The notes: a model not told the origin generated them from the sequence alone. A stretch of 64,000 bases of DNA from Alphaproteobacteria bacterium (GCA_015062235.1 SUUZ01000001.1:191255-255254); one strand, 5' to 3'; shown: positions 1-64,000, numbered from the stretch's first letter. A program made the numbers and translations.

Positions 1-1
1 C

Positions 2-121
2 TGGGGAGAAGTAACTTCTGGTATGGAATATGTTGATATGATAAAAAAAGGAACAGGTGCTAATGGTGAAGTAAATACCCCCGATGAAATAATATCAATG
101 AGTGTTATTGCTGATATATAA
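2..121 (+). CDS. 3' end of a cyclophilin-type peptidyl-prolyl isomerase (truncated by window edge)
   Basis: Frame 2 reads WGEVTSGMEYVDMIKKGTGANGEVNTPDEIISMSVIADI*, matching the cyclophilin C-terminal motif (F/W)GxVxxGMxxVDxI. Confidence 0.8.
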   Translation, partial: WGEVTSGMEYVDMIKKGTGANGEVNTPDEIISMSVIADI

Positions 122-134
122 AATACTACAAACT

Positions 135-176
135 AAAAAATAAAGACGATGTTTTAAACACCGTCTTTATTTTTTT
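135..176. terminator. Bidirectional intrinsic terminator
   Basis: AAAAAATAAAGACG...CGTCTTTATTTTTT hairpin between convergent genes. Confidence 0.75.
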
Positions 177-471
177 ATTCATCTTTATTAAAAATCGTAC
201 TCCAAACAGCCTTTCGATAAATCCAAAGATTAAACAAACCTAAAACGACCGAAATAATCCCAAAAAGATACAAAAAGTAATACCAATTCAATTGTTCCGC
301 ATTCATCATCACATCTTGTCGTCCCATTTTAATAAACGCTATTGCCATAGACGTAGCTAAAAATGAAACAATAAAAGCAATCAACCAAATTTTCTCTTTA
401 GTTTTTTCATCAAGTAAAAAAGCTGTAATCATATAAAACAATAAAAAGGCAAAAAATAAATATAATTCCAT
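175..471 (-). CDS. Small integral membrane protein, about 3 TM, unknown function
   Basis: Three hydrophobic segments; AGGAG SD upstream. Confidence 0.7.
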   Translation of the reverse strand: MELYLFFAFLLFYMITAFLLDEKTKEKIWLIAFIVSFLATSMAIAFIKMGRQDVMMNAEQLNWYYFLYLFGIISVVLGLFNLWIYRKAVWSTIFNKDE

Positions 472-582
472 TATTATATCTCCTAATCGATTATTCTAAG
501 CAAAAATATAATAACAAATCTATTAAAAACAAGAATACTGGTTTATCAAAACATTAAAGTTCCAATAAAACCAGTATTCTTA

Positions 583-954
583 TTAGTCTACCACTTCGCG
601 ATTAGCTAGTATCACAATTGCACCAACAATGGCAATTATCACTCCTGATACTTCAGGATAACCACAACCCCACCAGTAGTTCATAATAAGATTAGCAACA
701 GTAAGCGAAAACATTACTACTGCCACAATATTATCAACTGAAGCTCCCTCTTTTTTATGCTGAGCTCTTTCATAACTACTAGCATAAATCAAGCAAACAG
801 CAGCAAAGATAAGGTTTGCGGTCAAACTACCATTGATACAAAACGCACCAATTATAGCAAACACCAAAGCAATAACTAATGCACCTATATTACTTTTTTT
901 CATAAAAAAAGTAACGATTATGGTGCTCACCAAAATCAAAAAAGGCCAAATCAT
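583..954 (-). CDS. Hypothetical multi-TM membrane protein (probable start MIWPFL at 954)
   Basis: Hydrophobic ORF; ATG at 954 preceded by an A-rich, SD-less leader. Confidence 0.6.
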   Translation of the reverse strand: MIWPFLILVSTIIVTFFMKKSNIGALVIALVFAIIGAFCINGSLTANLIFAAVCLIYASSYERAQHKKEGASVDNIVAVVMFSLTVANLIMNYWWGCGYPEVSGVIIAIVGAIVILANREVVD

Positions 955-983
955 AATTCTATTTATTTTTTTTTTAATACTCA

Positions 984-1088
984 AATAAAAAAGAGTTACT
1001 TGCCCTTTCTGACATGAATTTTCGGTAATTGCTAAAAGCAAAAACGAAAACTGCAAACATCATAATAGAACAAAATAACTCTTTAACT
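984..1088 (-). ncRNA. Putative structured leader or small RNA (long imperfect hairpin ending in a U-tract)
   Basis: Arms 1068-1084 and 990-1005 pair (AAAGAGTTA/TAACTCTTT); inner stems TTTTCG/CGAAAA and TTGCT/AGCAA; begins just after the promoter. Confidence 0.4.
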
Positions 1089-1094
1089 TGTTCC

Positions 1095-1123
1095 ATTATA
1101 TCATATTTTTTCACTCTTTGCAA
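1095..1123 (-). promoter_or_regulatory. Sigma70-type promoter
   Basis: TTGCAA-17 nt-TATAAT with extended -10 TG. Confidence 0.65.
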
Positions 1124-1139
1124 ATTTTAATATAATCTT

Positions 1140-2897
1140 TCATCTAAACGAAAAATCATATTCACCAATAGTTGGCCAATATCCCGCTGACAATTGCTCC
1201 AAGGTCTCATTAGCTTTATCAAATCTTATATTATATATCCAAAAGTTAGCCATTACTCTTTCAATATAAATTCTCGTCTCAGCCGAAGGTAAAACCTCAA
1301 TAAACAATAATGGATCTTTACCATAACGTGCTTTTTTCTGCCATTTTACCAAATTTCCAGGCCCTCCATTATATGCTGTTAACATATAAAATAAATTGCC
1401 CTCAATAAATGGTTTATCTAACAAATAACCAACATATTTTTGCCCTAACTCTAAATTATAATCCATATTAAGTAATTTATTTTTTTGTTTTTTTATACTT
1501 TTATCACCACTAATATGATAAGCTGTATTAGGCATCAACTGCATTAAACCTCGTGCACCAGCTTTACTAGTAGCATTATCCCTAAAAGCCGATTCTTGAC
1601 GTATTAAAGCTAAAACTAATGCTTTATCAACCAACCAATCCTTATTTTCTGTCCACTCAGGCAATGGGTACAACTCTTTTTCATAATTACCTGTTAAAGC
1701 TTCAATATTTTTCTGTTTTGCTATATTTATTACCAAAGAATGCAAACCATACTGATTAGCAAGCAAAATAACAGCTTCTTTTTGATTATCACTAAGCCCG
1801 TCATATGCAGCAAATAACTCTTTTTCTGCCCACTCATTCTCTTTAATAGCTAACAAAACCAAAGCTCGCATAATCGCTGGCGAAGCTAACATTTCATTAA
1901 TATAATCTTCTCTCTCAAAATCATTAATATAGTTATCTTTATTAAACGCAAAATCAAATTTATCACCTAGTTGATATGCTGCTAAAATTCCATAAAAAGT
2001 ATACTTATGACTAGATGCTAATTTTAACATTTCTTTTGCTTTAAGGTGATTACCTAATTTTTCATAAGCTCGTGCAGACCAGTACCCTGCTGCAGATTTC
2101 AACCATTCATCAGAATTTTTTGAACTGGCCAACCTTGCAAAATAGCTTGCTGCTAATTTATAATTCTTCTTACGCCAAGAAGCTAATCCAGCAACCCATG
2201 TTGCCGTACCAGAATTATGTCTTTTAGAGGCAATTTTTCCCCATTCTAAAGCTTTTGTATCATAATTATCAACCAAATACTTTAACGCTAAATTTGCGGC
2301 CAAATTATCCCAATAAACTTTTGGAGCCAATTTCTGAAAACGTTTGTTTTCCAAAACTCGACGAGCTGATAATGTTTTTCCCTTTCTAATGTAAGTCCTA
2401 AAATTTTTAGCTTGTCTAACTAAAAAATTACGATCACTATTAGATAATCGTCTTAAATACTTCAACGAAAGTCTCTGAACATCAATATCCTCACCCGAAC
2501 TAGCAAAAACAGGTTCTTTTGCTACTTCACTTCCTTTTCTCTGAGCCAATTTATAAATTCTTGATGCTTGCGGATGATCTCTATATAACTCCAACCACTC
2601 CTCAAGCTCTTCTTTTGTCGAATTATAACTATTATGCAAATATTTTTCAGCTAAAACATAGCCCAACAACAATTGATTATCTAGTTTATTTATTGTCTTA
2701 TCTACTGTAACAAAATCAGCTTTATCTACCGCCTTAAAAATATTACGATACTTTCTTATATCACCAGAACTAACTTGTAACCTATCCATAATCTGATCAT
2801 ACACTTCTGGAGTAACTATATTAATCTCTGCTTTAACATCAGAAATTAAAATCAAAAAAATTATAAACGCTAGATTTATTATTTGATAAAATCGCAT
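1140..2897 (-). CDS. Soluble lytic murein transglycosylase (Slt-like)
   Basis: IRQESAF, ARGLMQLMP and AYNGGPGN SLT motifs; signal peptide from MRFYQ. Confidence 0.92.
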   Translation of the reverse strand: MRFYQIINLAFIIFLILISDVKAEINIVTPEVYDQIMDRLQVSSGDIRKYRNIFKAVDKADFVTVDKTINKLDNQLLLGYVLAEKYLHNSYNSTKEELEEWLELYRDHPQASRIYKLAQRKGSEVAKEPVFASSGEDIDVQRLSLKYLRRLSNSDRNFLVRQAKNFRTYIRKGKTLSARRVLENKRFQKLAPKVYWDNLAANLALKYLVDNYDTKALEWGKIASKRHNSGTATWVAGLASWRKKNYKLAASYFARLASSKNSDEWLKSAAGYWSARAYEKLGNHLKAKEMLKLASSHKYTFYGILAAYQLGDKFDFAFNKDNYINDFEREDYINEMLASPAIMRALVLLAIKENEWAEKELFAAYDGLSDNQKEAVILLANQYGLHSLVINIAKQKNIEALTGNYEKELYPLPEWTENKDWLVDKALVLALIRQESAFRDNATSKAGARGLMQLMPNTAYHISGDKSIKKQKNKLLNMDYNLELGQKYVGYLLDKPFIEGNLFYMLTAYNGGPGNLVKWQKKARYGKDPLLFIEVLPSAETRIYIERVMANFWIYNIRFDKANETLEQLSAGYWPTIGEYDFSFR

Positions 2898-2902
2898 ATC
2901 AA

Positions 2903-3679
2903 TTATTTCGACAACCAAATAAGCTTGTCAGCACACTGACGCGATGTCATACCTCTAACCCTACAACGATTAACAACAATATTTGGAGCCTTATCCATAT
3001 TATAACATCCCTTACCCAACAAAGAATAATTATAATACGTCTGAGTATTAGGCATAACATCTTTAAAAGAAAGAGTTGTAGTCAAATCTGGCCATACCAA
3101 CTTAACATCAAGCTGGTTAATCTTTCTATCAAGATTTGACAACACATTAAAGCGAACATCACACATAGCACTGTTTGAGAGATAATTTGAAACTTTAAAT
3201 TTATCAAAAAATAGAAAAATATTCGAAACCTTTTTCATACGACCTTTCTCATCAACCTCAACAAAAGCTTGCCCACCACGAACAGAGCCATCAAAAGTGG
3301 GCTCTTCATTAAGTTTATAAAGCTCGCCCTCTGGAATAAAAATTTCTTCCTCTTTTGTTGTCTCCTCCACAGCCTTAGCTGCCGCAGCTCCATCAACATT
3401 TCCGCCTTTTTCATTCAAAGCATTAGAAATTTGACTTAACGGATCTGTTGACATATCATCGCTACTTTTTGCGGAAACAAAGGAATTACTAATATTTTCC
3501 ACTTCCGAATTTACATCCGTATTTTTGTCTTTATCACCTTGCTGAATAGTATTTCCACCAGCTGGTACTACCATTTTATCAGCAACAGGGGCCGCTGTAT
3601 CTACCGAAAAAACCTGAGCTGCAACATCAGAAACAGACAATGCAAACACCACTCCCCAGATAATTCCAGCAAATAACAT
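2903..3679 (-). CDS. Exported hypothetical protein with a 4-Cys C-terminal beta domain
   Basis: Signal peptide; low-complexity linker; C..C..C..C domain. Confidence 0.7.
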   Translation of the reverse strand: MLFAGIIWGVVFALSVSDVAAQVFSVDTAAPVADKMVVPAGGNTIQQGDKDKNTDVNSEVENISNSFVSAKSSDDMSTDPLSQISNALNEKGGNVDGAAAAKAVEETTKEEEIFIPEGELYKLNEEPTFDGSVRGGQAFVEVDEKGRMKKVSNIFLFFDKFKVSNYLSNSAMCDVRFNVLSNLDRKINQLDVKLVWPDLTTTLSFKDVMPNTQTYYNYSLLGKGCYNMDKAPNIVVNRCRVRGMTSRQCADKLIWLSK

Positions 3680-3715
3680 TTTTTACCCCCTCGTAAGATA
3701 TTAAAAATAAAAACC

Positions 3716-4447
3716 TTAATTACTACTATTTTCTACAACAATATCGTTGGTAATATCCCTAATAATAGCTACCGTATCATCAAAAATATTTCTCAATTCA
3801 CTTTCAACATCTGCTACTTCTGCATTTTCAATAGCTAACTGCTCTTCTGGAGAAATTTCCTTAAATTCCATATAATACTCTGCATTCTTGGGCGAAACAT
3901 AACGAAACATATTACTACATCCCTGGCGTGAAACCTTATCAGTCATACCAGCAGTTCCACAATTATTAACTGTAACCTCCATATCATTCAACAACAAGAA
4001 ACAACGATCTGTATCAACTTTTGTTTTCAAAGTAACTTGCTGATTAACTTTAAGTTGAGGAAGTTTCAATGAAGTACTAATAGTCCTACCCGTAAAACTA
4101 GAAGTCGAATAACGAGATCTTGGCGCTCTAGAATTAATACGTTTCTGCTCTTTCTCAGCTCGCTCTTCCTGATCAATAGCCTCACCAATAACTTCATCGT
4201 CCCACTTCAATGCAATTGCAGCATTTGCTATATCAATTTTTGTACGATTAAAAAATGTTGCCCCAACATTACAATATAAAACTTTACCATTTGCATCTTT
4301 TTCTGGAACGATATCATGTATTTTGAATAACACTACTCCCGCAGATTCACCATCTTTATTAGGCTCAGCATTAACATCTGTTGCCACCAAGATCATCCCT
4401 AATCCCAAAATTTGCATTAAAATATTCATACTCTTTTTCATTTTCAC
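3716..4447 (-). CDS. Exported hypothetical protein with a 4-Cys beta domain, probable distant paralog of 2903..3679
   Basis: Signal peptide; shared CxV...N...I...LxW...C...VNxC...C pattern. Confidence 0.7.
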   Translation of the reverse strand: MKMKKSMNILMQILGLGMILVATDVNAEPNKDGESAGVVLFKIHDIVPEKDANGKVLYCNVGATFFNRTKIDIANAAIALKWDDEVIGEAIDQEERAEKEQKRINSRAPRSRYSTSSFTGRTISTSLKLPQLKVNQQVTLKTKVDTDRCFLLLNDMEVTVNNCGTAGMTDKVSRQGCSNMFRYVSPKNAEYYMEFKEISPEEQLAIENAEVADVESELRNIFDDTVAIIRDITNDIVVENSSN

Positions 4448-4537
4448 TTCCTCTGCTCAAATGACAATTCCACTCTCAGTCATCATATAATATATTTCAT
4501 AAAATACCATTAAATATTAAAATAATTACTAATTTTG

Positions 4538-5317
4538 TTAATTGTTTTTATTCATTTCTTTTTTTAAACGCAAAAAATCAGCCCAAGCTTTAGATTTTTG
4601 GGCAGGAGTGCGCAACAAATATGCTGGATGATAGCCTGCTAACACCTTTATTTTCTTTCCTTTTTCAGTTTCATATTCCATCCATTTACCACGCAATCTT
4701 GAAATACTTTCTCCTCCACCAATCAAAGAATTAACAGCTACAGCTCCCAACATAAAAATAAAATCAGGATTAACTATTTCTATTTGTTTTTTCAAAAAAG
4801 GCAAACAAACAGCTATCTCGGCATCTGCAGGCGCCCTATTTCCAGGAGGTCTCCACGGTAAAATATTGCAAATATAACATTTATCACGATTAATACCTAT
4901 TGAAGCCAACATCCTATCTAAAAGCTGGCCACTACGTCCAACAAAAGCTCTTCCTATTCTATCCTCATCAGCTCCAGGTGCTTCACCTATAAACATTAAT
5001 TTAGCTTGAGGATTTCCATCTCCTATAACCGTATGAGTTGCTGTATTTTTCAATGTACATCCATCAAAATCTTCAACAATCTTCTTTAACTCATCAATCG
5101 TTGTAACATTTTCACATAAATCCCAAGCGCTTTTAACCGCTTCTGTTGCCGCAACTGCCAAATGGGACATCACTGGGCGCAAAGCCTTAGAAAACTCTTC
5201 TTTTTTTGTAGAATTTACATTCAAAGCCAAACAAACACCATCGCCACAAGTCTCATCAACTCCCGACAACGTATAAAATTCCAATACAGCCCTAATATCC
5301 AAACTATTATCAATCAT
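4538..5317 (-). CDS. Family 4 uracil-DNA glycosylase
   Basis: GEAPGADED, FVGRSG, RPPGNR and HPAYLLR motifs. Confidence 0.93.
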   Translation of the reverse strand: MIDNSLDIRAVLEFYTLSGVDETCGDGVCLALNVNSTKKEEFSKALRPVMSHLAVAATEAVKSAWDLCENVTTIDELKKIVEDFDGCTLKNTATHTVIGDGNPQAKLMFIGEAPGADEDRIGRAFVGRSGQLLDRMLASIGINRDKCYICNILPWRPPGNRAPADAEIAVCLPFLKKQIEIVNPDFIFMLGAVAVNSLIGGGESISRLRGKWMEYETEKGKKIKVLAGYHPAYLLRTPAQKSKAWADFLRLKKEMNKNN

Positions 5318-5455
5318 GTCTTAAGCTTAAATTAAATATCAAATTTAAGCAAGACCAAACATTTATTTGCACAAATTTAATCATATATTTATAAAGCTAT
5401 TGTATCATACCGAAAATTATGTAAGTATAGAGTAGATAGTTTTTTAGGAAAATAA

Positions 5456-7255
5456 ATGATCAAAATATCTTTTATATCTGTTTTATTAGTTTCCACGGCG
5501 CTTTTTGTGTCTTGCTCACCTATGATAAAACAACATCCGACTTTTAATACTACTGATAAAAAACAGCTAGAAAAACCAATTCCTACCAATCTTTATGGAG
5601 CCTATCTTGCTGGACGTGTTGCCCATATTCGCAAAGATTTTAACAATGCTGCGGATTACTATAAGATTGTCTATAAACAAAATAATGAACGTTATGAATT
5701 AATAGATCGCATTTATCTTATTCTTACATCAAAAGGACGCATCACTGAAGCAGCTGAATATGCTAAACTAGCAATTAAGAACAAAACTACTAACAATTTT
5801 GCTAAACTACTTGTTGCGGTTTCTCAAATGCATGATGGTAATTATCAATCATCAATAAAAAAACTAAACAAAATAAGTGAGCCTATATATCGTTCCTTAA
5901 TATCGCCTTTACTTAACACATGGAACTATGCTGGACTTAACGATAAGCTTAAGGCCTTTGCGGAGCTTGACAAATTGAATAAAGAAAAAGGTCTTGCTCC
6001 AATATACAATTTTCAAAAAGCAATCCTTTTAGATTACTTTGGGCAAAACCGTGAAGCAGATGAAATATACGAGCAAATATTAAGTAATAAAGATACTGAA
6101 TTATCTGTAAGAATGCTCGAAATAATTACTAACTTTTATATTAGAACAGGACAAAAAGAAAAAGCTGTTGCTTTAATGCATTCAACTATCAACAATCAAG
6201 CTCTTGATTCGATTCTTTCATCTCTACGTGATAAAACTATTTTTGCTAACCCTCAAAAAACACGCCCTATACTTTCTTCCGCATCCATCGGAGCTGCCGA
6301 AGCATTGTTTACTATTGCTTCAACATTCCGTTATGATGAAGCTATTGATATCGCCCATATGTATACAGCTTTAGCCATATACATGAATCCACAATATAGC
6401 ACAGCAAAAATTTTAATGGCAGATATATTTGAAGCTCGTGATATGATAGACGATGCCAACGAAATTTACGATAACATTAACTCTAATGATATCGCTTATT
6501 ATCCTGCTCAAATAAAAAAAGCTCGTAATTTAATAAAGCTTGAAGATTATAAAGGAGCAGAGGTTCTATTAAAAAATCTAAGCGAAGACTATGATGATAT
6601 TCAAATCTACATGGAATTAGGCGAAATTTTACGCCTAAATAATCGTTATATAGAAGCTATAAGATACTACGATAAAGCTATTAGCAAAACTAAAAACCCC
6701 GTAAATTTGTGGGTATTATATTATGCTAAGGGTGTTTGTCAGGAGCGTGTTGGACAATGGAAAAATGCCGAAAAGACATTAATGAAAGCCTATAAAATTA
6801 AGCGTCATTACTTAGTATTAAACCATCTTGGTTATACGTGGATAAGACAAAATCAAAATATCGACAGAGCATTTTCTATGATTGTTGATGCCTATAATCA
6901 AGCTCCTTTTGATCCTAGTATTAATGATAGTCTGGGTTTTGCTTTATATAACCTAGGTTATTATGGAATGTCTTTACCTTACCTTGAACGTGCTGCCGAA
7001 CTTTATCCATCATCAGCAATTATCAATTCCCATTTAGGTGATGCATATTGGTTTGCCCATCGAAAAAATGAAGCTAAATTTCAATGGCAACACGCTCTTA
7101 CTTTAAAAGATGATTCAGGAGAACTAGATATAAATGCCACCCAAAATAAAATAAAAAATGGTTTAATAACAAAACCTAGCCTAACCTATGATAAAGAAAA
7201 AATCGAAGAAACTATAAAAAGAATTAAAAAACAAAAACCATCTCGCAGACTATAA
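5456..7255 (+). CDS. TPR-repeat lipoprotein
   Basis: Lipobox FVSC; GAYLAGR and LNHLGY...DSLG TPR motifs of the alphaproteobacterial family. Confidence 0.85.
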   Translation: MIKISFISVLLVSTALFVSCSPMIKQHPTFNTTDKKQLEKPIPTNLYGAYLAGRVAHIRKDFNNAADYYKIVYKQNNERYELIDRIYLILTSKGRITEAAEYAKLAIKNKTTNNFAKLLVAVSQMHDGNYQSSIKKLNKISEPIYRSLISPLLNTWNYAGLNDKLKAFAELDKLNKEKGLAPIYNFQKAILLDYFGQNREADEIYEQILSNKDTELSVRMLEIITNFYIRTGQKEKAVALMHSTINNQALDSILSSLRDKTIFANPQKTRPILSSASIGAAEALFTIASTFRYDEAIDIAHMYTALAIYMNPQYSTAKILMADIFEARDMIDDANEIYDNINSNDIAYYPAQIKKARNLIKLEDYKGAEVLLKNLSEDYDDIQIYMELGEILRLNNRYIEAIRYYDKAISKTKNPVNLWVLYYAKGVCQERVGQWKNAEKTLMKAYKIKRHYLVLNHLGYTWIRQNQNIDRAFSMIVDAYNQAPFDPSINDSLGFALYNLGYYGMSLPYLERAAELYPSSAIINSHLGDAYWFAHRKNEAKFQWQHALTLKDDSGELDINATQNKIKNGLITKPSLTYDKEKIEETIKRIKKQKPSRRL

Positions 7256-7265
7256 TCCATAACTC

Positions 7266-7302
7266 AAAAAGGCTCTATCATTAACGATAGAGCCTTTTTT
7301 TT
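7266..7302. terminator. Bidirectional terminator
   Basis: AAAAAGGCTCTATC-loop-GATAGAGCCTTTTTT. Confidence 0.85.
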
Positions 7303-7310
7303 CAAACAAA

Positions 7311-8564
7311 CTAAACAGCTTTCTTACGTTCTCTTGTTTTTATAAATTTTGGTGCCTTACAATCATTAATGACTTTGTCATCAATAATAATTTCTGCAAC
7401 ATCATTCATATCAGGAATTTCATACATCAATTCAAGCAAAGCCTCTTCCATAATAGCTCGCAAACCACGAGCACCTGTTTTACGCTCAATAGCTTTCTTT
7501 GCCACTGCTTTCAAGGCTTCGTCTGTAAAGGTTAATTTAACATTTTCCATATCAAACATAGTTTTATATTGCTTTACAAGGGCATTTTTAGGTTCAGTTA
7601 AAACTTTAATCAAAGCCTCCTCATTTAAGTCTTCTAATGTAGTTATTATAGGCAAACGTCCAACAAACTCTGGAATCATACCATATTTGAGTAAATCTTC
7701 AGGTTGAACATCTTTAATAATATCGCCAATATTACGTTCTTCTTTTGTTGCAACTCTTGCTCCAAATCCAATTGAGGTTTCTTTACCTCTACGTCCAACA
7801 ATTTTTTCCAATCCAGCAAAAGCCCCTCCACAAATAAACAAAATATTTGTTGTATCAACATGCAAAAATTCTTGCTGTGGATGTTTGCGACCACCTTGAG
7901 GAGGAACATTTGCAACTGTACCCTCAATAATCTTAAGCAGAGCTTGTTGAACCCCCTCACCAGATACATCTCTAGTAATTGATGCACTATCAGATTTGCG
8001 AGTTATCTTATCTATTTCATCAATATAAACGATACCTCTTTGAGCTTTTTCAATATCATAATTAGCATTTTGAACTAATTTTAAGATAATATTTTCAACA
8101 TCTTCTCCTACATAACCAGCTTCTGTAAGAGTTGTTGCATCAGCAATTGCAAATGGAACATCCAAAATTTTTGCCAATGTTTGAGCCAACAATGTCTTTC
8201 CACAACCTGTAGAACCAATCAAAATCACATTTGACTTTGCAATATCTACATCATTATTTTTCTGTTTAGAATTAAGACGTTTATAATGATTATATACAGC
8301 AACAGCCAAAACTTTTTTTGCCTTATCTTGCCCAATAACATATTGATCTAAAAACTCTTTAATTTTTGAAGGAGATGGCAAGCTTTCAAAAGCTACTTTT
8401 CCTTCAGCTTTTTCCATTTCTTTAATTTCATCAGATACAATACTAATACAAACTTCTATACATTCGTCACAAATATAAACTCCTCTTCCTGCTACCAACT
8501 TTTTTACTTCATCTTGGCTTTTTCCGCAAAAAGAACAGTATAATTTCTCTTTATTTTCTGTCAT
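7311..8564 (-). CDS. clpX: ATP-dependent Clp protease ATP-binding subunit ClpX
   Basis: CSFCGK zinc finger, Walker [30 protein letters not shown] loop. Confidence 0.98.
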
Positions 8565-8572
8565 TTTTCCTC

Positions 8573-9187
8573 CTATTTGCTCAATTCTTGCCTATTGGTA
8601 ACAATATGATCAATCAAACCAAATTTTTTAGCTTCTTGAGGCGTCATAAAATTATCACGCTCCATAGCCCTTTCAATTATATCTATCTTCTTACCTGTAT
8701 GATGAGCATAAATTTGATTCAAGCGCTTTTTCATGTCTAAAATTTCTTTAGCATGTATTTCAATATCTGTTGCTTGTCCTCTAAAACCACCAGAAGGTTG
8801 ATGTATCATAATGCGAGCGTTAGGTAATGCAAATCTTTTTCCTTTAGCTCCACCAGCTAACAATAATGACCCCATAGAACAAGCTTGTCCAATACACAAC
8901 GTATTAACATCACAAGAAATATATTGCATTGTGTCATACATTGCCATACCAGACGTTACAACTCCACCAGGAGAATTTATATAAAAGAAAATATCTTTTT
9001 TAGGATCTTCTGCCTCTAAAAATAAAAGTTGAGCACAAACCAAAGCCGAAACTTCATCATTAACTTCGCCTGTTAAAAAAATTATCCTTTCTTTTAACAA
9101 TCTTGAAAAGATGTCGTAAGAACGCTCTCCTCGTGACGTTTGTTCAACCACCATAGGTACTAGACTATCTTTGATTTCGCTCATCAT
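8573..9187 (-). CDS. clpP: Clp protease proteolytic subunit
   Basis: [29 protein letters not shown]; probable start MMSEIK. Confidence 0.98.
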
Positions 9188-9333
9188 TATTTTTTCCTCT
9201 CCAATAAAAAAGACACTAATCTTATTTTCGCATATCATAATATAATCAACAAATTATTAAAAAAGTATCCTCTACATAAAAAAATTCCTCAAGAAGCAAT
9301 CTTAAGGAATTTTTATTTCAGACATTTTAAACC

Positions 9334-10686
9334 TTATTTCTTGCTAGAAGCCTTTTTTGCAGACTTTTTTTCATCATCAAACCTATATAATTCCTCAACA
9401 GAAACTTTCTTCTCATTTAGCTTAACTAATGTTAGAATGTGGTCGATAATTTTTTCTTCAAAAATTGGAGCTTTCAAAGCTTCAACAGCCTGTTTATTCT
9501 TCAAATAGTAATCCAAAACCATCTGTTCTTGACCTGGATATTTCTTAGCTTCATTCATAATTGCTGCATTAATATCTTCTGGTTTAATACTAATCTTAGC
9601 ATCTTGCCCAACCTCTGATAACAACAATCCAAGCTTAACTCTGCGAATAGCAATATCCTTATACTCTTTAAGCAAATCATCCTCTTTCTTGCTTTTTTCC
9701 TCTTCATCAAGCTGATTATATTTTTTAGCTTGTTCATATTGATCAACTATTGCTTTATATTCAGCATCAACCAAAGTTTCTGGAACATCAAATTTATATT
9801 CCTTGTCCAAAGCATCCAAAAGCTGACGCTTTAATTTCATACGAGCTGCATTATCATAGTCAGATTTAATCCTTGTGGTAAGATTCTCTTTTAACTTATC
9901 TAAACTTTCTGCTCCCAAAGATTTTGCCAATTCATCATTAATTTCAACAGCTTTAGGTTCGCGTACTTCTTTAATTGTAACCGCAAAAACAGAATCTTTA
10001 CCAGCCAAATCTTTTGCATGATAATTTTCAGGAAACTTAACTTTAACATCAACTTTATCACCAGCTTTTGCTCCAATCAATTGATCTTCAAAACCAGGTA
10101 TAAATGAACCAGAACCAAGCTCTAACGGATAATTATCACCTTTGCCACCATCAAATTCGACACCATCAACCGAACCGACGAAGTCAATCATGACTGTATC
10201 GCCCTTTTGAGCAGCTTTACCATCAACAACTGTTGTCTCTTTACGAGCATTAGCCAGATAAGAAACTGCTTTTTCAACTTCTTCAGCAGGAACATCTGCA
10301 ACCAATTTATCTAAACTTATTTTAGCAAAATCGCCCAATTTGATTTCTGGCAAAATTTCAACATCCATATCAAACTCAAGATCTTTACCTTCACCGAACG
10401 ATACAATTTTAATTGAAGGTTGAGTTGCTGGACGTAACTCTTTATCTTTTAATACCTTATTACTTCCATTACGAATAGCATCATCTAAAGCCTCGGCCAT
10501 AACCTCACTTTCGTATTTCTTCTTAATCATAGCCAAAGGAGCTTTTCCTGCTCTAAAACCCTGTATCTTAGCAGTTTTTGCAATTTTTACCAATTTAGCA
10601 TCAACTTCTTTAGCAAAATCGTTTTTTTCAACAATAACCTTAAAAGATTTTTTCAAACCTTCAGACTTTAATTCCGTAATATTCAT
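9334..10686 (-). CDS. tig: Trigger factor (true start MNITELK; ORF track extends into tRNA-Leu)
   Basis: GFRAGKAP ribosome-binding motif, FKBP domain FIPGFEDQL; upstream of clpPX. Confidence 0.97.
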   Translation of the reverse strand: MNITELKSEGLKKSFKVIVEKNDFAKEVDAKLVKIAKTAKIQGFRAGKAPLAMIKKKYESEVMAEALDDAIRNGSNKVLKDKELRPATQPSIKIVSFGEGKDLEFDMDVEILPEIKLGDFAKISLDKLVADVPAEEVEKAVSYLANARKETTVVDGKAAQKGDTVMIDFVGSVDGVEFDGGKGDNYPLELGSGSFIPGFEDQLIGAKAGDKVDVKVKFPENYHAKDLAGKDSVFAVTIKEVREPKAVEINDELAKSLGAESLDKLKENLTTRIKSDYDNAARMKLKRQLLDALDKEYKFDVPETLVDAEYKAIVDQYEQAKKYNQLDEEEKSKKEDDLLKEYKDIAIRRVKLGLLLSEVGQDAKISIKPEDINAAIMNEAKKYPGQEQMVLDYYLKNKQAVEALKAPIFEEKIIDHILTLVKLNEKKVSVEELYRFDDEKKSAKKASSKK

Positions 10687-10731
10687 AAATTTCTCTTTCT
10701 CAAAATATAAAAAAAACCATCTTAACCAAGA

Positions 10732-10816
10732 TGGTGCGGGTGAAGGGACTTGAACCCCCACTCCTTGCGGAACCAGATCCTAAGTCTGGCGCGTCTACCA
10801 ATTCCGCCACACCCGC
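10732..10816 (-). tRNA. tRNA-Leu(TAG)
   Basis: GCGGGTG acceptor, anticodon loop CTTAGGA, long variable arm, GTTCAAGT T-loop, CCA encoded. Confidence 0.96.
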
Positions 10817-10975
10817 TCATGTTTTCACAAAAAGCATTCAATGCGCTGAATACTAACGTATATTTTTTTTAAATCAAGTATAAATTAACAATGCAAACAA
10901 AATTATTGTAATATATTTGATTCTTTTATAATATATGCTCAAATGTCCAAAACTAATTAATGGGGTATATTTTTA

Positions 10976-12169
10976 ATGTTTTCTCGTAATTTAGCAAAAA
11001 CTTTACTTTTTTCAACAGCTTTAACAATGCTTACAGCTTGTGCTGTAGTTGATAAAAAAGATACAGCTGAGGAGTCGAATTGGTTTGTTCGCTTGTTTGA
11101 AAAAGATGGGCAAAACTACGCAGACCGAGCAACTATAGCTTATTCAAACGGACAATTTAATCAAACTTTAGAATATACTACAGAAGCTCTTAAAGCAAAT
11201 CCACGTAACCAACAAGCATTGCTTGTTGGAGCATTAGCGGCCGAAAAATTAGGTCGTTATAATAGGGCTCGCCAGTATTATGAAGACCTCATTATAATAA
11301 ATGGACAAGAAACATCTATACTAGGTTCATCTGATGGACAACCTCAAAAAATTTCTGAAATTGCTAAAAACAATTTGCGTGTTATCACTATTGCTCAAAG
11401 TAATTTAACAATTGAAAATCGTGATGGAACAAAACATTTTGCAATTGCTAATGATGCTGGTGAACTACAAAGCAAAACCACAATTGCCAATGCTTTAAAC
11501 AAAAAAAATATAACAACAGTGCGAACACAGCCTGTTGGAGTTGATGATATTTTTACTCCTCAGGAACAAAATATTGTATCACGCTTTTTGATATTAAAAG
11601 AACTTGCTGAAAAAGATTTCATTACTAAGGATGAATTTTTGTCACGCCGCTTAGCAAATATTGGTGGACTTCTTCCACTTACTCGTAAAGCTCCAGGTAT
11701 AGGAATAGATCAACCAGCTCCTTCGCCTGATTTAATTATTGAACGATTAGAAATACTAAAGGATGGCGTTGAAAATAGAGCCATAACTCCACGTGAATTT
11801 TCAGTTGAACGAGATATTATCATTGAGGCATTAATGTCGCCAAATCCCCGTCAACGAATTAAAAATAAAGCTCCTTCTAAAAATGTTTTAGATGCTGCAA
11901 ATGATTTGCGCAGAATCGAGGTACTTTATAATCTAAATTTGATTACTGAAAATGAAAGAAACGCAGAACAAAAAGCTGTTGAAAAATATCTCGGTATTAA
12001 TCGTACGCAAGATAAACCGAAAGTTGTTGTTAAAACAGAACCTGTTACAACTGTTGAAGCTCCTGCTCCTATACAAATAGTTTCAACACCTAAAGAAGCA
12101 CCTCAAAGTGCAGCTGTGGAAAGTGAGGCTATAAACAATAGCACACCTGCTGTTACTAGCCCATTCTAA
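10976..12169 (+). CDS. Lipoprotein with TPR and three SHOCT-like repeats, Pro/Ala-rich tail
   Basis: Lipobox LTAC; repeats LKELAEKDFITKDEF, LKDGVENRAITPREF, LYNLNLITENER. Confidence 0.7.
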   Translation: MFSRNLAKTLLFSTALTMLTACAVVDKKDTAEESNWFVRLFEKDGQNYADRATIAYSNGQFNQTLEYTTEALKANPRNQQALLVGALAAEKLGRYNRARQYYEDLIIINGQETSILGSSDGQPQKISEIAKNNLRVITIAQSNLTIENRDGTKHFAIANDAGELQSKTTIANALNKKNITTVRTQPVGVDDIFTPQEQNIVSRFLILKELAEKDFITKDEFLSRRLANIGGLLPLTRKAPGIGIDQPAPSPDLIIERLEILKDGVENRAITPREFSVERDIIIEALMSPNPRQRIKNKAPSKNVLDAANDLRRIEVLYNLNLITENERNAEQKAVEKYLGINRTQDKPKVVVKTEPVTTVEAPAPIQIVSTPKEAPQSAAVESEAINNSTPAVTSPF

Positions 12170-12199
12170 AACAAAGTAAAAGACAAAGCCCGTACAGAT

Positions 12200-12790
12200 T
12201 TAAATATCTGTTACGGGCTTTTCATCATAAAAAACTGCGCCAACTGCCAAAGATTCTAATCTTTTTATTGGTATAGGATAAAATGCCACAAATTCAATCT
12301 TATACCTATTAAAAATCTTTTTCTCTTCCTCATCAAATTTTTGATCAGACCAATTTTCTTCATCACATTTACGAGCAATTTCAAGTAAATCTCGACGCAA
12401 ATCTTTAGCTGAATGAACATTAGGCCAATCAAGCACTGTCTGAGCGGCATCTCTAACAGAATTATCATTTCCTGTTATAAGAGGATGATAATCAGGCAAC
12501 CCTTTTCCCTCATGCAGTAAACGATATGCACATGTTTCAGGTAAAAGTTCTGCCATATACTTTATCAAGTTCATATCTACTTTAACGCAGTCCGCACAAA
12601 GACGATTTTCATAACGGGTACATTTCGCTGTACACATATCCAAACCATCGCAAATTCGGTTTGAAAAATAAGCTGTTCCACCTTTAAAATCCTTAAAAAC
12701 GCAACATTTGCCACACTTTAGACAAATAGCATCCCACTCTTCGTCATTAAAGCGTTCCATTGGCTTGTTTAACCAAAAATTTCTATCCAT
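12200..12790 (-). CDS. YcgN/UPF0260 cysteine-cluster protein
   Basis: EEWDAICLKCGKCC, CTRYENR and LPETCAYR motifs. Confidence 0.88.
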   Translation of the reverse strand: MDRNFWLNKPMERFNDEEWDAICLKCGKCCVFKDFKGGTAYFSNRICDGLDMCTAKCTRYENRLCADCVKVDMNLIKYMAELLPETCAYRLLHEGKGLPDYHPLITGNDNSVRDAAQTVLDWPNVHSAKDLRRDLLEIARKCDEENWSDQKFDEEEKKIFNRYKIEFVAFYPIPIKRLESLAVGAVFYDEKPVTDI

Positions 12791-12862
12791 ATCTAAATAA
12801 TTTTAAGTGATGTACCTTTATAGCATATTTTCATATCCAAATCAATATTAAAAAAAACCGCC

Positions 12863-13879
12863 TCAAACAGCGGTTTTTTCCTTTTCTTGTCTTGCAATTT
12901 CCTGCATTCTGAACAATTTAACTTTTTCAAGCTGTTGTTTTTTTATATATTTTAAATATCCTTCATAACTAAATAACACTATTGCAGAAAGAACTAAAGG
13001 CATTAGATAGTATATTACTCTATATGCTAACAAAGCACCAAATAACAATACTTGATTATGCTCTCCAGGGATAATATACATAAATAATCCCTCAAAAACC
13101 CCCAAACCACCAGGAACTTGGCTAAACACGCCTAACACTTGGGCGATAATAAATACCCCCATAAATGTTTCAAAAGGAATTTCAACAAATGGTATTAAAG
13201 AAAAATACAAAACCAGCGATGCCATAACAATATCAACAGCACCTATAATCATCTGAGCCAATGCCATTTTAAAACTCGGCATATCTAATTCAACATCTTT
13301 AATTTTAAGAGGTTTTTTATACCAAATACTAAGAGCAAAATATCCTAACAACCCAATAACGGAGCAAATTGTTACAATTTGAGTTGTGAGCTTCGAAACA
13401 GAACCAGCACCAAAAGCATGATTAGGAGTAATTAAATAACCAACAATAATTAAAAAGAAACAAGCCACTAAATAAGTAAAACCAGAAAACGTAACCATCC
13501 TTACAATTTCTGTTCCTCTAAAACGCCAACGAGTATAAAGACGATAACGAATAGTACCACCAGAAACAATAGCGTGCCCCGCATTATTACTTACTGAAAA
13601 ACCAATAATCCCAGCAAATATCCACTTCCATATAGCCAACTTACGTCCAATATAACGTAAAGCTAAATAATCATAAGATGACAACGCAACATAACCAAAA
13701 AATGAAGCCAAACACGCTAACCACAAATTTTTTGTAGGAATTGAAAATACTGCATTTTTTATATCGTCTAAACTATATTTAGATAATTGATTATACAAAA
13801 CATACGCAGCTACGGCAAAAAAGAACAAACCTGCCCATGATATAGCCTTTTTAAAAACTCTTTTAGCCTGAAATGACAT
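12863..13879 (-). CDS. Lysylphosphatidylglycerol synthase TM-domain (UPF0104/MprF N-terminal-like) protein
   Basis: YDYLAL, IRYRLY, VPGGLGVFE, LLAYRVIYY. Confidence 0.85.
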   Translation of the reverse strand: MSFQAKRVFKKAISWAGLFFFAVAAYVLYNQLSKYSLDDIKNAVFSIPTKNLWLACLASFFGYVALSSYDYLALRYIGRKLAIWKWIFAGIIGFSVSNNAGHAIVSGGTIRYRLYTRWRFRGTEIVRMVTFSGFTYLVACFFLIIVGYLITPNHAFGAGSVSKLTTQIVTICSVIGLLGYFALSIWYKKPLKIKDVELDMPSFKMALAQMIIGAVDIVMASLVLYFSLIPFVEIPFETFMGVFIIAQVLGVFSQVPGGLGVFEGLFMYIIPGEHNQVLLFGALLAYRVIYYLMPLVLSAIVLFSYEGYLKYIKKQQLEKVKLFRMQEIARQEKEKTAV

Positions 13880-14047
13880 CTTGCTTCCTTATCTGTTCTA
13901 TCCTTTACTATTCAGAATAGTAATACTATTTCAACAAAATTACTTATTTAACTCTAATATTAAATAACATCAAATTTATTAAAAATAAGTAACAATTTTA
14001 TATTGCCAAAAATTTTTATTAGTATTAGAAAGGTAGTAGTTTCTTAT

Positions 14048-14121
14048 GCAGGTATAATTCAATGGTAGAATGTGAGCTTCCCAAGCTTAATATGCGGGTT
14101 CGATTCCCGTTACCTGCTCCA
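14048..14121 (+). tRNA. tRNA-Gly(CCC)
   Basis: GCAGGTA/TACCTGC acceptor, anticodon loop TTCCCAA, U73, CCA. Confidence 0.93.
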
Positions 14122-14233
14122 AAATTTTCTTTTAACTATCCTCTTTCCCCTGTTTTAAGCTTAAAATTAGTTACCAAAAAGCAATATTATTCAAAGTAAA
14201 CATTTACTTAGCACATAAAATCATACATACAAC

Positions 14234-14258
14234 AAAACCCTTGATTTCTCAAGGGTTT
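14234..14258. terminator. Terminator hairpin between convergent tRNA genes
   Basis: AAACCCTTGA-TTTC-TCAAGGGTTT. Confidence 0.7.
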
Positions 14259-14262
14259 GAAA

Positions 14263-14338
<76 letters not shown>

Positions 14339-14488
14339 ATCAACAAATCGTCAGCAGACAAAGAGCTTATAAAACAAAAAAAATTGCTTGTCTAGTAAAA
14401 TTTTACGCATATTGATTATTTTTTTAATTTTATTAAATCTTTCAAAGATATACTCAAATTAAAACACCAATTTTATAGGGAACAAATC

Positions 14489-14947
14489 ATGTCTTCAATA
14501 TCCTATAACTCACCAATAGGCAAATTACTCATAACTGAAGAAAATGGAGCTATCACAAATATTTTTTTCGATTCTTCTCCTATCTGCACTGTACCAAAAC
14601 AACCAACACCTCTACTTGAAAAAACCATTATCCAATTAGATGAGTATTTTCAAGGAAATCGTAAACAATTTGATATTCCTCTTTCACCTAAAGGTACACC
14701 TTTTCAACAAAAAGTCTGGTCAGCTCTTCTAACAATTCCTTATGGTAAAACTGTAAACTATGCTGAATTATCTCAACAAATAGATAACCCCAAAGCTTAT
14801 AGAGCTGTAGGACAAGCTAATAATAAAAATCCTATAATAATTGTCATACCCTGCCATCGTGTTATTGCTAAAAATGGTTCTCTAACAGGATACTCTGAAG
14901 GAATAGATATAAAAAACAAGCTATTAAAACTAGAAAAAATTATTTAA
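14489..14947 (+). CDS. ogt: Methylated-DNA-protein-cysteine methyltransferase
   Basis: GTPFQQKVW, RAVGQAN, active-site IPCHRV. Confidence 0.95.
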   Translation: MSSISYNSPIGKLLITEENGAITNIFFDSSPICTVPKQPTPLLEKTIIQLDEYFQGNRKQFDIPLSPKGTPFQQKVWSALLTIPYGKTVNYAELSQQIDNPKAYRAVGQANNKNPIIIVIPCHRVIAKNGSLTGYSEGIDIKNKLLKLEKII

Positions 14948-14955
14948 AAATAATA

Positions 14956-15543
14956 CTAACTTGTTTCTTTTATATATCGATGAAGTGTCTGCCAAGTACA
15001 GCCCATAATTCTAGCAATTTCGGCTTTAGAAACCTTTTTCTCTAAAAGCTCCTTTATTTTTTTATGCCTTTTCCTCAATTTTTTATACGACACCCCTAAA
15101 GGTCGACCTAAATGCTTTCCTTCATCTTTAAGACGCTGTAAAGAATTCCTTGTTCTCTCTGAAATAAGCTGACGCTCTATCTCTGAAGCTAAACCAAAAG
15201 CAAATGCTAATACTTTTGATTGAATATCAGCACCTAAACGATAATTTTCTTTCAGTGTCCAAATCTGGCATTCTTTTTCCAAACATTGTTGTAATATTCC
15301 CATAATTTCAAGTAAATTACGTCCTAATCTACTAAGTTCTGAAGCAATTAAAATATCTCCTTTATTTAACTTTTTTAATATCTTACTTAATTTTCTATCA
15401 GCTAAAATTTTTCGTGAAGAAATAGTCTCTTCCACCCATTTATCTATATTAATCTTGTTTCTCTCTGCAAATTTTAAAATCTCATGTTTTTGATTACACA
15501 CCTGCTGATGAGTAGTGCTTATTCTACAATATCCATATATCAT
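14956..15543 (-). CDS. Serine recombinase (resolvase/invertase), Mpi-like
   Basis: YGYCRIS catalytic Ser, ELSRLGR, NYRLGADIQSKVLAFAFG, C-terminal HTH. Confidence 0.9.
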   Translation of the reverse strand: MIYGYCRISTTHQQVCNQKHEILKFAERNKINIDKWVEETISSRKILADRKLSKILKKLNKGDILIASELSRLGRNLLEIMGILQQCLEKECQIWTLKENYRLGADIQSKVLAFAFGLASEIERQLISERTRNSLQRLKDEGKHLGRPLGVSYKKLRKRHKKIKELLEKKVSKAEIARIMGCTWQTLHRYIKETS

Positions 15544-15677
15544 AACAAATCCCTATAAATAGTTATATATCTATTTATAGGTTCTATCGAAAAAAATATT
15601 GAAATAAACCGAATACATTAAACATAAAATCTAATGTTTTCTATTTAATCTACAATATAATTTTGCTGAAAATTAAT

Positions 15678-17252
15678 TTATTCTTTAACTTTTGCAAATT
15701 TTATCTTAGGAAAATCTTCTTGTGCTTTATTTAAGTGCCAAGCATTACGCGCCAAAAATACTAAAGCTCCATCATTATCTTCAGCAATATTTAACCTATT
15801 TGCATCAATAAATTTATTCAAATCCCTACTATCTTCAGCTGAAACCCAACGCGCAGTAAAATATTGTGTTGGTTCAAACATAACTGGCAAACCAAATTCA
15901 TTTTTAATACGATCAGCCATAACTTCAAATTGCAAAACACCAACTACACCAACAATCCACTCTGCACCAACCACTGGCTTAAAAATACTTGCCCCACCTT
16001 CTTCTGCAATTTGTCTTAAAGCATCACCCAAATGCTTAGACTTTAAAGGATCTAAAGCTCTAGCTGATTTTAGTAATTCAGGTGCAAATGAAGGAATCCC
16101 TGTAAACGTTATCTTTTCCCCTTCGGTCAAAGTATCTCCGATTCTAAGTTGTCCATGATTCGGAATTCCTATAATATCTCCAGAATATGCATCTTCAGCT
16201 AGTTCTCGCTCTTGAGCTAAAAACATTACTGGCGTTGGAACCTTAATTCCTTTACCTGTTCTAACTTGATGTAATGTCATACCTCGCTTAAAATGTCCCG
16301 AACAAATTCGCATAAAAGCGATTCTATCACGATGCTTTGGATCCATATTAGCCTGAATTTTAAATATAAAACCACTAACCTTAGTTTCATCAGCCTTAAC
16401 ATCTCGCTCAACTGCTGGATGTGAACAAGGAGTTGGAGCAAAAGAATGCAATCCTTCCAAAACTTCCCGTACACCAAAGTTGTTAATAGCACTTCCAAAA
16501 AATACTGGCGTCAAAGTACCAGCCAAATAAGCATCTAAATCAAATTTAGGACAAAGTTCGCTAATCATCATAACATCTTCACGCAACTTTTCAACCTGAT
16601 GCGCTGGTAACAATTCATCTAACTTTGGATCATCAAGCCCACTACATGTTTCAATTACACTATTAACTGTTGACTTGTCTCCTGATTTATTCATCAAAAT
16701 CATACGATTATTCAAAATATCATAACACCCCTTAAAATCCTTACCTGATCCTACAGGCCAACTTGCAGGTGTAACATCTAACGCTAGCGTTCGTTCAATT
16801 TCATCTAACAAAGCAAACGGATCTTGCCCCTCTCGATCTAATTTATTGATAAACGTTAAAATAGGAACATCACGTAAACGACAAACTTCAAACAATTTTT
16901 TAGTTTGGGTCTCAATACCTTTTGCCGAATCAAGAACCATAACTGCAGAATCAACGGCTGTCAAAACACGATATGTATCTTCTGAAAAATCTTCATGCCC
17001 TGGCGTATCTAAAAGATTAAATGTAATATTATCATACTCAAAAGTCATAACAGATGATGCAACAGAAATTCCACGTTCTTGCTCAACCTTCATCCAATCA
17101 GAATGAGCTCGTCTACTTTCTCCTCTAGCTTTTACAGCACCTGCTTGTTGAATAGCACCTCCAAATAACAACAACTTTTCTGTCAAAGTTGTCTTACCAG
17201 CATCTGGGTGCGAAATAATTGCAAACGTTTTACGTGGATTAACCTTTGTCAT
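15678..17252 (-). CDS. prfC: Peptide chain release factor 3
   Basis: ISHPDAGKTT, DTPGHEDFSEDTYR, FKIQANMDPKHRDR. Confidence 0.98.
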   Translation of the reverse strand: MTKVNPRKTFAIISHPDAGKTTLTEKLLLFGGAIQQAGAVKARGESRRAHSDWMKVEQERGISVASSVMTFEYDNITFNLLDTPGHEDFSEDTYRVLTAVDSAVMVLDSAKGIETQTKKLFEVCRLRDVPILTFINKLDREGQDPFALLDEIERTLALDVTPASWPVGSGKDFKGCYDILNNRMILMNKSGDKSTVNSVIETCSGLDDPKLDELLPAHQVEKLREDVMMISELCPKFDLDAYLAGTLTPVFFGSAINNFGVREVLEGLHSFAPTPCSHPAVERDVKADETKVSGFIFKIQANMDPKHRDRIAFMRICSGHFKRGMTLHQVRTGKGIKVPTPVMFLAQERELAEDAYSGDIIGIPNHGQLRIGDTLTEGEKITFTGIPSFAPELLKSARALDPLKSKHLGDALRQIAEEGGASIFKPVVGAEWIVGVVGVLQFEVMADRIKNEFGLPVMFEPTQYFTARWVSAEDSRDLNKFIDANRLNIAEDNDGALVFLARNAWHLNKAQEDFPKIKFAKVKE

Positions 17253-17369
17253 TTTCTAATTCCTTAACAATCAATTGCCTTATCAGTAACAACTATCCAA
17301 GCATAAGTCAAGCAAAAGAAAAGCTCCTCAACCTTCAAGTTTAGGAGCTTTTTCTATTAAAGATTACAG

Positions 17370-18188
17370 TTATTCACCAATTTTATTACCTTCAGCATCA
17401 TATTTCACTACTGTAGCACTACTTTGCAAAGATTTAATAATATCTCCCATTGTTTTTTGTGCCAACATGGCCTTTAGCTGAGGTTCAATTCTTTCCAATG
17501 GCTGAGGTTTAGCATCTCTAATATCCTCAACCAAAATAACATGATAACCAAATTGGGTTTTTACAGGTGTTTTAGTATACTGCCCTTTTTTCAAACTAAA
17601 CGCTGCTTCTGCAAATTCTGGCACCATCATATCTTTAGTAAAATAACCAAGTTCTGCAGGTTCTTTTGAATATTCCTTAGCTAATTTATCAAAACCACCT
17701 TCTTTTTGAAATTTAGCAATAACTTCTTTAGCTGTAGCTTCATTTTTAACCAATATATGCTTAGCTTTAACCTCTTTTTCACCCTTAAAAGTATTTTTAT
17801 AATCATCATAAAGTTTTTTAACAGCTTTATCATCTACTTTAGCTCTTACTTTTTTCTCTAAATAAATCTTGCGAGCTAATTCTTCTTTCAAACCTTTAAG
17901 TTGCTGTTTATATTCTGGTGTATCTTCAATTTTTTCTTTAGCAGCAGCCTGATAAACAATCTCGCCATCAACAAAAATATCTAATGTCTTAGCATAAAAA
18001 TCATCAAATGACGTTTTTTCTTTAACAGCAGGATTCGCATCATAAGCAACCTTGATATCTGCAACATTAATATTTTTACCATTAACAACTGCCGCTACAC
18101 CATCTTTACCTGCAGCCAAAGCATTTGCAACTTGCAAAGTTGCCAAACCCATAACTACATAAGCCAAATATTTTTTATTCATTATCAC
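17370..18188 (-). CDS. PpiC/parvulin-type periplasmic peptidyl-prolyl isomerase
   Basis: Signal peptide; KAKHILV, MVPEFAEAAF, KTQFGYHVI; divergent from secA. Confidence 0.92.
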   Translation of the reverse strand: MIMNKKYLAYVVMGLATLQVANALAAGKDGVAAVVNGKNINVADIKVAYDANPAVKEKTSFDDFYAKTLDIFVDGEIVYQAAAKEKIEDTPEYKQQLKGLKEELARKIYLEKKVRAKVDDKAVKKLYDDYKNTFKGEKEVKAKHILVKNEATAKEVIAKFQKEGGFDKLAKEYSKEPAELGYFTKDMMVPEFAEAAFSLKKGQYTKTPVKTQFGYHVILVEDIRDAKPQPLERIEPQLKAMLAQKTMGDIIKSLQSSATVVKYDAEGNKIGE

Positions 18189-18366
18189 TTCTCCTAAAAC
18201 AAAAAAACTTATTCAAAAGTTATATAATAAATTGATTAAAATTTCCAAGATATTTTTTTATCAAGTTTATAACTTGGTACAACTCTTGACTCTACTAAAT
18301 TAAAACACTAAGTATAGAATGTTAAACTATTGAATATAAAACTTATAACCCAAGGATAATTAAATT

Positions 18367-21093
18367 ATGATAGGTAGTCTCGCTCGTAAGATTTTTGGTT
18401 CTGCAAATGATCGCTATATAAAAAAGCAACACAAAATTATTGAGAAGATAAACTCTCTTGAGCCAGAAATAGCAAAACTGAGTAATGACGAACTTCGTGC
18501 GAAAACCGATGAGTTTAGAAATCGTCTTACTCAAGGTGAAAACCTTGATGACCTTTTACCTGAAGCTTTTGCAACAGTTCGCGAAGCTGCTAAACGTACT
18601 CTTGGTCAACGACACTATGATGTTCAGCTCATCGGCGGTATTGTTTTACATCACGGTCAAATTGCCGAAATGAAAACTGGTGAAGGAAAAACCCTCGTAG
18701 CAACACTTGCAGCCTATCTAAATGCTCTATCTGGTAAGGGTGTTCATATTGTTACTGTAAACGATTACCTTGCTAAACGTGATGCAGAATGGATGGGACA
18801 AGTTTATCGTTTCCTTGGTTTAACTGTAGATTATATAATCCACGAAAAAGATGACGAAGCTCGTCGTGCAGCTTATAACTCTGATATTTTATATGGAACA
18901 AACAACGAATTAGGCTTTGACTATCTACGTGACAACATGAAGTTCCGTCGCTCTGATATGGTTCAACGTCCCTTCAATTATGCCATAGTTGACGAGGTTG
19001 ATTCTATTTTAATTGATGAAGCTAGAACTCCTCTAATTATTTCTGGTGCTGCCGAAGATAGTTCTGAAAAATATATTCTAGTAAACAGAATAATTCCCCG
19101 CCTAAGCAACGATGATTACGAAAAAGATGAAAAAGCCCGCCAAGTTACTTTAACTGAAAAAGGAATGGTTCATGTTGAAGAACTACTTAAAGAAGTAGGC
19201 TTAATCAATGAAGGTGGATTATACGATTTAGCTAACGTAAGTTTGGTTCATCATGTAAATCAAGCACTTCGTGCTCACAAAATGCACACCCGTGATGTTG
19301 ACTACATAGTCAAAGATGGCAAAGTTATGATTATTGATGAATTTACTGGTCGAATGATGGAGGGACGACGTTATTCTGATGGTTTACACCAAGCCATTGA
19401 AGCTAAAGAAGGAGTCAATATTCAATCTGAAAATCAAACTCTTGCTTCAATAACTTTCCAAAATTATTTCCGCCTCTATCCCAAACTTTCTGGTATGACT
19501 GGCACAGCTATGACTGAAGAAGCCGAATTTAACGATATTTATAACTTGAGCTGTGTTGAAATACCAACCAATCGTCCTGTTCAACGTGAAGATCTGCACG
19601 ATGAAATATATCGCACTGAAAAAGAAAAGTTTAATGCCATTATTAAAACTATTGAAGAATGTCATAAAAAAGGACAACCAGTTTTAGTTGGTACTGCATC
19701 CATTGAAAAATCCGAACTAGTAGCTGACTTACTAGCAAAAAATACCAATCTAAAATTTGAAGTATTAAATGCCCGCCACCACGAGCGCGAAGCCTATATT
19801 GTCGCTCAAGCAGGTGTTTCTGGAGCTATAACTATTGCCACCAATATGGCTGGTCGTGGTACCGATATCCAACTTGGCGGTAATGTAGATATGCGTGTTA
19901 AAGAAGCTCTCAAAGGTGATGAAACCGAAGAACAAATAGCCCTTTTACGCCAAAAAATAAAACAAGAAGTTGAAGCCGATAAAGAAAAAGTAAAAGCAGC
20001 AGGTGGTCTTTATATTTTAGGTACAGAACGTCATGAAAGTCGCCGTATTGATAACCAATTACGTGGACGTTCTGGTCGTCAAGGAGACCCTGGAACTTCA
20101 AAGTTCTTCTTATCATTAGAAGACGACTTAATGCGTATTTTTGGTTCTGAACGTATGAGTATCATGCTACAACGACTTGGGCTCCCTGAAGGTGAAGCGT
20201 TAGTTCATCCTTGGATTAGTAAAGCCTTAGAAAAAGCACAACAAAAAGTAGAAGAACGCAACTTTGATATTCGTAAAAACTTGCTTAAATATGACAATGT
20301 CATGAATGAGCAACGCAAAGTAATCTACGAACAGCGCAAAGAACTCATGGAAGCCGAAGAAGTATCTGATACTGTACTGGATATGTGTCATGAGCAAATC
20401 CGTAATACTATTTATAAAGATGTTGCTTATGGTTCATCGCCAAAAGAATGGAACAATGAAGTTATCAAACAAGATCTTGCTCGTCTAACAGGGGTGTTGC
20501 TTCCTTTAGAAGAATGGATTAATGAACCAGAAATGGATGCTGAAAAACTAACCGAAAAAGTTATTGATGCTATAGATACACACCAACAGGCAAAAAATGC
20601 TAATGTTCCAACAGAAATTATCAAAATGGTTGAAAAATCTATTTTGTTACAAGAGCTTGATGCGTTATGGAAAGATCACATTGCAACTCTTGATTATATG
20701 CGACATACAATAGTATTACGTGCTTACGGACAAAAAGATCCTCTCAATGAGTATAAAAAAGAGGCATTTAATCTATTTTCTGAAATGTTAAATCAGTTAG
20801 GTGAAAAGGTTGCCTTTATTCTTATGCGCACAATGATTCAGCAAAACTCTGCCGAAAGTTTAGAAGAAAAAAATTCTCGTCAAACTAAAATGCAAGCTGT
20901 TCATGAAAGCCCTATCAATCTACTATCTGGAAAAAAAGAAACACCTACAGAAGTAGAAAAACAAACGCCTTTTGTTTACAATAGGCAAGAAATTGATCCT
21001 AATGATCCAAACACTTGGGGCAAAGTTGCTCGCAATGATTTATGTCCTTGTGGCAGTGGCAAAAAATACAAACATTGTCATGGTCAGATATAA
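18367..21093 (+). CDS. secA: Preprotein translocase ATPase SecA
   Basis: [24 protein letters not shown]-terminal [14 protein letters not shown]. Confidence 0.99.
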
Positions 21094-21120
21094 AAAAGGG
21101 CTCATTTGAGCCCTTTTTTA
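21092..21120. terminator. Bidirectional terminator
   Basis: AAAAAAGGGCTCA-TT-TGAGCCCTTTTTT. Confidence 0.85.
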
Positions 21121-21136
21121 TATCTTTAATAGCAAA

Positions 21137-21472
21137 TTAATATCCTGCAGCAGCCTTCAAAGACTTTAACTGTTCGGTCAGTTTTTCGATACTTGCTTTA
21201 GCATCTGCAATTGCCTTTACAGTACCCTCTGAAGAGGCATTATCCGAAGCTTGCCATTTAGCAATCTTATCCTTCAATTCAGCAATTTTTTCTTCAATTT
21301 TATTTTGAGCTTCTTCATTTTTAGCATCTTTTTTAGCTTGAGCTTCTTCAATTTTTGCTGAAGCTTTATCAGCAGCTGACTGAACTTTATTTGCCATTGA
21401 TGCCAAATCAAAAGCATTAGCATTAGAAGCCATCAAAGTAATAGCCAAAAGAGCAATAAACTTTTTCATCAT
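21137..21472 (-). CDS. Small exported Ala/Lys-rich coiled-coil protein
   Basis: Signal peptide ending ANA-F; AGGAG SD. Confidence 0.75.
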   Translation of the reverse strand: MMKKFIALLAITLMASNANAFDLASMANKVQSAADKASAKIEEAQAKKDAKNEEAQNKIEEKIAELKDKIAKWQASDNASSEGTVKAIADAKASIEKLTEQLKSLKAAAGY

Positions 21473-21555
21473 TAATTCTCCTAAAAAAATAATTAAGACA
21501 AACTAACTATAAAACTTAGACAAACTATATCGCAACATAAAACATTTTTTTGCAC

Positions 21556-21586
21556 AAAAAAAGCATGTCCCTTTCAAAAGGGACAC
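21556..21586 (-). terminator. Terminator downstream of the flotillin-like fragment
   Basis: TGTCCCTTT/AAAGGGACA hairpin followed by a T7 run on the minus strand. Confidence 0.7.
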
Positions 21587-21611
21587 ACTTAATAAAGTTT
21601 AGTTAATTAGA

Positions 21612-21863
21612 TTAGCCCAACTTAACGCCAAGCTTTTCCAACAACGCTTTACCTGCATCGGTTGCAGCAAAAGCCTCGAGAGCACCTGCGATGTTGCTTC
21701 CACCTTTAGGAGTAAGCACATCAAGAGCAGAGTTAAGACCTTCAGCAACGTTTCCAGCATTAGCAATAATCTTGATATTGCTACCGTTGATATTCCTAGC
21801 CTGCTCAAGACCAACCTTTTCAGTTGCCTAGACCTTACGGATCTCAATGAGATATTGTACCAT
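21612..21863 (-). pseudogene. C-terminal fragment of a flotillin/SPFH-like protein with an in-frame TAG
   Basis: Reads MVQYLIEIRKV*ATEKVGLEQARNINGSNIKIIANAGNVAEGLNSALDVLTPKGGSNIAGALEAFAATDAGKALLEKLGVKLG*; TAG at 21828-21830. Confidence 0.6.
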
Positions 21864-22190
21864 ATTTTTCAATGTATTGCAATTTTTTAATTTAACGCAA
21901 AAACAACGTGTTGACAGAAACAGAGACTATTGAAATTAAATGTACCTTTAATTTCAATATTTTTTTAATCTACTGATAAATCAGATCTTATATTTAAATA
22001 TTTTACTCTTTCATTTTTTGCCTAAAAAAATCTCTAAAAAACCTAATTTTTTACTGGATTTTTAATATCTCAAATGCTATAAAGCGCTATAGAATTTGAT
22101 TCTGTTTTATAATGGCCGGAAGATTAGGCATTAAATCGTCTAATTTGAGGGCCTCTTTTATTTTGTTAACGTTAACTTTAAGGATGAAAT

Positions 22191-25100
22191 ATGTCTGAAG
22201 TAAAGATGAAAATGATGGATGGTAACGAAGCTGCTGCTTCTGTTGCTCACCGCATGAATGAAGTCTGCGTTATCTACCCAATTACTCCATCTTCTCCGAT
22301 GGGTGAATGGGCTGATGCGTGGTCTGCTGCCAAACAAAAAAACCTTTGGGGTGTAATTCCTGAGGTTCAAGAAATGCAATCAGAAGCAGGTGCTGCAGGT
22401 GCTTGTCATGGTTCTGTTCAAGCAGGTGCTTTAACCACAACCTTTACCGCTTCTCAAGGTTTGCTTTTAATGATTCCAAATATGTACAAAATTGCTGGCG
22501 AACTTAGCCCATTTGTTATGCATGTAGCAGCTCGTTCTTTAGCTTATCATGCATTGTCAATTTTTGGTGATCACTCTGACGTTATGTCTTGCCGCCAAAC
22601 AGGTTTTGCAATGCTTGCATCAAACTCTGTTCAAGAAGCTCATGACTTTGCAGCAATTGCCCAAACTTCAACTTTGCGTTCTCGCGTTCCATTCATGCAC
22701 TTCTTTGATGGTTTCCGTACTTCACACGAAATCAAAAAAATCAAATTGTTATCTGATGATGATTTGCGTGCAATGTTAGAAGGTGTTGACTATACTTTCA
22801 ACGCTAAAAATGCGCTTCGTCCAGAAGCTCCTGTTTTGCGTGGTACAGCTCAAAACCCTGACGTATTCTTCCAAGGTCGTGAAGCCTGCAACAAATTCTA
22901 CAATGCTGTTGAAGGTATCGTTCAAGAAGAAATGGATAAATTTGCTAAAATTTCTGGTCGCAAATACAACGTTGTTGATTATGTTGGTCCAGAAGATGCT
23001 GAACAAGTCATTGTTATTATGGGTTCTGGTGCCGAAACAGTTGAAGAAGCAATAGCTTATTTAAATAATAATGGATACAAAGTTGGTCTTTTAAAAGTTC
23101 GCTTATATCGTCCATTCCCAGAAAAATCATTCTTAAAAGCTCTTCCAAAATCTGTCAAAGTTGTAAATGTTTTGGATAGAACAAAAGAGTCTGGCTCTAT
23201 AGGTGAACCTTTATACTTAGATGTAGTAGCAACCCTCACTCAAGCATTTGCTAATGGTGAAATAGCTAATATGCCTCGCGTATTTGGTGGTCGCTATGGC
23301 TTGTCTTCAAAAGAATTTACTCCTGGTATGGTTCGTGCTGTTTATGACAATGGTGCATCAATGAAACCTATTAATGGTTTTGCTGTTGGTATCAATGACG
23401 ATGTTAATAACACATCTCTACCATACAACGATGATATCGATACCGAAGGTAAAGACGTTGTTCGTGCCGTATTCTATGGTTTGGGTGCTGATGGTACCGT
23501 TGGTGCTAACAAAAACTCAATCAAAATTATTGCTGAAGATGCAGGTAAATATGGTCAAGGTTATTTCGTTTACGATTCTCGTAAATCAGGTTCTATGACC
23601 ACATCTCACCTACGTTTTTCCGACAACCCAATCAAAGCTGCATACTTAATTAACAAAGCAGATTTTGTTGCTTGTCACCAATTCCCTTTCATGGCAAAGG
23701 TTGACATCTTAAAAATTGCTAAACCTGGTGCAACATTCTTGCTCAATGCTCCATATTCTGCTGATGAAGTATGGAACCATCTTCCACGTGAAGTTCAGCA
23801 AGAAATTATTAGTAAAAAACTAGAATTCTACACAATTAATGCTGTAGAAGTAGCTCGTGAAACTGGAATGGGTCAACGCATTAATACAATTATGCAAGCT
23901 TGCTTCTTTGCGATTTCTAACATCCTACCAAAAGATGAAGCTATTGCACAAATTAAAAATGCAATTAAGAAAACCTATTCTAAAAAAGGTGATGCTATCG
24001 TTCAAAAGAACTTTGTTGCTGTTGACGCCTCATTGGAACACTTGCACAAAGTAAACTATCCAAATGAAGTTACATCAACATTTAATCGTTTACTTCCTGT
24101 TCCTGCAGATGCTCCTGAATTCATTCGTAAAGTTACAGGTGAAATCATCGCTGACCGTGGTAACGAACTTCCTGTTTCTGCTTTCAACGATGTTGTGGAT
24201 GGTACATGGCCAACAGGTACAACTCAGTTTGAAAAACGTTGTATTGCAACTGAAATACCTGTTTGGGATGCTGAAAGTTGTATCCAATGTGGTAAATGTT
24301 CTCTTGTTTGTCCTCATGGCGTTATCCGCATGAAAGTAGCTTCAGAGGCTGAACTAGCTTCTGCTCCAGCAACTTTGAAATCAGCTCCTTACAAAGGTAA
24401 AGAATTTGCAGATAAAAGATTTATTTTGCAAATTTCTCCTGAAGATTGTACAGGTTGTGGTATTTGTACGTCTGCTTGTCCAGCAAAGAACAAGGCAAAT
24501 CCTGAACTCAAAGCTATCAATATGGATCACATTGAAAACCATTTGGATGCTGAAAAAGCTAATTGGAAATTCTTTGAAACTTTACCATATGTAAAACGTA
24601 CCGAAGTTGTTAAGAACTTGCCAAAGACAACCCAAATGATTCAACCTTTATTTGAATTCTCTGGCGCTTGTGCTGGTTGTGGTGAGACACCTTATGTAAA
24701 ATTGTTGACTCAATTGTTCGGTGACCGCATGGTTGTTGCTAATGCAACAGGTTGTTCTTCAATTTACTCTGGTAACTTGCCTACAACTCCATATGCTAAA
24801 GATGAAAAAGGTCATGGTCCTGCTTGGGCTAACTCTTTATTTGAAGACAATGCCGAATTTGGTTTAGGAATGCGTTTTTCAATTGATCAACAAACATCTT
24901 TTGCTAAACAATTGTTAGAAGGCTTAAAAGATAAAGTTGGTGTAGAATTAACTGAAAAATTGTTAAACAATCCTCAATCAAATGATGTTGAAATTGATGA
25001 ACAACGTGGTCTTGTTGCTGAATTGCGTACAAAATTGACAAGTATCAATTCCGCTGAAGCTAAACATCTTGATAAATTAGCTGACTACCTCATCAAAAAA

Positions 25101-25751
25101 TCTGTATGGATTTTAGGTGGTGATGGTTGGGCTTACGATATTGGTTTTGGTGGTCTTGATCATGCTATTGCTTCTGGCAAAAACATCAACATTATGGTAA
25201 TGGATACAGGTGTTTACTCAAATACTGGTGGCCAGCAATCAAAAGCAACTCCAATGGGTGCTTCTGCTAAATTTGCTACTGCAGGTAAAGCAATTCCTAA
25301 GAAAGATTTGGGCATGATAGCTATGTCTTATGGCAATGTTTATGTTGCTCAAGTTTCAATTGGAGCTAATGATAGCCAAGTAATCAAAGCCTTAAATGAG
25401 GCTGAAGCATATGATGGTCCATCATTGATTATCGCTTATTCTCACTGTATCGCTCAAGGTTTCAACTTGATTGACGGTTTGTCTCACCAAAAGGCTGCTG
25501 TTGAATCTGGTTCTTGGCCTTTGTACCGTTACAATCCTGAAAACGTTAAAGAAGGTAAAGCTCCATTGAGCCTTGACTCAAAAGCTCCAACCAAACCATT
25601 AGCTGAATATATGGCTAATGAAACACGCTTCCAGATTGTTAACAAACAAAATCCAGAGCGTTATGAAACTCTTGTAAACAAAGCTCAAGAAAACGTTAAT
25701 GAAAAACGTTCACTTCTTGAACATATGGCTGAATTTAAAATTGCCGAATAA
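22191..25751 (+). CDS. nifJ: Pyruvate:ferredoxin/flavodoxin oxidoreductase
   Basis: YPITPSS, GADGTVGANK, two CxxCxxCxxxCP clusters, GACAGCGE, GGDGWAYDIG. Confidence 0.98.
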   Translation: MSEVKMKMMDGNEAAASVAHRMNEVCVIYPITPSSPMGEWADAWSAAKQKNLWGVIPEVQEMQSEAGAAGACHGSVQAGALTTTFTASQGLLLMIPNMYKIAGELSPFVMHVAARSLAYHALSIFGDHSDVMSCRQTGFAMLASNSVQEAHDFAAIAQTSTLRSRVPFMHFFDGFRTSHEIKKIKLLSDDDLRAMLEGVDYTFNAKNALRPEAPVLRGTAQNPDVFFQGREACNKFYNAVEGIVQEEMDKFAKISGRKYNVVDYVGPEDAEQVIVIMGSGAETVEEAIAYLNNNGYKVGLLKVRLYRPFPEKSFLKALPKSVKVVNVLDRTKESGSIGEPLYLDVVATLTQAFANGEIANMPRVFGGRYGLSSKEFTPGMVRAVYDNGASMKPINGFAVGINDDVNNTSLPYNDDIDTEGKDVVRAVFYGLGADGTVGANKNSIKIIAEDAGKYGQGYFVYDSRKSGSMTTSHLRFSDNPIKAAYLINKADFVACHQFPFMAKVDILKIAKPGATFLLNAPYSADEVWNHLPREVQQEIISKKLEFYTINAVEVARETGMGQRINTIMQACFFAISNILPKDEAIAQIKNAIKKTYSKKGDAIVQKNFVAVDASLEHLHKVNYPNEVTSTFNRLLPVPADAPEFIRKVTGEIIADRGNELPVSAFNDVVDGTWPTGTTQFEKRCIATEIPVWDAESCIQCGKCSLVCPHGVIRMKVASEAELASAPATLKSAPYKGKEFADKRFILQISPEDCTGCGICTSACPAKNKANPELKAINMDHIENHLDAEKANWKFFETLPYVKRTEVVKNLPKTTQMIQPLFEFSGACAGCGETPYVKLLTQLFGDRMVVANATGCSSIYSGNLPTTPYAKDEKGHGPAWANSLFEDNAEFGLGMRFSIDQQTSFAKQLLEGLKDKVGVELTEKLLNNPQSNDVEIDEQRGLVAELRTKLTSINSAEAKHLDKLADYLIKKSVWILGGDGWAYDIGFGGLDHAIASGKNINIMVMDTGVYSNTGGQQSKATPMGASAKFATAGKAIPKKDLGMIAMSYGNVYVAQVSIGANDSQVIKALNEAEAYDGPSLIIAYSHCIAQGFNLIDGLSHQKAAVESGSWPLYRYNPENVKEGKAPLSLDSKAPTKPLAEYMANETRFQIVNKQNPERYETLVNKAQENVNEKRSLLEHMAEFKIAE

Positions 25752-25770
25752 CGCTTTGTTTTAACTATTC

Positions 25771-25853
25771 AAAACTCTCCAATCAATGATTGGAGAGTTT
25801 TTTATAATTAACAACAAAAACCCTCATACTTATAAAAGTACGAGGGTTTTTGT
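25771..25853. terminator. Two tandem terminator hairpins between convergent genes
   Basis: AAAACTCTCCAATCA/TGATTGGAGAGTTTT and AAAAACCCTC...GAGGGTTTTT. Confidence 0.8.
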
Positions 25854-25865
25854 TAAAAGAAAACA

Positions 25866-26840
25866 CTACTTGATAATTAAGCCACGTTTAGGAAAACCTT
25901 TACGTATCCTTTTCAATAAAATTTTAGTTTGTTCCTCAAAATTTTTATTTTTTTGAAAAACACGTAACTCCTTTCGTCTTGCGGCTGCATTTGCTAAACC
26001 GATATTACAATCAAGTCGCAAAAATTTCCACATATCAGCAGTATTAAAAAATGCGCTATATCCTCTCAAAAGCAAATCCTTAACCCAAGCCATTTCTGGT
26101 CGAGCAAACTTCTTTTCAATTGGAAGCTCTATTCTTTCTTGAGGTCTATAAATCTGCGCGATAACTACATTAGCCAATAATTTATCGACAGCATACGTTT
26201 GAGGTGAAAATACCTCAACATCAAACAATCTTGCCGAAAAATCAAGTCGCGGCACTTCGAAAAAAATAAAATCAATGTGCGGCAACATTTTAGGCAACGT
26301 CTGAGCAGCAAGAAGAGATAGCCCAACTCCTGTAATAACCAAAACTTTAGGCTTAGTCTTACATGGAATACTTCTAATTACTTGATTAATATCCCATATA
26401 ATCTCCCGACTTGTTTGACCATAGGCTTGCTGATGATTCTTCAGAACCCAATCTTTAGAAAAACCAAGTTCTATCATACCATTCTCAAACCATTGAGCAT
26501 TAGGAATTTTTTGATTAAAACTCCCTTGCAGATTTCCTACCGTAACAAATTCAGGATATTTACCGTATTTATCACGATAGCGAACAGCAATTTCAGCAGC
26601 ATAATCTAACGCTCTAGGACTTTCCCCAAAAACCAACATAATATCAGCTTCTGGAATGCTATCCATAGCAAATGAATGAACTTTGGAGTTATCCTCGCTC
26701 ACAAACCTAGAAAAATTACCACCACCATTCTTATGATCATTTTGAATCACATCAAGTAATGACAATGGATTATTTTCATTATAGGTGCACCAATCCTCCA
26801 TAAGTATCAAATGACGACAATCTTCTCTTGATAGAATCAT
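25866..26840 (-). CDS. Hypothetical protein, divergent YdcF/DUF218-like
   Basis: DIMLVFG..RA..AA, LGFSKDWV and VLVITG pattern; paralog of the next gene. Confidence 0.6.
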   Translation of the reverse strand: MILSREDCRHLILMEDWCTYNENNPLSLLDVIQNDHKNGGGNFSRFVSEDNSKVHSFAMDSIPEADIMLVFGESPRALDYAAEIAVRYRDKYGKYPEFVTVGNLQGSFNQKIPNAQWFENGMIELGFSKDWVLKNHQQAYGQTSREIIWDINQVIRSIPCKTKPKVLVITGVGLSLLAAQTLPKMLPHIDFIFFEVPRLDFSARLFDVEVFSPQTYAVDKLLANVVIAQIYRPQERIELPIEKKFARPEMAWVKDLLLRGYSAFFNTADMWKFLRLDCNIGLANAAARRKELRVFQKNKNFEEQTKILLKRIRKGFPKRGLIIK

Positions 26841-27745
26841 AATCCTAGTTGATCTTTATATTGGACAATCAGTTTTCTAACTTGAGCTCGAACATAAGCG
26901 CAGGTATCTTTGCTAAACCACGGGAAATCCTGTAGTCTATCACAAAGAAGCTGAAACACATCCCCCTCTTGCAAACCAAAACCTTCAAAATTGTGATTTT
27001 TGTTCACTCCTAAGACATACCCTTTGACTGCTACTTTATAAATAAACTTAGCATCAAGAGCATATGCCCTTACATCCTTGGGTAAATGACATCTTTTTTC
27101 GCCCCATCCTTCAAAAGCTTTTACTACATTTGCAAGCATCAAATCTATCGCAAAACCATTAGGTCCCACAATTTCCGCCTCAAAAATTCTATCTTCCTCT
27201 GCAATAAAAGGATTTTCATAAAAAGACCAATTAATTTTCGGAAAATAGAAAAACAGTTCTTGAGCCACATTCAGAGAATATCCTCTAGACGAGAAAACCG
27301 CAACCTTTTTCAAACATTCTTTTGGTGTAAAAACTTCCGCCAATCCGTTTATCACACCAGCCTCAAAACTAGGATTATACTTATTTACAACATCCTTAGG
27401 GACGCCTAAAGAGTGTAAAATAAGTTTAAGCCAAAACTCTATTCTATAACCATAATTAATATGTGGCGAAGAACAAAACGCTGGAGTACAAATCAAATTC
27501 GGATATACCCCAAAACGTTGATAAAAATTGTGTAAAAATACTGCTGCTTCTGCGGCGGCTCTAAAATTATCACCCACCACCAAAACAGCATCTACAGGCT
27601 TAAGCCCTCCATAAATTGAAATAGATGGAACAGCTCTTACCTTACCAGATCTTTCAATCCTCAAATTGCTAAATGTTAGCCATGTCTCACTGCCAAGCAG
27701 CTCTCTGTGTTTATACACAGAAATTTCTCTACCTTTCTTTGCCAT
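26837..27745 (-). CDS. Hypothetical protein, divergent YdcF/DUF218-like
   Basis: DAVLVVG..RA..AA, LGVPKDVV; ATGA overlap with its paralog. Confidence 0.6.
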   Translation of the reverse strand: MAKKGREISVYKHRELLGSETWLTFSNLRIERSGKVRAVPSISIYGGLKPVDAVLVVGDNFRAAAEAAVFLHNFYQRFGVYPNLICTPAFCSSPHINYGYRIEFWLKLILHSLGVPKDVVNKYNPSFEAGVINGLAEVFTPKECLKKVAVFSSRGYSLNVAQELFFYFPKINWSFYENPFIAEEDRIFEAEIVGPNGFAIDLMLANVVKAFEGWGEKRCHLPKDVRAYALDAKFIYKVAVKGYVLGVNKNHNFEGFGLQEGDVFQLLCDRLQDFPWFSKDTCAYVRAQVRKLIVQYKDQLGL

Positions 27746-27799
27746 AAGCTTTTATTTTTTAAAATTAAACATAGGGAATTCATAATTATTAACTGGCAT

Positions 27800-27870
27800 C
27801 TTTAATACAACACCTTTAGACAAAAATCAAGACAAAAATATTGACATATAAACAAAACATGCCTACAATC
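27800..27870. promoter_or_regulatory. Back-to-back sigma70-like promoters
   Basis: Plus: TTGACA-17-TACAAT (27841-27869); minus: TTGATT-17-TATTAA. Confidence 0.5.
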
Positions 27871-27890
27871 TACAACAAGACAAATATAAA

Positions 27891-28583
27891 ATGCATATAA
27901 TTATGAAAAAACTAGAATTTTTACCTCCTGATGCTATCGTGCAAAATGAGGCTGAAGCACAAAAGAAAGTTTTAGATAGTATTAAGCTTAAACTAACATT
28001 CAAACCATACCTTATAATTTTTTCCAATAACAATGACGATGATACAAGTGTCGCCTTTTGTTGGAGAAGTTTATTAGCTGATAAAAAATCAGAAATAATG
28101 ATTTTTGCATTTGAAGATGATTTAAACTTAATGAAAGATTTCGACAATTACGAATACATTCCTCTTTCTCAGGAAAGTACGTTTATAATTGAAGACAGAA
28201 TCTTTACTATCAAACATTCTCATAAAGGTTATGAACTGATGGAGTTGCCATATGTTTACTCTGAACGACAAGCAAAATCTATCGCTCGCGTTGTAAATGC
28301 TGATTTGAATCTTGTTTGGGATATATGTCTAGCTTACTGTGAAAATGAACCTTTATGTTACGTATGGTACGGAAAGTCCAATATCGATGAAAGCAAAAGC
28401 TTTTATATTCCCGTATTTCCGAAAGATGTCGATAAAATAAATTACTTAGACTATCTTGGTTTCATAAACAAAAACAAACCTATCATTAATGAAAAAATGA
28501 TTTACGAATTTGTTTATGATAAAACCGATGGGTTAGTAATTAAAAGACTTTGTCCTATGCTAAATGACGGTCCGCATTCTTGA
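27891..28583 (+). CDS. Hypothetical protein (ORFan-like)
   Basis: 230-aa ORF with its own promoter and a downstream hairpin; no motif recognised. Confidence 0.65.
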   Translation: MHIIMKKLEFLPPDAIVQNEAEAQKKVLDSIKLKLTFKPYLIIFSNNNDDDTSVAFCWRSLLADKKSEIMIFAFEDDLNLMKDFDNYEYIPLSQESTFIIEDRIFTIKHSHKGYELMELPYVYSERQAKSIARVVNADLNLVWDICLAYCENEPLCYVWYGKSNIDESKSFYIPVFPKDVDKINYLDYLGFINKNKPIINEKMIYEFVYDKTDGLVIKRLCPMLNDGPHS

Positions 28584-28606
28584 TATCAAGATGCGGACCT
28601 CATTTT

Positions 28607-29734
28607 TTATTTTAACTTATCAGGATTCAATCCTTGTAACTCTTTAACCACAAACACCCCATCTTTCCTTATCAATTTATCATCAAACCAAATCTCACCA
28701 CCACCATGCGCCTTGTCCTGTATTAAAACTAAATCCCAATGCACACTAGATCTATTTCCATTAAATGTTTCATCACTATAAGAATTACCAATAGCCATAT
28801 GAAGAGAACAAGCAATCTTTTCGTCAAATAAAATATCCATCATTTCTTTTCTGATATAAGGGTTTACTCCAATGGCAAACTCACCCATATATTTAGCTCC
28901 TTCATCAACTGACAATTGTTTTTGCAATTTATCATTATTAGCTCTCGATTCGGCCTTTATAATCTTTCCATCTTCAAATTCTAAATATATGTTTGAATAA
29001 TATACTCCTCCATACAAAGTATCTGTATTAAATTGAATGTATCCATTAATTGAATTTTTAACAGGCGCTGTATAAACTTCTCCGTCTGGAATATTCATAT
29101 TTCCATCACAAACTACTGCTTTCAAATCTTTAATCGAAAATTCCAAATCAGTATTAATACCTTTAATTCTAACCTTGTCGGTTTTATCCATCAACTTCTT
29201 TAATGGTTGCATGGCTTTGCCCATTTTTTTATAATCAACCAAACAACAATCAAAGAAAAAATCTTCTAACGATTTTTTAGACATTTTTGATACTGCTGCC
29301 ATCGTATCATTTGGATACCTCATCACACACCACCGTGTATTAGGGATTCTAGCATCAAAATGCACCAGATTATAATAAATTTCATTGTAAGTTTTCATTT
29401 TAGCAGGAGAAACATCAGACATTGCGAACAAATCATCATATCCCCTAACTGCCACATAACAATCCATATCATCCATCAACGATTTGTGCCACTTTGCATA
29501 TTGTTCAATCTGCTGTGGATTTGCATTATCTACCAAATTTTTAACAAATGAATTGTCATTATACATATAAAATGGCACTGCTCCCATCTTTGTAGCAATT
29601 CTAATAAATTCATTGAATAAATCTTTAGTAGATTCGCTAAAGGCTTCAATATAAATTTTTTCACCTTTTTTAAGTTTAACTGAGTTTTTCAAAATATTTT
29701 CAGCAAGTTTTGTAATTCTATCATCTATCCTCAT
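28607..29734 (-). CDS. Aminopeptidase, peptidase M29 (AmpS/AmpT) family
   Basis: NIPDGEVYTAP, GEFAIG, LFDEKI, HMAIG, HWDLV. Confidence 0.93.
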   Translation of the reverse strand: MRIDDRITKLAENILKNSVKLKKGEKIYIEAFSESTKDLFNEFIRIATKMGAVPFYMYNDNSFVKNLVDNANPQQIEQYAKWHKSLMDDMDCYVAVRGYDDLFAMSDVSPAKMKTYNEIYYNLVHFDARIPNTRWCVMRYPNDTMAAVSKMSKKSLEDFFFDCCLVDYKKMGKAMQPLKKLMDKTDKVRIKGINTDLEFSIKDLKAVVCDGNMNIPDGEVYTAPVKNSINGYIQFNTDTLYGGVYYSNIYLEFEDGKIIKAESRANNDKLQKQLSVDEGAKYMGEFAIGVNPYIRKEMMDILFDEKIACSLHMAIGNSYSDETFNGNRSSVHWDLVLIQDKAHGGGEIWFDDKLIRKDGVFVVKELQGLNPDKLK

Positions 29735-29737
29735 AAC

Positions 29738-31150
29738 TCATAATCCTTTAATAAGCTCATTCAGCAACTTAACACCAAAACCTGATGCCAAACCATCTTT
29801 ATCCAATCTTAACCCACTCATATCAATATGAGCCCATTTAGTATCTTTTTCAATAAACTCCTGTAAAAAAGCCGACGATGCTACTGATGCACTTTCTCCA
29901 ACTGGTAAATTTTTTAAATCGGCAATTTTAGAACTCAACATCTTTTTATATCTACTATCTAAAGGCATTTGCCACAATTTTTCCCCACTCAGATTACCAG
30001 CCTCTATCAAATCTTCTACTAACTTTTCATCATTTGAAAAAACAGCTGCATAAACATTACCTAACGTAGTTTTGAGCGACCCAAATGTTGCAATATCAAC
30101 CAATCTTGACACTTTATAATTATTCTGCAAATAAGATAAACAATCTGCCACCACTAAACGTCCTTCAGCATCTGCATTAACAACTTCAACTGTTTTTCCT
30201 TTAAATGAAGTATAAACGTCACCTATTTTCATAGCTGTTGCACTCGGAATATTTTCAACCAAACCAACAACGGCCACCAAATTTTTACGTACCCTTTGTA
30301 ATGCTGCCACTTTCATTGAGGCAACAACCGCTGCAGCTCCAGCCATATCCATTTTCATTTCTATCATACCTTGATTCGACTTCAAACTCAAACCGCCTGC
30401 ATCGAAACAAACTCCTTTGCCAATCAAACCAAGATCATAATCTTTTTTATCTCTATTACCAATCCAACGCATCACAACAACATAAGGCTTATTGTCACTT
30501 CCTTTTCCAACAGCATCAATCAAACCTAAACCATTAAGTCTAATTTGTTCACTATCTAACACATCTATATCAAGACCCAGATAAGTAAGTCTTTTTATAT
30601 CAGAAGCAAAAACTTCTGGCGTCAAATAACTGGCAGGTTCATTACATAAATCCTTACAATACCTAACACCATTAACCATCGCAACATAAGGTTTAAAATA
30701 TTCTGTTGCTTCTTTTTCATTTTCTACTCGTAAAATTATCCTTTCCAATTTGGTATATTCTTCAGCTTTTTTCTCTGTTTTATATTTATCAAAACTATAC
30801 GAGCCCAACAAAACACCATAAGCTAAGTTTAGTGCTATATCTTCACTCTCTGTAGCAATATAAGCACATTCAACGTCAAACAAATTTTCAAAAAGAAACT
30901 GCCCAGCATCACGAATTGCTAAAATATCATTTTTCTTACCTAAACCAAATAATATTATTTTTTCACGAGCACCATACACCACACAAACCTGATTAGCTTT
31001 TCCTTCAAAACCAGACTGTAAAATAGCACTTTCTACTAATTTAATTTCATTTGCCGTTAAAAAATCTATTGCAGTCTCTTGTCCCTCAAACATTGCAATT
31101 ACCTTGACAACATTTTGAGGTTTATCATTCGTAAAAATAACCTCTAACAT
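29738..31150 (-). CDS. pepA: Leucyl aminopeptidase (M17); probable start MLEVIF
   Basis: GKGVCFDAGG, MKMDMAGAA, NADAEGRL, WAHID. Confidence 0.9.
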   Translation of the reverse strand: MLEVIFTNDKPQNVVKVIAMFEGQETAIDFLTANEIKLVESAILQSGFEGKANQVCVVYGAREKIILFGLGKKNDILAIRDAGQFLFENLFDVECAYIATESEDIALNLAYGVLLGSYSFDKYKTEKKAEEYTKLERIILRVENEKEATEYFKPYVAMVNGVRYCKDLCNEPASYLTPEVFASDIKRLTYLGLDIDVLDSEQIRLNGLGLIDAVGKGSDNKPYVVVMRWIGNRDKKDYDLGLIGKGVCFDAGGLSLKSNQGMIEMKMDMAGAAAVVASMKVAALQRVRKNLVAVVGLVENIPSATAMKIGDVYTSFKGKTVEVVNADAEGRLVVADCLSYLQNNYKVSRLVDIATFGSLKTTLGNVYAAVFSNDEKLVEDLIEAGNLSGEKLWQMPLDSRYKKMLSSKIADLKNLPVGESASVASSAFLQEFIEKDTKWAHIDMSGLRLDKDGLASGFGVKLLNELIKGL

Positions 31151-31314
31151 ATCAATAACACCCCTACTCCTAAGCATTATCATTTCTATATACATCAGTT
31201 TAAGTATTTTTTTATAAAATAAAACAAAAAAAAACACTATCCTCATCAAATATTTTATGGACAAAAAACCAAATATATGCTATGTTTTGTCAAACAAGTT
31301 AAGAGGAACTATTC

Positions 31315-32379
31315 TTGTCAAAACAAATAAAATATTTAATCAAAGCTATTACAGAAGAACTTAAAGAAAGTTCTGAACTTTCTCTATTGTTAAAAAGAAT
31401 TACTCATAAGTACATTGCTCAACAAAAAGCATCTAAAAACAAAAGTAAAGATCGTGGTTATGAAAAAGGAAATAAAAAGCCTAAAAACCAACCCAACACA
31501 TCTACTAAAAGTCAAGATAAAAATAGAATTAGGCAAATTGTTGAAAAACATCATATTGGTATTCCTCATATTAAAATAACCAATCAACCCAAACTATCTG
31601 AAGAACAAAAATTAATCATAAACTGGGACTTTGAAGGTATTAATCTTCATAGAGAAACTCTTTTGTTATCAACATATTTTCAAAATGCCCTCCAAACTTC
31701 TGAAAATTATGATGTAGGCAATCGCTACAATCCAAAGGAATATGATTTAAATCATATTCCAATTTGGAATGAAATGAAAAAATTTAAAAACTTTCAAACA
31801 ATGTGGGCTCCTATATGCCAACAACTTTCAATCATAGGATACCCTCCCGAAGACCTAAATTTGCTAAATATCTATGATGTTGCATATCTTATAAAAAAAC
31901 ACAATAAATCTACCCCCCCCTACAAATCTATGAGTTGCCAACGTACAAAATTTTTAAAAATGTTTGCGGCATGCTATAGCGATGAATTTATTTCAAAAGA
32001 ACGACTAATAGGACGTGAAGAAACAGCTAAAAATTTTATCGAATATATTAGTATTCTTGATACCGACAAAGAAGTATCAGATAGTCGCTGGGAAGCATTA
32101 TTACATTCTGCTTCCCTTTACAATGTACATCATAAGAAAAATCGCCAATTTGCAATTGAACTTGATGAGTACCATCAGATAAATGATTTTGCTAATCTTA
32201 CTCTTTGCTACGCTGAACCATATCACAGAATTTTACACACCCCTCAGGAAATTGATTTAAACACGAATATTGTTTATTTGGGAGGTCTTAGACAAGAATT
32301 CCAAGTTATTCGCGACCCTGAAAAAGAACGTCAATATCTAAGAGGAAACGTCAGAATAACTAAGAAGGAACGAGACTAA
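31315..32379 (+). CDS. Putative HNH-fold nuclease (toxin-like)
   Basis: C-terminal YNVHH...INDFANLTL...YHRILH; TTG start with AGAGGA SD. Confidence 0.65.
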   Translation: MSKQIKYLIKAITEELKESSELSLLLKRITHKYIAQQKASKNKSKDRGYEKGNKKPKNQPNTSTKSQDKNRIRQIVEKHHIGIPHIKITNQPKLSEEQKLIINWDFEGINLHRETLLLSTYFQNALQTSENYDVGNRYNPKEYDLNHIPIWNEMKKFKNFQTMWAPICQQLSIIGYPPEDLNLLNIYDVAYLIKKHNKSTPPYKSMSCQRTKFLKMFAACYSDEFISKERLIGREETAKNFIEYISILDTDKEVSDSRWEALLHSASLYNVHHKKNRQFAIELDEYHQINDFANLTLCYAEPYHRILHTPQEIDLNTNIVYLGGLRQEFQVIRDPEKERQYLRGNVRITKKERD

Positions 32380-32796
32380 ATGGATATACTGCTAAAAGAG
32401 ATAAATTCTTTGCGATGTGGTTTTATCGGCACTCCTCTTACAGATGCGGATATTGATTTATTTCAAAAAGAATTATCTGAAAGCGGTTTTAACACACTTC
32501 CTGAAATAGTTATAACTTTTCTAAAACATTATAATGGTTTTCTACTAGAAAATCGCTGTTTTTGGGGAATTAATACCAACGAACATTATACTAATGATAT
32601 TCTTGGTGAAAATGCTATTGCTCAAAATCCTCAACCAAACAATCTACTGTTGCTCGGTTCTACAGAAACGACTTATATTGGTTGGTTCAAATCAACTAAC
32701 AACTATTCAATGATTGACAAAAACGATTTTATGGTGCTACATAATTTCAATAATTTTCAAAATGCTGTGCGATACATATTAAAAATTGATGACTAA
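32380..32796 (+). CDS. SUKH/SMI1-KNR4 (YrhA-like) immunity protein
   Basis: LPEIVITFLKHYNG motif; 138 aa; ends FNNFQNAV; abuts the upstream stop codon. Confidence 0.75.
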   Translation: MDILLKEINSLRCGFIGTPLTDADIDLFQKELSESGFNTLPEIVITFLKHYNGFLLENRCFWGINTNEHYTNDILGENAIAQNPQPNNLLLLGSTETTYIGWFKSTNNYSMIDKNDFMVLHNFNNFQNAVRYILKIDD

Positions 32797-33739
32797 TATA
32801 TATACTTATACTCACACAACCTTAAAACAAGCTGCTGAAACAATAAAAAATGGCGGACTTGTAGCATTCCCTACCGAAACCGTATATGGTCTTGGAGCAA
32901 ATGCTTTTAATAGTCAAGCTGTTGCTAATATCTTTGCAGCTAAAGGACGTCCTAGCTTTAACCCTTTAATATCTCATATCGCAGAAATTGATACATTATT
33001 TGATTTAGTTCAAACTGATGAACGTGTAATTGCTCTAGCTAAACAATTTTGGCCAGGCCCGCTTACATTTGTACTAAAGCGCAAAGAACAAAACAAATCT
33101 CTTGATTTAGTATGCGCAGGCCTACCAACCATGACTATAAGAATGCCCAACCATCCAATTGCTTTAGATTTAATAAGAACTGCTGATGTTCCTATCGCTG
33201 CTCCCTCAGCCAATCGCTCTCAAACAATATCCCCAACTACAGCACGTCATGTTTTTGAAAGTTTAGGACACAAAGTAAATATGATACTAGATGGTGGGTT
33301 TTGTAAAGTTGGTGTTGAATCAACTATTATTGACCTAACTACAAGCAAAACTGTTCTACTTAGAGCAGGTGGCTTAGCTAAAGAAGACATAGAGAAATTT
33401 TTAAATGAAGAAGTTTTATTATCTCAAGGCAACCCTGATCTTCCATCATCGCCAGGACAAATGCTAAAACACTACGCAGCTAAGCTCCCTACACGCATCA
33501 ATGTAAAACCTGAAGATAAAAAAGATAACGAATTTTATATTGGTTTTGGTAATATAGAATGTAACCTAAATCTAAGCCCAAGCAGCAACCTCATCGAAGC
33601 TGCTGCTAACTTATTTGCCTATATGCATCTAGCCGAAGAACAATCAGAATATTCTTCTATCGCTATATCACCAATACCCCAAACAGGTTTAGGTCTTGCT
33701 ATAAACGACCGTATAAGGCGTGCATCATATTCAAAATAA
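32786..33739 (+). CDS. tsaC: Threonylcarbamoyl-AMP synthase (Sua5/TsaC)
   Basis: VAFPTETVYGL, KGRPSFNPLI, APSANRS, SPGQMLKHYA, AINDRIRRA. Confidence 0.96.
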   Translation: MMTNIYTYTHTTLKQAAETIKNGGLVAFPTETVYGLGANAFNSQAVANIFAAKGRPSFNPLISHIAEIDTLFDLVQTDERVIALAKQFWPGPLTFVLKRKEQNKSLDLVCAGLPTMTIRMPNHPIALDLIRTADVPIAAPSANRSQTISPTTARHVFESLGHKVNMILDGGFCKVGVESTIIDLTTSKTVLLRAGGLAKEDIEKFLNEEVLLSQGNPDLPSSPGQMLKHYAAKLPTRINVKPEDKKDNEFYIGFGNIECNLNLSPSSNLIEAAANLFAYMHLAEEQSEYSSIAISPIPQTGLGLAINDRIRRASYSK

Positions 33740-33741
33740 AA

Positions 33742-34281
33742 TTATCTTCTATCAATTATAATCTGATACATATTTTTCGACATATAATATTCTGCTAACT
33801 GTAAAATTCCAAACATTACAGCGTACAATCCCACCACAGTGGAAATGGTAATTGCTCCAACCAAAGGATATGCCAAAATAATTAAGCCAAAAACAATACC
33901 TATTATTCCCATCAATACAGACCAACCCCAAGGAAGTTCATAGCGCTTTAGTTCAAAAGCCCCTATCAACTGAACAACACCAACAGTTAAACTCCACAAA
34001 GCTAAAATTACTGGTAAACTTGCTGCCGTAATACCTAAATTTGCCATCAAAATTAAACCAACAACTAAATCTAGCGCACCTACCAATAAATACCAACCAG
34101 ATCTAATCTCAATTGATGACATAACATAAAATGCACCAGCCAACACAAAACCAATACCAATATAAAAAGCTAATGCTAACATCGTCCCGAAGGGATTAAA
34201 CCAAACAAATCCTCCTAAAAACAACATAACAATCCCCGCAACGAGATTCCATTTGCTTCCTTTAAACCTTGCTGTAACCAT
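33742..34281 (-). CDS. HdeD/DUF308 family membrane protein
   Basis: Six TM segments with the repeated W..L.G...G pattern. Confidence 0.8.
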   Translation of the reverse strand: MVTARFKGSKWNLVAGIVMLFLGGFVWFNPFGTMLALAFYIGIGFVLAGAFYVMSSIEIRSGWYLLVGALDLVVGLILMANLGITAASLPVILALWSLTVGVVQLIGAFELKRYELPWGWSVLMGIIGIVFGLIILAYPLVGAITISTVVGLYAVMFGILQLAEYYMSKNMYQIIIDRR

Positions 34282-34340
34282 TTGCTAATCTCCTATATTA
34301 AATATTCCTTATTATAATATAAGAATAGCTATCATCTTTT

Positions 34341-35549
34341 TCAAATATTCATCTTAATTTTAGTCGGAAATTTTCGCTTCCAATAATCTTCTACCTGAAA
34401 TACTACAGCACCCCAAACCGCAGAAAGTATAGAACCACATAAAATTCCTAAACGTACTTCTCCTTGCATTGCTTCTGGTAGTGATAAGTTTCCTACAAAC
34501 AAAGCCATTGTAAAACCAATTCCAGCGACACAAGCTACACCATACAAATCTATCATTTTAACTTCACGTGGAAAATCAGCTATTTTTACTCTAACCAACA
34601 AAAATGTTGTAAGAAAAATTCCAATTTGTTTACCAAAAAACAAACCACAAATAATACCAAGTGTCAATGTATGAGTAAATGTTTCAAAAGTAACATCTCT
34701 TAAATATAATCCTGCTGATGCAAACGCAAAAACAGGAAGAATTAATAAATCGACCCAAGGTTTTATTGAAACAGATAACTTTTCTAAAGGCGAATACTGT
34801 TTTGATCTAACTCGCATAGGATAAGCCATTGCCACAACCACTCCTGCAATTGTTGTATGTATTCCGCCATTCAAAAAACAATACCACAAAACCACACCAA
34901 GGATTAAATATGGACTAAATCTTGTAACTTGCATTCTATTAAGCATATATAAAGCTACACAACTCAAACTCGCATAACCTAACAAATCAACAGAAACACC
35001 TTGATTATAAAACAATGCAATAATTAAAATCGCACCCAAATCATCAAAAATAGCTATAGCTAACAAAAATATTTTAGCTGCTTGAGGGATTGCCTTACCA
35101 ACCAACATCAAAACACATATTGCAAATGCAATATCTGTAGCTGTTGGAATAGCCCACCCATTCATATATTGTGGTTGTCCATTATTTATAAGTGCATATA
35201 TAATTGCAGGACACAAAATCCCTCCCAAAGCTGCCAAAGCTGGAACTAATATTTGTTTAGGATCAGACAAAAAACCCTCTTTCATTTCTCTTTTTAGTTC
35301 TAAACCAATCTGCAAGAAAAAAAACACCATTAAAACATCATTAACCCACCATTCCAATGACTTAGAAAAAGACAGAGAACCAACACCAACAAACAATTTT
35401 GTTTCCCAAAAACTCTCTATTGGTCCATGCAAATATGTATTTGCACAAATAATTGAAGCAAACATTGCAACAATCATTAAAATACCACTTGTCATATCAT
35501 TATAAACAATTTTTTCCAACCACTCTTTTATCTTCATATCAAACACCAT
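34341..35549 (-). CDS. nhaA: Na+/H+ antiporter NhaA
   Basis: GLELKRE, GWAIPTATDIAF, LAIFDDLG, GIGFTMALF. Confidence 0.96.
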   Translation of the reverse strand: MVFDMKIKEWLEKIVYNDMTSGILMIVAMFASIICANTYLHGPIESFWETKLFVGVGSLSFSKSLEWWVNDVLMVFFFLQIGLELKREMKEGFLSDPKQILVPALAALGGILCPAIIYALINNGQPQYMNGWAIPTATDIAFAICVLMLVGKAIPQAAKIFLLAIAIFDDLGAILIIALFYNQGVSVDLLGYASLSCVALYMLNRMQVTRFSPYLILGVVLWYCFLNGGIHTTIAGVVVAMAYPMRVRSKQYSPLEKLSVSIKPWVDLLILPVFAFASAGLYLRDVTFETFTHTLTLGIICGLFFGKQIGIFLTTFLLVRVKIADFPREVKMIDLYGVACVAGIGFTMALFVGNLSLPEAMQGEVRLGILCGSILSAVWGAVVFQVEDYWKRKFPTKIKMNI

Positions 35550-35646
35550 AAGTAATTAAAATTACAGCAATACTAAATTCTATATATTAATATTTAATAA
35601 AAAATAGCCCCACTTTTAAGAGAGGCTATTAGCATTTTAGAAAATA

Positions 35647-35970
35647 TTAATCAACATAAATAATTTCGTTAGAAGCATTTTCAACACATTCTTGCCGAAC
35701 TTTACCAGTCTTGCGCGAAACTATAGTGTAACATTTAGCTTCTGGCTCAGCAATATAAACTTTTGGATTTTGAGGTTTTCTATATCTTTTGTACCCTCCC
35801 ATAATCTCTCCAGCAATCATGACACCCACAGCTGTACCAACAATTCCAGCAGTAATATCACTTGCATAATAACCAACTTTATTATGGTGTGGGTGCTTTC
35901 CCCATCTTTTTGCCAGAGCAGGATTTGCAACAAATAATGCTGCTAACAAAATTATAACAAACTTTTTCAT
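35647..35970 (-). CDS. Small exported or membrane hypothetical protein
   Basis: Signal peptide, glycine-rich hydrophobic segment, Cys pair. Confidence 0.7.
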   Translation of the reverse strand: MKKFVIILLAALFVANPALAKRWGKHPHHNKVGYYASDITAGIVGTAVGVMIAGEIMGGYKRYRKPQNPKVYIAEPEAKCYTIVSRKTGKVRQECVENASNEIIYVD

Positions 35971-35991
35971 TTAACCTCTCCTAAAAAATAT

Positions 35992-36396
35992 TTAGTCTTC
36001 TGGTTTATTATCTTTTTCACGAAATTGTTTATGATGTTTCTTAAATTTTTCTTCATGATGCTTTCTCATTTTTTTAAACTCTTCTTTTTGTTCATCAGTT
36101 AAGATTTTTTCAAATTCTTGCATATTTTCTTTACGCAATTTATCCATTTTTTCATGAAGCTCTTTTTTCTGTTCCATCAATGGTTTCATTTTTTCACGAC
36201 CATCTTTTCTAATTTTATCAGCTTTTTCTTTTTGTTCTTCCGATAACTTAAGTTTCTCTGCCAATTTTTCTTGATGCTTTACCATTTCAATTGGTGGACG
36301 TTTATCAAACTTATGTTCATTATTTTTTGCGTTAGCACACAAAGCACTACCCAACAACACACTCATACAAACTGTTGCTAATATCAATTTTTTCAT
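35992..36396 (-). CDS. Spy/CpxP-family periplasmic chaperone-like protein
   Basis: Signal peptide; LKLSEEQK and ILTDEQK (LTxxQ) motifs. Confidence 0.85.
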   Translation of the reverse strand: MKKLILATVCMSVLLGSALCANAKNNEHKFDKRPPIEMVKHQEKLAEKLKLSEEQKEKADKIRKDGREKMKPLMEQKKELHEKMDKLRKENMQEFEKILTDEQKEEFKKMRKHHEEKFKKHHKQFREKDNKPED

Positions 36397-36893
36397 ATCA
36401 TTTCTCCTTGTAAAAATTCAAGTTTTTCTGCCAAAATTTTTCTAGCATTATACAATCTAGATTTTATTGTACCTTCTGGTTCGCCAAGTTTTTTTGCTAT
36501 TTCTGCAATCGTAAACTCTTCAAATTCAAACAAAATAACAACTTTACGCATTTTTCTTGGCAAATCATTTATTGCTTTCAAAATAATTTTCTGTCTAAGT
36601 TTAGCATCAACAATTTTTTCTTGCGATGCCATAACCGATTTACTCTCTAAAACCTCTTCCGAAGTTATTTCATTACTTTTTTGACGATATTGTGAAGAAC
36701 GAAAATAATCTTTACATACATTAGCTGCTATTGTTGTAATCCAAGCACGAAATTTTCCACTTTCCGTATATGATGACAAGTTTTGCCATGTCTTGATATA
36801 AACTTCTTGCTCAATATCTTCATTGTAAGAACCAGTTATTTTCTTTATAACGGCTTTAATAAATCCTTTATTTTGTTCAATTATTTCTCTCAT
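36393..36893 (-). CDS. ECF sigma factor
   Basis: EDIEQEVYIKTW, FRAWITTIAAN, GTIKSRLYNAR. Confidence 0.93.
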   Translation of the reverse strand: MREIIEQNKGFIKAVIKKITGSYNEDIEQEVYIKTWQNLSSYTESGKFRAWITTIAANVCKDYFRSSQYRQKSNEITSEEVLESKSVMASQEKIVDAKLRQKIILKAINDLPRKMRKVVILFEFEEFTIAEIAKKLGEPEGTIKSRLYNARKILAEKLEFLQGEMI

Positions 36894-37148
36894 TTAACTC
36901 ACCAAAAGCAAACCATAATCATCAACTGGAAAACCTAAATTTTCTATATAGCTTTGTTCATTAACTGGCTGCTCTATTCCTAGATCCCAGTAATACATAT
37001 CATCTACTTGATATTTTTTAGGCATCATAACAGAAATAAAGGCAACACAAACAAGCATCACAGCAACAGAAAAAATTTGCTTATTTCTTTTTTTTCTAGC
37101 TAAATATAAAGGTTTTGCTTCTCTAATTAATGTAGAAATATCTTGCAT
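36894..37148 (-). CDS. Small single-TM protein, putative anti-sigma factor (start MQDIST)
   Basis: Basic patch RKKRNK followed by one TM; AGGAGG SD; abuts the sigma gene. Confidence 0.55.
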   Translation of the reverse strand: MQDISTLIREAKPLYLARKKRNKQIFSVAVMLVCVAFISVMMPKKYQVDDMYYWDLGIEQPVNEQSYIENLGFPVDDYGLLLVS

Positions 37149-37172
37149 AACCAACCTCCTTTCTACCACTTA

Positions 37173-37199
37173 AAACGATGCTAACTTGTAAAAAGTTCA
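37173..37199 (-). promoter_or_regulatory. ECF-type promoter (probably autoregulatory)
   Basis: TGAACTT...CGTTT (AAC/CGT) in the minus-strand sequence atgaactttttacaagttagcatcgtttt. Confidence 0.65.
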
Positions 37200-37269
37200 T
37201 TTTCAATTAAAAAATTTTTTTCAAAATTAAGATTGCATTTAAAAACAATTTGATATATACCAACAACCA

Positions 37270-38232
37270 CTAATAGTTATTGCTTCGTCGTCTAATGGTA
37301 GGACAGCGGATTCTGACTCCGTCAATCTTGGTTCGAGTCCAGGCGAAGCAGCCAGCTTGGATAGGGCTAGCGGAAATTTTCGCTAGCCCTTGATTTTTAA
37401 GGCTTTCAGCGAGTTCGATTGATTTCATATACCCAATTTGTACATTTTCGTTATCATTTGCCTGTAACCTTTGTTCTGCAACGGTTTGCATCGGTTCGTG
37501 CGGCAACACTTTATTTCCTTTCGGATTGTTAATATTTACAAATTCATTAAACGGAAATCTTAATTTGTAACTGATTACGCCTTCGGTCAAAGTAATCTTT
37601 TCAAATACAAATTTTAAGAGAAGTCTTTTCATTTCATAATTAGATGATTTTTCAAAAAAGTATCCTGCTTGTGTAGCAATATCCAATAGTCCTAAAATTG
37701 TATCATCAAAGCAGATATCTGCTTTTTCATGAGAAGCTATTTTCCTTTTAATGCGTTCTATTTTTAGCTGTATATCGTTCCGTTTTGTATCAAATGACTC
37801 TCTATCCAGTTCACCATCAAGCCTTAAATCAAATAATGTATCCATCTTTTCTTTAAGTTTTTCTTGTTCTGTTTTAAGTCTTTTAATCTCTTCGGAATTG
37901 AATTTTCTTTCAGATGCTTTGGCTGTTTTGAGTTCTTGTTGTAGTTCTGTTATAATATTTTCAGGTAGTCTTATACAATTTAAAATTGAGCTCACACGAT
38001 TAGTAAATTCTTCTTCACGAATATACATTCTTGTTTTATCTTTATGCCAGCATGCTACATAGCTGAATATTCCTTTTTTTAATTCACACTGACATATTTT
38101 GTTAGTTATGCCACAAGTAACTAATCCACGAAAAAGAAAATTCTTTTCAGATTTTTTTGTACATTGTCCGCCTCTAATTGCTTTCTGTTTTTGGCATAAA
38201 TCCCATAATTCTTTGGATATAATAGGTTTATA
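37270..38232 (-). pseudogene. 5'-truncated large serine recombinase; frame runs antisense through tRNA-Gln
   Basis: YKPIISKELW, FLFRGLVTC..CQC...YVAC zinc ribbon, coiled coil LRLDGELDRESF; no catalytic domain. Confidence 0.85.
37281..37354 (+). tRNA. tRNA-Gln(CTG); integration site of an island
   Basis: TGCTTCG/CGAAGCA acceptor, anticodon loop TTCTGAC, G73, CCA. Confidence 0.95.
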
Positions 38233-38537
38233 TTCAATCAAAAGTTTTGGCTTTTGCGTTTAGTTTAGCAAGTGAGATAGAACGTCAACTCATTTCTGAA
38301 CGCACTAAAAATTCACTTCAAAGACTAAAAAATGAAGGAAAGCATTTGGGAAGACCTTTTGGTTTTACTTATAAAAAGCTTGAGAAAAAGCACAACAAGA
38401 TAAAAGAACTTTTAGATAAAAATGTATCAAAATCAGAAATTGCAAGGCTCATGGGGTGTACTTGGCAGACTTTACATCGCTATATAAACAATGCATTTCC
38501 TGATAAGGCATTACAAGATGTAATATCAGAATCGTAA
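38232..38537 (+). pseudogene. 5'-truncated Mpi-like serine recombinase (paralog of 14956..15543)
   Basis: IQSKVLAFAFSLASEIERQLISERT...MGCTWQTLHRYI is nearly identical to the C-terminal half of the intact copy. Confidence 0.88.
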
Positions 38538-38736
38538 TGAAGCTGTTATTTCATCACGGTTTTGGATTTTTCTCATTGTACCTTTAGTCCTGATTTTATT
38601 TTATGCAGCAAGAAAACTTCTTATCATTTGGACTTGTTCTTTCATTTCCAATATTTCTGAACGGTGATTAACAAGTATACAATAAAGTTGGGCTGATTTT
38701 CGTTCTTGTTTGCTACCATTCTGCCAGCCAAAGTTC

Positions 38737-38766
38737 AAAAGTCGCTCAATGTAGCGACTTTTTTTA
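38737..38766. terminator. Intrinsic terminator
   Basis: AAAAGTCGCT-loop-AGCGACTTTTTT. Confidence 0.7.
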
Positions 38767-38945
38767 TTTACTTAAAAAAGATATATTATTTAAAAGATAA
38801 ACCTCTTTATTAAAGATAGTACTGCTATAATTATGACGTAAACCAATACAAAATATATTCCGTAAGATAACAAAGTTTTTGGATTAAATATCTTTTGCAC
38901 AAGTTTATTTTTAATACATAACTTTGTGATTTTTATTTTTCCTTG

Positions 38946-40016
38946 CTAGCTTGCATGAATTCTGATTTGCAGATTTAATTTTAATTCTTTTATAACTTTA
39001 CCATTCCTTTCAACTTCATATAAATATCCAAATGCATGCCTAGACGTACTTGGTGTATCTAAATATGTTTTTCTTATTAAATACTCTTTTAATTCCTCTA
39101 AAAGTTTTTGTTTGAATATATAGAAAGATGCTATATCTCCATTTTCTTTTATTACCAACATTCCACCATCAGCATCATATAATCTATTCCACTTTCTATT
39201 CGGCATCATTCCTAATGCTATTGATAATAGAAAATCCCCTATTTTAACCCTATAAACATCTAAATCTTTTAGATTTAATGGATTTTCTCTTTGAATTAAT
39301 CTAATTAAATCTGTTAATGATGTTCCCTTTTTCTGGTAATAATAAAGAAGTATCAAAGATATTATTTCTGGAAATTGAGTGTCTATAACTTGTAGATTAT
39401 TATTGAATATATCACTGTCCATATATGAGAAAGATATAGATTTAATCTTACTCAATAATTTTTTTGCCTTTGTTGTTGTATCATTAATATTATCATTAAC
39501 AATATATGTAAAATTAGTAGCTTTACTTGCATTTAGCAAAGTACTTGTTGCTTTACTTAAATTAGATTTAACACTAAATCCATAGGTTTGATTTGTTTTT
39601 GTGATTGGCTCATTTACTGTTATTATTATATCTTTCTTTTCTTGACTTGATGCCTTTAGATTTGGATTTAACAATTCCTCTAAAAATCTTTTTACTACTG
39701 GAATACCAAAAGTTCTTTCCTCATTTGATTTTATTTCTTTTAATAAGTAATCTGCCATACTCCTAAAAGATTCTAATGATATTTCTTTTTGTTTTATATT
39801 GCACTTATATATCTCAACTTTCTCTTTGTTAATTCTATATGATAAATTATATCCTGTTTCTTGTTGCTTTTTCTCAACACTTATTATTGAACAAAATTCA
39901 TTATCTATTAAATCTAAATTATAATTACAACCTTTCAATTCTTTATCTGATATTGCTTTGAACAAAGCATATACTTCACTCCACTCTCCAGAATTTAATG
40001 TTTCAAAATTACTCAT
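38946..40016 (-). CDS. Type II restriction endonuclease, HpaII-like family
   Basis: N-terminal NSGEWSEVYALFK, GFSVKS, TLLNAS, LGMMP, DTPSTSRHAFG, LKLNLQIR. Confidence 0.85.
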   Translation of the reverse strand: MSNFETLNSGEWSEVYALFKAISDKELKGCNYNLDLIDNEFCSIISVEKKQQETGYNLSYRINKEKVEIYKCNIKQKEISLESFRSMADYLLKEIKSNEERTFGIPVVKRFLEELLNPNLKASSQEKKDIIITVNEPITKTNQTYGFSVKSNLSKATSTLLNASKATNFTYIVNDNINDTTTKAKKLLSKIKSISFSYMDSDIFNNNLQVIDTQFPEIISLILLYYYQKKGTSLTDLIRLIQRENPLNLKDLDVYRVKIGDFLLSIALGMMPNRKWNRLYDADGGMLVIKENGDIASFYIFKQKLLEELKEYLIRKTYLDTPSTSRHAFGYLYEVERNGKVIKELKLNLQIRIHAS

Positions 40017-40927
40017 ACATTCAACCTTGTTTCATCTAAAATTAAATCGTCACCATTTAGGTATCTTACTATCTGATCTGCTACTGCTTGAACTGCTGGA
40101 ACTGCAACACTATTACCTAATTGTTTCATCGCTTGCCTATTAGAAACTGGAAATTCATACCAATCAGGAAAACCTTGCATTTTTCTTCCTTCTTCAGGCC
40201 CTAATCTTGTCGGAACACCATCAACTAAATAACAATCCCAATTTCTTCTATCATCTATTGAACTTCCTACACCACCAACCCTCAGTGTAAATCCTATTTT
40301 TTTATTACATTTTGCACCCCAAATATCATCCATTGTCATTTTTAATTCTTGTTTTGGAGGAAAAACAAATCGTTCTTTGTAATTATCTTCTCTTCTAAAA
40401 CCAACCATATATAATCTTGGTCTATGTTGAGGCACACCATAATCGCTAGCAAAGACTATTTGATATGTAAAATCATAATTTAATTCTTTTTCTATTGTTT
40501 CTTTAATAATATTAAATGTATTACCATTATCATGGTTTAACAGATATCTAACATTTTCTAAAAAAATACATTTAGGTCTTTTAGCTTTAATAATGTCCCT
40601 CAAAATAAAGAACATATTACCTCTACTTTGCTTTGTTTCAGCAAACCCTCTACCATAACCTATTTGACTAAATGATTGACATGGAAAACCAGCACATAAT
40701 ATATCAAAATCTGGAATTGAATTATAATCTAGCTTTAATATATCATCATTAAAATTACCATTTTCAAACAATTCAGTATCAAGCTTTTGTATATTATGTT
40801 GATATGTTGCTCTTGCGTACTTATCAATTTCACTAGCCAACACACATTTACATCCCACATTGTGAAAAGCAATGTGAAAACCACCAATACCTGCAAATAA
40901 ATCTACAAATTTATACTTATGTTTCAT
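40013..40927 (-). CDS. DNA cytosine-5 methyltransferase
   Basis: FAGIGG, GFPCQ, ENV, QxRxRL, QGFP, QLGNSV; ATGA overlap with the REase gene. Confidence 0.95.
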   Translation of the reverse strand: MKHKYKFVDLFAGIGGFHIAFHNVGCKCVLASEIDKYARATYQHNIQKLDTELFENGNFNDDILKLDYNSIPDFDILCAGFPCQSFSQIGYGRGFAETKQSRGNMFFILRDIIKAKRPKCIFLENVRYLLNHDNGNTFNIIKETIEKELNYDFTYQIVFASDYGVPQHRPRLYMVGFRREDNYKERFVFPPKQELKMTMDDIWGAKCNKKIGFTLRVGGVGSSIDDRRNWDCYLVDGVPTRLGPEEGRKMQGFPDWYEFPVSNRQAMKQLGNSVAVPAVQAVADQIVRYLNGDDLILDETRLNV

Positions 40928-41224
40928 TATAAACCCTTTTATACTTAATTATCATACAAAAAAAATATAATTAAAAGTCATTTTTAATTAATAAACACAA
41001 ATCCCTACACTTATTGACTATTTATAAGATGTCCATCAACCAATTTGAACAGGGCTTCGATTTTGTATCGTAAGCCTTTGTTGTTGAAAATAATATATAA
41101 ACTTCGGCGTTACTTAGCTTCAAAAATACTCCTAGATTACCAGAATGGAAATCCCTCAAAATATTTGACAAAAAAATACAAAAATGATATTATGAACTTA
41201 ATGGTATTTACTAAGGAGGTTTTG

Positions 41225-41749
41225 ATGGAACAAACAATAGATCTAGGGGAGGGGAGAACTTATAAATACTCCAAGAGTTATGAGGGAATCACGTATACAC
41301 GTCCTGATGGCAATAGTTTAACGGTTAGCTTTCGAAGATTTACTGATGGTGATGCGCATTCATGTGGAGATTTTTTTGGAATTAGTGTAATTCTCCACAA
41401 AAAACCTAAATTTGGCATCATAAAACAAAAAGAAGAGTTATTGTTTAATCATAACATACCCTTTAGTAAAAATAATTCTCAAGATGTTAAATTGGCGAAA
41501 TTATCAATTAGTGAACTACTAAAAAAAGAAAATATAGTCATTACTGACAATAAAGATAAAGAACTTGAAGAAATAATTAATCAAACTAGAAAAACTATCA
41601 TATCTGAAGGCTTTGAAGCAAGAGAAGTTTACGAAAAAGAAAGAGAAACAAATCTACAAAAGACTAAACTCAGTAAAGAACAAAAACAACAAGCTGATTA
41701 TAGTAACGTAGCTAGAATAATAAAAAGTTTTACCTCTCACAATAAATAA
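41225..41749 (+). CDS. Hypothetical protein (probable start MEQTID)
   Basis: AAGGAGGT SD before ATG 41225; TTGACA and -10-like elements upstream. Confidence 0.65.
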   Translation: MEQTIDLGEGRTYKYSKSYEGITYTRPDGNSLTVSFRRFTDGDAHSCGDFFGISVILHKKPKFGIIKQKEELLFNHNIPFSKNNSQDVKLAKLSISELLKKENIVITDNKDKELEEIINQTRKTIISEGFEAREVYEKERETNLQKTKLSKEQKQQADYSNVARIIKSFTSHNK

Positions 41750-41868
41750 AAAGCTATCACATCATCAAAAATAGGCTAGACATGATCGGATATCCTAGCT
41801 TATGTACCTTTTAACAGCTATTTGCCTTATTTTAACAAATAGTTATTCCTACAATTTTTAGTTTCTTT

Positions 41869-42444
41869 TTACTGTTTGCCTCTTCTCTTAAGATTTCGCT
41901 TCAATCGTTCTTCTTTTTCTTGTCTTTTTTTTGCTCTTTCTTCAGCCCTCATCTTGGCTCTATTACTAAAACGTGAAAGCTTTTGTTCTTGTTTGCTCTT
42001 TAATTGCTCTTCTTTTTCTCTTTCAGCCTCTTCTGCTGCTTTTTTTTGAAAACGCGATGCTTTTTCTTGCTTGCGTTTCATCATTTCATCATATTTTTTC
42101 TCTCTTTTTTCTGTATTTTCAATAGCTTTTCGTTTAAACCTGCTTTTCTCATTAGCTCTTTCTTCTGCTATTTCAGCTCTACGTTTAGCAAGCCTTTTTT
42201 CCTTTTCACTAAGTAATTCTTCCGTTTCTTTATTTACCAATGAAGAAGCATCTTCTTGCACAACCTTTTTTTCCTCAAACTTTTCCTCCTGAATAGCATC
42301 CTCAATCTTTTTTTCTGCAATTTTCTTAACATATTCATCCTGCAAATCTTTTTTAGCAACAAATGATACTGCATCTAAAGCTTCTACCCTATTTACTAAA
42401 AAAACACTTATAACCGCAACAACACACAAAAAAAACTTAACCAT
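41869..42444 (-). CDS. Exported Lys/Glu/Arg-rich helical protein with SRF repeats (start MVKFF)
   Basis: Signal peptide; AAGGAG SD; charged repeats. Confidence 0.7.
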   Translation of the reverse strand: MVKFFLCVVAVISVFLVNRVEALDAVSFVAKKDLQDEYVKKIAEKKIEDAIQEEKFEEKKVVQEDASSLVNKETEELLSEKEKRLAKRRAEIAEERANEKSRFKRKAIENTEKREKKYDEMMKRKQEKASRFQKKAAEEAEREKEEQLKSKQEQKLSRFSNRAKMRAEERAKKRQEKEERLKRNLKRRGKQ

Positions 42445-42554
42445 CGTTTTCTCCTTATCAAAACCACAAAGCATAATTTATACGCTTTTATTTGACTAAT
42501 CAAGTGGTTGTATGATACAAGATAATAAAAATAAAATTTTAGGAAAAAAATACA

Positions 42555-42968
42555 ATGAAAAAAATTGTTGTAGCCGCCGCAGCCTTAGTAAAAAACGATA
42601 AATTATTCATCGCTCAACGTCCTGCCAACAAACAACCTCCTCTTGTATGGGAATTTCCAGGAGGAAAGCCTGAAAACAATGAAACCTTACCTCAAGCATT
42701 AAGACGTGAACTTCAAGAAGAACTACATGTTGATACTGAAATTGGTGATTTTATTATGAAAGTAAACCATTCTTATGACTTCGCTGAAGTGGAAATCAAT
42801 TTATTTTGGGCAACCTTAAAAAATCCGAATGACAAAATTATTGATAATGAACATGTTGCAACTGCATGGATATCGATGAACGAAGTTGATAATTACGAAT
42901 TTGCTAAAGCCGATATTGAGTTAATAAAAAAGTTAAAACAAACAGGTTTTAGCTTAAAAGTTTCATAA
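42555..42968 (+). CDS. Nudix hydrolase, MutT/NudG-like
   Basis: WEFPGGK...ALRRELQEEL Nudix box. Confidence 0.9.
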   Translation: MKKIVVAAAALVKNDKLFIAQRPANKQPPLVWEFPGGKPENNETLPQALRRELQEELHVDTEIGDFIMKVNHSYDFAEVEINLFWATLKNPNDKIIDNEHVATAWISMNEVDNYEFAKADIELIKKLKQTGFSLKVS

Positions 42969-42969
42969 C

Positions 42970-42995
42970 AAAAGCCCCTTGAATAAGGGGCTTTC
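42970..42995. terminator. Terminator between the Nudix gene and tRNA-His
   Basis: AAAGCCCCTT-GAAT-AAGGGGCTTT. Confidence 0.8.
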
Positions 42996-43000
42996 AAATA

Positions 43001-43078
43001 TGGGGCGAATGATCGGATTCGAACCGACGACATCTGGTACCACAAACCAGCGCTCTAACCAACTGAGCTACATTCGCC
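43001..43078 (-). tRNA. tRNA-His(GTG) with encoded G-1 and C73
   Basis: G-GCGAATG...CATTCGC-C-CCA, anticodon loop TTGTGGT. Confidence 0.95.
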
Positions 43079-43216
43079 ATCCGTTACAGCTGTGATTTTT
43101 AACGTCAATCTATTCCAAAGTCAAGCTAATTTTGTAAAAATTTTTTTCCATTAATAATTTATTTCCTTTTTTCCTATACCATAAAGTAAGTACGGATGTT
43201 TTCCATGAGGATTTAA

Positions 43217-44395
43217 ATGAAAATTAGTTTGGGGTACAAAAAAATAGCATTATCTCTTCTAGCTATTGGCTTTGTTTGTTATTCATATGATGCTTATGCC
43301 GCAAAAAAACGTACCATATCATCAATCGTTGTTGATGCTATAACAGGCGAAGTTATTACATCATCAAATGCTGATGAACATCGCTACCCTGCTTCCTTAA
43401 CAAAACTTATGACCCTTTACATCACTTTTGATGCTCTAGATAAAGAAAAACTGAGTTTAGACACCAAACTAAAAGTGTCTAGATATGCGGCTAATCGCGC
43501 TCCATCTCGCATTGGCGTAAAGGCGGGCGAAACTATTACTGTAAAAGATGCTATACTAGCTCTTATTGTAAAATCAGCTAACGATTGTGCTGCTGTATTA
43601 GCAGAAGCTCTTGGTGAAACAGAGGATAAGTTTGCTAAAATAATGACACAAACTGCCAAAGATCTAGGAATGAAAAATACTACATTTAAAAATGCCTCTG
43701 GTCTTCCTAACCGCCACCAAAAAACTACAGCGCGTGATATGGCTATTTTAGGTAGTGCAATATATCACCATTTTCCCGAGTACTATGATTTATTTTCCAC
43801 TACCAAGTTTAAATACAAAGACCAAACTTTTTATAGTCACAATCATTTGTTAAAAAAATTTAAAGGCACTGATGGTATGAAAACTGGCTATACATCAGCC
43901 GCTGGATATAATATTGTAACCTCAGCACAACGTGATGGTCATCGTGTTATAGCCGTAACGATGGGACATGACAGCATCAAAAGTCGTGATTATAAAGTTG
44001 CCCAATTAATGAATAGAGGATTAAAAAAATTAAACAAACAACCATCTAATCATTCTCGTATAGTAGCAAAACTTGAAATTCCTCACCTAGCTGATACAAC
44101 ATCTTCTTCAACAGATTCTATCTGGGCAATCCAAGTTGGTGCTTTTTCAAACTACATCAAAGCACGTAATTATGCCCTTGAAGTTCAAAACCGTTTACAC
44201 CTGCCTTATGTGTCTAAAACAGAAATTAATGTTGAACCTGCATCAAATGGTGCCGCTATAGTATACCGCTCTCAATTAACTGGTTTTGCAAAAAATGAAG
44301 CGGATAAAACATGTTATCGTTTGAAAAAAGCAAATACATCTTGTATAGTTATACCAACAAATAATAATCAACAACTTGCAATGGCTGAAAAATGA
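43217..44395 (+). CDS. D-alanyl-D-alanine carboxypeptidase (S11) with C-terminal SPOR domain
   Basis: PASLTK, SAN, KTG motifs; WAIQVGAF SPOR. Confidence 0.93.
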   Translation: MKISLGYKKIALSLLAIGFVCYSYDAYAAKKRTISSIVVDAITGEVITSSNADEHRYPASLTKLMTLYITFDALDKEKLSLDTKLKVSRYAANRAPSRIGVKAGETITVKDAILALIVKSANDCAAVLAEALGETEDKFAKIMTQTAKDLGMKNTTFKNASGLPNRHQKTTARDMAILGSAIYHHFPEYYDLFSTTKFKYKDQTFYSHNHLLKKFKGTDGMKTGYTSAAGYNIVTSAQRDGHRVIAVTMGHDSIKSRDYKVAQLMNRGLKKLNKQPSNHSRIVAKLEIPHLADTTSSSTDSIWAIQVGAFSNYIKARNYALEVQNRLHLPYVSKTEINVEPASNGAAIVYRSQLTGFAKNEADKTCYRLKKANTSCIVIPTNNNQQLAMAEK

Positions 44396-45180
44396 GCGAA
44401 ATAAATACCAAAGCCCATATTATAGTGATAGGTAATGAAAAAGGTGGAACAGGTAAGTCAACCCTTGCTATGCACTTGGCTATAAAATTAATGTTCGAAA
44501 ATTTCAAAGTAGCAATTCTTGATTTAGATGGACGACAAGGATCGTTATCCAAATATATAGCTAATCGTCGTTCATTTTGTTGCAAAAACAATATCCATCT
44601 GCCCATTCCTACCCATTACATCTTTGAACCTCAACCCAAAGAAGCTAACAAGTTAGAAATAGAAACTCTCATTAAAGAACTTTCTAATCGATTTGATGCT
44701 ATAATTATTGACACTCCTGGTTTTCGCAATTATCTATTTGAACTTGCTCACAAATTTCCGCACACACTAATCACACCTATCTCCGACAGTCTTATAGATT
44801 TGTCTGCTATCGCAGATATAAACCCCGATAATGGTGAAATTCTACAAGCTGGACACTATGCTGAATTTGTATGGGAAATAAAGAAAAAACTAGCAGCCCA
44901 GGGGCTTCCTTATTTAAATTGGATAATTTGCGGAAATAAGATCTCTCCCATTCATTCAAAAAATAAAAATATAGTATTTAACAAACTTGAAAATCTTGCA
45001 AAATTATATGGTTTTCGTTTCTCTTCAGGACTTAAAGACAGAGTAATATACAAAGAATTATTCCTTAATGGACTCACAGTACTAGATTTGAGTGTACCAG
45101 AACTTCATCATCGTATGACAATTTCGCACCTTGCTGCTAAAATGGAATTAAATTCATTAGCTGAATTTATCTTTCCCTAA
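44392..45180 (+). CDS. mipZ: Division-plane positioning ATPase MipZ
   Basis: GNEKGGTGKST, DLDGRQGS, IDTPG, RVIYKELF.GLT.LD. Confidence 0.9.
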   Translation: MSEINTKAHIIVIGNEKGGTGKSTLAMHLAIKLMFENFKVAILDLDGRQGSLSKYIANRRSFCCKNNIHLPIPTHYIFEPQPKEANKLEIETLIKELSNRFDAIIIDTPGFRNYLFELAHKFPHTLITPISDSLIDLSAIADINPDNGEILQAGHYAEFVWEIKKKLAAQGLPYLNWIICGNKISPIHSKNKNIVFNKLENLAKLYGFRFSSGLKDRVIYKELFLNGLTVLDLSVPELHHRMTISHLAAKMELNSLAEFIFP

Positions 45181-45274
45181 GATAATGCTGATAACTTTGT
45201 CATAAAGCTTGTTTTTCAAAGCCACAAATGATAGATTGCAACCTATAAATATATAAATTGTTTAGGAGCTATCT

Positions 45275-46894
45275 ATGATTATAACTGTGCCAACAACCCC
45301 ATATACAGACCAAAAAATGGGAACAGCTGGTCTTCGCCGTAAATCAAAAGTTGTTATGCAAAAAAACTATGTTGAAAACTTTGTTCAAAGCATTTTTAAT
45401 GTCATCGGGGATCTATCTAATAAAACATTTTTAGTAGGAGGTGATGGACGTTTCTATAATAACATTGCCATCCAAAAAATAATAAAAATTGCAGCTGCTA
45501 ATGGTGTGAAAAAATTATTAATAGGACAAAAGGGGCTTATTTCAACTCCTGCTGGTTCTGTCGTAATTAGAAAAAACAAACTAAATGGTGGACTGATATT
45601 ATCTGCATCTCACAACCCTGGCGGTGAAAATGGAGACTTCGGTTTAAAATATTCAAATGAAACAGGAGGGCAAGTACCTAGTTCTGTAAGCGATGCAATT
45701 TACCAACAAACAACAAAAATTAGTGAGTATAAAATTTGTGATGATTCAGATATAGATCTATCTAAACTAGGTTCGTTTGAATATTGTGGAATGCAAATTG
45801 AAGTTATCGATTCGGTAAAAGACTACGTAGAAATGATGCAAAATATTTTTGATTTTAATGCCATCAAAAAGATGTTTGCTAATGGTTTTACCATGCGTTT
45901 TGATGCTATGAATGCTGTTACAGGGCCATATGCAATTGAAATATTTGAAAACATTTTAGGTGCACCTAAAGGTTCTGTTGTAAATTTTATCCCTAAAGAA
46001 GATTTTGGAGGTCTTCATCCTGATCCTAATTTAGTTTATGCCAAAGAATTAGTTGATTTTATGTTCTCTGATAAGGCTGCCGATTTCGGCGCTGCCAATG
46101 ATGGTGATGGCGACAGAAATATGATTCTAGGAAAAAGCTTTTTCGTAACACCTAACGACAGTTTGGCAATCATTACCGATAACTACAAACTAATACCTCA
46201 TTACAAAAACGGAATTTATGGAGTCGCAAAATCAGCCGCTACTTCAACAGCGGTTGCCCGTGTTGCAAAAGAACACAATATAGGATACTACGAAGTTCCC
46301 ACTGGTTGGAAATATTTTGTAAACTTGATGGATTCTAACCGTATTACTTTCTGTGGCGAAGAAAGTTTTGGAACAGGTTCATCTCATATCAGAGAAAAAG
46401 ATGGCATTTGGGCTGTTTTATTCTGGCTCAACATTTTAGCTGCAACAGGCAAAACTGTTGAAGAAACGACCGTTGAACACTGGAAAAAATATGGACGTAG
46501 TTATTATATTCGTTTCGATTTTGAAGGAGTTGATACAGCTACCGCAGATACTTTAATGGCTGATCTTGAAACTAAGTTACCAAATCTCATAAACCAAACA
46601 TTTGGAGACTTTACAGTCAAAGAGGCAGCTCCTTTTGTTTATAAAGATCCTGTTGACGAATCCATCACAAAAAATGGACTTATTATATATTTCACAGATG
46701 GTTCTCGCATCGTATATCGTTTATCAGGAACAGGATCATCAGGTGCAACAATTAGAGTATATCTAGAACGTTTTTCTGCCGAAGATATTTCTCAAAATCC
46801 TCTAGACATGGTATCTCCTCTAGCTGAAATAGCTCTTGAAGTTGCTGAAATACCATCCAGAACAGGAAAAGTAAAAGCTGATGTTATCACATAA
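45275..46894 (+). CDS. pgm: Phosphoglucomutase
   Basis: GTAGLR, SASHNPGG, DGDGDR, CGEESFG, REKDG. Confidence 0.96.
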   Translation: MIITVPTTPYTDQKMGTAGLRRKSKVVMQKNYVENFVQSIFNVIGDLSNKTFLVGGDGRFYNNIAIQKIIKIAAANGVKKLLIGQKGLISTPAGSVVIRKNKLNGGLILSASHNPGGENGDFGLKYSNETGGQVPSSVSDAIYQQTTKISEYKICDDSDIDLSKLGSFEYCGMQIEVIDSVKDYVEMMQNIFDFNAIKKMFANGFTMRFDAMNAVTGPYAIEIFENILGAPKGSVVNFIPKEDFGGLHPDPNLVYAKELVDFMFSDKAADFGAANDGDGDRNMILGKSFFVTPNDSLAIITDNYKLIPHYKNGIYGVAKSAATSTAVARVAKEHNIGYYEVPTGWKYFVNLMDSNRITFCGEESFGTGSSHIREKDGIWAVLFWLNILAATGKTVEETTVEHWKKYGRSYYIRFDFEGVDTATADTLMADLETKLPNLINQTFGDFTVKEAAPFVYKDPVDESITKNGLIIYFTDGSRIVYRLSGTGSSGATIRVYLERFSAEDISQNPLDMVSPLAEIALEVAEIPSRTGKVKADVIT

Positions 46895-47990
46895 AAAAAT
46901 ACAATTATTATCCTTACTTGTTTTTCCCTTGCTGACTCTATCACCTAGAGCTAGCGCTGGTTTGTATGGATTTCATCAATATAACCCTTACACAAAAGAA
47001 GAGCGTATATTAGACCTAAGTGAAGTGCCCGAAAGCATTCATAACTATCGTGCCGATATGCGCTCTAACCTTTCGATGATGATAGGCTATGCCAAAGAAC
47101 AAAATCCTGATTTTAAAATAATTGTACATGAAGGACAAGATTTGTTAACTAAGAGCCTTTGGGAATATGATAGAGAGGGTTACAATAGAGCTCGCAAACA
47201 AGAAAACGCCCAAGACGATTCTTTCTTGTTTCACTCCCATTATCGTGAACTAGAACCGGAACGCTATACTCCAGCTTATGACTACCTTAATAGTATAGAT
47301 GCAATAGCTATAAATAATTTATACTGCGGTAAAGGTCGAGAAAGCAATATTACTCATAACCACAAACTTGGTCTCATTACAATTGAACATTGCAAAAATA
47401 GTGACGATGTTGAAACTGCTCGCATTAATTCTATGATTGATCAACGTTCATCATATTTTTTTACAGAACTTAATAATGCCTTCAACAATATTGATGACCA
47501 CAATAATATCAATGATTCTGCCAAAAACATTTATAAAATAGCCGAAGCTCAAAACGTTCTTATAATTAATGATGATAGCAATTATGCCACTAAAGAAGAT
47601 ATGATTAGTGATTTACTAAAAACAAACTATGATATTATTATTATGAAGCCTCTTTTCAAGCACAAAGAACGTTTTTCAGCCAATGATCTACAAAAATTAC
47701 ACTTTAAAAAAAATGGTTCTAAACGATTGTTAGTAGCTGAATTAAATGTATCTGAAGCCTCTCCTTACGATTATTATTGGAACAAAGATTGGAAAATTGG
47801 CAATCCAGAATGGATTGTTCGTAAATCCTTTTCAACAGAAAATAATTTTATAACTAAATTTTGGCACCCAGAATGGAAAAAAATAATATCTCGTCACTTT
47901 AAAGATATACTTAATGAAAAATTTGATGGTATCTTCTTTACTGGAGTCGAAAATTATCACTATTTTGAACAACAAAATCCTTTAGAGTAA
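46881..47990 (+). CDS. Exported TM1410/MJ1477 (GH114/PelA-like) putative glycoside hydrolase, divergent
   Basis: Signal peptide; KKNGSKRLLVAELNVSEA..YYW, KFWHPEWKKII, FDGIFF. Confidence 0.7.
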   Translation: MLSHKKIQLLSLLVFPLLTLSPRASAGLYGFHQYNPYTKEERILDLSEVPESIHNYRADMRSNLSMMIGYAKEQNPDFKIIVHEGQDLLTKSLWEYDREGYNRARKQENAQDDSFLFHSHYRELEPERYTPAYDYLNSIDAIAINNLYCGKGRESNITHNHKLGLITIEHCKNSDDVETARINSMIDQRSSYFFTELNNAFNNIDDHNNINDSAKNIYKIAEAQNVLIINDDSNYATKEDMISDLLKTNYDIIIMKPLFKHKERFSANDLQKLHFKKNGSKRLLVAELNVSEASPYDYYWNKDWKIGNPEWIVRKSFSTENNFITKFWHPEWKKIISRHFKDILNEKFDGIFFTGVENYHYFEQQNPLE

Positions 47991-47994
47991 TCAA

Positions 47995-48258
47995 ATGACT
48001 GAAGCTGAAATTTTTGAAATAACTAGAGATGCAATATTTACTTTGCTAAAAGTAGTTAGCCCCATTGTATGTGTAGCTCTTGGAGTGGGGTTGATTATAG
48101 GTATATTCCAAGCATTAACTCAAATTCAAGAAATGACATTAGCATTTGTTCCTAAAATTATATGCGTATTTTTAGCTCTTGTATTGCTTTTCCCGTTTAT
48201 GTTTAACCAAATGCAAACATTATCTGATACTTTATTTTCTAAAATAGCGGGCGGTTAA
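47995..48258 (+). CDS. fliQ: Flagellar/type III export protein FliQ
   Basis: FQALTQIQEMTLAFVPK. Confidence 0.95.
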   Translation: MTEAEIFEITRDAIFTLLKVVSPIVCVALGVGLIIGIFQALTQIQEMTLAFVPKIICVFLALVLLFPFMFNQMQTLSDTLFSKIAGG

Positions 48259-48262
48259 ACTA

Positions 48263-49018
48263 ATGACTGAGCTATTTAGTATAACTTTATATAACTATTT
48301 AATGATTTTTATGCGCATAGGCGCGGTATTTATGCTTATGCCTGGTTTTTCTGCATCATATATCAATGTTCAAATACGACTTATCCTTGCTCTCACAATA
48401 ACTATTATAATACTCCCAATAATAACCCCTCTATTGCCTCCTGAACCAAAAGAATTTAGCATATTATTACAATATATTATAAATGAAATAAGTATCGGGA
48501 TATTTCTAGGTATTGTAATGCAAGTATTGTTTTTTGCCCTAAATCTTGCTGGTTCAATAGCATCTCAAGCAATCGGTTTCTCTAACGCACAAATTTTTGA
48601 TCCAACATTTCAAGCTCAAACAATGTTAATTGAATCCTTTTTAAGCATAATTGCTGTAACATTTATCTTCATAACAAATATTCACCATATAATGTTTGAA
48701 GCAATAATAGATAGTTATCATCTTTTCATTCCTGGTGCTCCAATTCCTTGGGGAGATTTTGCTAGCCATATGACTGATAATGTAACAAAATCATTTACCT
48801 TTGGTTTTAAATTAGGATCACCATTTATTGCCTTTACCATCATATTTTATTCAGGTATTGGACTAGTATCAAGACTTATGCCCCAACTAAATATCTTTTT
48901 CTTGTCTTTACCATTACAAATATATTTAGGTATAGGTGTTCTATTTTTAACTACTCCTGTCATTATAGCATTTTTCTTTCGTTATTTTGATGAGGGGCTA
49001 TACATATTTACTCATTGA
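48263..49018 (+). CDS. fliR: Flagellar/type III export protein FliR
   Basis: FMRIGA..MLMP, AGSIASQAIG, SRLMPQLNIFF. Confidence 0.93.
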   Translation: MTELFSITLYNYLMIFMRIGAVFMLMPGFSASYINVQIRLILALTITIIILPIITPLLPPEPKEFSILLQYIINEISIGIFLGIVMQVLFFALNLAGSIASQAIGFSNAQIFDPTFQAQTMLIESFLSIIAVTFIFITNIHHIMFEAIIDSYHLFIPGAPIPWGDFASHMTDNVTKSFTFGFKLGSPFIAFTIIFYSGIGLVSRLMPQLNIFFLSLPLQIYLGIGVLFLTTPVIIAFFFRYFDEGLYIFTH

Positions 49019-49031
49019 AGGATGCTAAAAA

Positions 49032-50102
49032 ATGGTTACTCCCGAAGACGATGATGACGCATCCAAAACAGAAGAACCTTCCGAACGAAAAATATCCAAA
49101 GCAAAAGAAGAAGGTGATGTTGCAATATCTCAAGATGCTAAAAGTTTTATTATGCTTTTAGGCACCTTATTTATAGTTTGGCTGTTTATCCCGATAATGT
49201 TTAAGTGGCTTAAAGTTATTGGTGCATCATTTATATCTCGTTCTGCTAACACGCATGTTGATACAGGAAATTTTGTTATCCTTCTTCAACAAGGAACATT
49301 CGGATTTTTTAAAGTTATGGCTATTCCCTTCGCCGTTTTTATGATACTAGGAATCTTCGCATCTCTCAGTCAAACAGGTTTTATTTATGCCCCCAAAAAA
49401 ATAGCCCCTGATTGGAATAAACTAAACTTTTTTGCTGCTATCCCTAAATTTATAAATAAGCAAAAAATAGTTGAAAGTATTAAAGGTATTATCAAAATTA
49501 TAGTAGTCACAGCTTTAGCTTATTTTGTCTTAAAACCATACATTGCAAAAACAGAACTACTTCCTACTATGGACACTTATGGAATATTAGATTACATTCA
49601 TGAAATTGTTGTTCTTCTACTGTTTACCATAACTATTGCTGTACTAGTAATTGCAGCAGGAGACTATGCTTGGCAAAAATACTCTCACCTTTTAAAACTA
49701 AGAATGACCAAGCAAGAAGTGAAAGAGGAATATAAACAAATGGAAGGGGATCCTTTAGTCAAATCTAAAATACGTCAAATACGAATGGATCGAGCAAAAC
49801 AGCGTATGATGGAAAATGTCCCCAAGGCCGATGTTGTTATTGTCAACCCAACCCATTATGCTGTAGCATTAGAATATAAAATGAATGAAATGCCTGCTCC
49901 AAAAGTAACCGCTAAAGGTGTCGATAATGTCGCATTACGTATCAAAGCACTTGCCGAAGATAATGACATACCAATTGTTGAAAATCCCCCTCTTGCTCGT
50001 GCATTATTTGCATCAACCGAGCTAGATCAAACTATTCCAACAGAACATTTCCAAGCCGTAGCCGAGGTTATCAATTATGTTATGCAACTTAAAAAACAAT
50101 AA
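49032..50102 (+). CDS. flhB: Flagellar/type III export protein FlhB
   Basis: KTEEPS, MTKQEVKEEYK, NPTH autocleavage motif. Confidence 0.96.
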   Translation: MVTPEDDDDASKTEEPSERKISKAKEEGDVAISQDAKSFIMLLGTLFIVWLFIPIMFKWLKVIGASFISRSANTHVDTGNFVILLQQGTFGFFKVMAIPFAVFMILGIFASLSQTGFIYAPKKIAPDWNKLNFFAAIPKFINKQKIVESIKGIIKIIVVTALAYFVLKPYIAKTELLPTMDTYGILDYIHEIVVLLLFTITIAVLVIAAGDYAWQKYSHLLKLRMTKQEVKEEYKQMEGDPLVKSKIRQIRMDRAKQRMMENVPKADVVIVNPTHYAVALEYKMNEMPAPKVTAKGVDNVALRIKALAEDNDIPIVENPPLARALFASTELDQTIPTEHFQAVAEVINYVMQLKKQ

Positions 50103-52701
50103 TAGACCCGATAAAGCACTACAAAAAGCCTTATTAAAATTAGCTATTGCTCTAATTTTATTAACAATAAGTTTAATATGGTTTTTTCTTTATCCAGAAC
50201 ATCATCTTTATAGTACCATATTAACTTCCGTCATAACAGTTTATTGTTTATTTACAACTATAAAAACCCTATCTGCAGGAGAAGCTGCCATTAGTTATGG
50301 AGGTTTTGCTAATGAAATTATACGTAATGATTTTAAAATTAGACGTATTGAAAATCCATCAAAAGAAACAATTATAGAAAATTCTCCTGCAAAAGATCTA
50401 CTAAAAGAAAACGATGTACTTTCTTTCCTTACAAAATATGTCGCAGAGGGAGCTTCTAATAAAGCAGCTCTATATCGTCTAGAAACTGCAAGAAGAAACT
50501 TAAGTTCTGAAAAAGTAACTATTTCTCTCATATTTAAACAAAATAGCTCTCGAATTTTCAACGATCTTGAATATTTCGAGATATCAGTTCGTCCTATTTA
50601 TCTAAAAAAGCCCAAAATTTTTGAAGGAGCTTTTTCCGTCAAGCGTATAAAACGCGAAACTTACTTTTACTGGACATTAAATAATATAACAGCTAAACAG
50701 AATATGGATTACATATTAAAAGAAGAGTATTCCCATTTACATAACTTTTTAGATTATTTACCTGTAGGTCTTTATACTATTGATAAGAACTATACGGTTC
50801 ATTATGTAAATCATAATTTAGCAAATATGTTACAGTTAAAACCGCATCAACTTATTGGAACATCTCTCAAAGATATTTTGACAAATGATTCCACCATTCC
50901 GCTTAAACAAGATTCATGGAATGGTCCTCTCCATTTTATAAAACACGACGGAACAACAGCTGAAACTTTTACTTTTCAAAACTCATACCGAAATAAAGAA
51001 AAAATTATGATGCGTGGAGTTGTTATTGATAAACTTCCAACCCCAGATGAACTAAAAGAACAAATGAATATATCTCTAGATAATATCAATTGGTTATTCA
51101 ACAATTCACCTATAGGTATCATATTTACTGATATTGATGGCAACATAACAGAACACAACCCTAAAGCAACTAACTTATTTGCTTTAGATGAAGGTAATAA
51201 TATTTTTAATCTACTTACAAATGATAGTTCCAATCTATTAAAACAGACATTTGCAAGAATAAAACATGATAAAACATCATCTCCAATTGAAGTTAAAACC
51301 CCAAACCTCAACCTAAATTTATACATTAGCGCCCTACATCACTTACACCAAAAAAATAGCAAAAATAAATCTGTATTTATTATCTATGCGATAGATGTAA
51401 CTAAGCAAAAAAATTTAGAAATACAATTTGCTCAAGCACAAAAGATGCAAGCCGTTGGACAACTTGCAGGCGGAATAGCTCATGACTTTAACAATCTACT
51501 AACAGCTATGATAGGATTTACCGATTTACTACTTCAAAAACATGGTGTAGGCGACCCTTCATTCGCTGATTTAATTCAAATTAAACAAAATGCTAATCGT
51601 GCAACTTCGCTTGTTCGCCAACTTCTAGCTTTTTCACGCAAACAACCATTAATGCCAAAGCTTATTGATATTACAGACAATTTTGCAGACCTTAGCCAAA
51701 TGCTAAAAAGAATTTTAGGCGAAAAAATTAAACTAACCTTTAATCATGGCAATGATCTTGGTTTTATAAAAGTAGATCCCACACAATTTTCTCAGGTTAT
51801 AATCAATTTAGCTGTAAATGCCAAAGACGCCATGAATGGTAATGGAACCCTCACAATATCAACTTCTAACTATCGCCTAAACGAAAAATATATTTTTGGT
51901 GATGATACTATATATCCTGGTGATTTTGTTGTAATAGATGTCGAAGATACAGGGTGTGGTATACCTCCAGAAAATATTGGACGTATCTTTGACCCATTTT
52001 TTTCTACTAAAGAAAATATTGTTGGTTCAGGAACAGGACTAGGTTTGGCAATGGTTTACGGTATTGTTCGCCAAACGGAAGGTTTTATCAAAGTATCATC
52101 AACAATTAATAAAGGAACAACTTTTTCCATATATCTACCACGCTTTGAAAATGGTCCAGAAGAAGAAAATAATTCCATATCTTCTCCAGAAATTACTGGA
52201 CGTTCAGGTCAGACCATCCTCAAAGTTAAAGAGACTATATCTACCCCAGCTAACATCAATCAAAAAATTATTATGGGATTAAATATTCGTAACACTATAG
52301 ATCGTAGCCATACTGCTGTATCAAAAGGAAATAGACCTGCAAGAATATTATTCGTTGAAGATGAAGATTCAGTTCGTGCATTTGGAATAAGAGCATTAAA
52401 GAAAAAAGGATACGATGTGGTTGATAGTAATTCTGCCGAAAATGCCTTAGAAATACTAGAAAAAGATTCAAACTTTGATCTTCTATTGACCGATATGGTT
52501 CTTCCTGGACTAAGTGGTGCTCAATTAACTAACAAAGTCAAAGAAAAACTACCAAATATTTCTGTAATCTTAGCATCAGGTTATTCTGAAGATATCGCTC
52601 GTAAAGAAGTTGACAATATTAATGAATTTGAATTTATTACTAAACCTTACAGTCTTGGGGACTTGACAGCTAAAGTTTTTGATGTTTTAAATAGAAAATA
52701 A
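50077..52701 (+). CDS. cckA: Hybrid histidine kinase CckA-like (2 TM, PAS, HisKA, HATPase, REC)
   Basis: QAQKMQAVGQLAGGIAHDFNN, GTGLGL, REC domain; directly after flhB. Confidence 0.88.
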   Translation: MLCNLKNNNRPDKALQKALLKLAIALILLTISLIWFFLYPEHHLYSTILTSVITVYCLFTTIKTLSAGEAAISYGGFANEIIRNDFKIRRIENPSKETIIENSPAKDLLKENDVLSFLTKYVAEGASNKAALYRLETARRNLSSEKVTISLIFKQNSSRIFNDLEYFEISVRPIYLKKPKIFEGAFSVKRIKRETYFYWTLNNITAKQNMDYILKEEYSHLHNFLDYLPVGLYTIDKNYTVHYVNHNLANMLQLKPHQLIGTSLKDILTNDSTIPLKQDSWNGPLHFIKHDGTTAETFTFQNSYRNKEKIMMRGVVIDKLPTPDELKEQMNISLDNINWLFNNSPIGIIFTDIDGNITEHNPKATNLFALDEGNNIFNLLTNDSSNLLKQTFARIKHDKTSSPIEVKTPNLNLNLYISALHHLHQKNSKNKSVFIIYAIDVTKQKNLEIQFAQAQKMQAVGQLAGGIAHDFNNLLTAMIGFTDLLLQKHGVGDPSFADLIQIKQNANRATSLVRQLLAFSRKQPLMPKLIDITDNFADLSQMLKRILGEKIKLTFNHGNDLGFIKVDPTQFSQVIINLAVNAKDAMNGNGTLTISTSNYRLNEKYIFGDDTIYPGDFVVIDVEDTGCGIPPENIGRIFDPFFSTKENIVGSGTGLGLAMVYGIVRQTEGFIKVSSTINKGTTFSIYLPRFENGPEEENNSISSPEITGRSGQTILKVKETISTPANINQKIIMGLNIRNTIDRSHTAVSKGNRPARILFVEDEDSVRAFGIRALKKKGYDVVDSNSAENALEILEKDSNFDLLLTDMVLPGLSGAQLTNKVKEKLPNISVILASGYSEDIARKEVDNINEFEFITKPYSLGDLTAKVFDVLNRK

Positions 52702-52702
52702 A

Positions 52703-53431
52703 ATGACAAACAATAATAACATAACGCAGTTAGCACTTGATTTTCCTCACCGTCCAAGCTTAGGACGTGAAGATTTCATGGTAGCAAAATGTAATTTTGA
52801 AGCTGTATCAACCATTGATTTATGGCCTAGTTGGCCCTATTTCTCAATTTGTATATATGGTCCTTCAGGATGTGGAAAGACACACCTTGCTAATGTTTTT
52901 GCTCAAATGGTTGCTTCAAGCACTCCACATCCATACAGAATACCTTTTATAAAAGCAGAGCAGCTCGAAAAAAACATGGCTCACACATTGTTTGAAACAA
53001 GCTCACAAATAGTTATAGAAAATTTACATAATTTAAAAAATCAAGAAGCTTTGTTTCACATTTATAACACATATCGAGATCTTGGTGGTAATATCTTATT
53101 TACATCAGATATTGCCCCAGCTCGTATAAATTTTACGCTAGCTGATCTTCGTTCTCGCTTAAATATTGTTCCTGCTCTTGAAATAAAAGAACCTGACGAC
53201 GAACTACTAATGGCTCTTTTAGTAAAACTATTTCTTGATCGTCAAATTACGCCAACTCAAGAGCTATTAAATTTCCTTATAAAAAATATTCATCGCTCTT
53301 TTTCGTACGTTCGTAAACTTGTGGAGGAAATTGATAACATATCATTAGCCAAAAAAAGAGCTATAACCATAAATATAGCAAAAGAAGCTATCGCCACCTT
53401 AGATTCGGACTTACAATTTAATCTTTTTTAG
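52703..53431 (+). CDS. hdaA: DnaA regulatory inactivator HdaA
   Basis: QLALDF clamp motif, REDF, GPSGCGKTHL, DLRSRL. Confidence 0.85.
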   Translation: MTNNNNITQLALDFPHRPSLGREDFMVAKCNFEAVSTIDLWPSWPYFSICIYGPSGCGKTHLANVFAQMVASSTPHPYRIPFIKAEQLEKNMAHTLFETSSQIVIENLHNLKNQEALFHIYNTYRDLGGNILFTSDIAPARINFTLADLRSRLNIVPALEIKEPDDELLMALLVKLFLDRQITPTQELLNFLIKNIHRSFSYVRKLVEEIDNISLAKKRAITINIAKEAIATLDSDLQFNLF

Positions 53432-53532
53432 CAACTATCTTATATTTAAACTATTTTTAATCAAAAAAATCTAAATACAAAAAACGGGGAAGTAAAAGAA
53501 CCTCCCCATTCACCGTGAATTTAAACTATTTA

Positions 53533-55191
53533 TTATCTGCGCCTCAAAAATGATGGAATTTCTAAATTAACCTTATCATCAATACTATCCTCAAAATTTG
53601 GGGCAACAGGCTCTTGAACCCTTGGAGTTTGTTTTTGCTGATTCTTTTTAGCAATAGATCGCCCTGTCATAATTTCAATAAAACTACGACGACGAGGTTC
53701 ATTATCACTAACAATCAACTGTTCAACCTCTTCTACTGGCTTATTAACTACTGGTGTTGGATTATGATTTGGAAACAATTCTGGCTCCTCTTCTGGCATT
53801 TTCAATGCCGATTTAGGAACAAAAAAACTATCCTGATTACTTAGAACATTATTAATTTGACTATTTGTTACCTCTTCTTTTTCCTCCACAGGCTTATTGA
53901 TAATAGCTTTAAACAAAGAAGATGAATTAGGCATATCAGATAATACTTCTGATTTAGCTATATTATCAAAATCATCAAAAACAACTTCTTTAACTGAACT
54001 ATCAAACTCTGGTTGAGGCATAACAGATATTGCTGCTGTTTCGACAACTTCTTCAATATCCTCTTCTTTATTTTCTACCTGTTCAGCCATTTGCTGTAAA
54101 ACATCTTCCATTTTAGAATCTAACTCTTCTTCATGTACCTCAACAGATTCTACTACAGGCTCTGATTGCATAACAACAGAATCTACCTTTTTTACCTGTT
54201 CAACAATTCTTGGTCTTGCGGTATCATCTATACCTGTTGCAACAATAGAAACCCTTATTTTTCCATCTAAAGAAGCATCAAAACTTGAACCAAAGATAAT
54301 ATTAGCATCTTCATCAACCTCTTCTTTAATTCTGTTAACGGCATCATCAACTTCCATCAATGTAATATCTTGGCTAGCCGTAATGTTAATTAAAACACCT
54401 TTTGCTCCTTTCATAGAACAATCATCCAACAAAGGATTAGACAATGCTTGTTCAGCAGCTCTGACAGCTCTATCCTCACCCTCTGCTTCACCAGTACCCA
54501 TAATAGCCTTACCCTTATCTTCCATAATTGCTTTCACATCAGCAAAGTCAAGATTGATAAGTCCTGGCATAATCATCAGATCGGTAATTGAACGCACACC
54601 ATCATACAAAACATTATCAGCCATAATAAAAGCATCAGATAACTTTGTATTTTTATCTGCGATTCTAAACAAGTTTTGATTAGGAATAACAATAATACTA
54701 TCAACTTCTTTAGTAAAATTAGCTAATGCATTTTCTGCTGTTTCAGAGCGTTTTTTTCCCTCAAACTGAAATGGTTTAGTAACTACACCAACTGTTAATA
54801 TACCTTTATCCTTAGCTATCTTAGCAACAACAGGAGCCGCTCCAGAACCTGTTCCTCCACCCATACCTGCAGTAATAAACACCATATTAGCGCCTTCTAA
54901 TTCGCGCTCTATATCTTCCAAAGCTTCTTCAGCTGCTAATTTTCCAATTTCAGGACGAGCTCCAGCCCCCAAACCCTTAGTTGTTTCTAAACCAAGCTGA
55001 ATTCTTCTTTGTGTTTTGGAGTTCTCTAAAGCTTGAGCATCTGTATTAGCTACAATAAAATCAACACCCTCTAATTTTTTAACAATCATATTATTGACAG
55101 CATTACCACCGCCACCACCAACACCAATAACTGAAATTCTTGGTTTTAATTGAACCATATTTTTCTCAGGAACAGCCAACTTGATACTCAT
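53533..55191 (-). CDS. ftsZ: Cell division protein FtsZ (long acidic linker)
   Basis: [23 protein letters not shown]-terminal [10 protein letters not shown]. Confidence 0.99.
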
Positions 55192-55297
55192 AGTATTTCT
55201 TACTCCTCAAACTTCTTCAAATTAAATATTTAATTCGGATTGTAAACTAAATACATTAAGTTTTGGTTACTATAAAAAACAAAATAAAATAAAAAAA

Positions 55298-56557
55298 CTA
55301 ATCCCACATGGTTTTCAGCCACATACCAATATTATCTACAATTCTATTGCCTGAATTTATTGGTTTACTGATTATTTTTTTAGGCCTACGTTCACTATAA
55401 TTAGCACCAAACAATAACATTCCAACGCATGTAGCAAATGAAGGAGTATATAAATTATCTGGTAAATTTAAAATATTTTTTGGCCGTCCTAATCTTACTT
55501 GCTTATCCAAAACCATCGCTGCAACATCAACAACACCAGAAAGCTGAGAAGCTCCTCCAGTTAATACAACTCTATGTGAAGAATCATTAATTAACCCTGC
55601 TTCATACAATTTACGATTTACCATTTCAAATGTTTCTTCGATTCGAGGTGCTATAATATTAACCAACTCTGAACGAGGAATCTGTTTAATACAACTATCA
55701 TCCTCTTCCCCTACAGGATAAACATTTATCGTATCAATACTATCTTGCTGTGTTAAAAAAGCACAACCATGCAAGGTCTTTAATCTCTCTGCATGAGAAA
55801 AAGATGTTGTTAAACCATATGCAATATCATTTGTAACATTATTCCCACCTACAGGAATCGATGCAAAATAAATCGGATGCCCATTTCTAAATGAAGTAAT
55901 AGATGTTGTACCTCCACCCATATCAATAACTGTAGCACCCATCTCTTTTTCATCATCTACCAAACAAGCAATACCTGAAGCATACGAATCAAAAACTCTT
56001 CCAGAAACTCCAAGATGAGCATTCTCAATTACTGTATTTACATTTTTACAAATGTGCTCTGGAATTAAACCCAACAAAATATTTATTGATAACTCATCTG
56101 CAAATAAATTATGAGGATCTTTCAGTAACTCTCCACCATCTAAACGATAACCATTATGAATACAGTGTATCAAGCTATACTCACCAACATTTACTTTCGC
56201 AGTTCCTTTTTGATACACTTTCTCTAAATCTGTATCATTGATAGGTCGATTCTTATTAAGTGGAATAGAAGCAGTTTTTAACATGCTTCGCACCTTTTCT
56301 CCACCAATACTTACAATAACCCTATCAATTCGTTCATTAGCCATCTGTTCAGCATCTTGTACCGCATTACCAACAGCTATTGTTGCCTGACCAATATCTG
56401 TTACAACACCATTTTTAATACCACGTGAAGCATTATAACCATAGCCAACTATATTAATTTTTTTATCTTTAGAAAGCTTAGCAATAACACAACAAACCTT
56501 AGATGAACCAATATCTAAAGCTGCAATTGTCGATGCCTTTCCAAAAGTATGTTGCAA
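55298..56557 (-). CDS. ftsA: Cell division protein FtsA (TTG start)
   Basis: LDIGSSK, IDMGGGTT, AERLK, VLTGGAS. Confidence 0.97.
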   Translation of the reverse strand: MQHTFGKASTIAALDIGSSKVCCVIAKLSKDKKINIVGYGYNASRGIKNGVVTDIGQATIAVGNAVQDAEQMANERIDRVIVSIGGEKVRSMLKTASIPLNKNRPINDTDLEKVYQKGTAKVNVGEYSLIHCIHNGYRLDGGELLKDPHNLFADELSINILLGLIPEHICKNVNTVIENAHLGVSGRVFDSYASGIACLVDDEKEMGATVIDMGGGTTSITSFRNGHPIYFASIPVGGNNVTNDIAYGLTTSFSHAERLKTLHGCAFLTQQDSIDTINVYPVGEEDDSCIKQIPRSELVNIIAPRIEETFEMVNRKLYEAGLINDSSHRVVLTGGASQLSGVVDVAAMVLDKQVRLGRPKNILNLPDNLYTPSFATCVGMLLFGANYSERRPKKIISKPINSGNRIVDNIGMWLKTMWD

Positions 56558-56568
56558 AATAAAAACTC

Positions 56569-57417
56569 CTATATCTCTCGCTCTTGCTTAGTTTTAACTG
56601 ATTTATTTTTTCGCAACTTAACTGTTACTCTACCCTTTAATCTTAAATCTATGATAGTTAATTTACGTTTAAGAATTCCTTTCGTTGCATCTAATTTTAA
56701 TAATTTTCGCCAAGCCTCTTCTATATTTTCCTCTGGCAATTTAATTGTTATACCAGATCTTATATCATCTAAAATTATATTCCATCTTCTTTTTGATATA
56801 AAATTAGCTACCTTTATCCTAGACAAGTAACTATCATCAATATCCCTAACCATTTTTAAAAAAGACAGTATATTTTCTGCAGCTCCAGCCCCTACAACCA
56901 ACAAAATTGGTTTATCTGGTTTATAATTAGCTTCAATAACATATCCATCCATATCTAAAGGATAAAATTTTTCATTAAGTTGCCAAATTGCCAAAACATT
57001 TTTTTCTTTAAGTTCAATCTTTAATATATTAGGAAAAAAACTCCTTACAACATTAACATCTCTTACCCATGGCAACGTTTCTAGACGTCGTTTAATCAAC
57101 TGAACATCCACTTTTAATAGGTTATCTCCAGATTTAAGAGATAATAACTCGTTTATTTCATTCAAATCGGTACGTTCTCTTCCTATTAAAATAATATCAT
57201 CAAGAGCAAAACCTTCTTTACCTATATAATCCAAAACCCAATTTCGAGTTTCTACAATTTTTTTGTTAACCAAATCATTTTTTAAAACAACAATTAATCC
57301 ACCAAATAAAAAAGTAAAAAATAACACAAACAGCGTAGCCCTCATTCGTTTAGGCCACTCTATTGTAGGAAAAACCACTCCGTCTTCTATCCCTTTTTTA
57401 GTTTGATTTTCAGTCAT
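56569..57417 (-). CDS. ftsQ: Cell division protein FtsQ
   Basis: Single TM, POTRA LPWVRDV, RRWN, IDLR. Confidence 0.92.
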   Translation of the reverse strand: MTENQTKKGIEDGVVFPTIEWPKRMRATLFVLFFTFLFGGLIVVLKNDLVNKKIVETRNWVLDYIGKEGFALDDIILIGRERTDLNEINELLSLKSGDNLLKVDVQLIKRRLETLPWVRDVNVVRSFFPNILKIELKEKNVLAIWQLNEKFYPLDMDGYVIEANYKPDKPILLVVGAGAAENILSFLKMVRDIDDSYLSRIKVANFISKRRWNIILDDIRSGITIKLPEENIEEAWRKLLKLDATKGILKRKLTIIDLRLKGRVTVKLRKNKSVKTKQEREI

Positions 57418-57419
57418 TA

Positions 57420-58343
57420 CTACTTTGCAACACCAACTTTTTTAATTTCCCATTCCAAAACTATAGATGTTTCTTTCTTTACTGTATCAACTATCTTATC
57501 ACCTAAATCTTCAATATCCTTAGCCGTAGCAGTTCCTGTATTTACCAAAAAATTACAATGCACAGATGAGACCTCTGCTCCATTAACTTTAAAATTATTA
57601 CTTCCTGTCTTTTTTATCAATTCCCAAGCTTTCAATCCTTCAGGGTTCTTAAATGTTGATCCTGCTGTTTTAACATTATGTGGCTGGCTTTTTTTTCTAT
57701 AAGCCTTATGTTCATCAATAATTTGCGATGTTTTTTCCGCCTTCTGTCTTTCTATCTTTAATATTAAAGATGTAATAATCCATTCATCTGGAAAAAAGCT
57801 ACTCCTATATCCTAAATTAAAATCATCTGCAACCACTTCTAACATTTTTCCTTCTCTATCAATCACCGTGGCCCCAATCAAAACATCCTTCAATTCTTTA
57901 CCAAAACACCCTGCATTTGTTCTAACAGCACCACCAAGACACCCAGGTATTGAGACTAAAAATTCTAAACCACCTATTTCATTCGCTAACATAATTTTTT
58001 TAAGATCTGCATTTTTTAAACCTGCACCACAAATAAGTTTGTTATCTTTAACTTCCCATCGCTTATAAAATTTATTATCAAGTTTAATAACCACACCAGG
58101 AATTCCTCCGTCCCTAACCAAAAGATTAGATCCACCTCCAATTACAAATATTGGTAAATTATATGGAATATTTTTCATAAAATTTGCTAAATCATCATCA
58201 TTATCAGGAAAATACATAACTTCTGCTGGTCCACCAACACCTAACCACGTATATTTATTCAACAGCTCATTTGAAAGATATTTTCCTTTTACTTGAGGAA
58301 GCAATTTAATCAATTGATTTTTTCTTTTAGTAAACCAGTTCAT
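57420..58343 (-). CDS. murB: UDP-N-acetylenolpyruvoylglucosamine reductase
   Basis: GGGSNLLV, IPGCLGG..NAG, GSTFKNP, HCNF. Confidence 0.97.
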   Translation of the reverse strand: MNWFTKRKNQLIKLLPQVKGKYLSNELLNKYTWLGVGGPAEVMYFPDNDDDLANFMKNIPYNLPIFVIGGGSNLLVRDGGIPGVVIKLDNKFYKRWEVKDNKLICGAGLKNADLKKIMLANEIGGLEFLVSIPGCLGGAVRTNAGCFGKELKDVLIGATVIDREGKMLEVVADDFNLGYRSSFFPDEWIITSLILKIERQKAEKTSQIIDEHKAYRKKSQPHNVKTAGSTFKNPEGLKAWELIKKTGSNNFKVNGAEVSSVHCNFLVNTGTATAKDIEDLGDKIVDTVKKETSIVLEWEIKKVGVAK

Positions 58344-58355
58344 ACCTTTTTCCTC

Positions 58356-59456
58356 CTAATTTAATCCTTCAACAACATCTGCCAAGCGTTCAGCTGCATC
58401 AACAATCGCCAATTCTTTTACAGATTTCGACATATCCTTCATTATTTGAGGATTTTCCATAAAATCTTTTAAAATTTTAACCATTTTATCAATAGTAAAA
58501 TCTTTTTGCTCAATAACCAAAGCTGCGTTATTTTTAGCAAAATCCAACGCATTATAATATTGATGATTATCTGCTGCTATAGGCAAAGGAACCAAAACTG
58601 ATGGCAATCCAGCTGCTGCAATTTCATAAACAGATGAAGCTCCTGCTCGAGAAACAATAATATCAGCCTTTTTATATAGCTCAGGCATATTTTCAAAAAA
58701 TGAATTAATAGTAACATCTGAAATTACATTTTTATACAGAAATTCTATCTCTTTTTCTTCACCTTTACGACATTGCTGATAAATCACAAGCTTCTTTTTT
58801 TCTTCATCAGATAACATCTTAATCGCTTCTGGAACAACATCTGCAAATATTTTTGCTCCTTGAGATCCCCCTAAAATGACTAACACCATTTTATCATCAG
58901 CTGTCTTTGCACTGTATTCATTATTATGAAGACTTGCAATACTCTTTCTAATAGGCATTCCACTCAAAACTGTTTTAACTCCATCTGGAGTATTTTTAAC
59001 TGTTCTAAAACTTTGAGCTACTACAACAGCAAATTTTGCTAAAATTCTATTGGTACGACTCATTACTGAATTTTGCTCATGAATTACTAAAGGAATTCTT
59101 AAAATAACAGCCGCTATTGCTGTAGGAAAAGATGCATAACCTCCAAAACCCACAACACAATCTGGTCGTTTCCTAAATAAATAATACATAGCCTGCACAA
59201 TACCCAAAGCAACTTTAGTTAAACTAACAAATTTCGTTAGAATAGATTTACCAACAACACTACCCGATAATATTGCTTTATTCTCAATCTCTCCAAGTTT
59301 TCCTTTATAATTATTCAAACCTCTTGTATCTGTATACAAAATTACTTCACAATCTCTTTTTGCAAGTTCTGTTGCTAAAGCATCCGCTGGATATACATGC
59401 CCCCCTGTACCTCCTGCCGTTACTACAACTAATTTTCTATTTTTAACCTTCATCAT
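58356..59456 (-). CDS. murG: Lipid I N-acetylglucosaminyltransferase
   Basis: GGTGGH, HEQN, GGSQGA, SRAGASS, HQYYNA. Confidence 0.97.
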   Translation of the reverse strand: MMKVKNRKLVVVTAGGTGGHVYPADALATELAKRDCEVILYTDTRGLNNYKGKLGEIENKAILSGSVVGKSILTKFVSLTKVALGIVQAMYYLFRKRPDCVVGFGGYASFPTAIAAVILRIPLVIHEQNSVMSRTNRILAKFAVVVAQSFRTVKNTPDGVKTVLSGMPIRKSIASLHNNEYSAKTADDKMVLVILGGSQGAKIFADVVPEAIKMLSDEEKKKLVIYQQCRKGEEKEIEFLYKNVISDVTINSFFENMPELYKKADIIVSRAGASSVYEIAAAGLPSVLVPLPIAADNHQYYNALDFAKNNAALVIEQKDFTIDKMVKILKDFMENPQIMKDMSKSVKELAIVDAAERLADVVEGLN

Positions 59457-60585
59457 CCTTATTCTCCGCATGAATATTTCTTCTAGTTAATGCTAACAAC
59501 ATTCCAATTCCCATAGAAGATCCTAATAATGATGATCCACCATATGATATCAAAGGCAAAGCCATACCTTTTGTTGGGCCTAATTGTAAAGTTGATGCCA
59601 TATTAACAAATGCTTGCAAACCAAAACTAACCGCCAATCCACATACAGACAAAACTATAAACATATTATCATCTTTACCTGACAACCACATAGACCTTAT
59701 AACTGTAGTTCCATAAGCCAGCACAATAAGCATACAAAACAACATCCCATATTCCTCTGCTGCAACAGGAAAAATAAAATCTGTATGAGCATCTGGAATA
59801 TGCCATTTTACAACCCCTTCACCGACACCTACACCAAGCCACCCACCATTTTTAAATGCTTCTAAAGATCTTTTTACTTGATATGCAGGTTCCCCTCCTA
59901 AAATACCGCTTAATAGCTGCTCAACTCTAACTTGAACATGAGGCAAAACCAAATAAGATACACCAAAACCAACCACCAACACCATGCCCACAATCACAAC
60001 ATTTTTAATCCGTACTCCAGCTAAAAACAACTGAATAAACCAAACTGCAGCAACAACTACTGTCATGCCATAATCAGGCTGTGCTAATAACAAAAGACAA
60101 GTGATTCCACATAAAACAACACTAACAATAACACCTGGAAAATTCTTATAACGACGTTGCATCTCAAACAACCAAGCAGTACAAACAATAAATGTAGGCT
60201 TTAAAAATTCAGATGGTTGGATTTGAAATCCCACAGACAACCATCTTCTTGCCCCTTTAATTTCAGTTCCAAAGAAAAAAGTTGTTATAACCAAAATTAT
60301 AGCACCAACATACCCTAAAATAGCAAAACGTCTTATCCATTTTAATCCAAGCATTGAAAAAAACATCATAACACCTGTTGCAATACACAAATAAGCACCA
60401 TGTCTATAAACAAAATGATAGGTATTACGACCAATTCTCTCTGCTACAGCAGGTGATGCAGACAAACTCAATATAACGCCACAAGCCATCAAAAAAACGA
60501 CTGCTGCCAACAACAATTTATCTACCGTCCACCACCAATTAGCAACAACATTTTTACTTGAACGAGAAAAAGACAACAGCACCAA
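59443..60585 (-). CDS. ftsW: SEDS peptidoglycan polymerase FtsW
   Basis: GARRWL, QPSEFLK, QPDYG, HTDFIF, LPLISYGGSS. Confidence 0.95.
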   Translation of the reverse strand: MVLLSFSRSSKNVVANWWWTVDKLLLAAVVFLMACGVILSLSASPAVAERIGRNTYHFVYRHGAYLCIATGVMMFFSMLGLKWIRRFAILGYVGAIILVITTFFFGTEIKGARRWLSVGFQIQPSEFLKPTFIVCTAWLFEMQRRYKNFPGVIVSVVLCGITCLLLLAQPDYGMTVVVAAVWFIQLFLAGVRIKNVVIVGMVLVVGFGVSYLVLPHVQVRVEQLLSGILGGEPAYQVKRSLEAFKNGGWLGVGVGEGVVKWHIPDAHTDFIFPVAAEEYGMLFCMLIVLAYGTTVIRSMWLSGKDDNMFIVLSVCGLAVSFGLQAFVNMASTLQLGPTKGMALPLISYGGSSLLGSSMGIGMLLALTRRNIHAENKDDEG

Positions 60586-60595
60586 TACTACTCCC

Positions 60596-61672
60596 TTATT
60601 TGCTATAAAACGACATCAACGCTAAAATAGCTAAAACAATTCCTACCAACCAAAATCTAAACACAACTTTAGTTTCTTCCCAACCACTTTGTTCAAAATG
60701 ATGGTGTATTGGAGCCATTTTAAAAAAGCGTTTGCCTTTTGTATACCTAAACCAACCAATTTGTATCATTACAGAAACAGACTCCATAACAAAAACACCA
60801 CCAGCTACAGCGAGTAATATTTCTTGTTTTAACATTACAGCCACAACACCCAAAAAAGCCCCTAACGCTAATGAACCAGTATCTCCCATAAATACACTTG
60901 CAGGTTTAGCATTAAACCATAAAAATCCCAAACATGCACCAACGATAGCTGCACACATAACAGCAACCTCTGCAACTCCAGGAATAATAGGAACATAATA
61001 CTCCAAAGCGAGTACTCCACCAGCAATATATGCTGCAATCATAAATACTATAAATACCGAAGCTAAAAGTCCTGATGCTAAACCATCTAAACCATCACTT
61101 AAATTAACCCCATTAGAAGCACCTGCAATTACAATCATAGCAAAAGGAATATACAGCCACCTCAAATTAATATTCCAACCAGGTGTATAGGGAAAATTCA
61201 AAATAAATCTAGTATCTTCTGGCGTAACATAACATATAACTAAAATTGCAGCCAAAGCCGTTGAAAATTGTAACAACAACTTCATTTTTGCACTCAAAGC
61301 ATTAGCTGTTTGTTTAGTAACCTTCAAATAATCATCAATAAAACCTACTACACCATATATAACCAAAACAACAATTCCAACCCATACAAACAAATTTTTC
61401 AAATCACAAAAAAGCATAAATGAAAAAATTGATGCCCCCAACATCAGAATTCCCCCCATAGTAGGAGTACCTTTTTTAGTTAAAAGATGTGATTGCGGAC
61501 CATCTTCCCTAATTGGCTGTCCTTTTTTTTGATGTTTATGTAAAAAAACAATAAGTTTTTTACCACAAAGTAATGAAATTATTAAAGATGCCAAAAAAGA
61601 CATAAAACAACGCATATAAGGAGAGAAAAAATATTCCCCCCAATTAAAATTATTAAAAAGATAGACCAACAT
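60596..61672 (-). CDS. mraY: Phospho-N-acetylmuramoyl-pentapeptide transferase
   Basis: TPTMGG, DGLDGL, FMGDTGS, APIHHHFE. Confidence 0.97.
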   Translation of the reverse strand: MLVYLFNNFNWGEYFFSPYMRCFMSFLASLIISLLCGKKLIVFLHKHQKKGQPIREDGPQSHLLTKKGTPTMGGILMLGASIFSFMLFCDLKNLFVWVGIVVLVIYGVVGFIDDYLKVTKQTANALSAKMKLLLQFSTALAAILVICYVTPEDTRFILNFPYTPGWNINLRWLYIPFAMIVIAGASNGVNLSDGLDGLASGLLASVFIVFMIAAYIAGGVLALEYYVPIIPGVAEVAVMCAAIVGACLGFLWFNAKPASVFMGDTGSLALGAFLGVVAVMLKQEILLAVAGGVFVMESVSVMIQIGWFRYTKGKRFFKMAPIHHHFEQSGWEETKVVFRFWLVGIVLAILALMSFYSK

Positions 61673-61872
61673 ACATTCATCCTTCTAAATATAAAGATTT
61701 ATCTACTCTAAACTACCACGCAAATCTAAACAAATATTAAACAAAAAATTATCTTCATAAATTAAAATAATAAAATTTATAAACATATAACTTGACATCA
61801 AAATAAATAACAAATACATTCAGCACCCTTAATCTGATTATTTATTTTTAAGTCTAATTTAATTATATTATT

Positions 61873-62232
61873 ATGAAACAGGCTATTTATCTTACAGAAA
61901 AAAAAGCTTACCTTGACATTGATGTTAAAGTTCTAAAGCAAAATACCGATTGTAATCAAATGGTTAAAATTATTAAAGATGCTCTAATGAAAGAGATATC
62001 TGCAAATCTTCCAAAACCTGAAACAACTGAAAGAAGTTTCAAGCTAGCAGCTTTGACCTCTAGCAGTGATATTAGAGTAAAACTCTACTCTTATATTGAA
62101 GGTAAAGGCTTAGTACTTTCCATCTGTCGTCCAGGATTAAATGACATGTTCTTTTACAAAAAAGGAACAAATTTCATTACAGTTATGGGAGACCCTTGTA
62201 CCGATGAAATTGTCGAAACAATTTCTTGGTAA
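61873..62232 (+). CDS. Hypothetical protein (ORFan-like)
   Basis: 119-aa ORF with upstream TTGACA-17-TACATT and a downstream hairpin at 62258-62292. Confidence 0.6.
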   Translation: MKQAIYLTEKKAYLDIDVKVLKQNTDCNQMVKIIKDALMKEISANLPKPETTERSFKLAALTSSSDIRVKLYSYIEGKGLVLSICRPGLNDMFFYKKGTNFITVMGDPCTDEIVETISW

Positions 62233-62326
62233 GCTCCTTAACTAATAAAACTTATCTAAGACCATAAAAGCTACTTGCTTTTATGGTCTTTTACTTTATA
62301 TTTAAGAAAAATTAAGGAGAAACATA

Positions 62327-63541
62327 ATGCAAAACGGAGCTCGTTACCAAGCTGTTTTAGAAATATTAACAGAAGTATTTAAAGATCAAACTCCTGCCGA
62401 AAAAATCATTAACAATTATCTCAGATTACGCAAATACATAGGCTCTAAAGATCGCCGTTTTATAACAGATTTAACTTGGTACATCATACGTAATCGTCTA
62501 AAGCTAAGTTTTGACAGCAAATCCTCAGATCCTCGTAGACTTTTATTATACACATTAAAAGACAAATTAGAAAATGTTTTTGATAATTCGGCTTATGGGC
62601 TAACTCATCTAACTCCAGATGAAAAAGAATGGTTACAAAATGAAAATGAAGAACCATACCCTAACTATGTTGAAGCAGAATGTCCCCATTGGATTTTCAA
62701 TAAAATAAAAAATATTGATTTTTGCAAAGCTCTAAACCAACCAGCAACTACAGATATACGCACTCATAACATTGGTAGAGATGAACTTCAAAAAAAATTA
62801 CAAGCTGAAGGTATTGAAACATATTCAGGCAGCTATTCTCCTTATTGTCTTAAAATTGATGGGCGATTAGTTCTAAATAATTGCATAGCATGGCAAGATG
62901 GACTTTTAGACATCCAAGATGAAGCTAGCCAAATTGCTGCGATTTTAACAGATGTCAAACCTCAACATAAAATAATTGATTATTGTTGTGGAGCGGGTGG
63001 TAAATCTTTAGCAATTAGCAATATACTAAATAATCAAGGCACTATTTTAGCCTACGATATTGATATCAAAAGACTTAACGCTATAAAACCTCGTATAAGT
63101 AGACTAAAAGTAAAAAATATTGAATTAACAGATATTATTGCCGATTCTGATAAGAATTTTGATCGTTTCATACTAGATGCTCCTTGCTCTGGAAGTGGAA
63201 CATGGCGTCGTTCTCCTGATGCTAAATTTCGCTTAACTGAAGAAAAATTGTATGGATTAACTAAGATACAAGAAAATTTACTTGATATTGCTAAAACAAA
63301 AACAAAAATTGGAGGACGCATAATTTATATAACTTGTTCCATCTTAGAAGATGAAAACGAAAATATTATCAACCGCTTTTTACAAACAAATAAAAACTTC
63401 ACACCTATCAACATTAAATCTCTTTGGAACCAAAAACTTTCAGCTCCTTATCCCCACAATTCAGAAGTATTTTTAAGAATGTCGCCTTTTACAACTCAAA
63501 CAGATGGTTTTTTTGTTTGTATATTGGAACGTATCGCCTAA
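62327..63541 (+). CDS. RsmB/NOP2-family RNA cytosine-5 methyltransferase
   Basis: IQDEASQ, DYCCGAGGK, DAPCSGSG, YITCS, TDGFF. Confidence 0.92.
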   Translation: MQNGARYQAVLEILTEVFKDQTPAEKIINNYLRLRKYIGSKDRRFITDLTWYIIRNRLKLSFDSKSSDPRRLLLYTLKDKLENVFDNSAYGLTHLTPDEKEWLQNENEEPYPNYVEAECPHWIFNKIKNIDFCKALNQPATTDIRTHNIGRDELQKKLQAEGIETYSGSYSPYCLKIDGRLVLNNCIAWQDGLLDIQDEASQIAAILTDVKPQHKIIDYCCGAGGKSLAISNILNNQGTILAYDIDIKRLNAIKPRISRLKVKNIELTDIIADSDKNFDRFILDAPCSGSGTWRRSPDAKFRLTEEKLYGLTKIQENLLDIAKTKTKIGGRIIYITCSILEDENENIINRFLQTNKNFTPINIKSLWNQKLSAPYPHNSEVFLRMSPFTTQTDGFFVCILERIA

Positions 63542-63861
63542 AGTTTTGCATTTTGTTGATAAATGTAAGATAAAATTTCCGCTACTGCTGCAAATGCTTC
63601 TATTGGTATTTCTTGATTAATATCCACAGCTTTCAATATTTGTAACAAATCAGCATCTTTTCTAACCTCTATTCCATGCTCTTCAGCTAATGCAACAATT
63701 TTTTCAGCTATATTTCCTTGTCCTTTAGCTAATACTATAGGCGCATTATTTTTTTCATTATCATACCCCAACGCAACTGCATAATCTTCCTCTTGACCTG
63801 TGGAAAATTTAGAACTTGCGTTGTCTTTAGTTGTAAATCTGTTATTATCCTCGTTAGACAT
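63538..63861 (-). CDS. Stand-alone FlhB C-terminal-domain protein (EscU/YscU-like switch family)
   Basis: AVALGY...APIVLAKG.G.IAEKI...EIP...AVAEIL; lacks TM region and NPTH. Confidence 0.88.
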   Translation of the reverse strand: MSNEDNNRFTTKDNASSKFSTGQEEDYAVALGYDNEKNNAPIVLAKGQGNIAEKIVALAEEHGIEVRKDADLLQILKAVDINQEIPIEAFAAVAEILSYIYQQNAKL

Positions 63862-64000
63862 CAAGACCTCATCAATATTTTGCGTATATTATAATAAGAC
63901 TTATATAATAGCTTAGCAAGATATTTATTTGGCACATATATTGCATGTATTTAAGTGTGGGGACACTTAAGTTTTGATATTGGGGAATATAAATGGATTT

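Follow-up and report, generated by a model that had tools for sequence, protein, structure and literature searches.

The canonical alphaproteobacterial dcw cluster (mraZ-rsmH-ftsL-ftsI-murE-murF-mraY-murD-ftsW-murG-murC-murB-ddl-ftsQ-ftsA-ftsZ) interleaves five ligase genes, murE, murF, murD, murC and ddl, with genes for membrane steps and the divisome. MurC, MurD and MurE count as universally essential enzymes and are treated as targets for antibiotics. During peptidoglycan recycling in E. coli, the MurC-related ligase Mpl, which acts on UDP-MurNAc, is found together with LdcA; according to PMC3060825, Mpl has weak L-Ala activity and can stand in for MurC when overexpressed, a multicopy plasmid carrying mpl complementing murC(ts). 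In Frankia (MurC1/MurC2), a divergent second murC outside the usual context is reported to replace the canonical copy in part of the lineage (Berckx et al. 2020, PMC7231273). Finally, Xanthomonas oryzae uses an alternative MurD2/MurL pathway, in which the substitutions E197D/R358K switch the chirality of MurD2 (Ogasawara and Dairi 2021, PMC8788868).

The locus described here belongs to a small gut alphaproteobacterium (genome G000; 1.43 Mb, 100% complete, 13-contig draft). The window, i.e., the whole 64,000-nucleotide stretch analysed, carries seven dcw genes in canonical order and orientation but none of the five interleaved ligase genes, and mraZ-rsmH-ftsL-ftsI form a second block on another contig (C8) instead of lying upstream of mraY. 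This condition is family-wide.

The ligase-free block and its flanks

Genes were called as ORFs with NCBIfam/Pfam profile matches. On the minus strand, the block (positions 53533 to 61672) reads mraY-ftsW-murG-murB-ftsQ-ftsA-ftsZ, with the following features in and around it:

50077-52701, plus strand: cckA, convergent on ftsZ; CckA model match below the curated cut-off
52703-53431, plus strand: hdaA, convergent on ftsZ; HdaA model match below the curated cut-off
53533-55191, minus strand: ftsZ, last gene of the block; TIGR00065, 409.2 bits (cut-off 295)
55298-56557, minus strand: ftsA; TIGR01174, 330.2 bits (cut-off 176)
56569-57417, minus strand: ftsQ; PF08478 (POTRA_1) and PF03799 (FtsQ_DivIB_C)
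57420-58343, minus strand: murB; NF010480, 340 bits (cut-off 259)
58356-59471, minus strand: murG; TIGR01133, 308.1 bits (cut-off 250)
59443-60585, minus strand: ftsW (SEDS family); TIGR02614, 320.8 bits, slightly below the cut-off of 337.5; PF01098, 229 bits
60596-61672, minus strand: mraY (phospho-MurNAc-pentapeptide transferase), first gene of the block; TIGR00445, 357.7 bits (cut-off 192)
61673-62326, no strand: spacer of 654 bp between mraY and the divergent rsmB
61873-62232, plus strand: divergent ORF of 119 aa within the spacer; no NCBIfam/Pfam family
62327-63541, plus strand: rsmB (16S rRNA m5C967 methyltransferase), at the upstream end of the cluster; PF01189, 141.6 bits (cut-off 27)

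MraY, MurG, MurB and FtsW all gave full-length family matches. The gaps at the usual murD, murC and ddl slots measure 10 bp (mraY/ftsW), 12 bp (murG/murB) and 2 bp (murB/ftsQ), respectively; ftsW and murG overlap by 29 bp, and ftsQ/ftsA and ftsA/ftsZ are separated by 11 and 106 bp. A tblastn search with the five ligases of the genome itself and four canonical alphaproteobacterial MurC/MurD sequences returned no match at E <= 1e-3 in the whole window (best between 53000 and 63000, E = 0.034), and no murE, murF or ftsI lies upstream of mraY. The mraY/rsmB spacer, only about 180 bp long in two congeners (G002 and G003), is single-copy within the genome except for its own inverted 33-mer, a self-complementary 33-bp stretch at about 62258-62290. 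Its 119-aa ORF had no tblastn match at E <= 1e-8 in the 15 congeneric loci. The gene order, junctions, lack of ligase remnants and divergent ORFan reported in the first-pass annotation were thus confirmed. The rsmB product scored below the cut-offs of the RsmB models (NF011494, 227.8 bits against 319; TIGR00563, 178.4 bits against 269), and cckA and hdaA flank the block in 10 of the 15 congeneric loci.

Ligase slots in relatives and ligase genes elsewhere

Eighteen congeners were drawn and the loci of 15 were fetched, three (G001, G007 and G011) being omitted as fragmented; the relatives are all MAGs and, being related to one another, do not count as independent observations. The ligase-free order, including the position of mraY, was identical in all 15, and each of 20 further genera from the same family likewise has a cluster without ligases. 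The full order murE-murF-mraY-murD-ftsW-murG-murC-murB(-ddl), given as the usual one in the first-pass annotation, was recovered in G027 (locus L029), G082 (L183) and G058 (L184). A member of another family of the same order, G019, has murE-[MurF remnant]-mraY-ftsW-murG-murC-murB-ftsQAZ, the remnant being fused in frame to murE and having lost its P-loop while a full murF is present elsewhere in that genome. G019 is a surviving intermediate state of cluster decay. These loci form a stepwise series, from the full cluster through G019 with its decaying murF to the family of G000 and on to genera that have also lost murG, and document the clean loss of internal genes from an ancient conserved cluster. 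The process is not strictly confined to ligases, murG lying outside the cluster in 6 of the 20 genera.

All five ligase genes were found intact on other contigs of the genome, each standing alone:

C7:32371-33780: murE; NF001124 (DAP-ligase equivalog), 529 bits (cut-off 476); DDNPR motif
C12:75310-76632: murF, between glyA and nrdR; TIGR01143, 370 bits (cut-off 289)
C1:179179-180561: MurC-like gene; TIGR01082, 281 bits (cut-off 335.1)
C9:128884-130290: MurD-like gene; TIGR01087, 265.3 bits (cut-off 211.95)
C12:37000-37914: ddl; NF002378, 367 bits (cut-off 243)

The genes murA, murI and alr and four PBP genes likewise lie alone on other contigs. Every one of the 18 congeners drawn had 4 to 5 Mur-ligase hits, and orthologous solo ligase genes recur in all of them. 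Judged by their models, MurE (DAP-type), MurF and Ddl are of ordinary type: the MurE carries the DNPR motif that we take to denote the meso-DAP type, and the closest relatives of the MurF are in-cluster alphaproteobacterial MurF proteins. The proposal that stem-peptide synthesis had been handed over as a unit is contradicted by the presence of all five ligase functions elsewhere in the genome, and no evidence was found for an unusual stem peptide.

Two divergent ligases

The MurC-like protein is the only MurC-family enzyme found by profile search of the genome. It reaches the cut-off of neither the MurC equivalog TIGR01082 nor the mpl model TIGR01081 (147.6 bits against 388.7), and is 27.7% identical to the in-cluster MurC of G019. 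The latter genome has, besides a canonical MurC (TIGR01082, 531 bits), a solo gene orthologous to the one studied here (44% identity), and all five outside genomes tested that carry the MurC-like type also have a TIGR01082-passing MurC. Across the order, such a MurC was found in only 5 of 121 genomes. The MurC-like sequences, which span several phyla, formed a clade apart from canonical MurC and Mpl with a FastTree support of 100 (85 rows); in the better model (IQ-TREE C20, 33 rows), which placed MurC and Mpl together on the opposite side, support was moderate (SH-aLRT 80, quick search), and long branches and compositional bias were flagged in the IQ-TREE runs of both the MurC-like and the MurD trees. 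The MurC-like gene adjoins an LdcA homologue at 26 of 36 loci from outside the gut clade's habitat (non-gut) and at 30 of 44 gut-clade loci, though neither in G000 nor in the eight relatives closest to it among the loci compared (L042-L049). In the trees, G000 falls in this clade. By the curated models and its placement, the gene appears to be neither canonical MurC nor Mpl but a member of a separate, unnamed, ldcA-linked clade.

The gene shares several features with the Mpl and LdcA pair of E. coli. The MurC-like protein is likewise a MurC relative that would act on UDP-MurNAc, and its family is linked to an LD-carboxypeptidase gene, mostly coexists with a true MurC and is kept by sister genera with MurF only. 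It differs from Mpl in having QPH... in place of EPRSNT, in its clade and in being the sole MurC-family enzyme of its genome; in the alignment it also lacks the (S/T)AFFDKRSK insert, which is present in E. coli Mpl. Of the 151 Pseudomonadota sampled, bona fide Mpl was detected in 106, none of them alphaproteobacterial. The Frankia case concerns a different phylum, and the abstract of that report mentions neither an ldcA link nor motif remodelling.

The amino-acid-binding residues of Haemophilus influenzae MurC given in PMC3060825 are Tyr346 and His348 (DDYxHHP) and His376, Arg377 and Arg380 (QPHRYxR). Aligned to canonical MurC, the protein of G000 has NDFAHNP and QPHTPFSAVNTG at these sites: the His residues are conserved, neither Arg is present, and a Phe stands in place of the Tyr. 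The motif typical of the clade, DDFAHNPDK ... QPHGFxP(M/L/T)R, is remodelled, to QPHTPFSAxNTG in the genus of G000, which together with g111, g115, g117, g118 and g129 forms a single remodelled-motif clade (SH-aLRT 99). The general form QPHGF[SAG]PMR is retained in nine genera with two, rarely three, Mur-ligase hits, in which no MurD or MurE was found and only the MurC-like ligase and MurF are kept, the MurF-type and MurE-type assignments in sister genera being drawn from Pfam hit patterns. Conversely, wherever MurD and MurE are present, the genus either has a MurC of canonical-like type (G019, g126, g131) or shows remodelling of the motif, although the rule is not clean: g119, g124 and g127, with variant motifs, have MurD and MurE but only mildly altered motifs.

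The MurD-like protein passes the MurD equivalog model. Its best phylum-wide matches are solo non-alphaproteobacterial genes (168 to 216 bits), six of seven of which sit after a MurL-like gene, whereas in-cluster MurD from alphaproteobacteria reaches no more than 132 bits, and it groups with the MurL-linked MurD2-type ligases with an IQ-TREE support of 92/92. On this placement, we take the gene to descend from the MurD2 (L-Glu/MurL) lineage. The residues equivalent to E. coli Asp182, Lys319 and Lys348 are D, K and K in canonical alphaproteobacterial MurD, E, I and R in the MurL-linked genes, and V, I and N in the group of G000. The Ile is thus common to MurD2 and the MurD-like protein, but Val and Asn stand where MurD2 has Glu197 and Arg358. 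MurL was found in exactly G012, G013, G016 and G019, relatives that have the full murL-murD2 operon and in which MurI was not found; nor was MurI found in G001, which is 86% complete. G000 presents the reverse, MurI being present (as in 14 of 18 congeners) and MurL not found. Among Glu197 and Arg358, an adjacent murL, absence of MurI and phylogenetic placement as features of MurD2, it displays the last. The MurD-like enzyme probably uses D-Glu again, as this co-occurrence suggests. On a 6-protein tree, the trio with MurL falls within the genus, and MurL is patchy in the family (2 of 23 genera).

A proposed rewiring of the cytoplasmic pathway and its alternatives

The reading we favour, and consider somewhat probable, is that genes for the membrane steps and the divisome were kept side by side in a single compact block while the ligase slots were emptied by both relocation and displacement, with rewiring of the pathway. 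The genes murE, murF and ddl would be ordinary genes relocated out of the cluster. The in-cluster murC and murD would have been displaced by relatives encoded elsewhere, a member of the ldcA-linked MurC/Mpl-like clade and a descendant of the MurD2 lineage, respectively, and the originals then deleted. UDP-MurNAc would be made by MurA and MurB; the remodelled MurC-like ligase would, on the co-occurrence pattern, add L-Ala, perhaps still accepting recycled peptides; the MurD2-derived ligase, having lost MurL and differing at both chirality positions, would add D-Glu from MurI; MurE would add meso-DAP and MurF the D-Ala-D-Ala made by Alr and Ddl, leaving the last steps to MraY, MurG and FtsW. What was observed directly is which genes are present and in what synteny, the clades to which they belong, how their motifs differ and which of them co-occur; all substrate specificities in this scheme, and the direction of some of its evolutionary steps, are inferred.

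As to the source of DAP, no DapF was found by HMM, and tblastn searches using E. coli proteins gave no DapA, DapB, DapD, DapF or LysA, an absence that rests on one HMM and five queries; the same tblastn method detected AmpG, AmpD, NagZ and MpaA. Two LdcA homologues and an asd-like gene scoring below its cut-offs are also present. Since no DAP-synthesis genes were found, DAP is probably supplied by imported or recycled muropeptides via AmpG, NagZ, AmpD, LdcA and MpaA.

These salvage genes and the lack of a detected DAP pathway would also suit another scenario, in which the MurC-like protein is purely Mpl-type and loads imported or recycled tri- or tetrapeptides on UDP-MurNAc, with MurD and MurE repairing incomplete stems or on their way out. 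The ldcA link of the family and the nine sister genera with just a MurC-like ligase plus MurF point the same way, and the salvage idea of the first-pass annotation has real support. We nevertheless consider salvage alone unlikely. MurD, MurE and MurI are intact and conserved (4 to 5 Mur-ligase hits in 18/18 congeners, MurI in 14/18), the peptide-binding motif is remodelled exactly where MurD and MurE are kept and canonical MurC is absent while unchanged in genomes without them, and the tripeptide would be destroyed by MpaA.

Still less probable is that the ligase genes, all five of them, are of the ordinary alphaproteobacterial kind, inherited vertically and merely moved by rearrangement in a small AT-rich genome, with the low MurC/MurD scores reflecting only fast evolution. 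This fits MurE, MurF and Ddl; murG too has left the cluster in 6/20 genera, loss of dcw order outside rod-shaped Gram-negatives is described in PMC10214165, and the MurD-like protein still exceeds its NCBIfam cut-off. For murC and murD, however, relocation is already contradicted: canonical in-cluster MurC and the solo MurC-like protein coexist in G019, as do both types in the 5/5 other genomes tested; the MurC-like clade occurs in several phyla with its own ldcA synteny; and the MurD-like protein lies among MurL-linked, MurD2-type sequences from other classes and not among alphaproteobacterial in-cluster MurD. The finding of ordinary vertical ligases elsewhere, which had been named as fatal to the original interpretation, thus applies to MurE, MurF and Ddl and not to murC and murD, and that interpretation as a whole is partly supported. 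A chimeric bin or mis-assembled cluster placing the ligases on other contigs would be in keeping with a 13-contig draft in which only about 1.2 kb separate murE from the end of its contig, but has a negligible probability given that the junctions all fall within one 315-kb contig, that the order recurs in 15/15 congeners and 20/20 other genera, that the contigs share 31-36% G+C with a contamination of 0.45%, and that all congeners have orthologous solo ligase genes.

A broader, more tentative proposal, to which we give somewhat less than even chances, has several parts: that this gut family lives on peptidoglycan peptides of other bacteria, or on those recycled from its own wall; that the ldcA-linked MurC-like proteins are an undescribed third class of UDP-MurNAc peptide ligase doing the job of Mpl; that the nine genera are obligate stem-peptide scavengers for which MurC, MurD and MurE are dispensable; and that the genus of the window has re-tooled two enzymes back to classical chemistry. 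If so, a duplicate of the salvage ligase became an L-Ala ligase replacing MurC, and an L-Glu ligase of MurD2 type came to use D-Glu after changes at the very two positions whose substitution switches chirality in laboratory experiments. Replacement of MurC by a recycling-type relative, like the sister genera that apparently have only a MurC-like ligase and MurF, would illustrate how far the cytoplasmic steps can be rewired and, ecologically, point to reliance on fragments of peptidoglycan from the gut environment. Both the altered motif of the MurC-like protein and the Val/Asn pair at the two chirality-determining positions of MurD2 amount to natural experiments on specificity that lend themselves to testing at the bench.

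Division cluster layout and location of the ligases

In the source genome (1,425,098 bp in 13 contigs, 100% complete, 0.45% contamination, ~33% G+C), ORF calling combined with NCBIfam and Pfam scans resolved the dcw cluster of the window, which spans C6:191255-255254, as follows:

60596-61672, minus strand, mraY
59443-60585, minus strand, ftsW
58356-59471, minus strand, murG
57420-58343, minus strand, murB
56569-57417, minus strand, ftsQ
55298-56557, minus strand, ftsA
53533-55191, minus strand, ftsZ

The successive junctions from mraY through ftsZ measure 10 bp, a 29-bp overlap, 12 bp, 2 bp, 11 bp, and 106 bp, and the three lengths reported in the first-pass annotation (mraY/ftsW 10 bp, murG/murB 12 bp, murB/ftsQ 2 bp) are exact according to the ORF coordinates. 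The ligase-free cluster described there was likewise confirmed, and the gene order that it cited as usual for alphaproteobacteria is present in three relatives' genomes (G027, G082, and G058). No ligase remnants were detected in the whole window by tblastn (E <= 1e-3) with the genome's own five ligases plus four canonical alphaproteobacterial MurC/MurD proteins as queries. The downstream neighbors of the cluster are hdaA and cckA; 5' of mraY, a 654-bp spacer leads to the divergent rsmB. The spacer contains a 119-aa ORF whose status as a functional part is doubtful, as it belongs to no family and has no homolog in 15 congeners, as well as a 33-bp self-complementary stretch (30/33 paired; window 62258-62290) just upstream of rsmB. 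A stand-alone 108-aa FlhB C-terminal-domain paralog (TIGR00789; window 63538-63864, minus strand) lies near rsmB, and a complete fliR-flhB pair (window 48263-50102, plus strand) lies upstream of cckA.

Cluster order was identical in 15/15 same-genus loci fetched (of the 18 congeners drawn, three were excluded as fragmented), and the ligases were missing from the block in all 20 other genera of the family (one genome each), the independence of these and the other genome counts being limited by kinship among the genomes. In six of the 20 genera (g112, g114, g120, g121, g122, and g125) murG is also missing from the block, which reads mraY-ftsW-murB-ftsQ-ftsA-ftsZ. The near relatives are uncultured alphaproteobacterial MAGs from gut or rumen; according to the available text of one report, dcw gene order is lost outside rod-shaped Gram-negatives (PMC10214165).

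The first-pass annotation had proposed, in its strong form, that stem-peptide synthesis was handed over as a unit. This fails because all the ligases are encoded elsewhere in the genome, on other contigs. Four genes match Pfam Mur_ligase_M, and Dala_Dala_lig_C identifies one true Ddl:

C7:32371-33780, MurE, DAP-type NF001124, 529 bits (cut-off 476), DDNPR motif
C12:75310-76632, MurF, TIGR01143, 370 bits
C1:179179-180561, MurC-like, TIGR01082, 281 bits, under the cut-off of 335; mpl, 148 bits
C9:128884-130290, MurD-like, TIGR01087, 265 bits (cut-off 212)
C12:37000-37914, Ddl, NF002378, 367 bits

Each is a solo gene amid unrelated neighbors (e.g., glyA and nrdR flank murF), and Mur-ligase hits are similarly scattered, at four to five per genome, in 18/18 congeners drawn. 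The genome also encodes murA, murI, alr, four PBP genes, and, on contig C8, a separate mraZ-rsmH-ftsL-ftsI block. The earlier interpretation is supported in part: the ligases are not gone from the genome, two of them are odd, and peptides may be salvaged.

MurE, MurF, and Ddl look ordinary from their sequences, Ddl scoring above the cut-off of its model. MurE is 48% identical to the in-cluster MurE of G019, a genome of the same order and another family, and the best phylum-wide matches of MurF are in-cluster alphaproteobacterial genes (267 and 245 bits). The cluster of G019 (79% complete) reads murE-(MurF fragment)-mraY-ftsW-murG-murC-murB-ftsQ-ftsA-ftsZ, the MurF-derived tail of ~270 aa, with a decayed P-loop, being in frame with murE in one 771-aa ORF just before mraY (L026, G019:C39, 4708-6990). 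A full MurF, 50% identical to that of the source genome, is encoded on another G019 contig. This is the state expected if an outside copy had taken over, upon which the in-cluster copy would decay and then be deleted. The decayed copy had raised the suspicion that MurF was a foreign replacement; given that its closest relatives are in-cluster alphaproteobacterial MurF proteins, we read it instead as the ordinary gene, relocated or duplicated.

The MurD-like ligase and the MurD2/MurL pathway

In a comparison with 151 Pseudomonadota, the best ten matches to the source genome's MurD were solo non-alphaproteobacterial genes (168-216 bits), and the best alphaproteobacterial match was an in-cluster MurD (132 bits). 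Six of the seven solo murD genes fetched are preceded by a conserved gene of ~450 aa, a layout corresponding to the murL-murD2 operon described for an alternative pathway in which, in organisms without MurI, MurD2 adds L-Glu and MurL epimerizes (PMC8788868). In the IQ-TREE phylogeny, the group of the source genome belongs to the MurD2-type clade (92/92) and is separate from canonical, D-Glu-adding MurD (88/85). The key positions are Asp182, Lys319, and Lys348 in E. coli MurD and Glu197 and Arg358 in MurD2 (PMC8788868). Residues matching Asp182/Lys319/Lys348 were:

Canonical alphaproteobacterial MurD and genus g126: D, K, K
MurL-linked genes, including G019, G013, and G016: E, I, R
The source genome and its relatives G004, G005, G014, and G017: V, I, N

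On sequence grounds, the MurD-like enzyme is a MurD2 descendant that has lost MurL, differs at both chirality positions, and has a glutamate racemase in the same genome; the natural reading would be that it uses D-Glu. A MurL hidden elsewhere in the source genome was considered, and neither tblastn with two MurL-like queries nor a seven-sequence profile gave a match; near murD, only noise was obtained at E <= 10. Among 31 genomes, the MurL profile matched exactly G012, G013, G016, and G019, with the MurL-like gene directly upstream of murD in the last three. MurI was not found in these four genomes, nor in G001 (86% complete), and is present in the source genome and 14 congeners.

The evolutionary history of the MurD-like gene is not simple. 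MurL occurs in just 2 of the 23 genera of the family. The murL-murD2 operon without MurI characterizes a three-species clade (G012, G013, and G016; loci L187 and L192), and the rest of the genus has MurI without MurL. In a six-protein tree, these three MurL-positive species fall within the genus, suggesting that the D-Glu module was exchanged as a whole inside the family. In G295, from genus g129, a tandem pair of MurD-type genes, 47% and 51% identical to the MurD of the source genome, comes after a murL-like gene (C10:38706-42659).

Upstream of murD in the source genome lies an 801-aa ORF (C9:130182-132587; L010:10182-12587), of which MscK/MscS channels match the C-terminal third only. It overlaps the annotated murD start by ~107 nt. 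The true start is probably further downstream than annotated, because TIGR01087 aligns from residue 43.

The MurC-like ligase and its motif types

The MurC-like gene is the only MurC-family gene of the source genome; used as a query, the in-cluster MurC of G019 matched nothing else there, and this gene at 27.7% identity. G019 itself carries both that in-cluster MurC (531 bits on TIGR01082), 31% identical to the MurC-like protein, and a solo ortholog of the MurC-like gene (44% identity). When reference genomes were scanned with an alignment of MurC-like proteins, 80 loci were obtained, none of them flanked by murG or murB. A TIGR01082-passing MurC was also present in 5/5 carrier genomes tested (Phenylobacterium terrae, Peiella sedimenti, a Micavibrio MAG, a Rhodospirillum MAG, and "Ca. 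Scatocola"). In a TIGR01082 scan of ten proteins, all nine clade members scored under the cut-off (268-325 bits), the tenth being the G019 in-cluster MurC; genuine Mpl scores similarly to the clade (254-277 bits). The MurC-like proteins form a clade apart from both canonical MurC and Mpl by FastTree (85 rows, support 100) and remain separate by IQ-TREE under LG+C20 with a MurD outgroup (33 rows, SH-aLRT 80), where canonical MurC (88) and Mpl (89) group together. An ESM Atlas search with the MurC-like protein returned generic Mur-ligase clusters only, with no taxonomic or functional resolution.

The MurC-like gene has as its conserved neighbor a gene for a Peptidase_S66-family (LdcA) LD-carboxypeptidase, adjoining it in 26/36 non-gut and 30/44 gut-clade loci; among the 80 scan loci, ldcA is not adjacent in the source genome or its eight nearest relatives (L042-L049). 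Of the 151 Pseudomonadota sampled, 106 have a bona fide Mpl (TIGR01081); no alphaproteobacterium is among them. C. crescentus lacks LdcA and Mpl according to the available text of two Caulobacter papers (PMC13046382, PMC11980594). A 287-aa ORF overlapping the start of the MurC-like gene in the source genome was rejected as a family-wide partner, since it has no Pfam match and the only sequence with which it aligns is from a close relative (43%); similar ORFs in high-GC genomes seem to be spurious. In "Ca. Scatocola" (L138; G185/G241, C6:63939-66423), a canonical-type murD-murC pair lies outside the cluster, adjoining rpoZ; its very divergent MurC (356 bits, long branch) coexists with an ldcA-linked MurC-like gene.

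Among 121 genomes of the order, only G019 and four g126 genomes (356-374 bits) have a TIGR01082-passing MurC; 115 have the MurC-like type alone, and G191 has no TIGR01082 match. Pfam Mur_ligase_M hits over 61 family genomes grouped the genera, including that of the source genome (g1), as follows:

Four to five hits: g1, g111, g115, g117, g118, g119, g124, g126, g127, g129, g131
Only two, rarely three, hits: g112, g114, g116, g120, g121, g122, g123, g125, g128
Zero hits: g113 and g130 (genomes each 99% complete)

Motifs were compared at the positions matching the amino-acid-binding residues Tyr346, His348, His376, Arg377, and Arg380 of H. influenzae MurC, as given in the available text of PMC3060825:

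Canonical MurC: DDY(G/A)HHP ... QPHRY(S/T)R
Mpl: DDFAHHP ... EPRSNT, with an AFFDKRSK insert
General MurC-like type: VIDDFAHNPDK ... QPHGF(S/A/G)P(M/L/T)R
Remodeled type, genus of the source genome: QPHTPFSAxNTG
Remodeled type, g111, g117, g118, and g129: QSHKP(F/L)SARTTG
Remodeled type, g115: QSHSAFSAQNTG

The general motif occurs in all nine two-ligase genera (10/10 genomes read). Where MurD and MurE are retained, the accompanying protein is either a canonical-like MurC (G019, g126, and g131) or a remodeled MurC-like one; that of g131 (327 bits) carries DYAHHH and EPHQISR. The remodeled proteins form one clade (SH-aLRT 99), milder motif variants occur in g119, g124, and g127, and remodeled and general copies are found together in G008, G012, G013, and G016 of the source genome's genus and in g115.

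We infer the functions of both odd ligases, MurC-like and MurD-like, from comparative genomics of MAGs. The general MurC-like type would be an Mpl-like peptide ligase and the remodeled type a MurC substitute. In PMC3060825, mpl supplied in multicopy restores an E. coli murC(ts) mutant, and weak activity with L-Ala is reported for Mpl, which makes such a shift plausible. MurD2/MurL and Mpl/LdcA have already been described in print. In the literature searched, we found no ldcA-linked MurC-like clade that stands apart from both MurC and Mpl, no MurC-like ligase acting as sole MurC-family ligase, no correlation of MurC-like motifs with gene content, no MurL-less MurD2 derivative, and no genomes with only a MurC-like ligase plus MurF. 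The sole precedent there for an ldcA-linked MurC-like ligase or MurC loss was the MurC1-to-MurC2 replacement in Frankia, as described in the available text of PMC7231273.

Predicted muropeptide salvage and reduced ligase sets

DapA, DapB, DapD, DapF, and LysA were not detected in the source genome by tblastn with the five E. coli queries (E <= 1e-3), nor was DapF by HMM (TIGR00652); an asd-like gene near murD scores under its cut-offs. Four recycling proteins were found by tblastn with E. coli queries, and two LdcA homologs are also encoded:

C1:144272-145441, AmpG, 38% identity, E 3e-67
C6:55628-56446, NagZ, 29% identity, E 6e-35
C1:69872-70252, AmpD, 33% identity, E 6e-21
C2:12107-12637, MpaA, 28% identity, E 7e-16
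C6:261233-262216 and C6:274536-275414, LdcA homologs

With the queries used, the organism is predicted to be auxotrophic for both DAP and lysine, and its set of proteins for importing and processing muropeptides looks complete. These results support part of the salvage idea of the first-pass annotation.

In the two-hit genera, one Mur_ligase_M hit is the MurC-like gene by coordinates and the other was assigned as MurF-type from profile span and score pattern; no hit was MurE-type, and the MurD of the source genome, used as a query, matched nothing. These genera (e.g., L219-L226 and L237), whose genomes are mostly 99-100% complete (G294 of g128, 87%), may live as obligate scavengers of stem peptides from peptidoglycan. 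The two genomes, both 99% complete, with neither a Mur_ligase_M nor a TIGR01082 match, G191 (g113) and G296 (g130), nonetheless retain mraY-ftsW-murG-murB-ftsQ-ftsA-ftsZ (L148 and L165).
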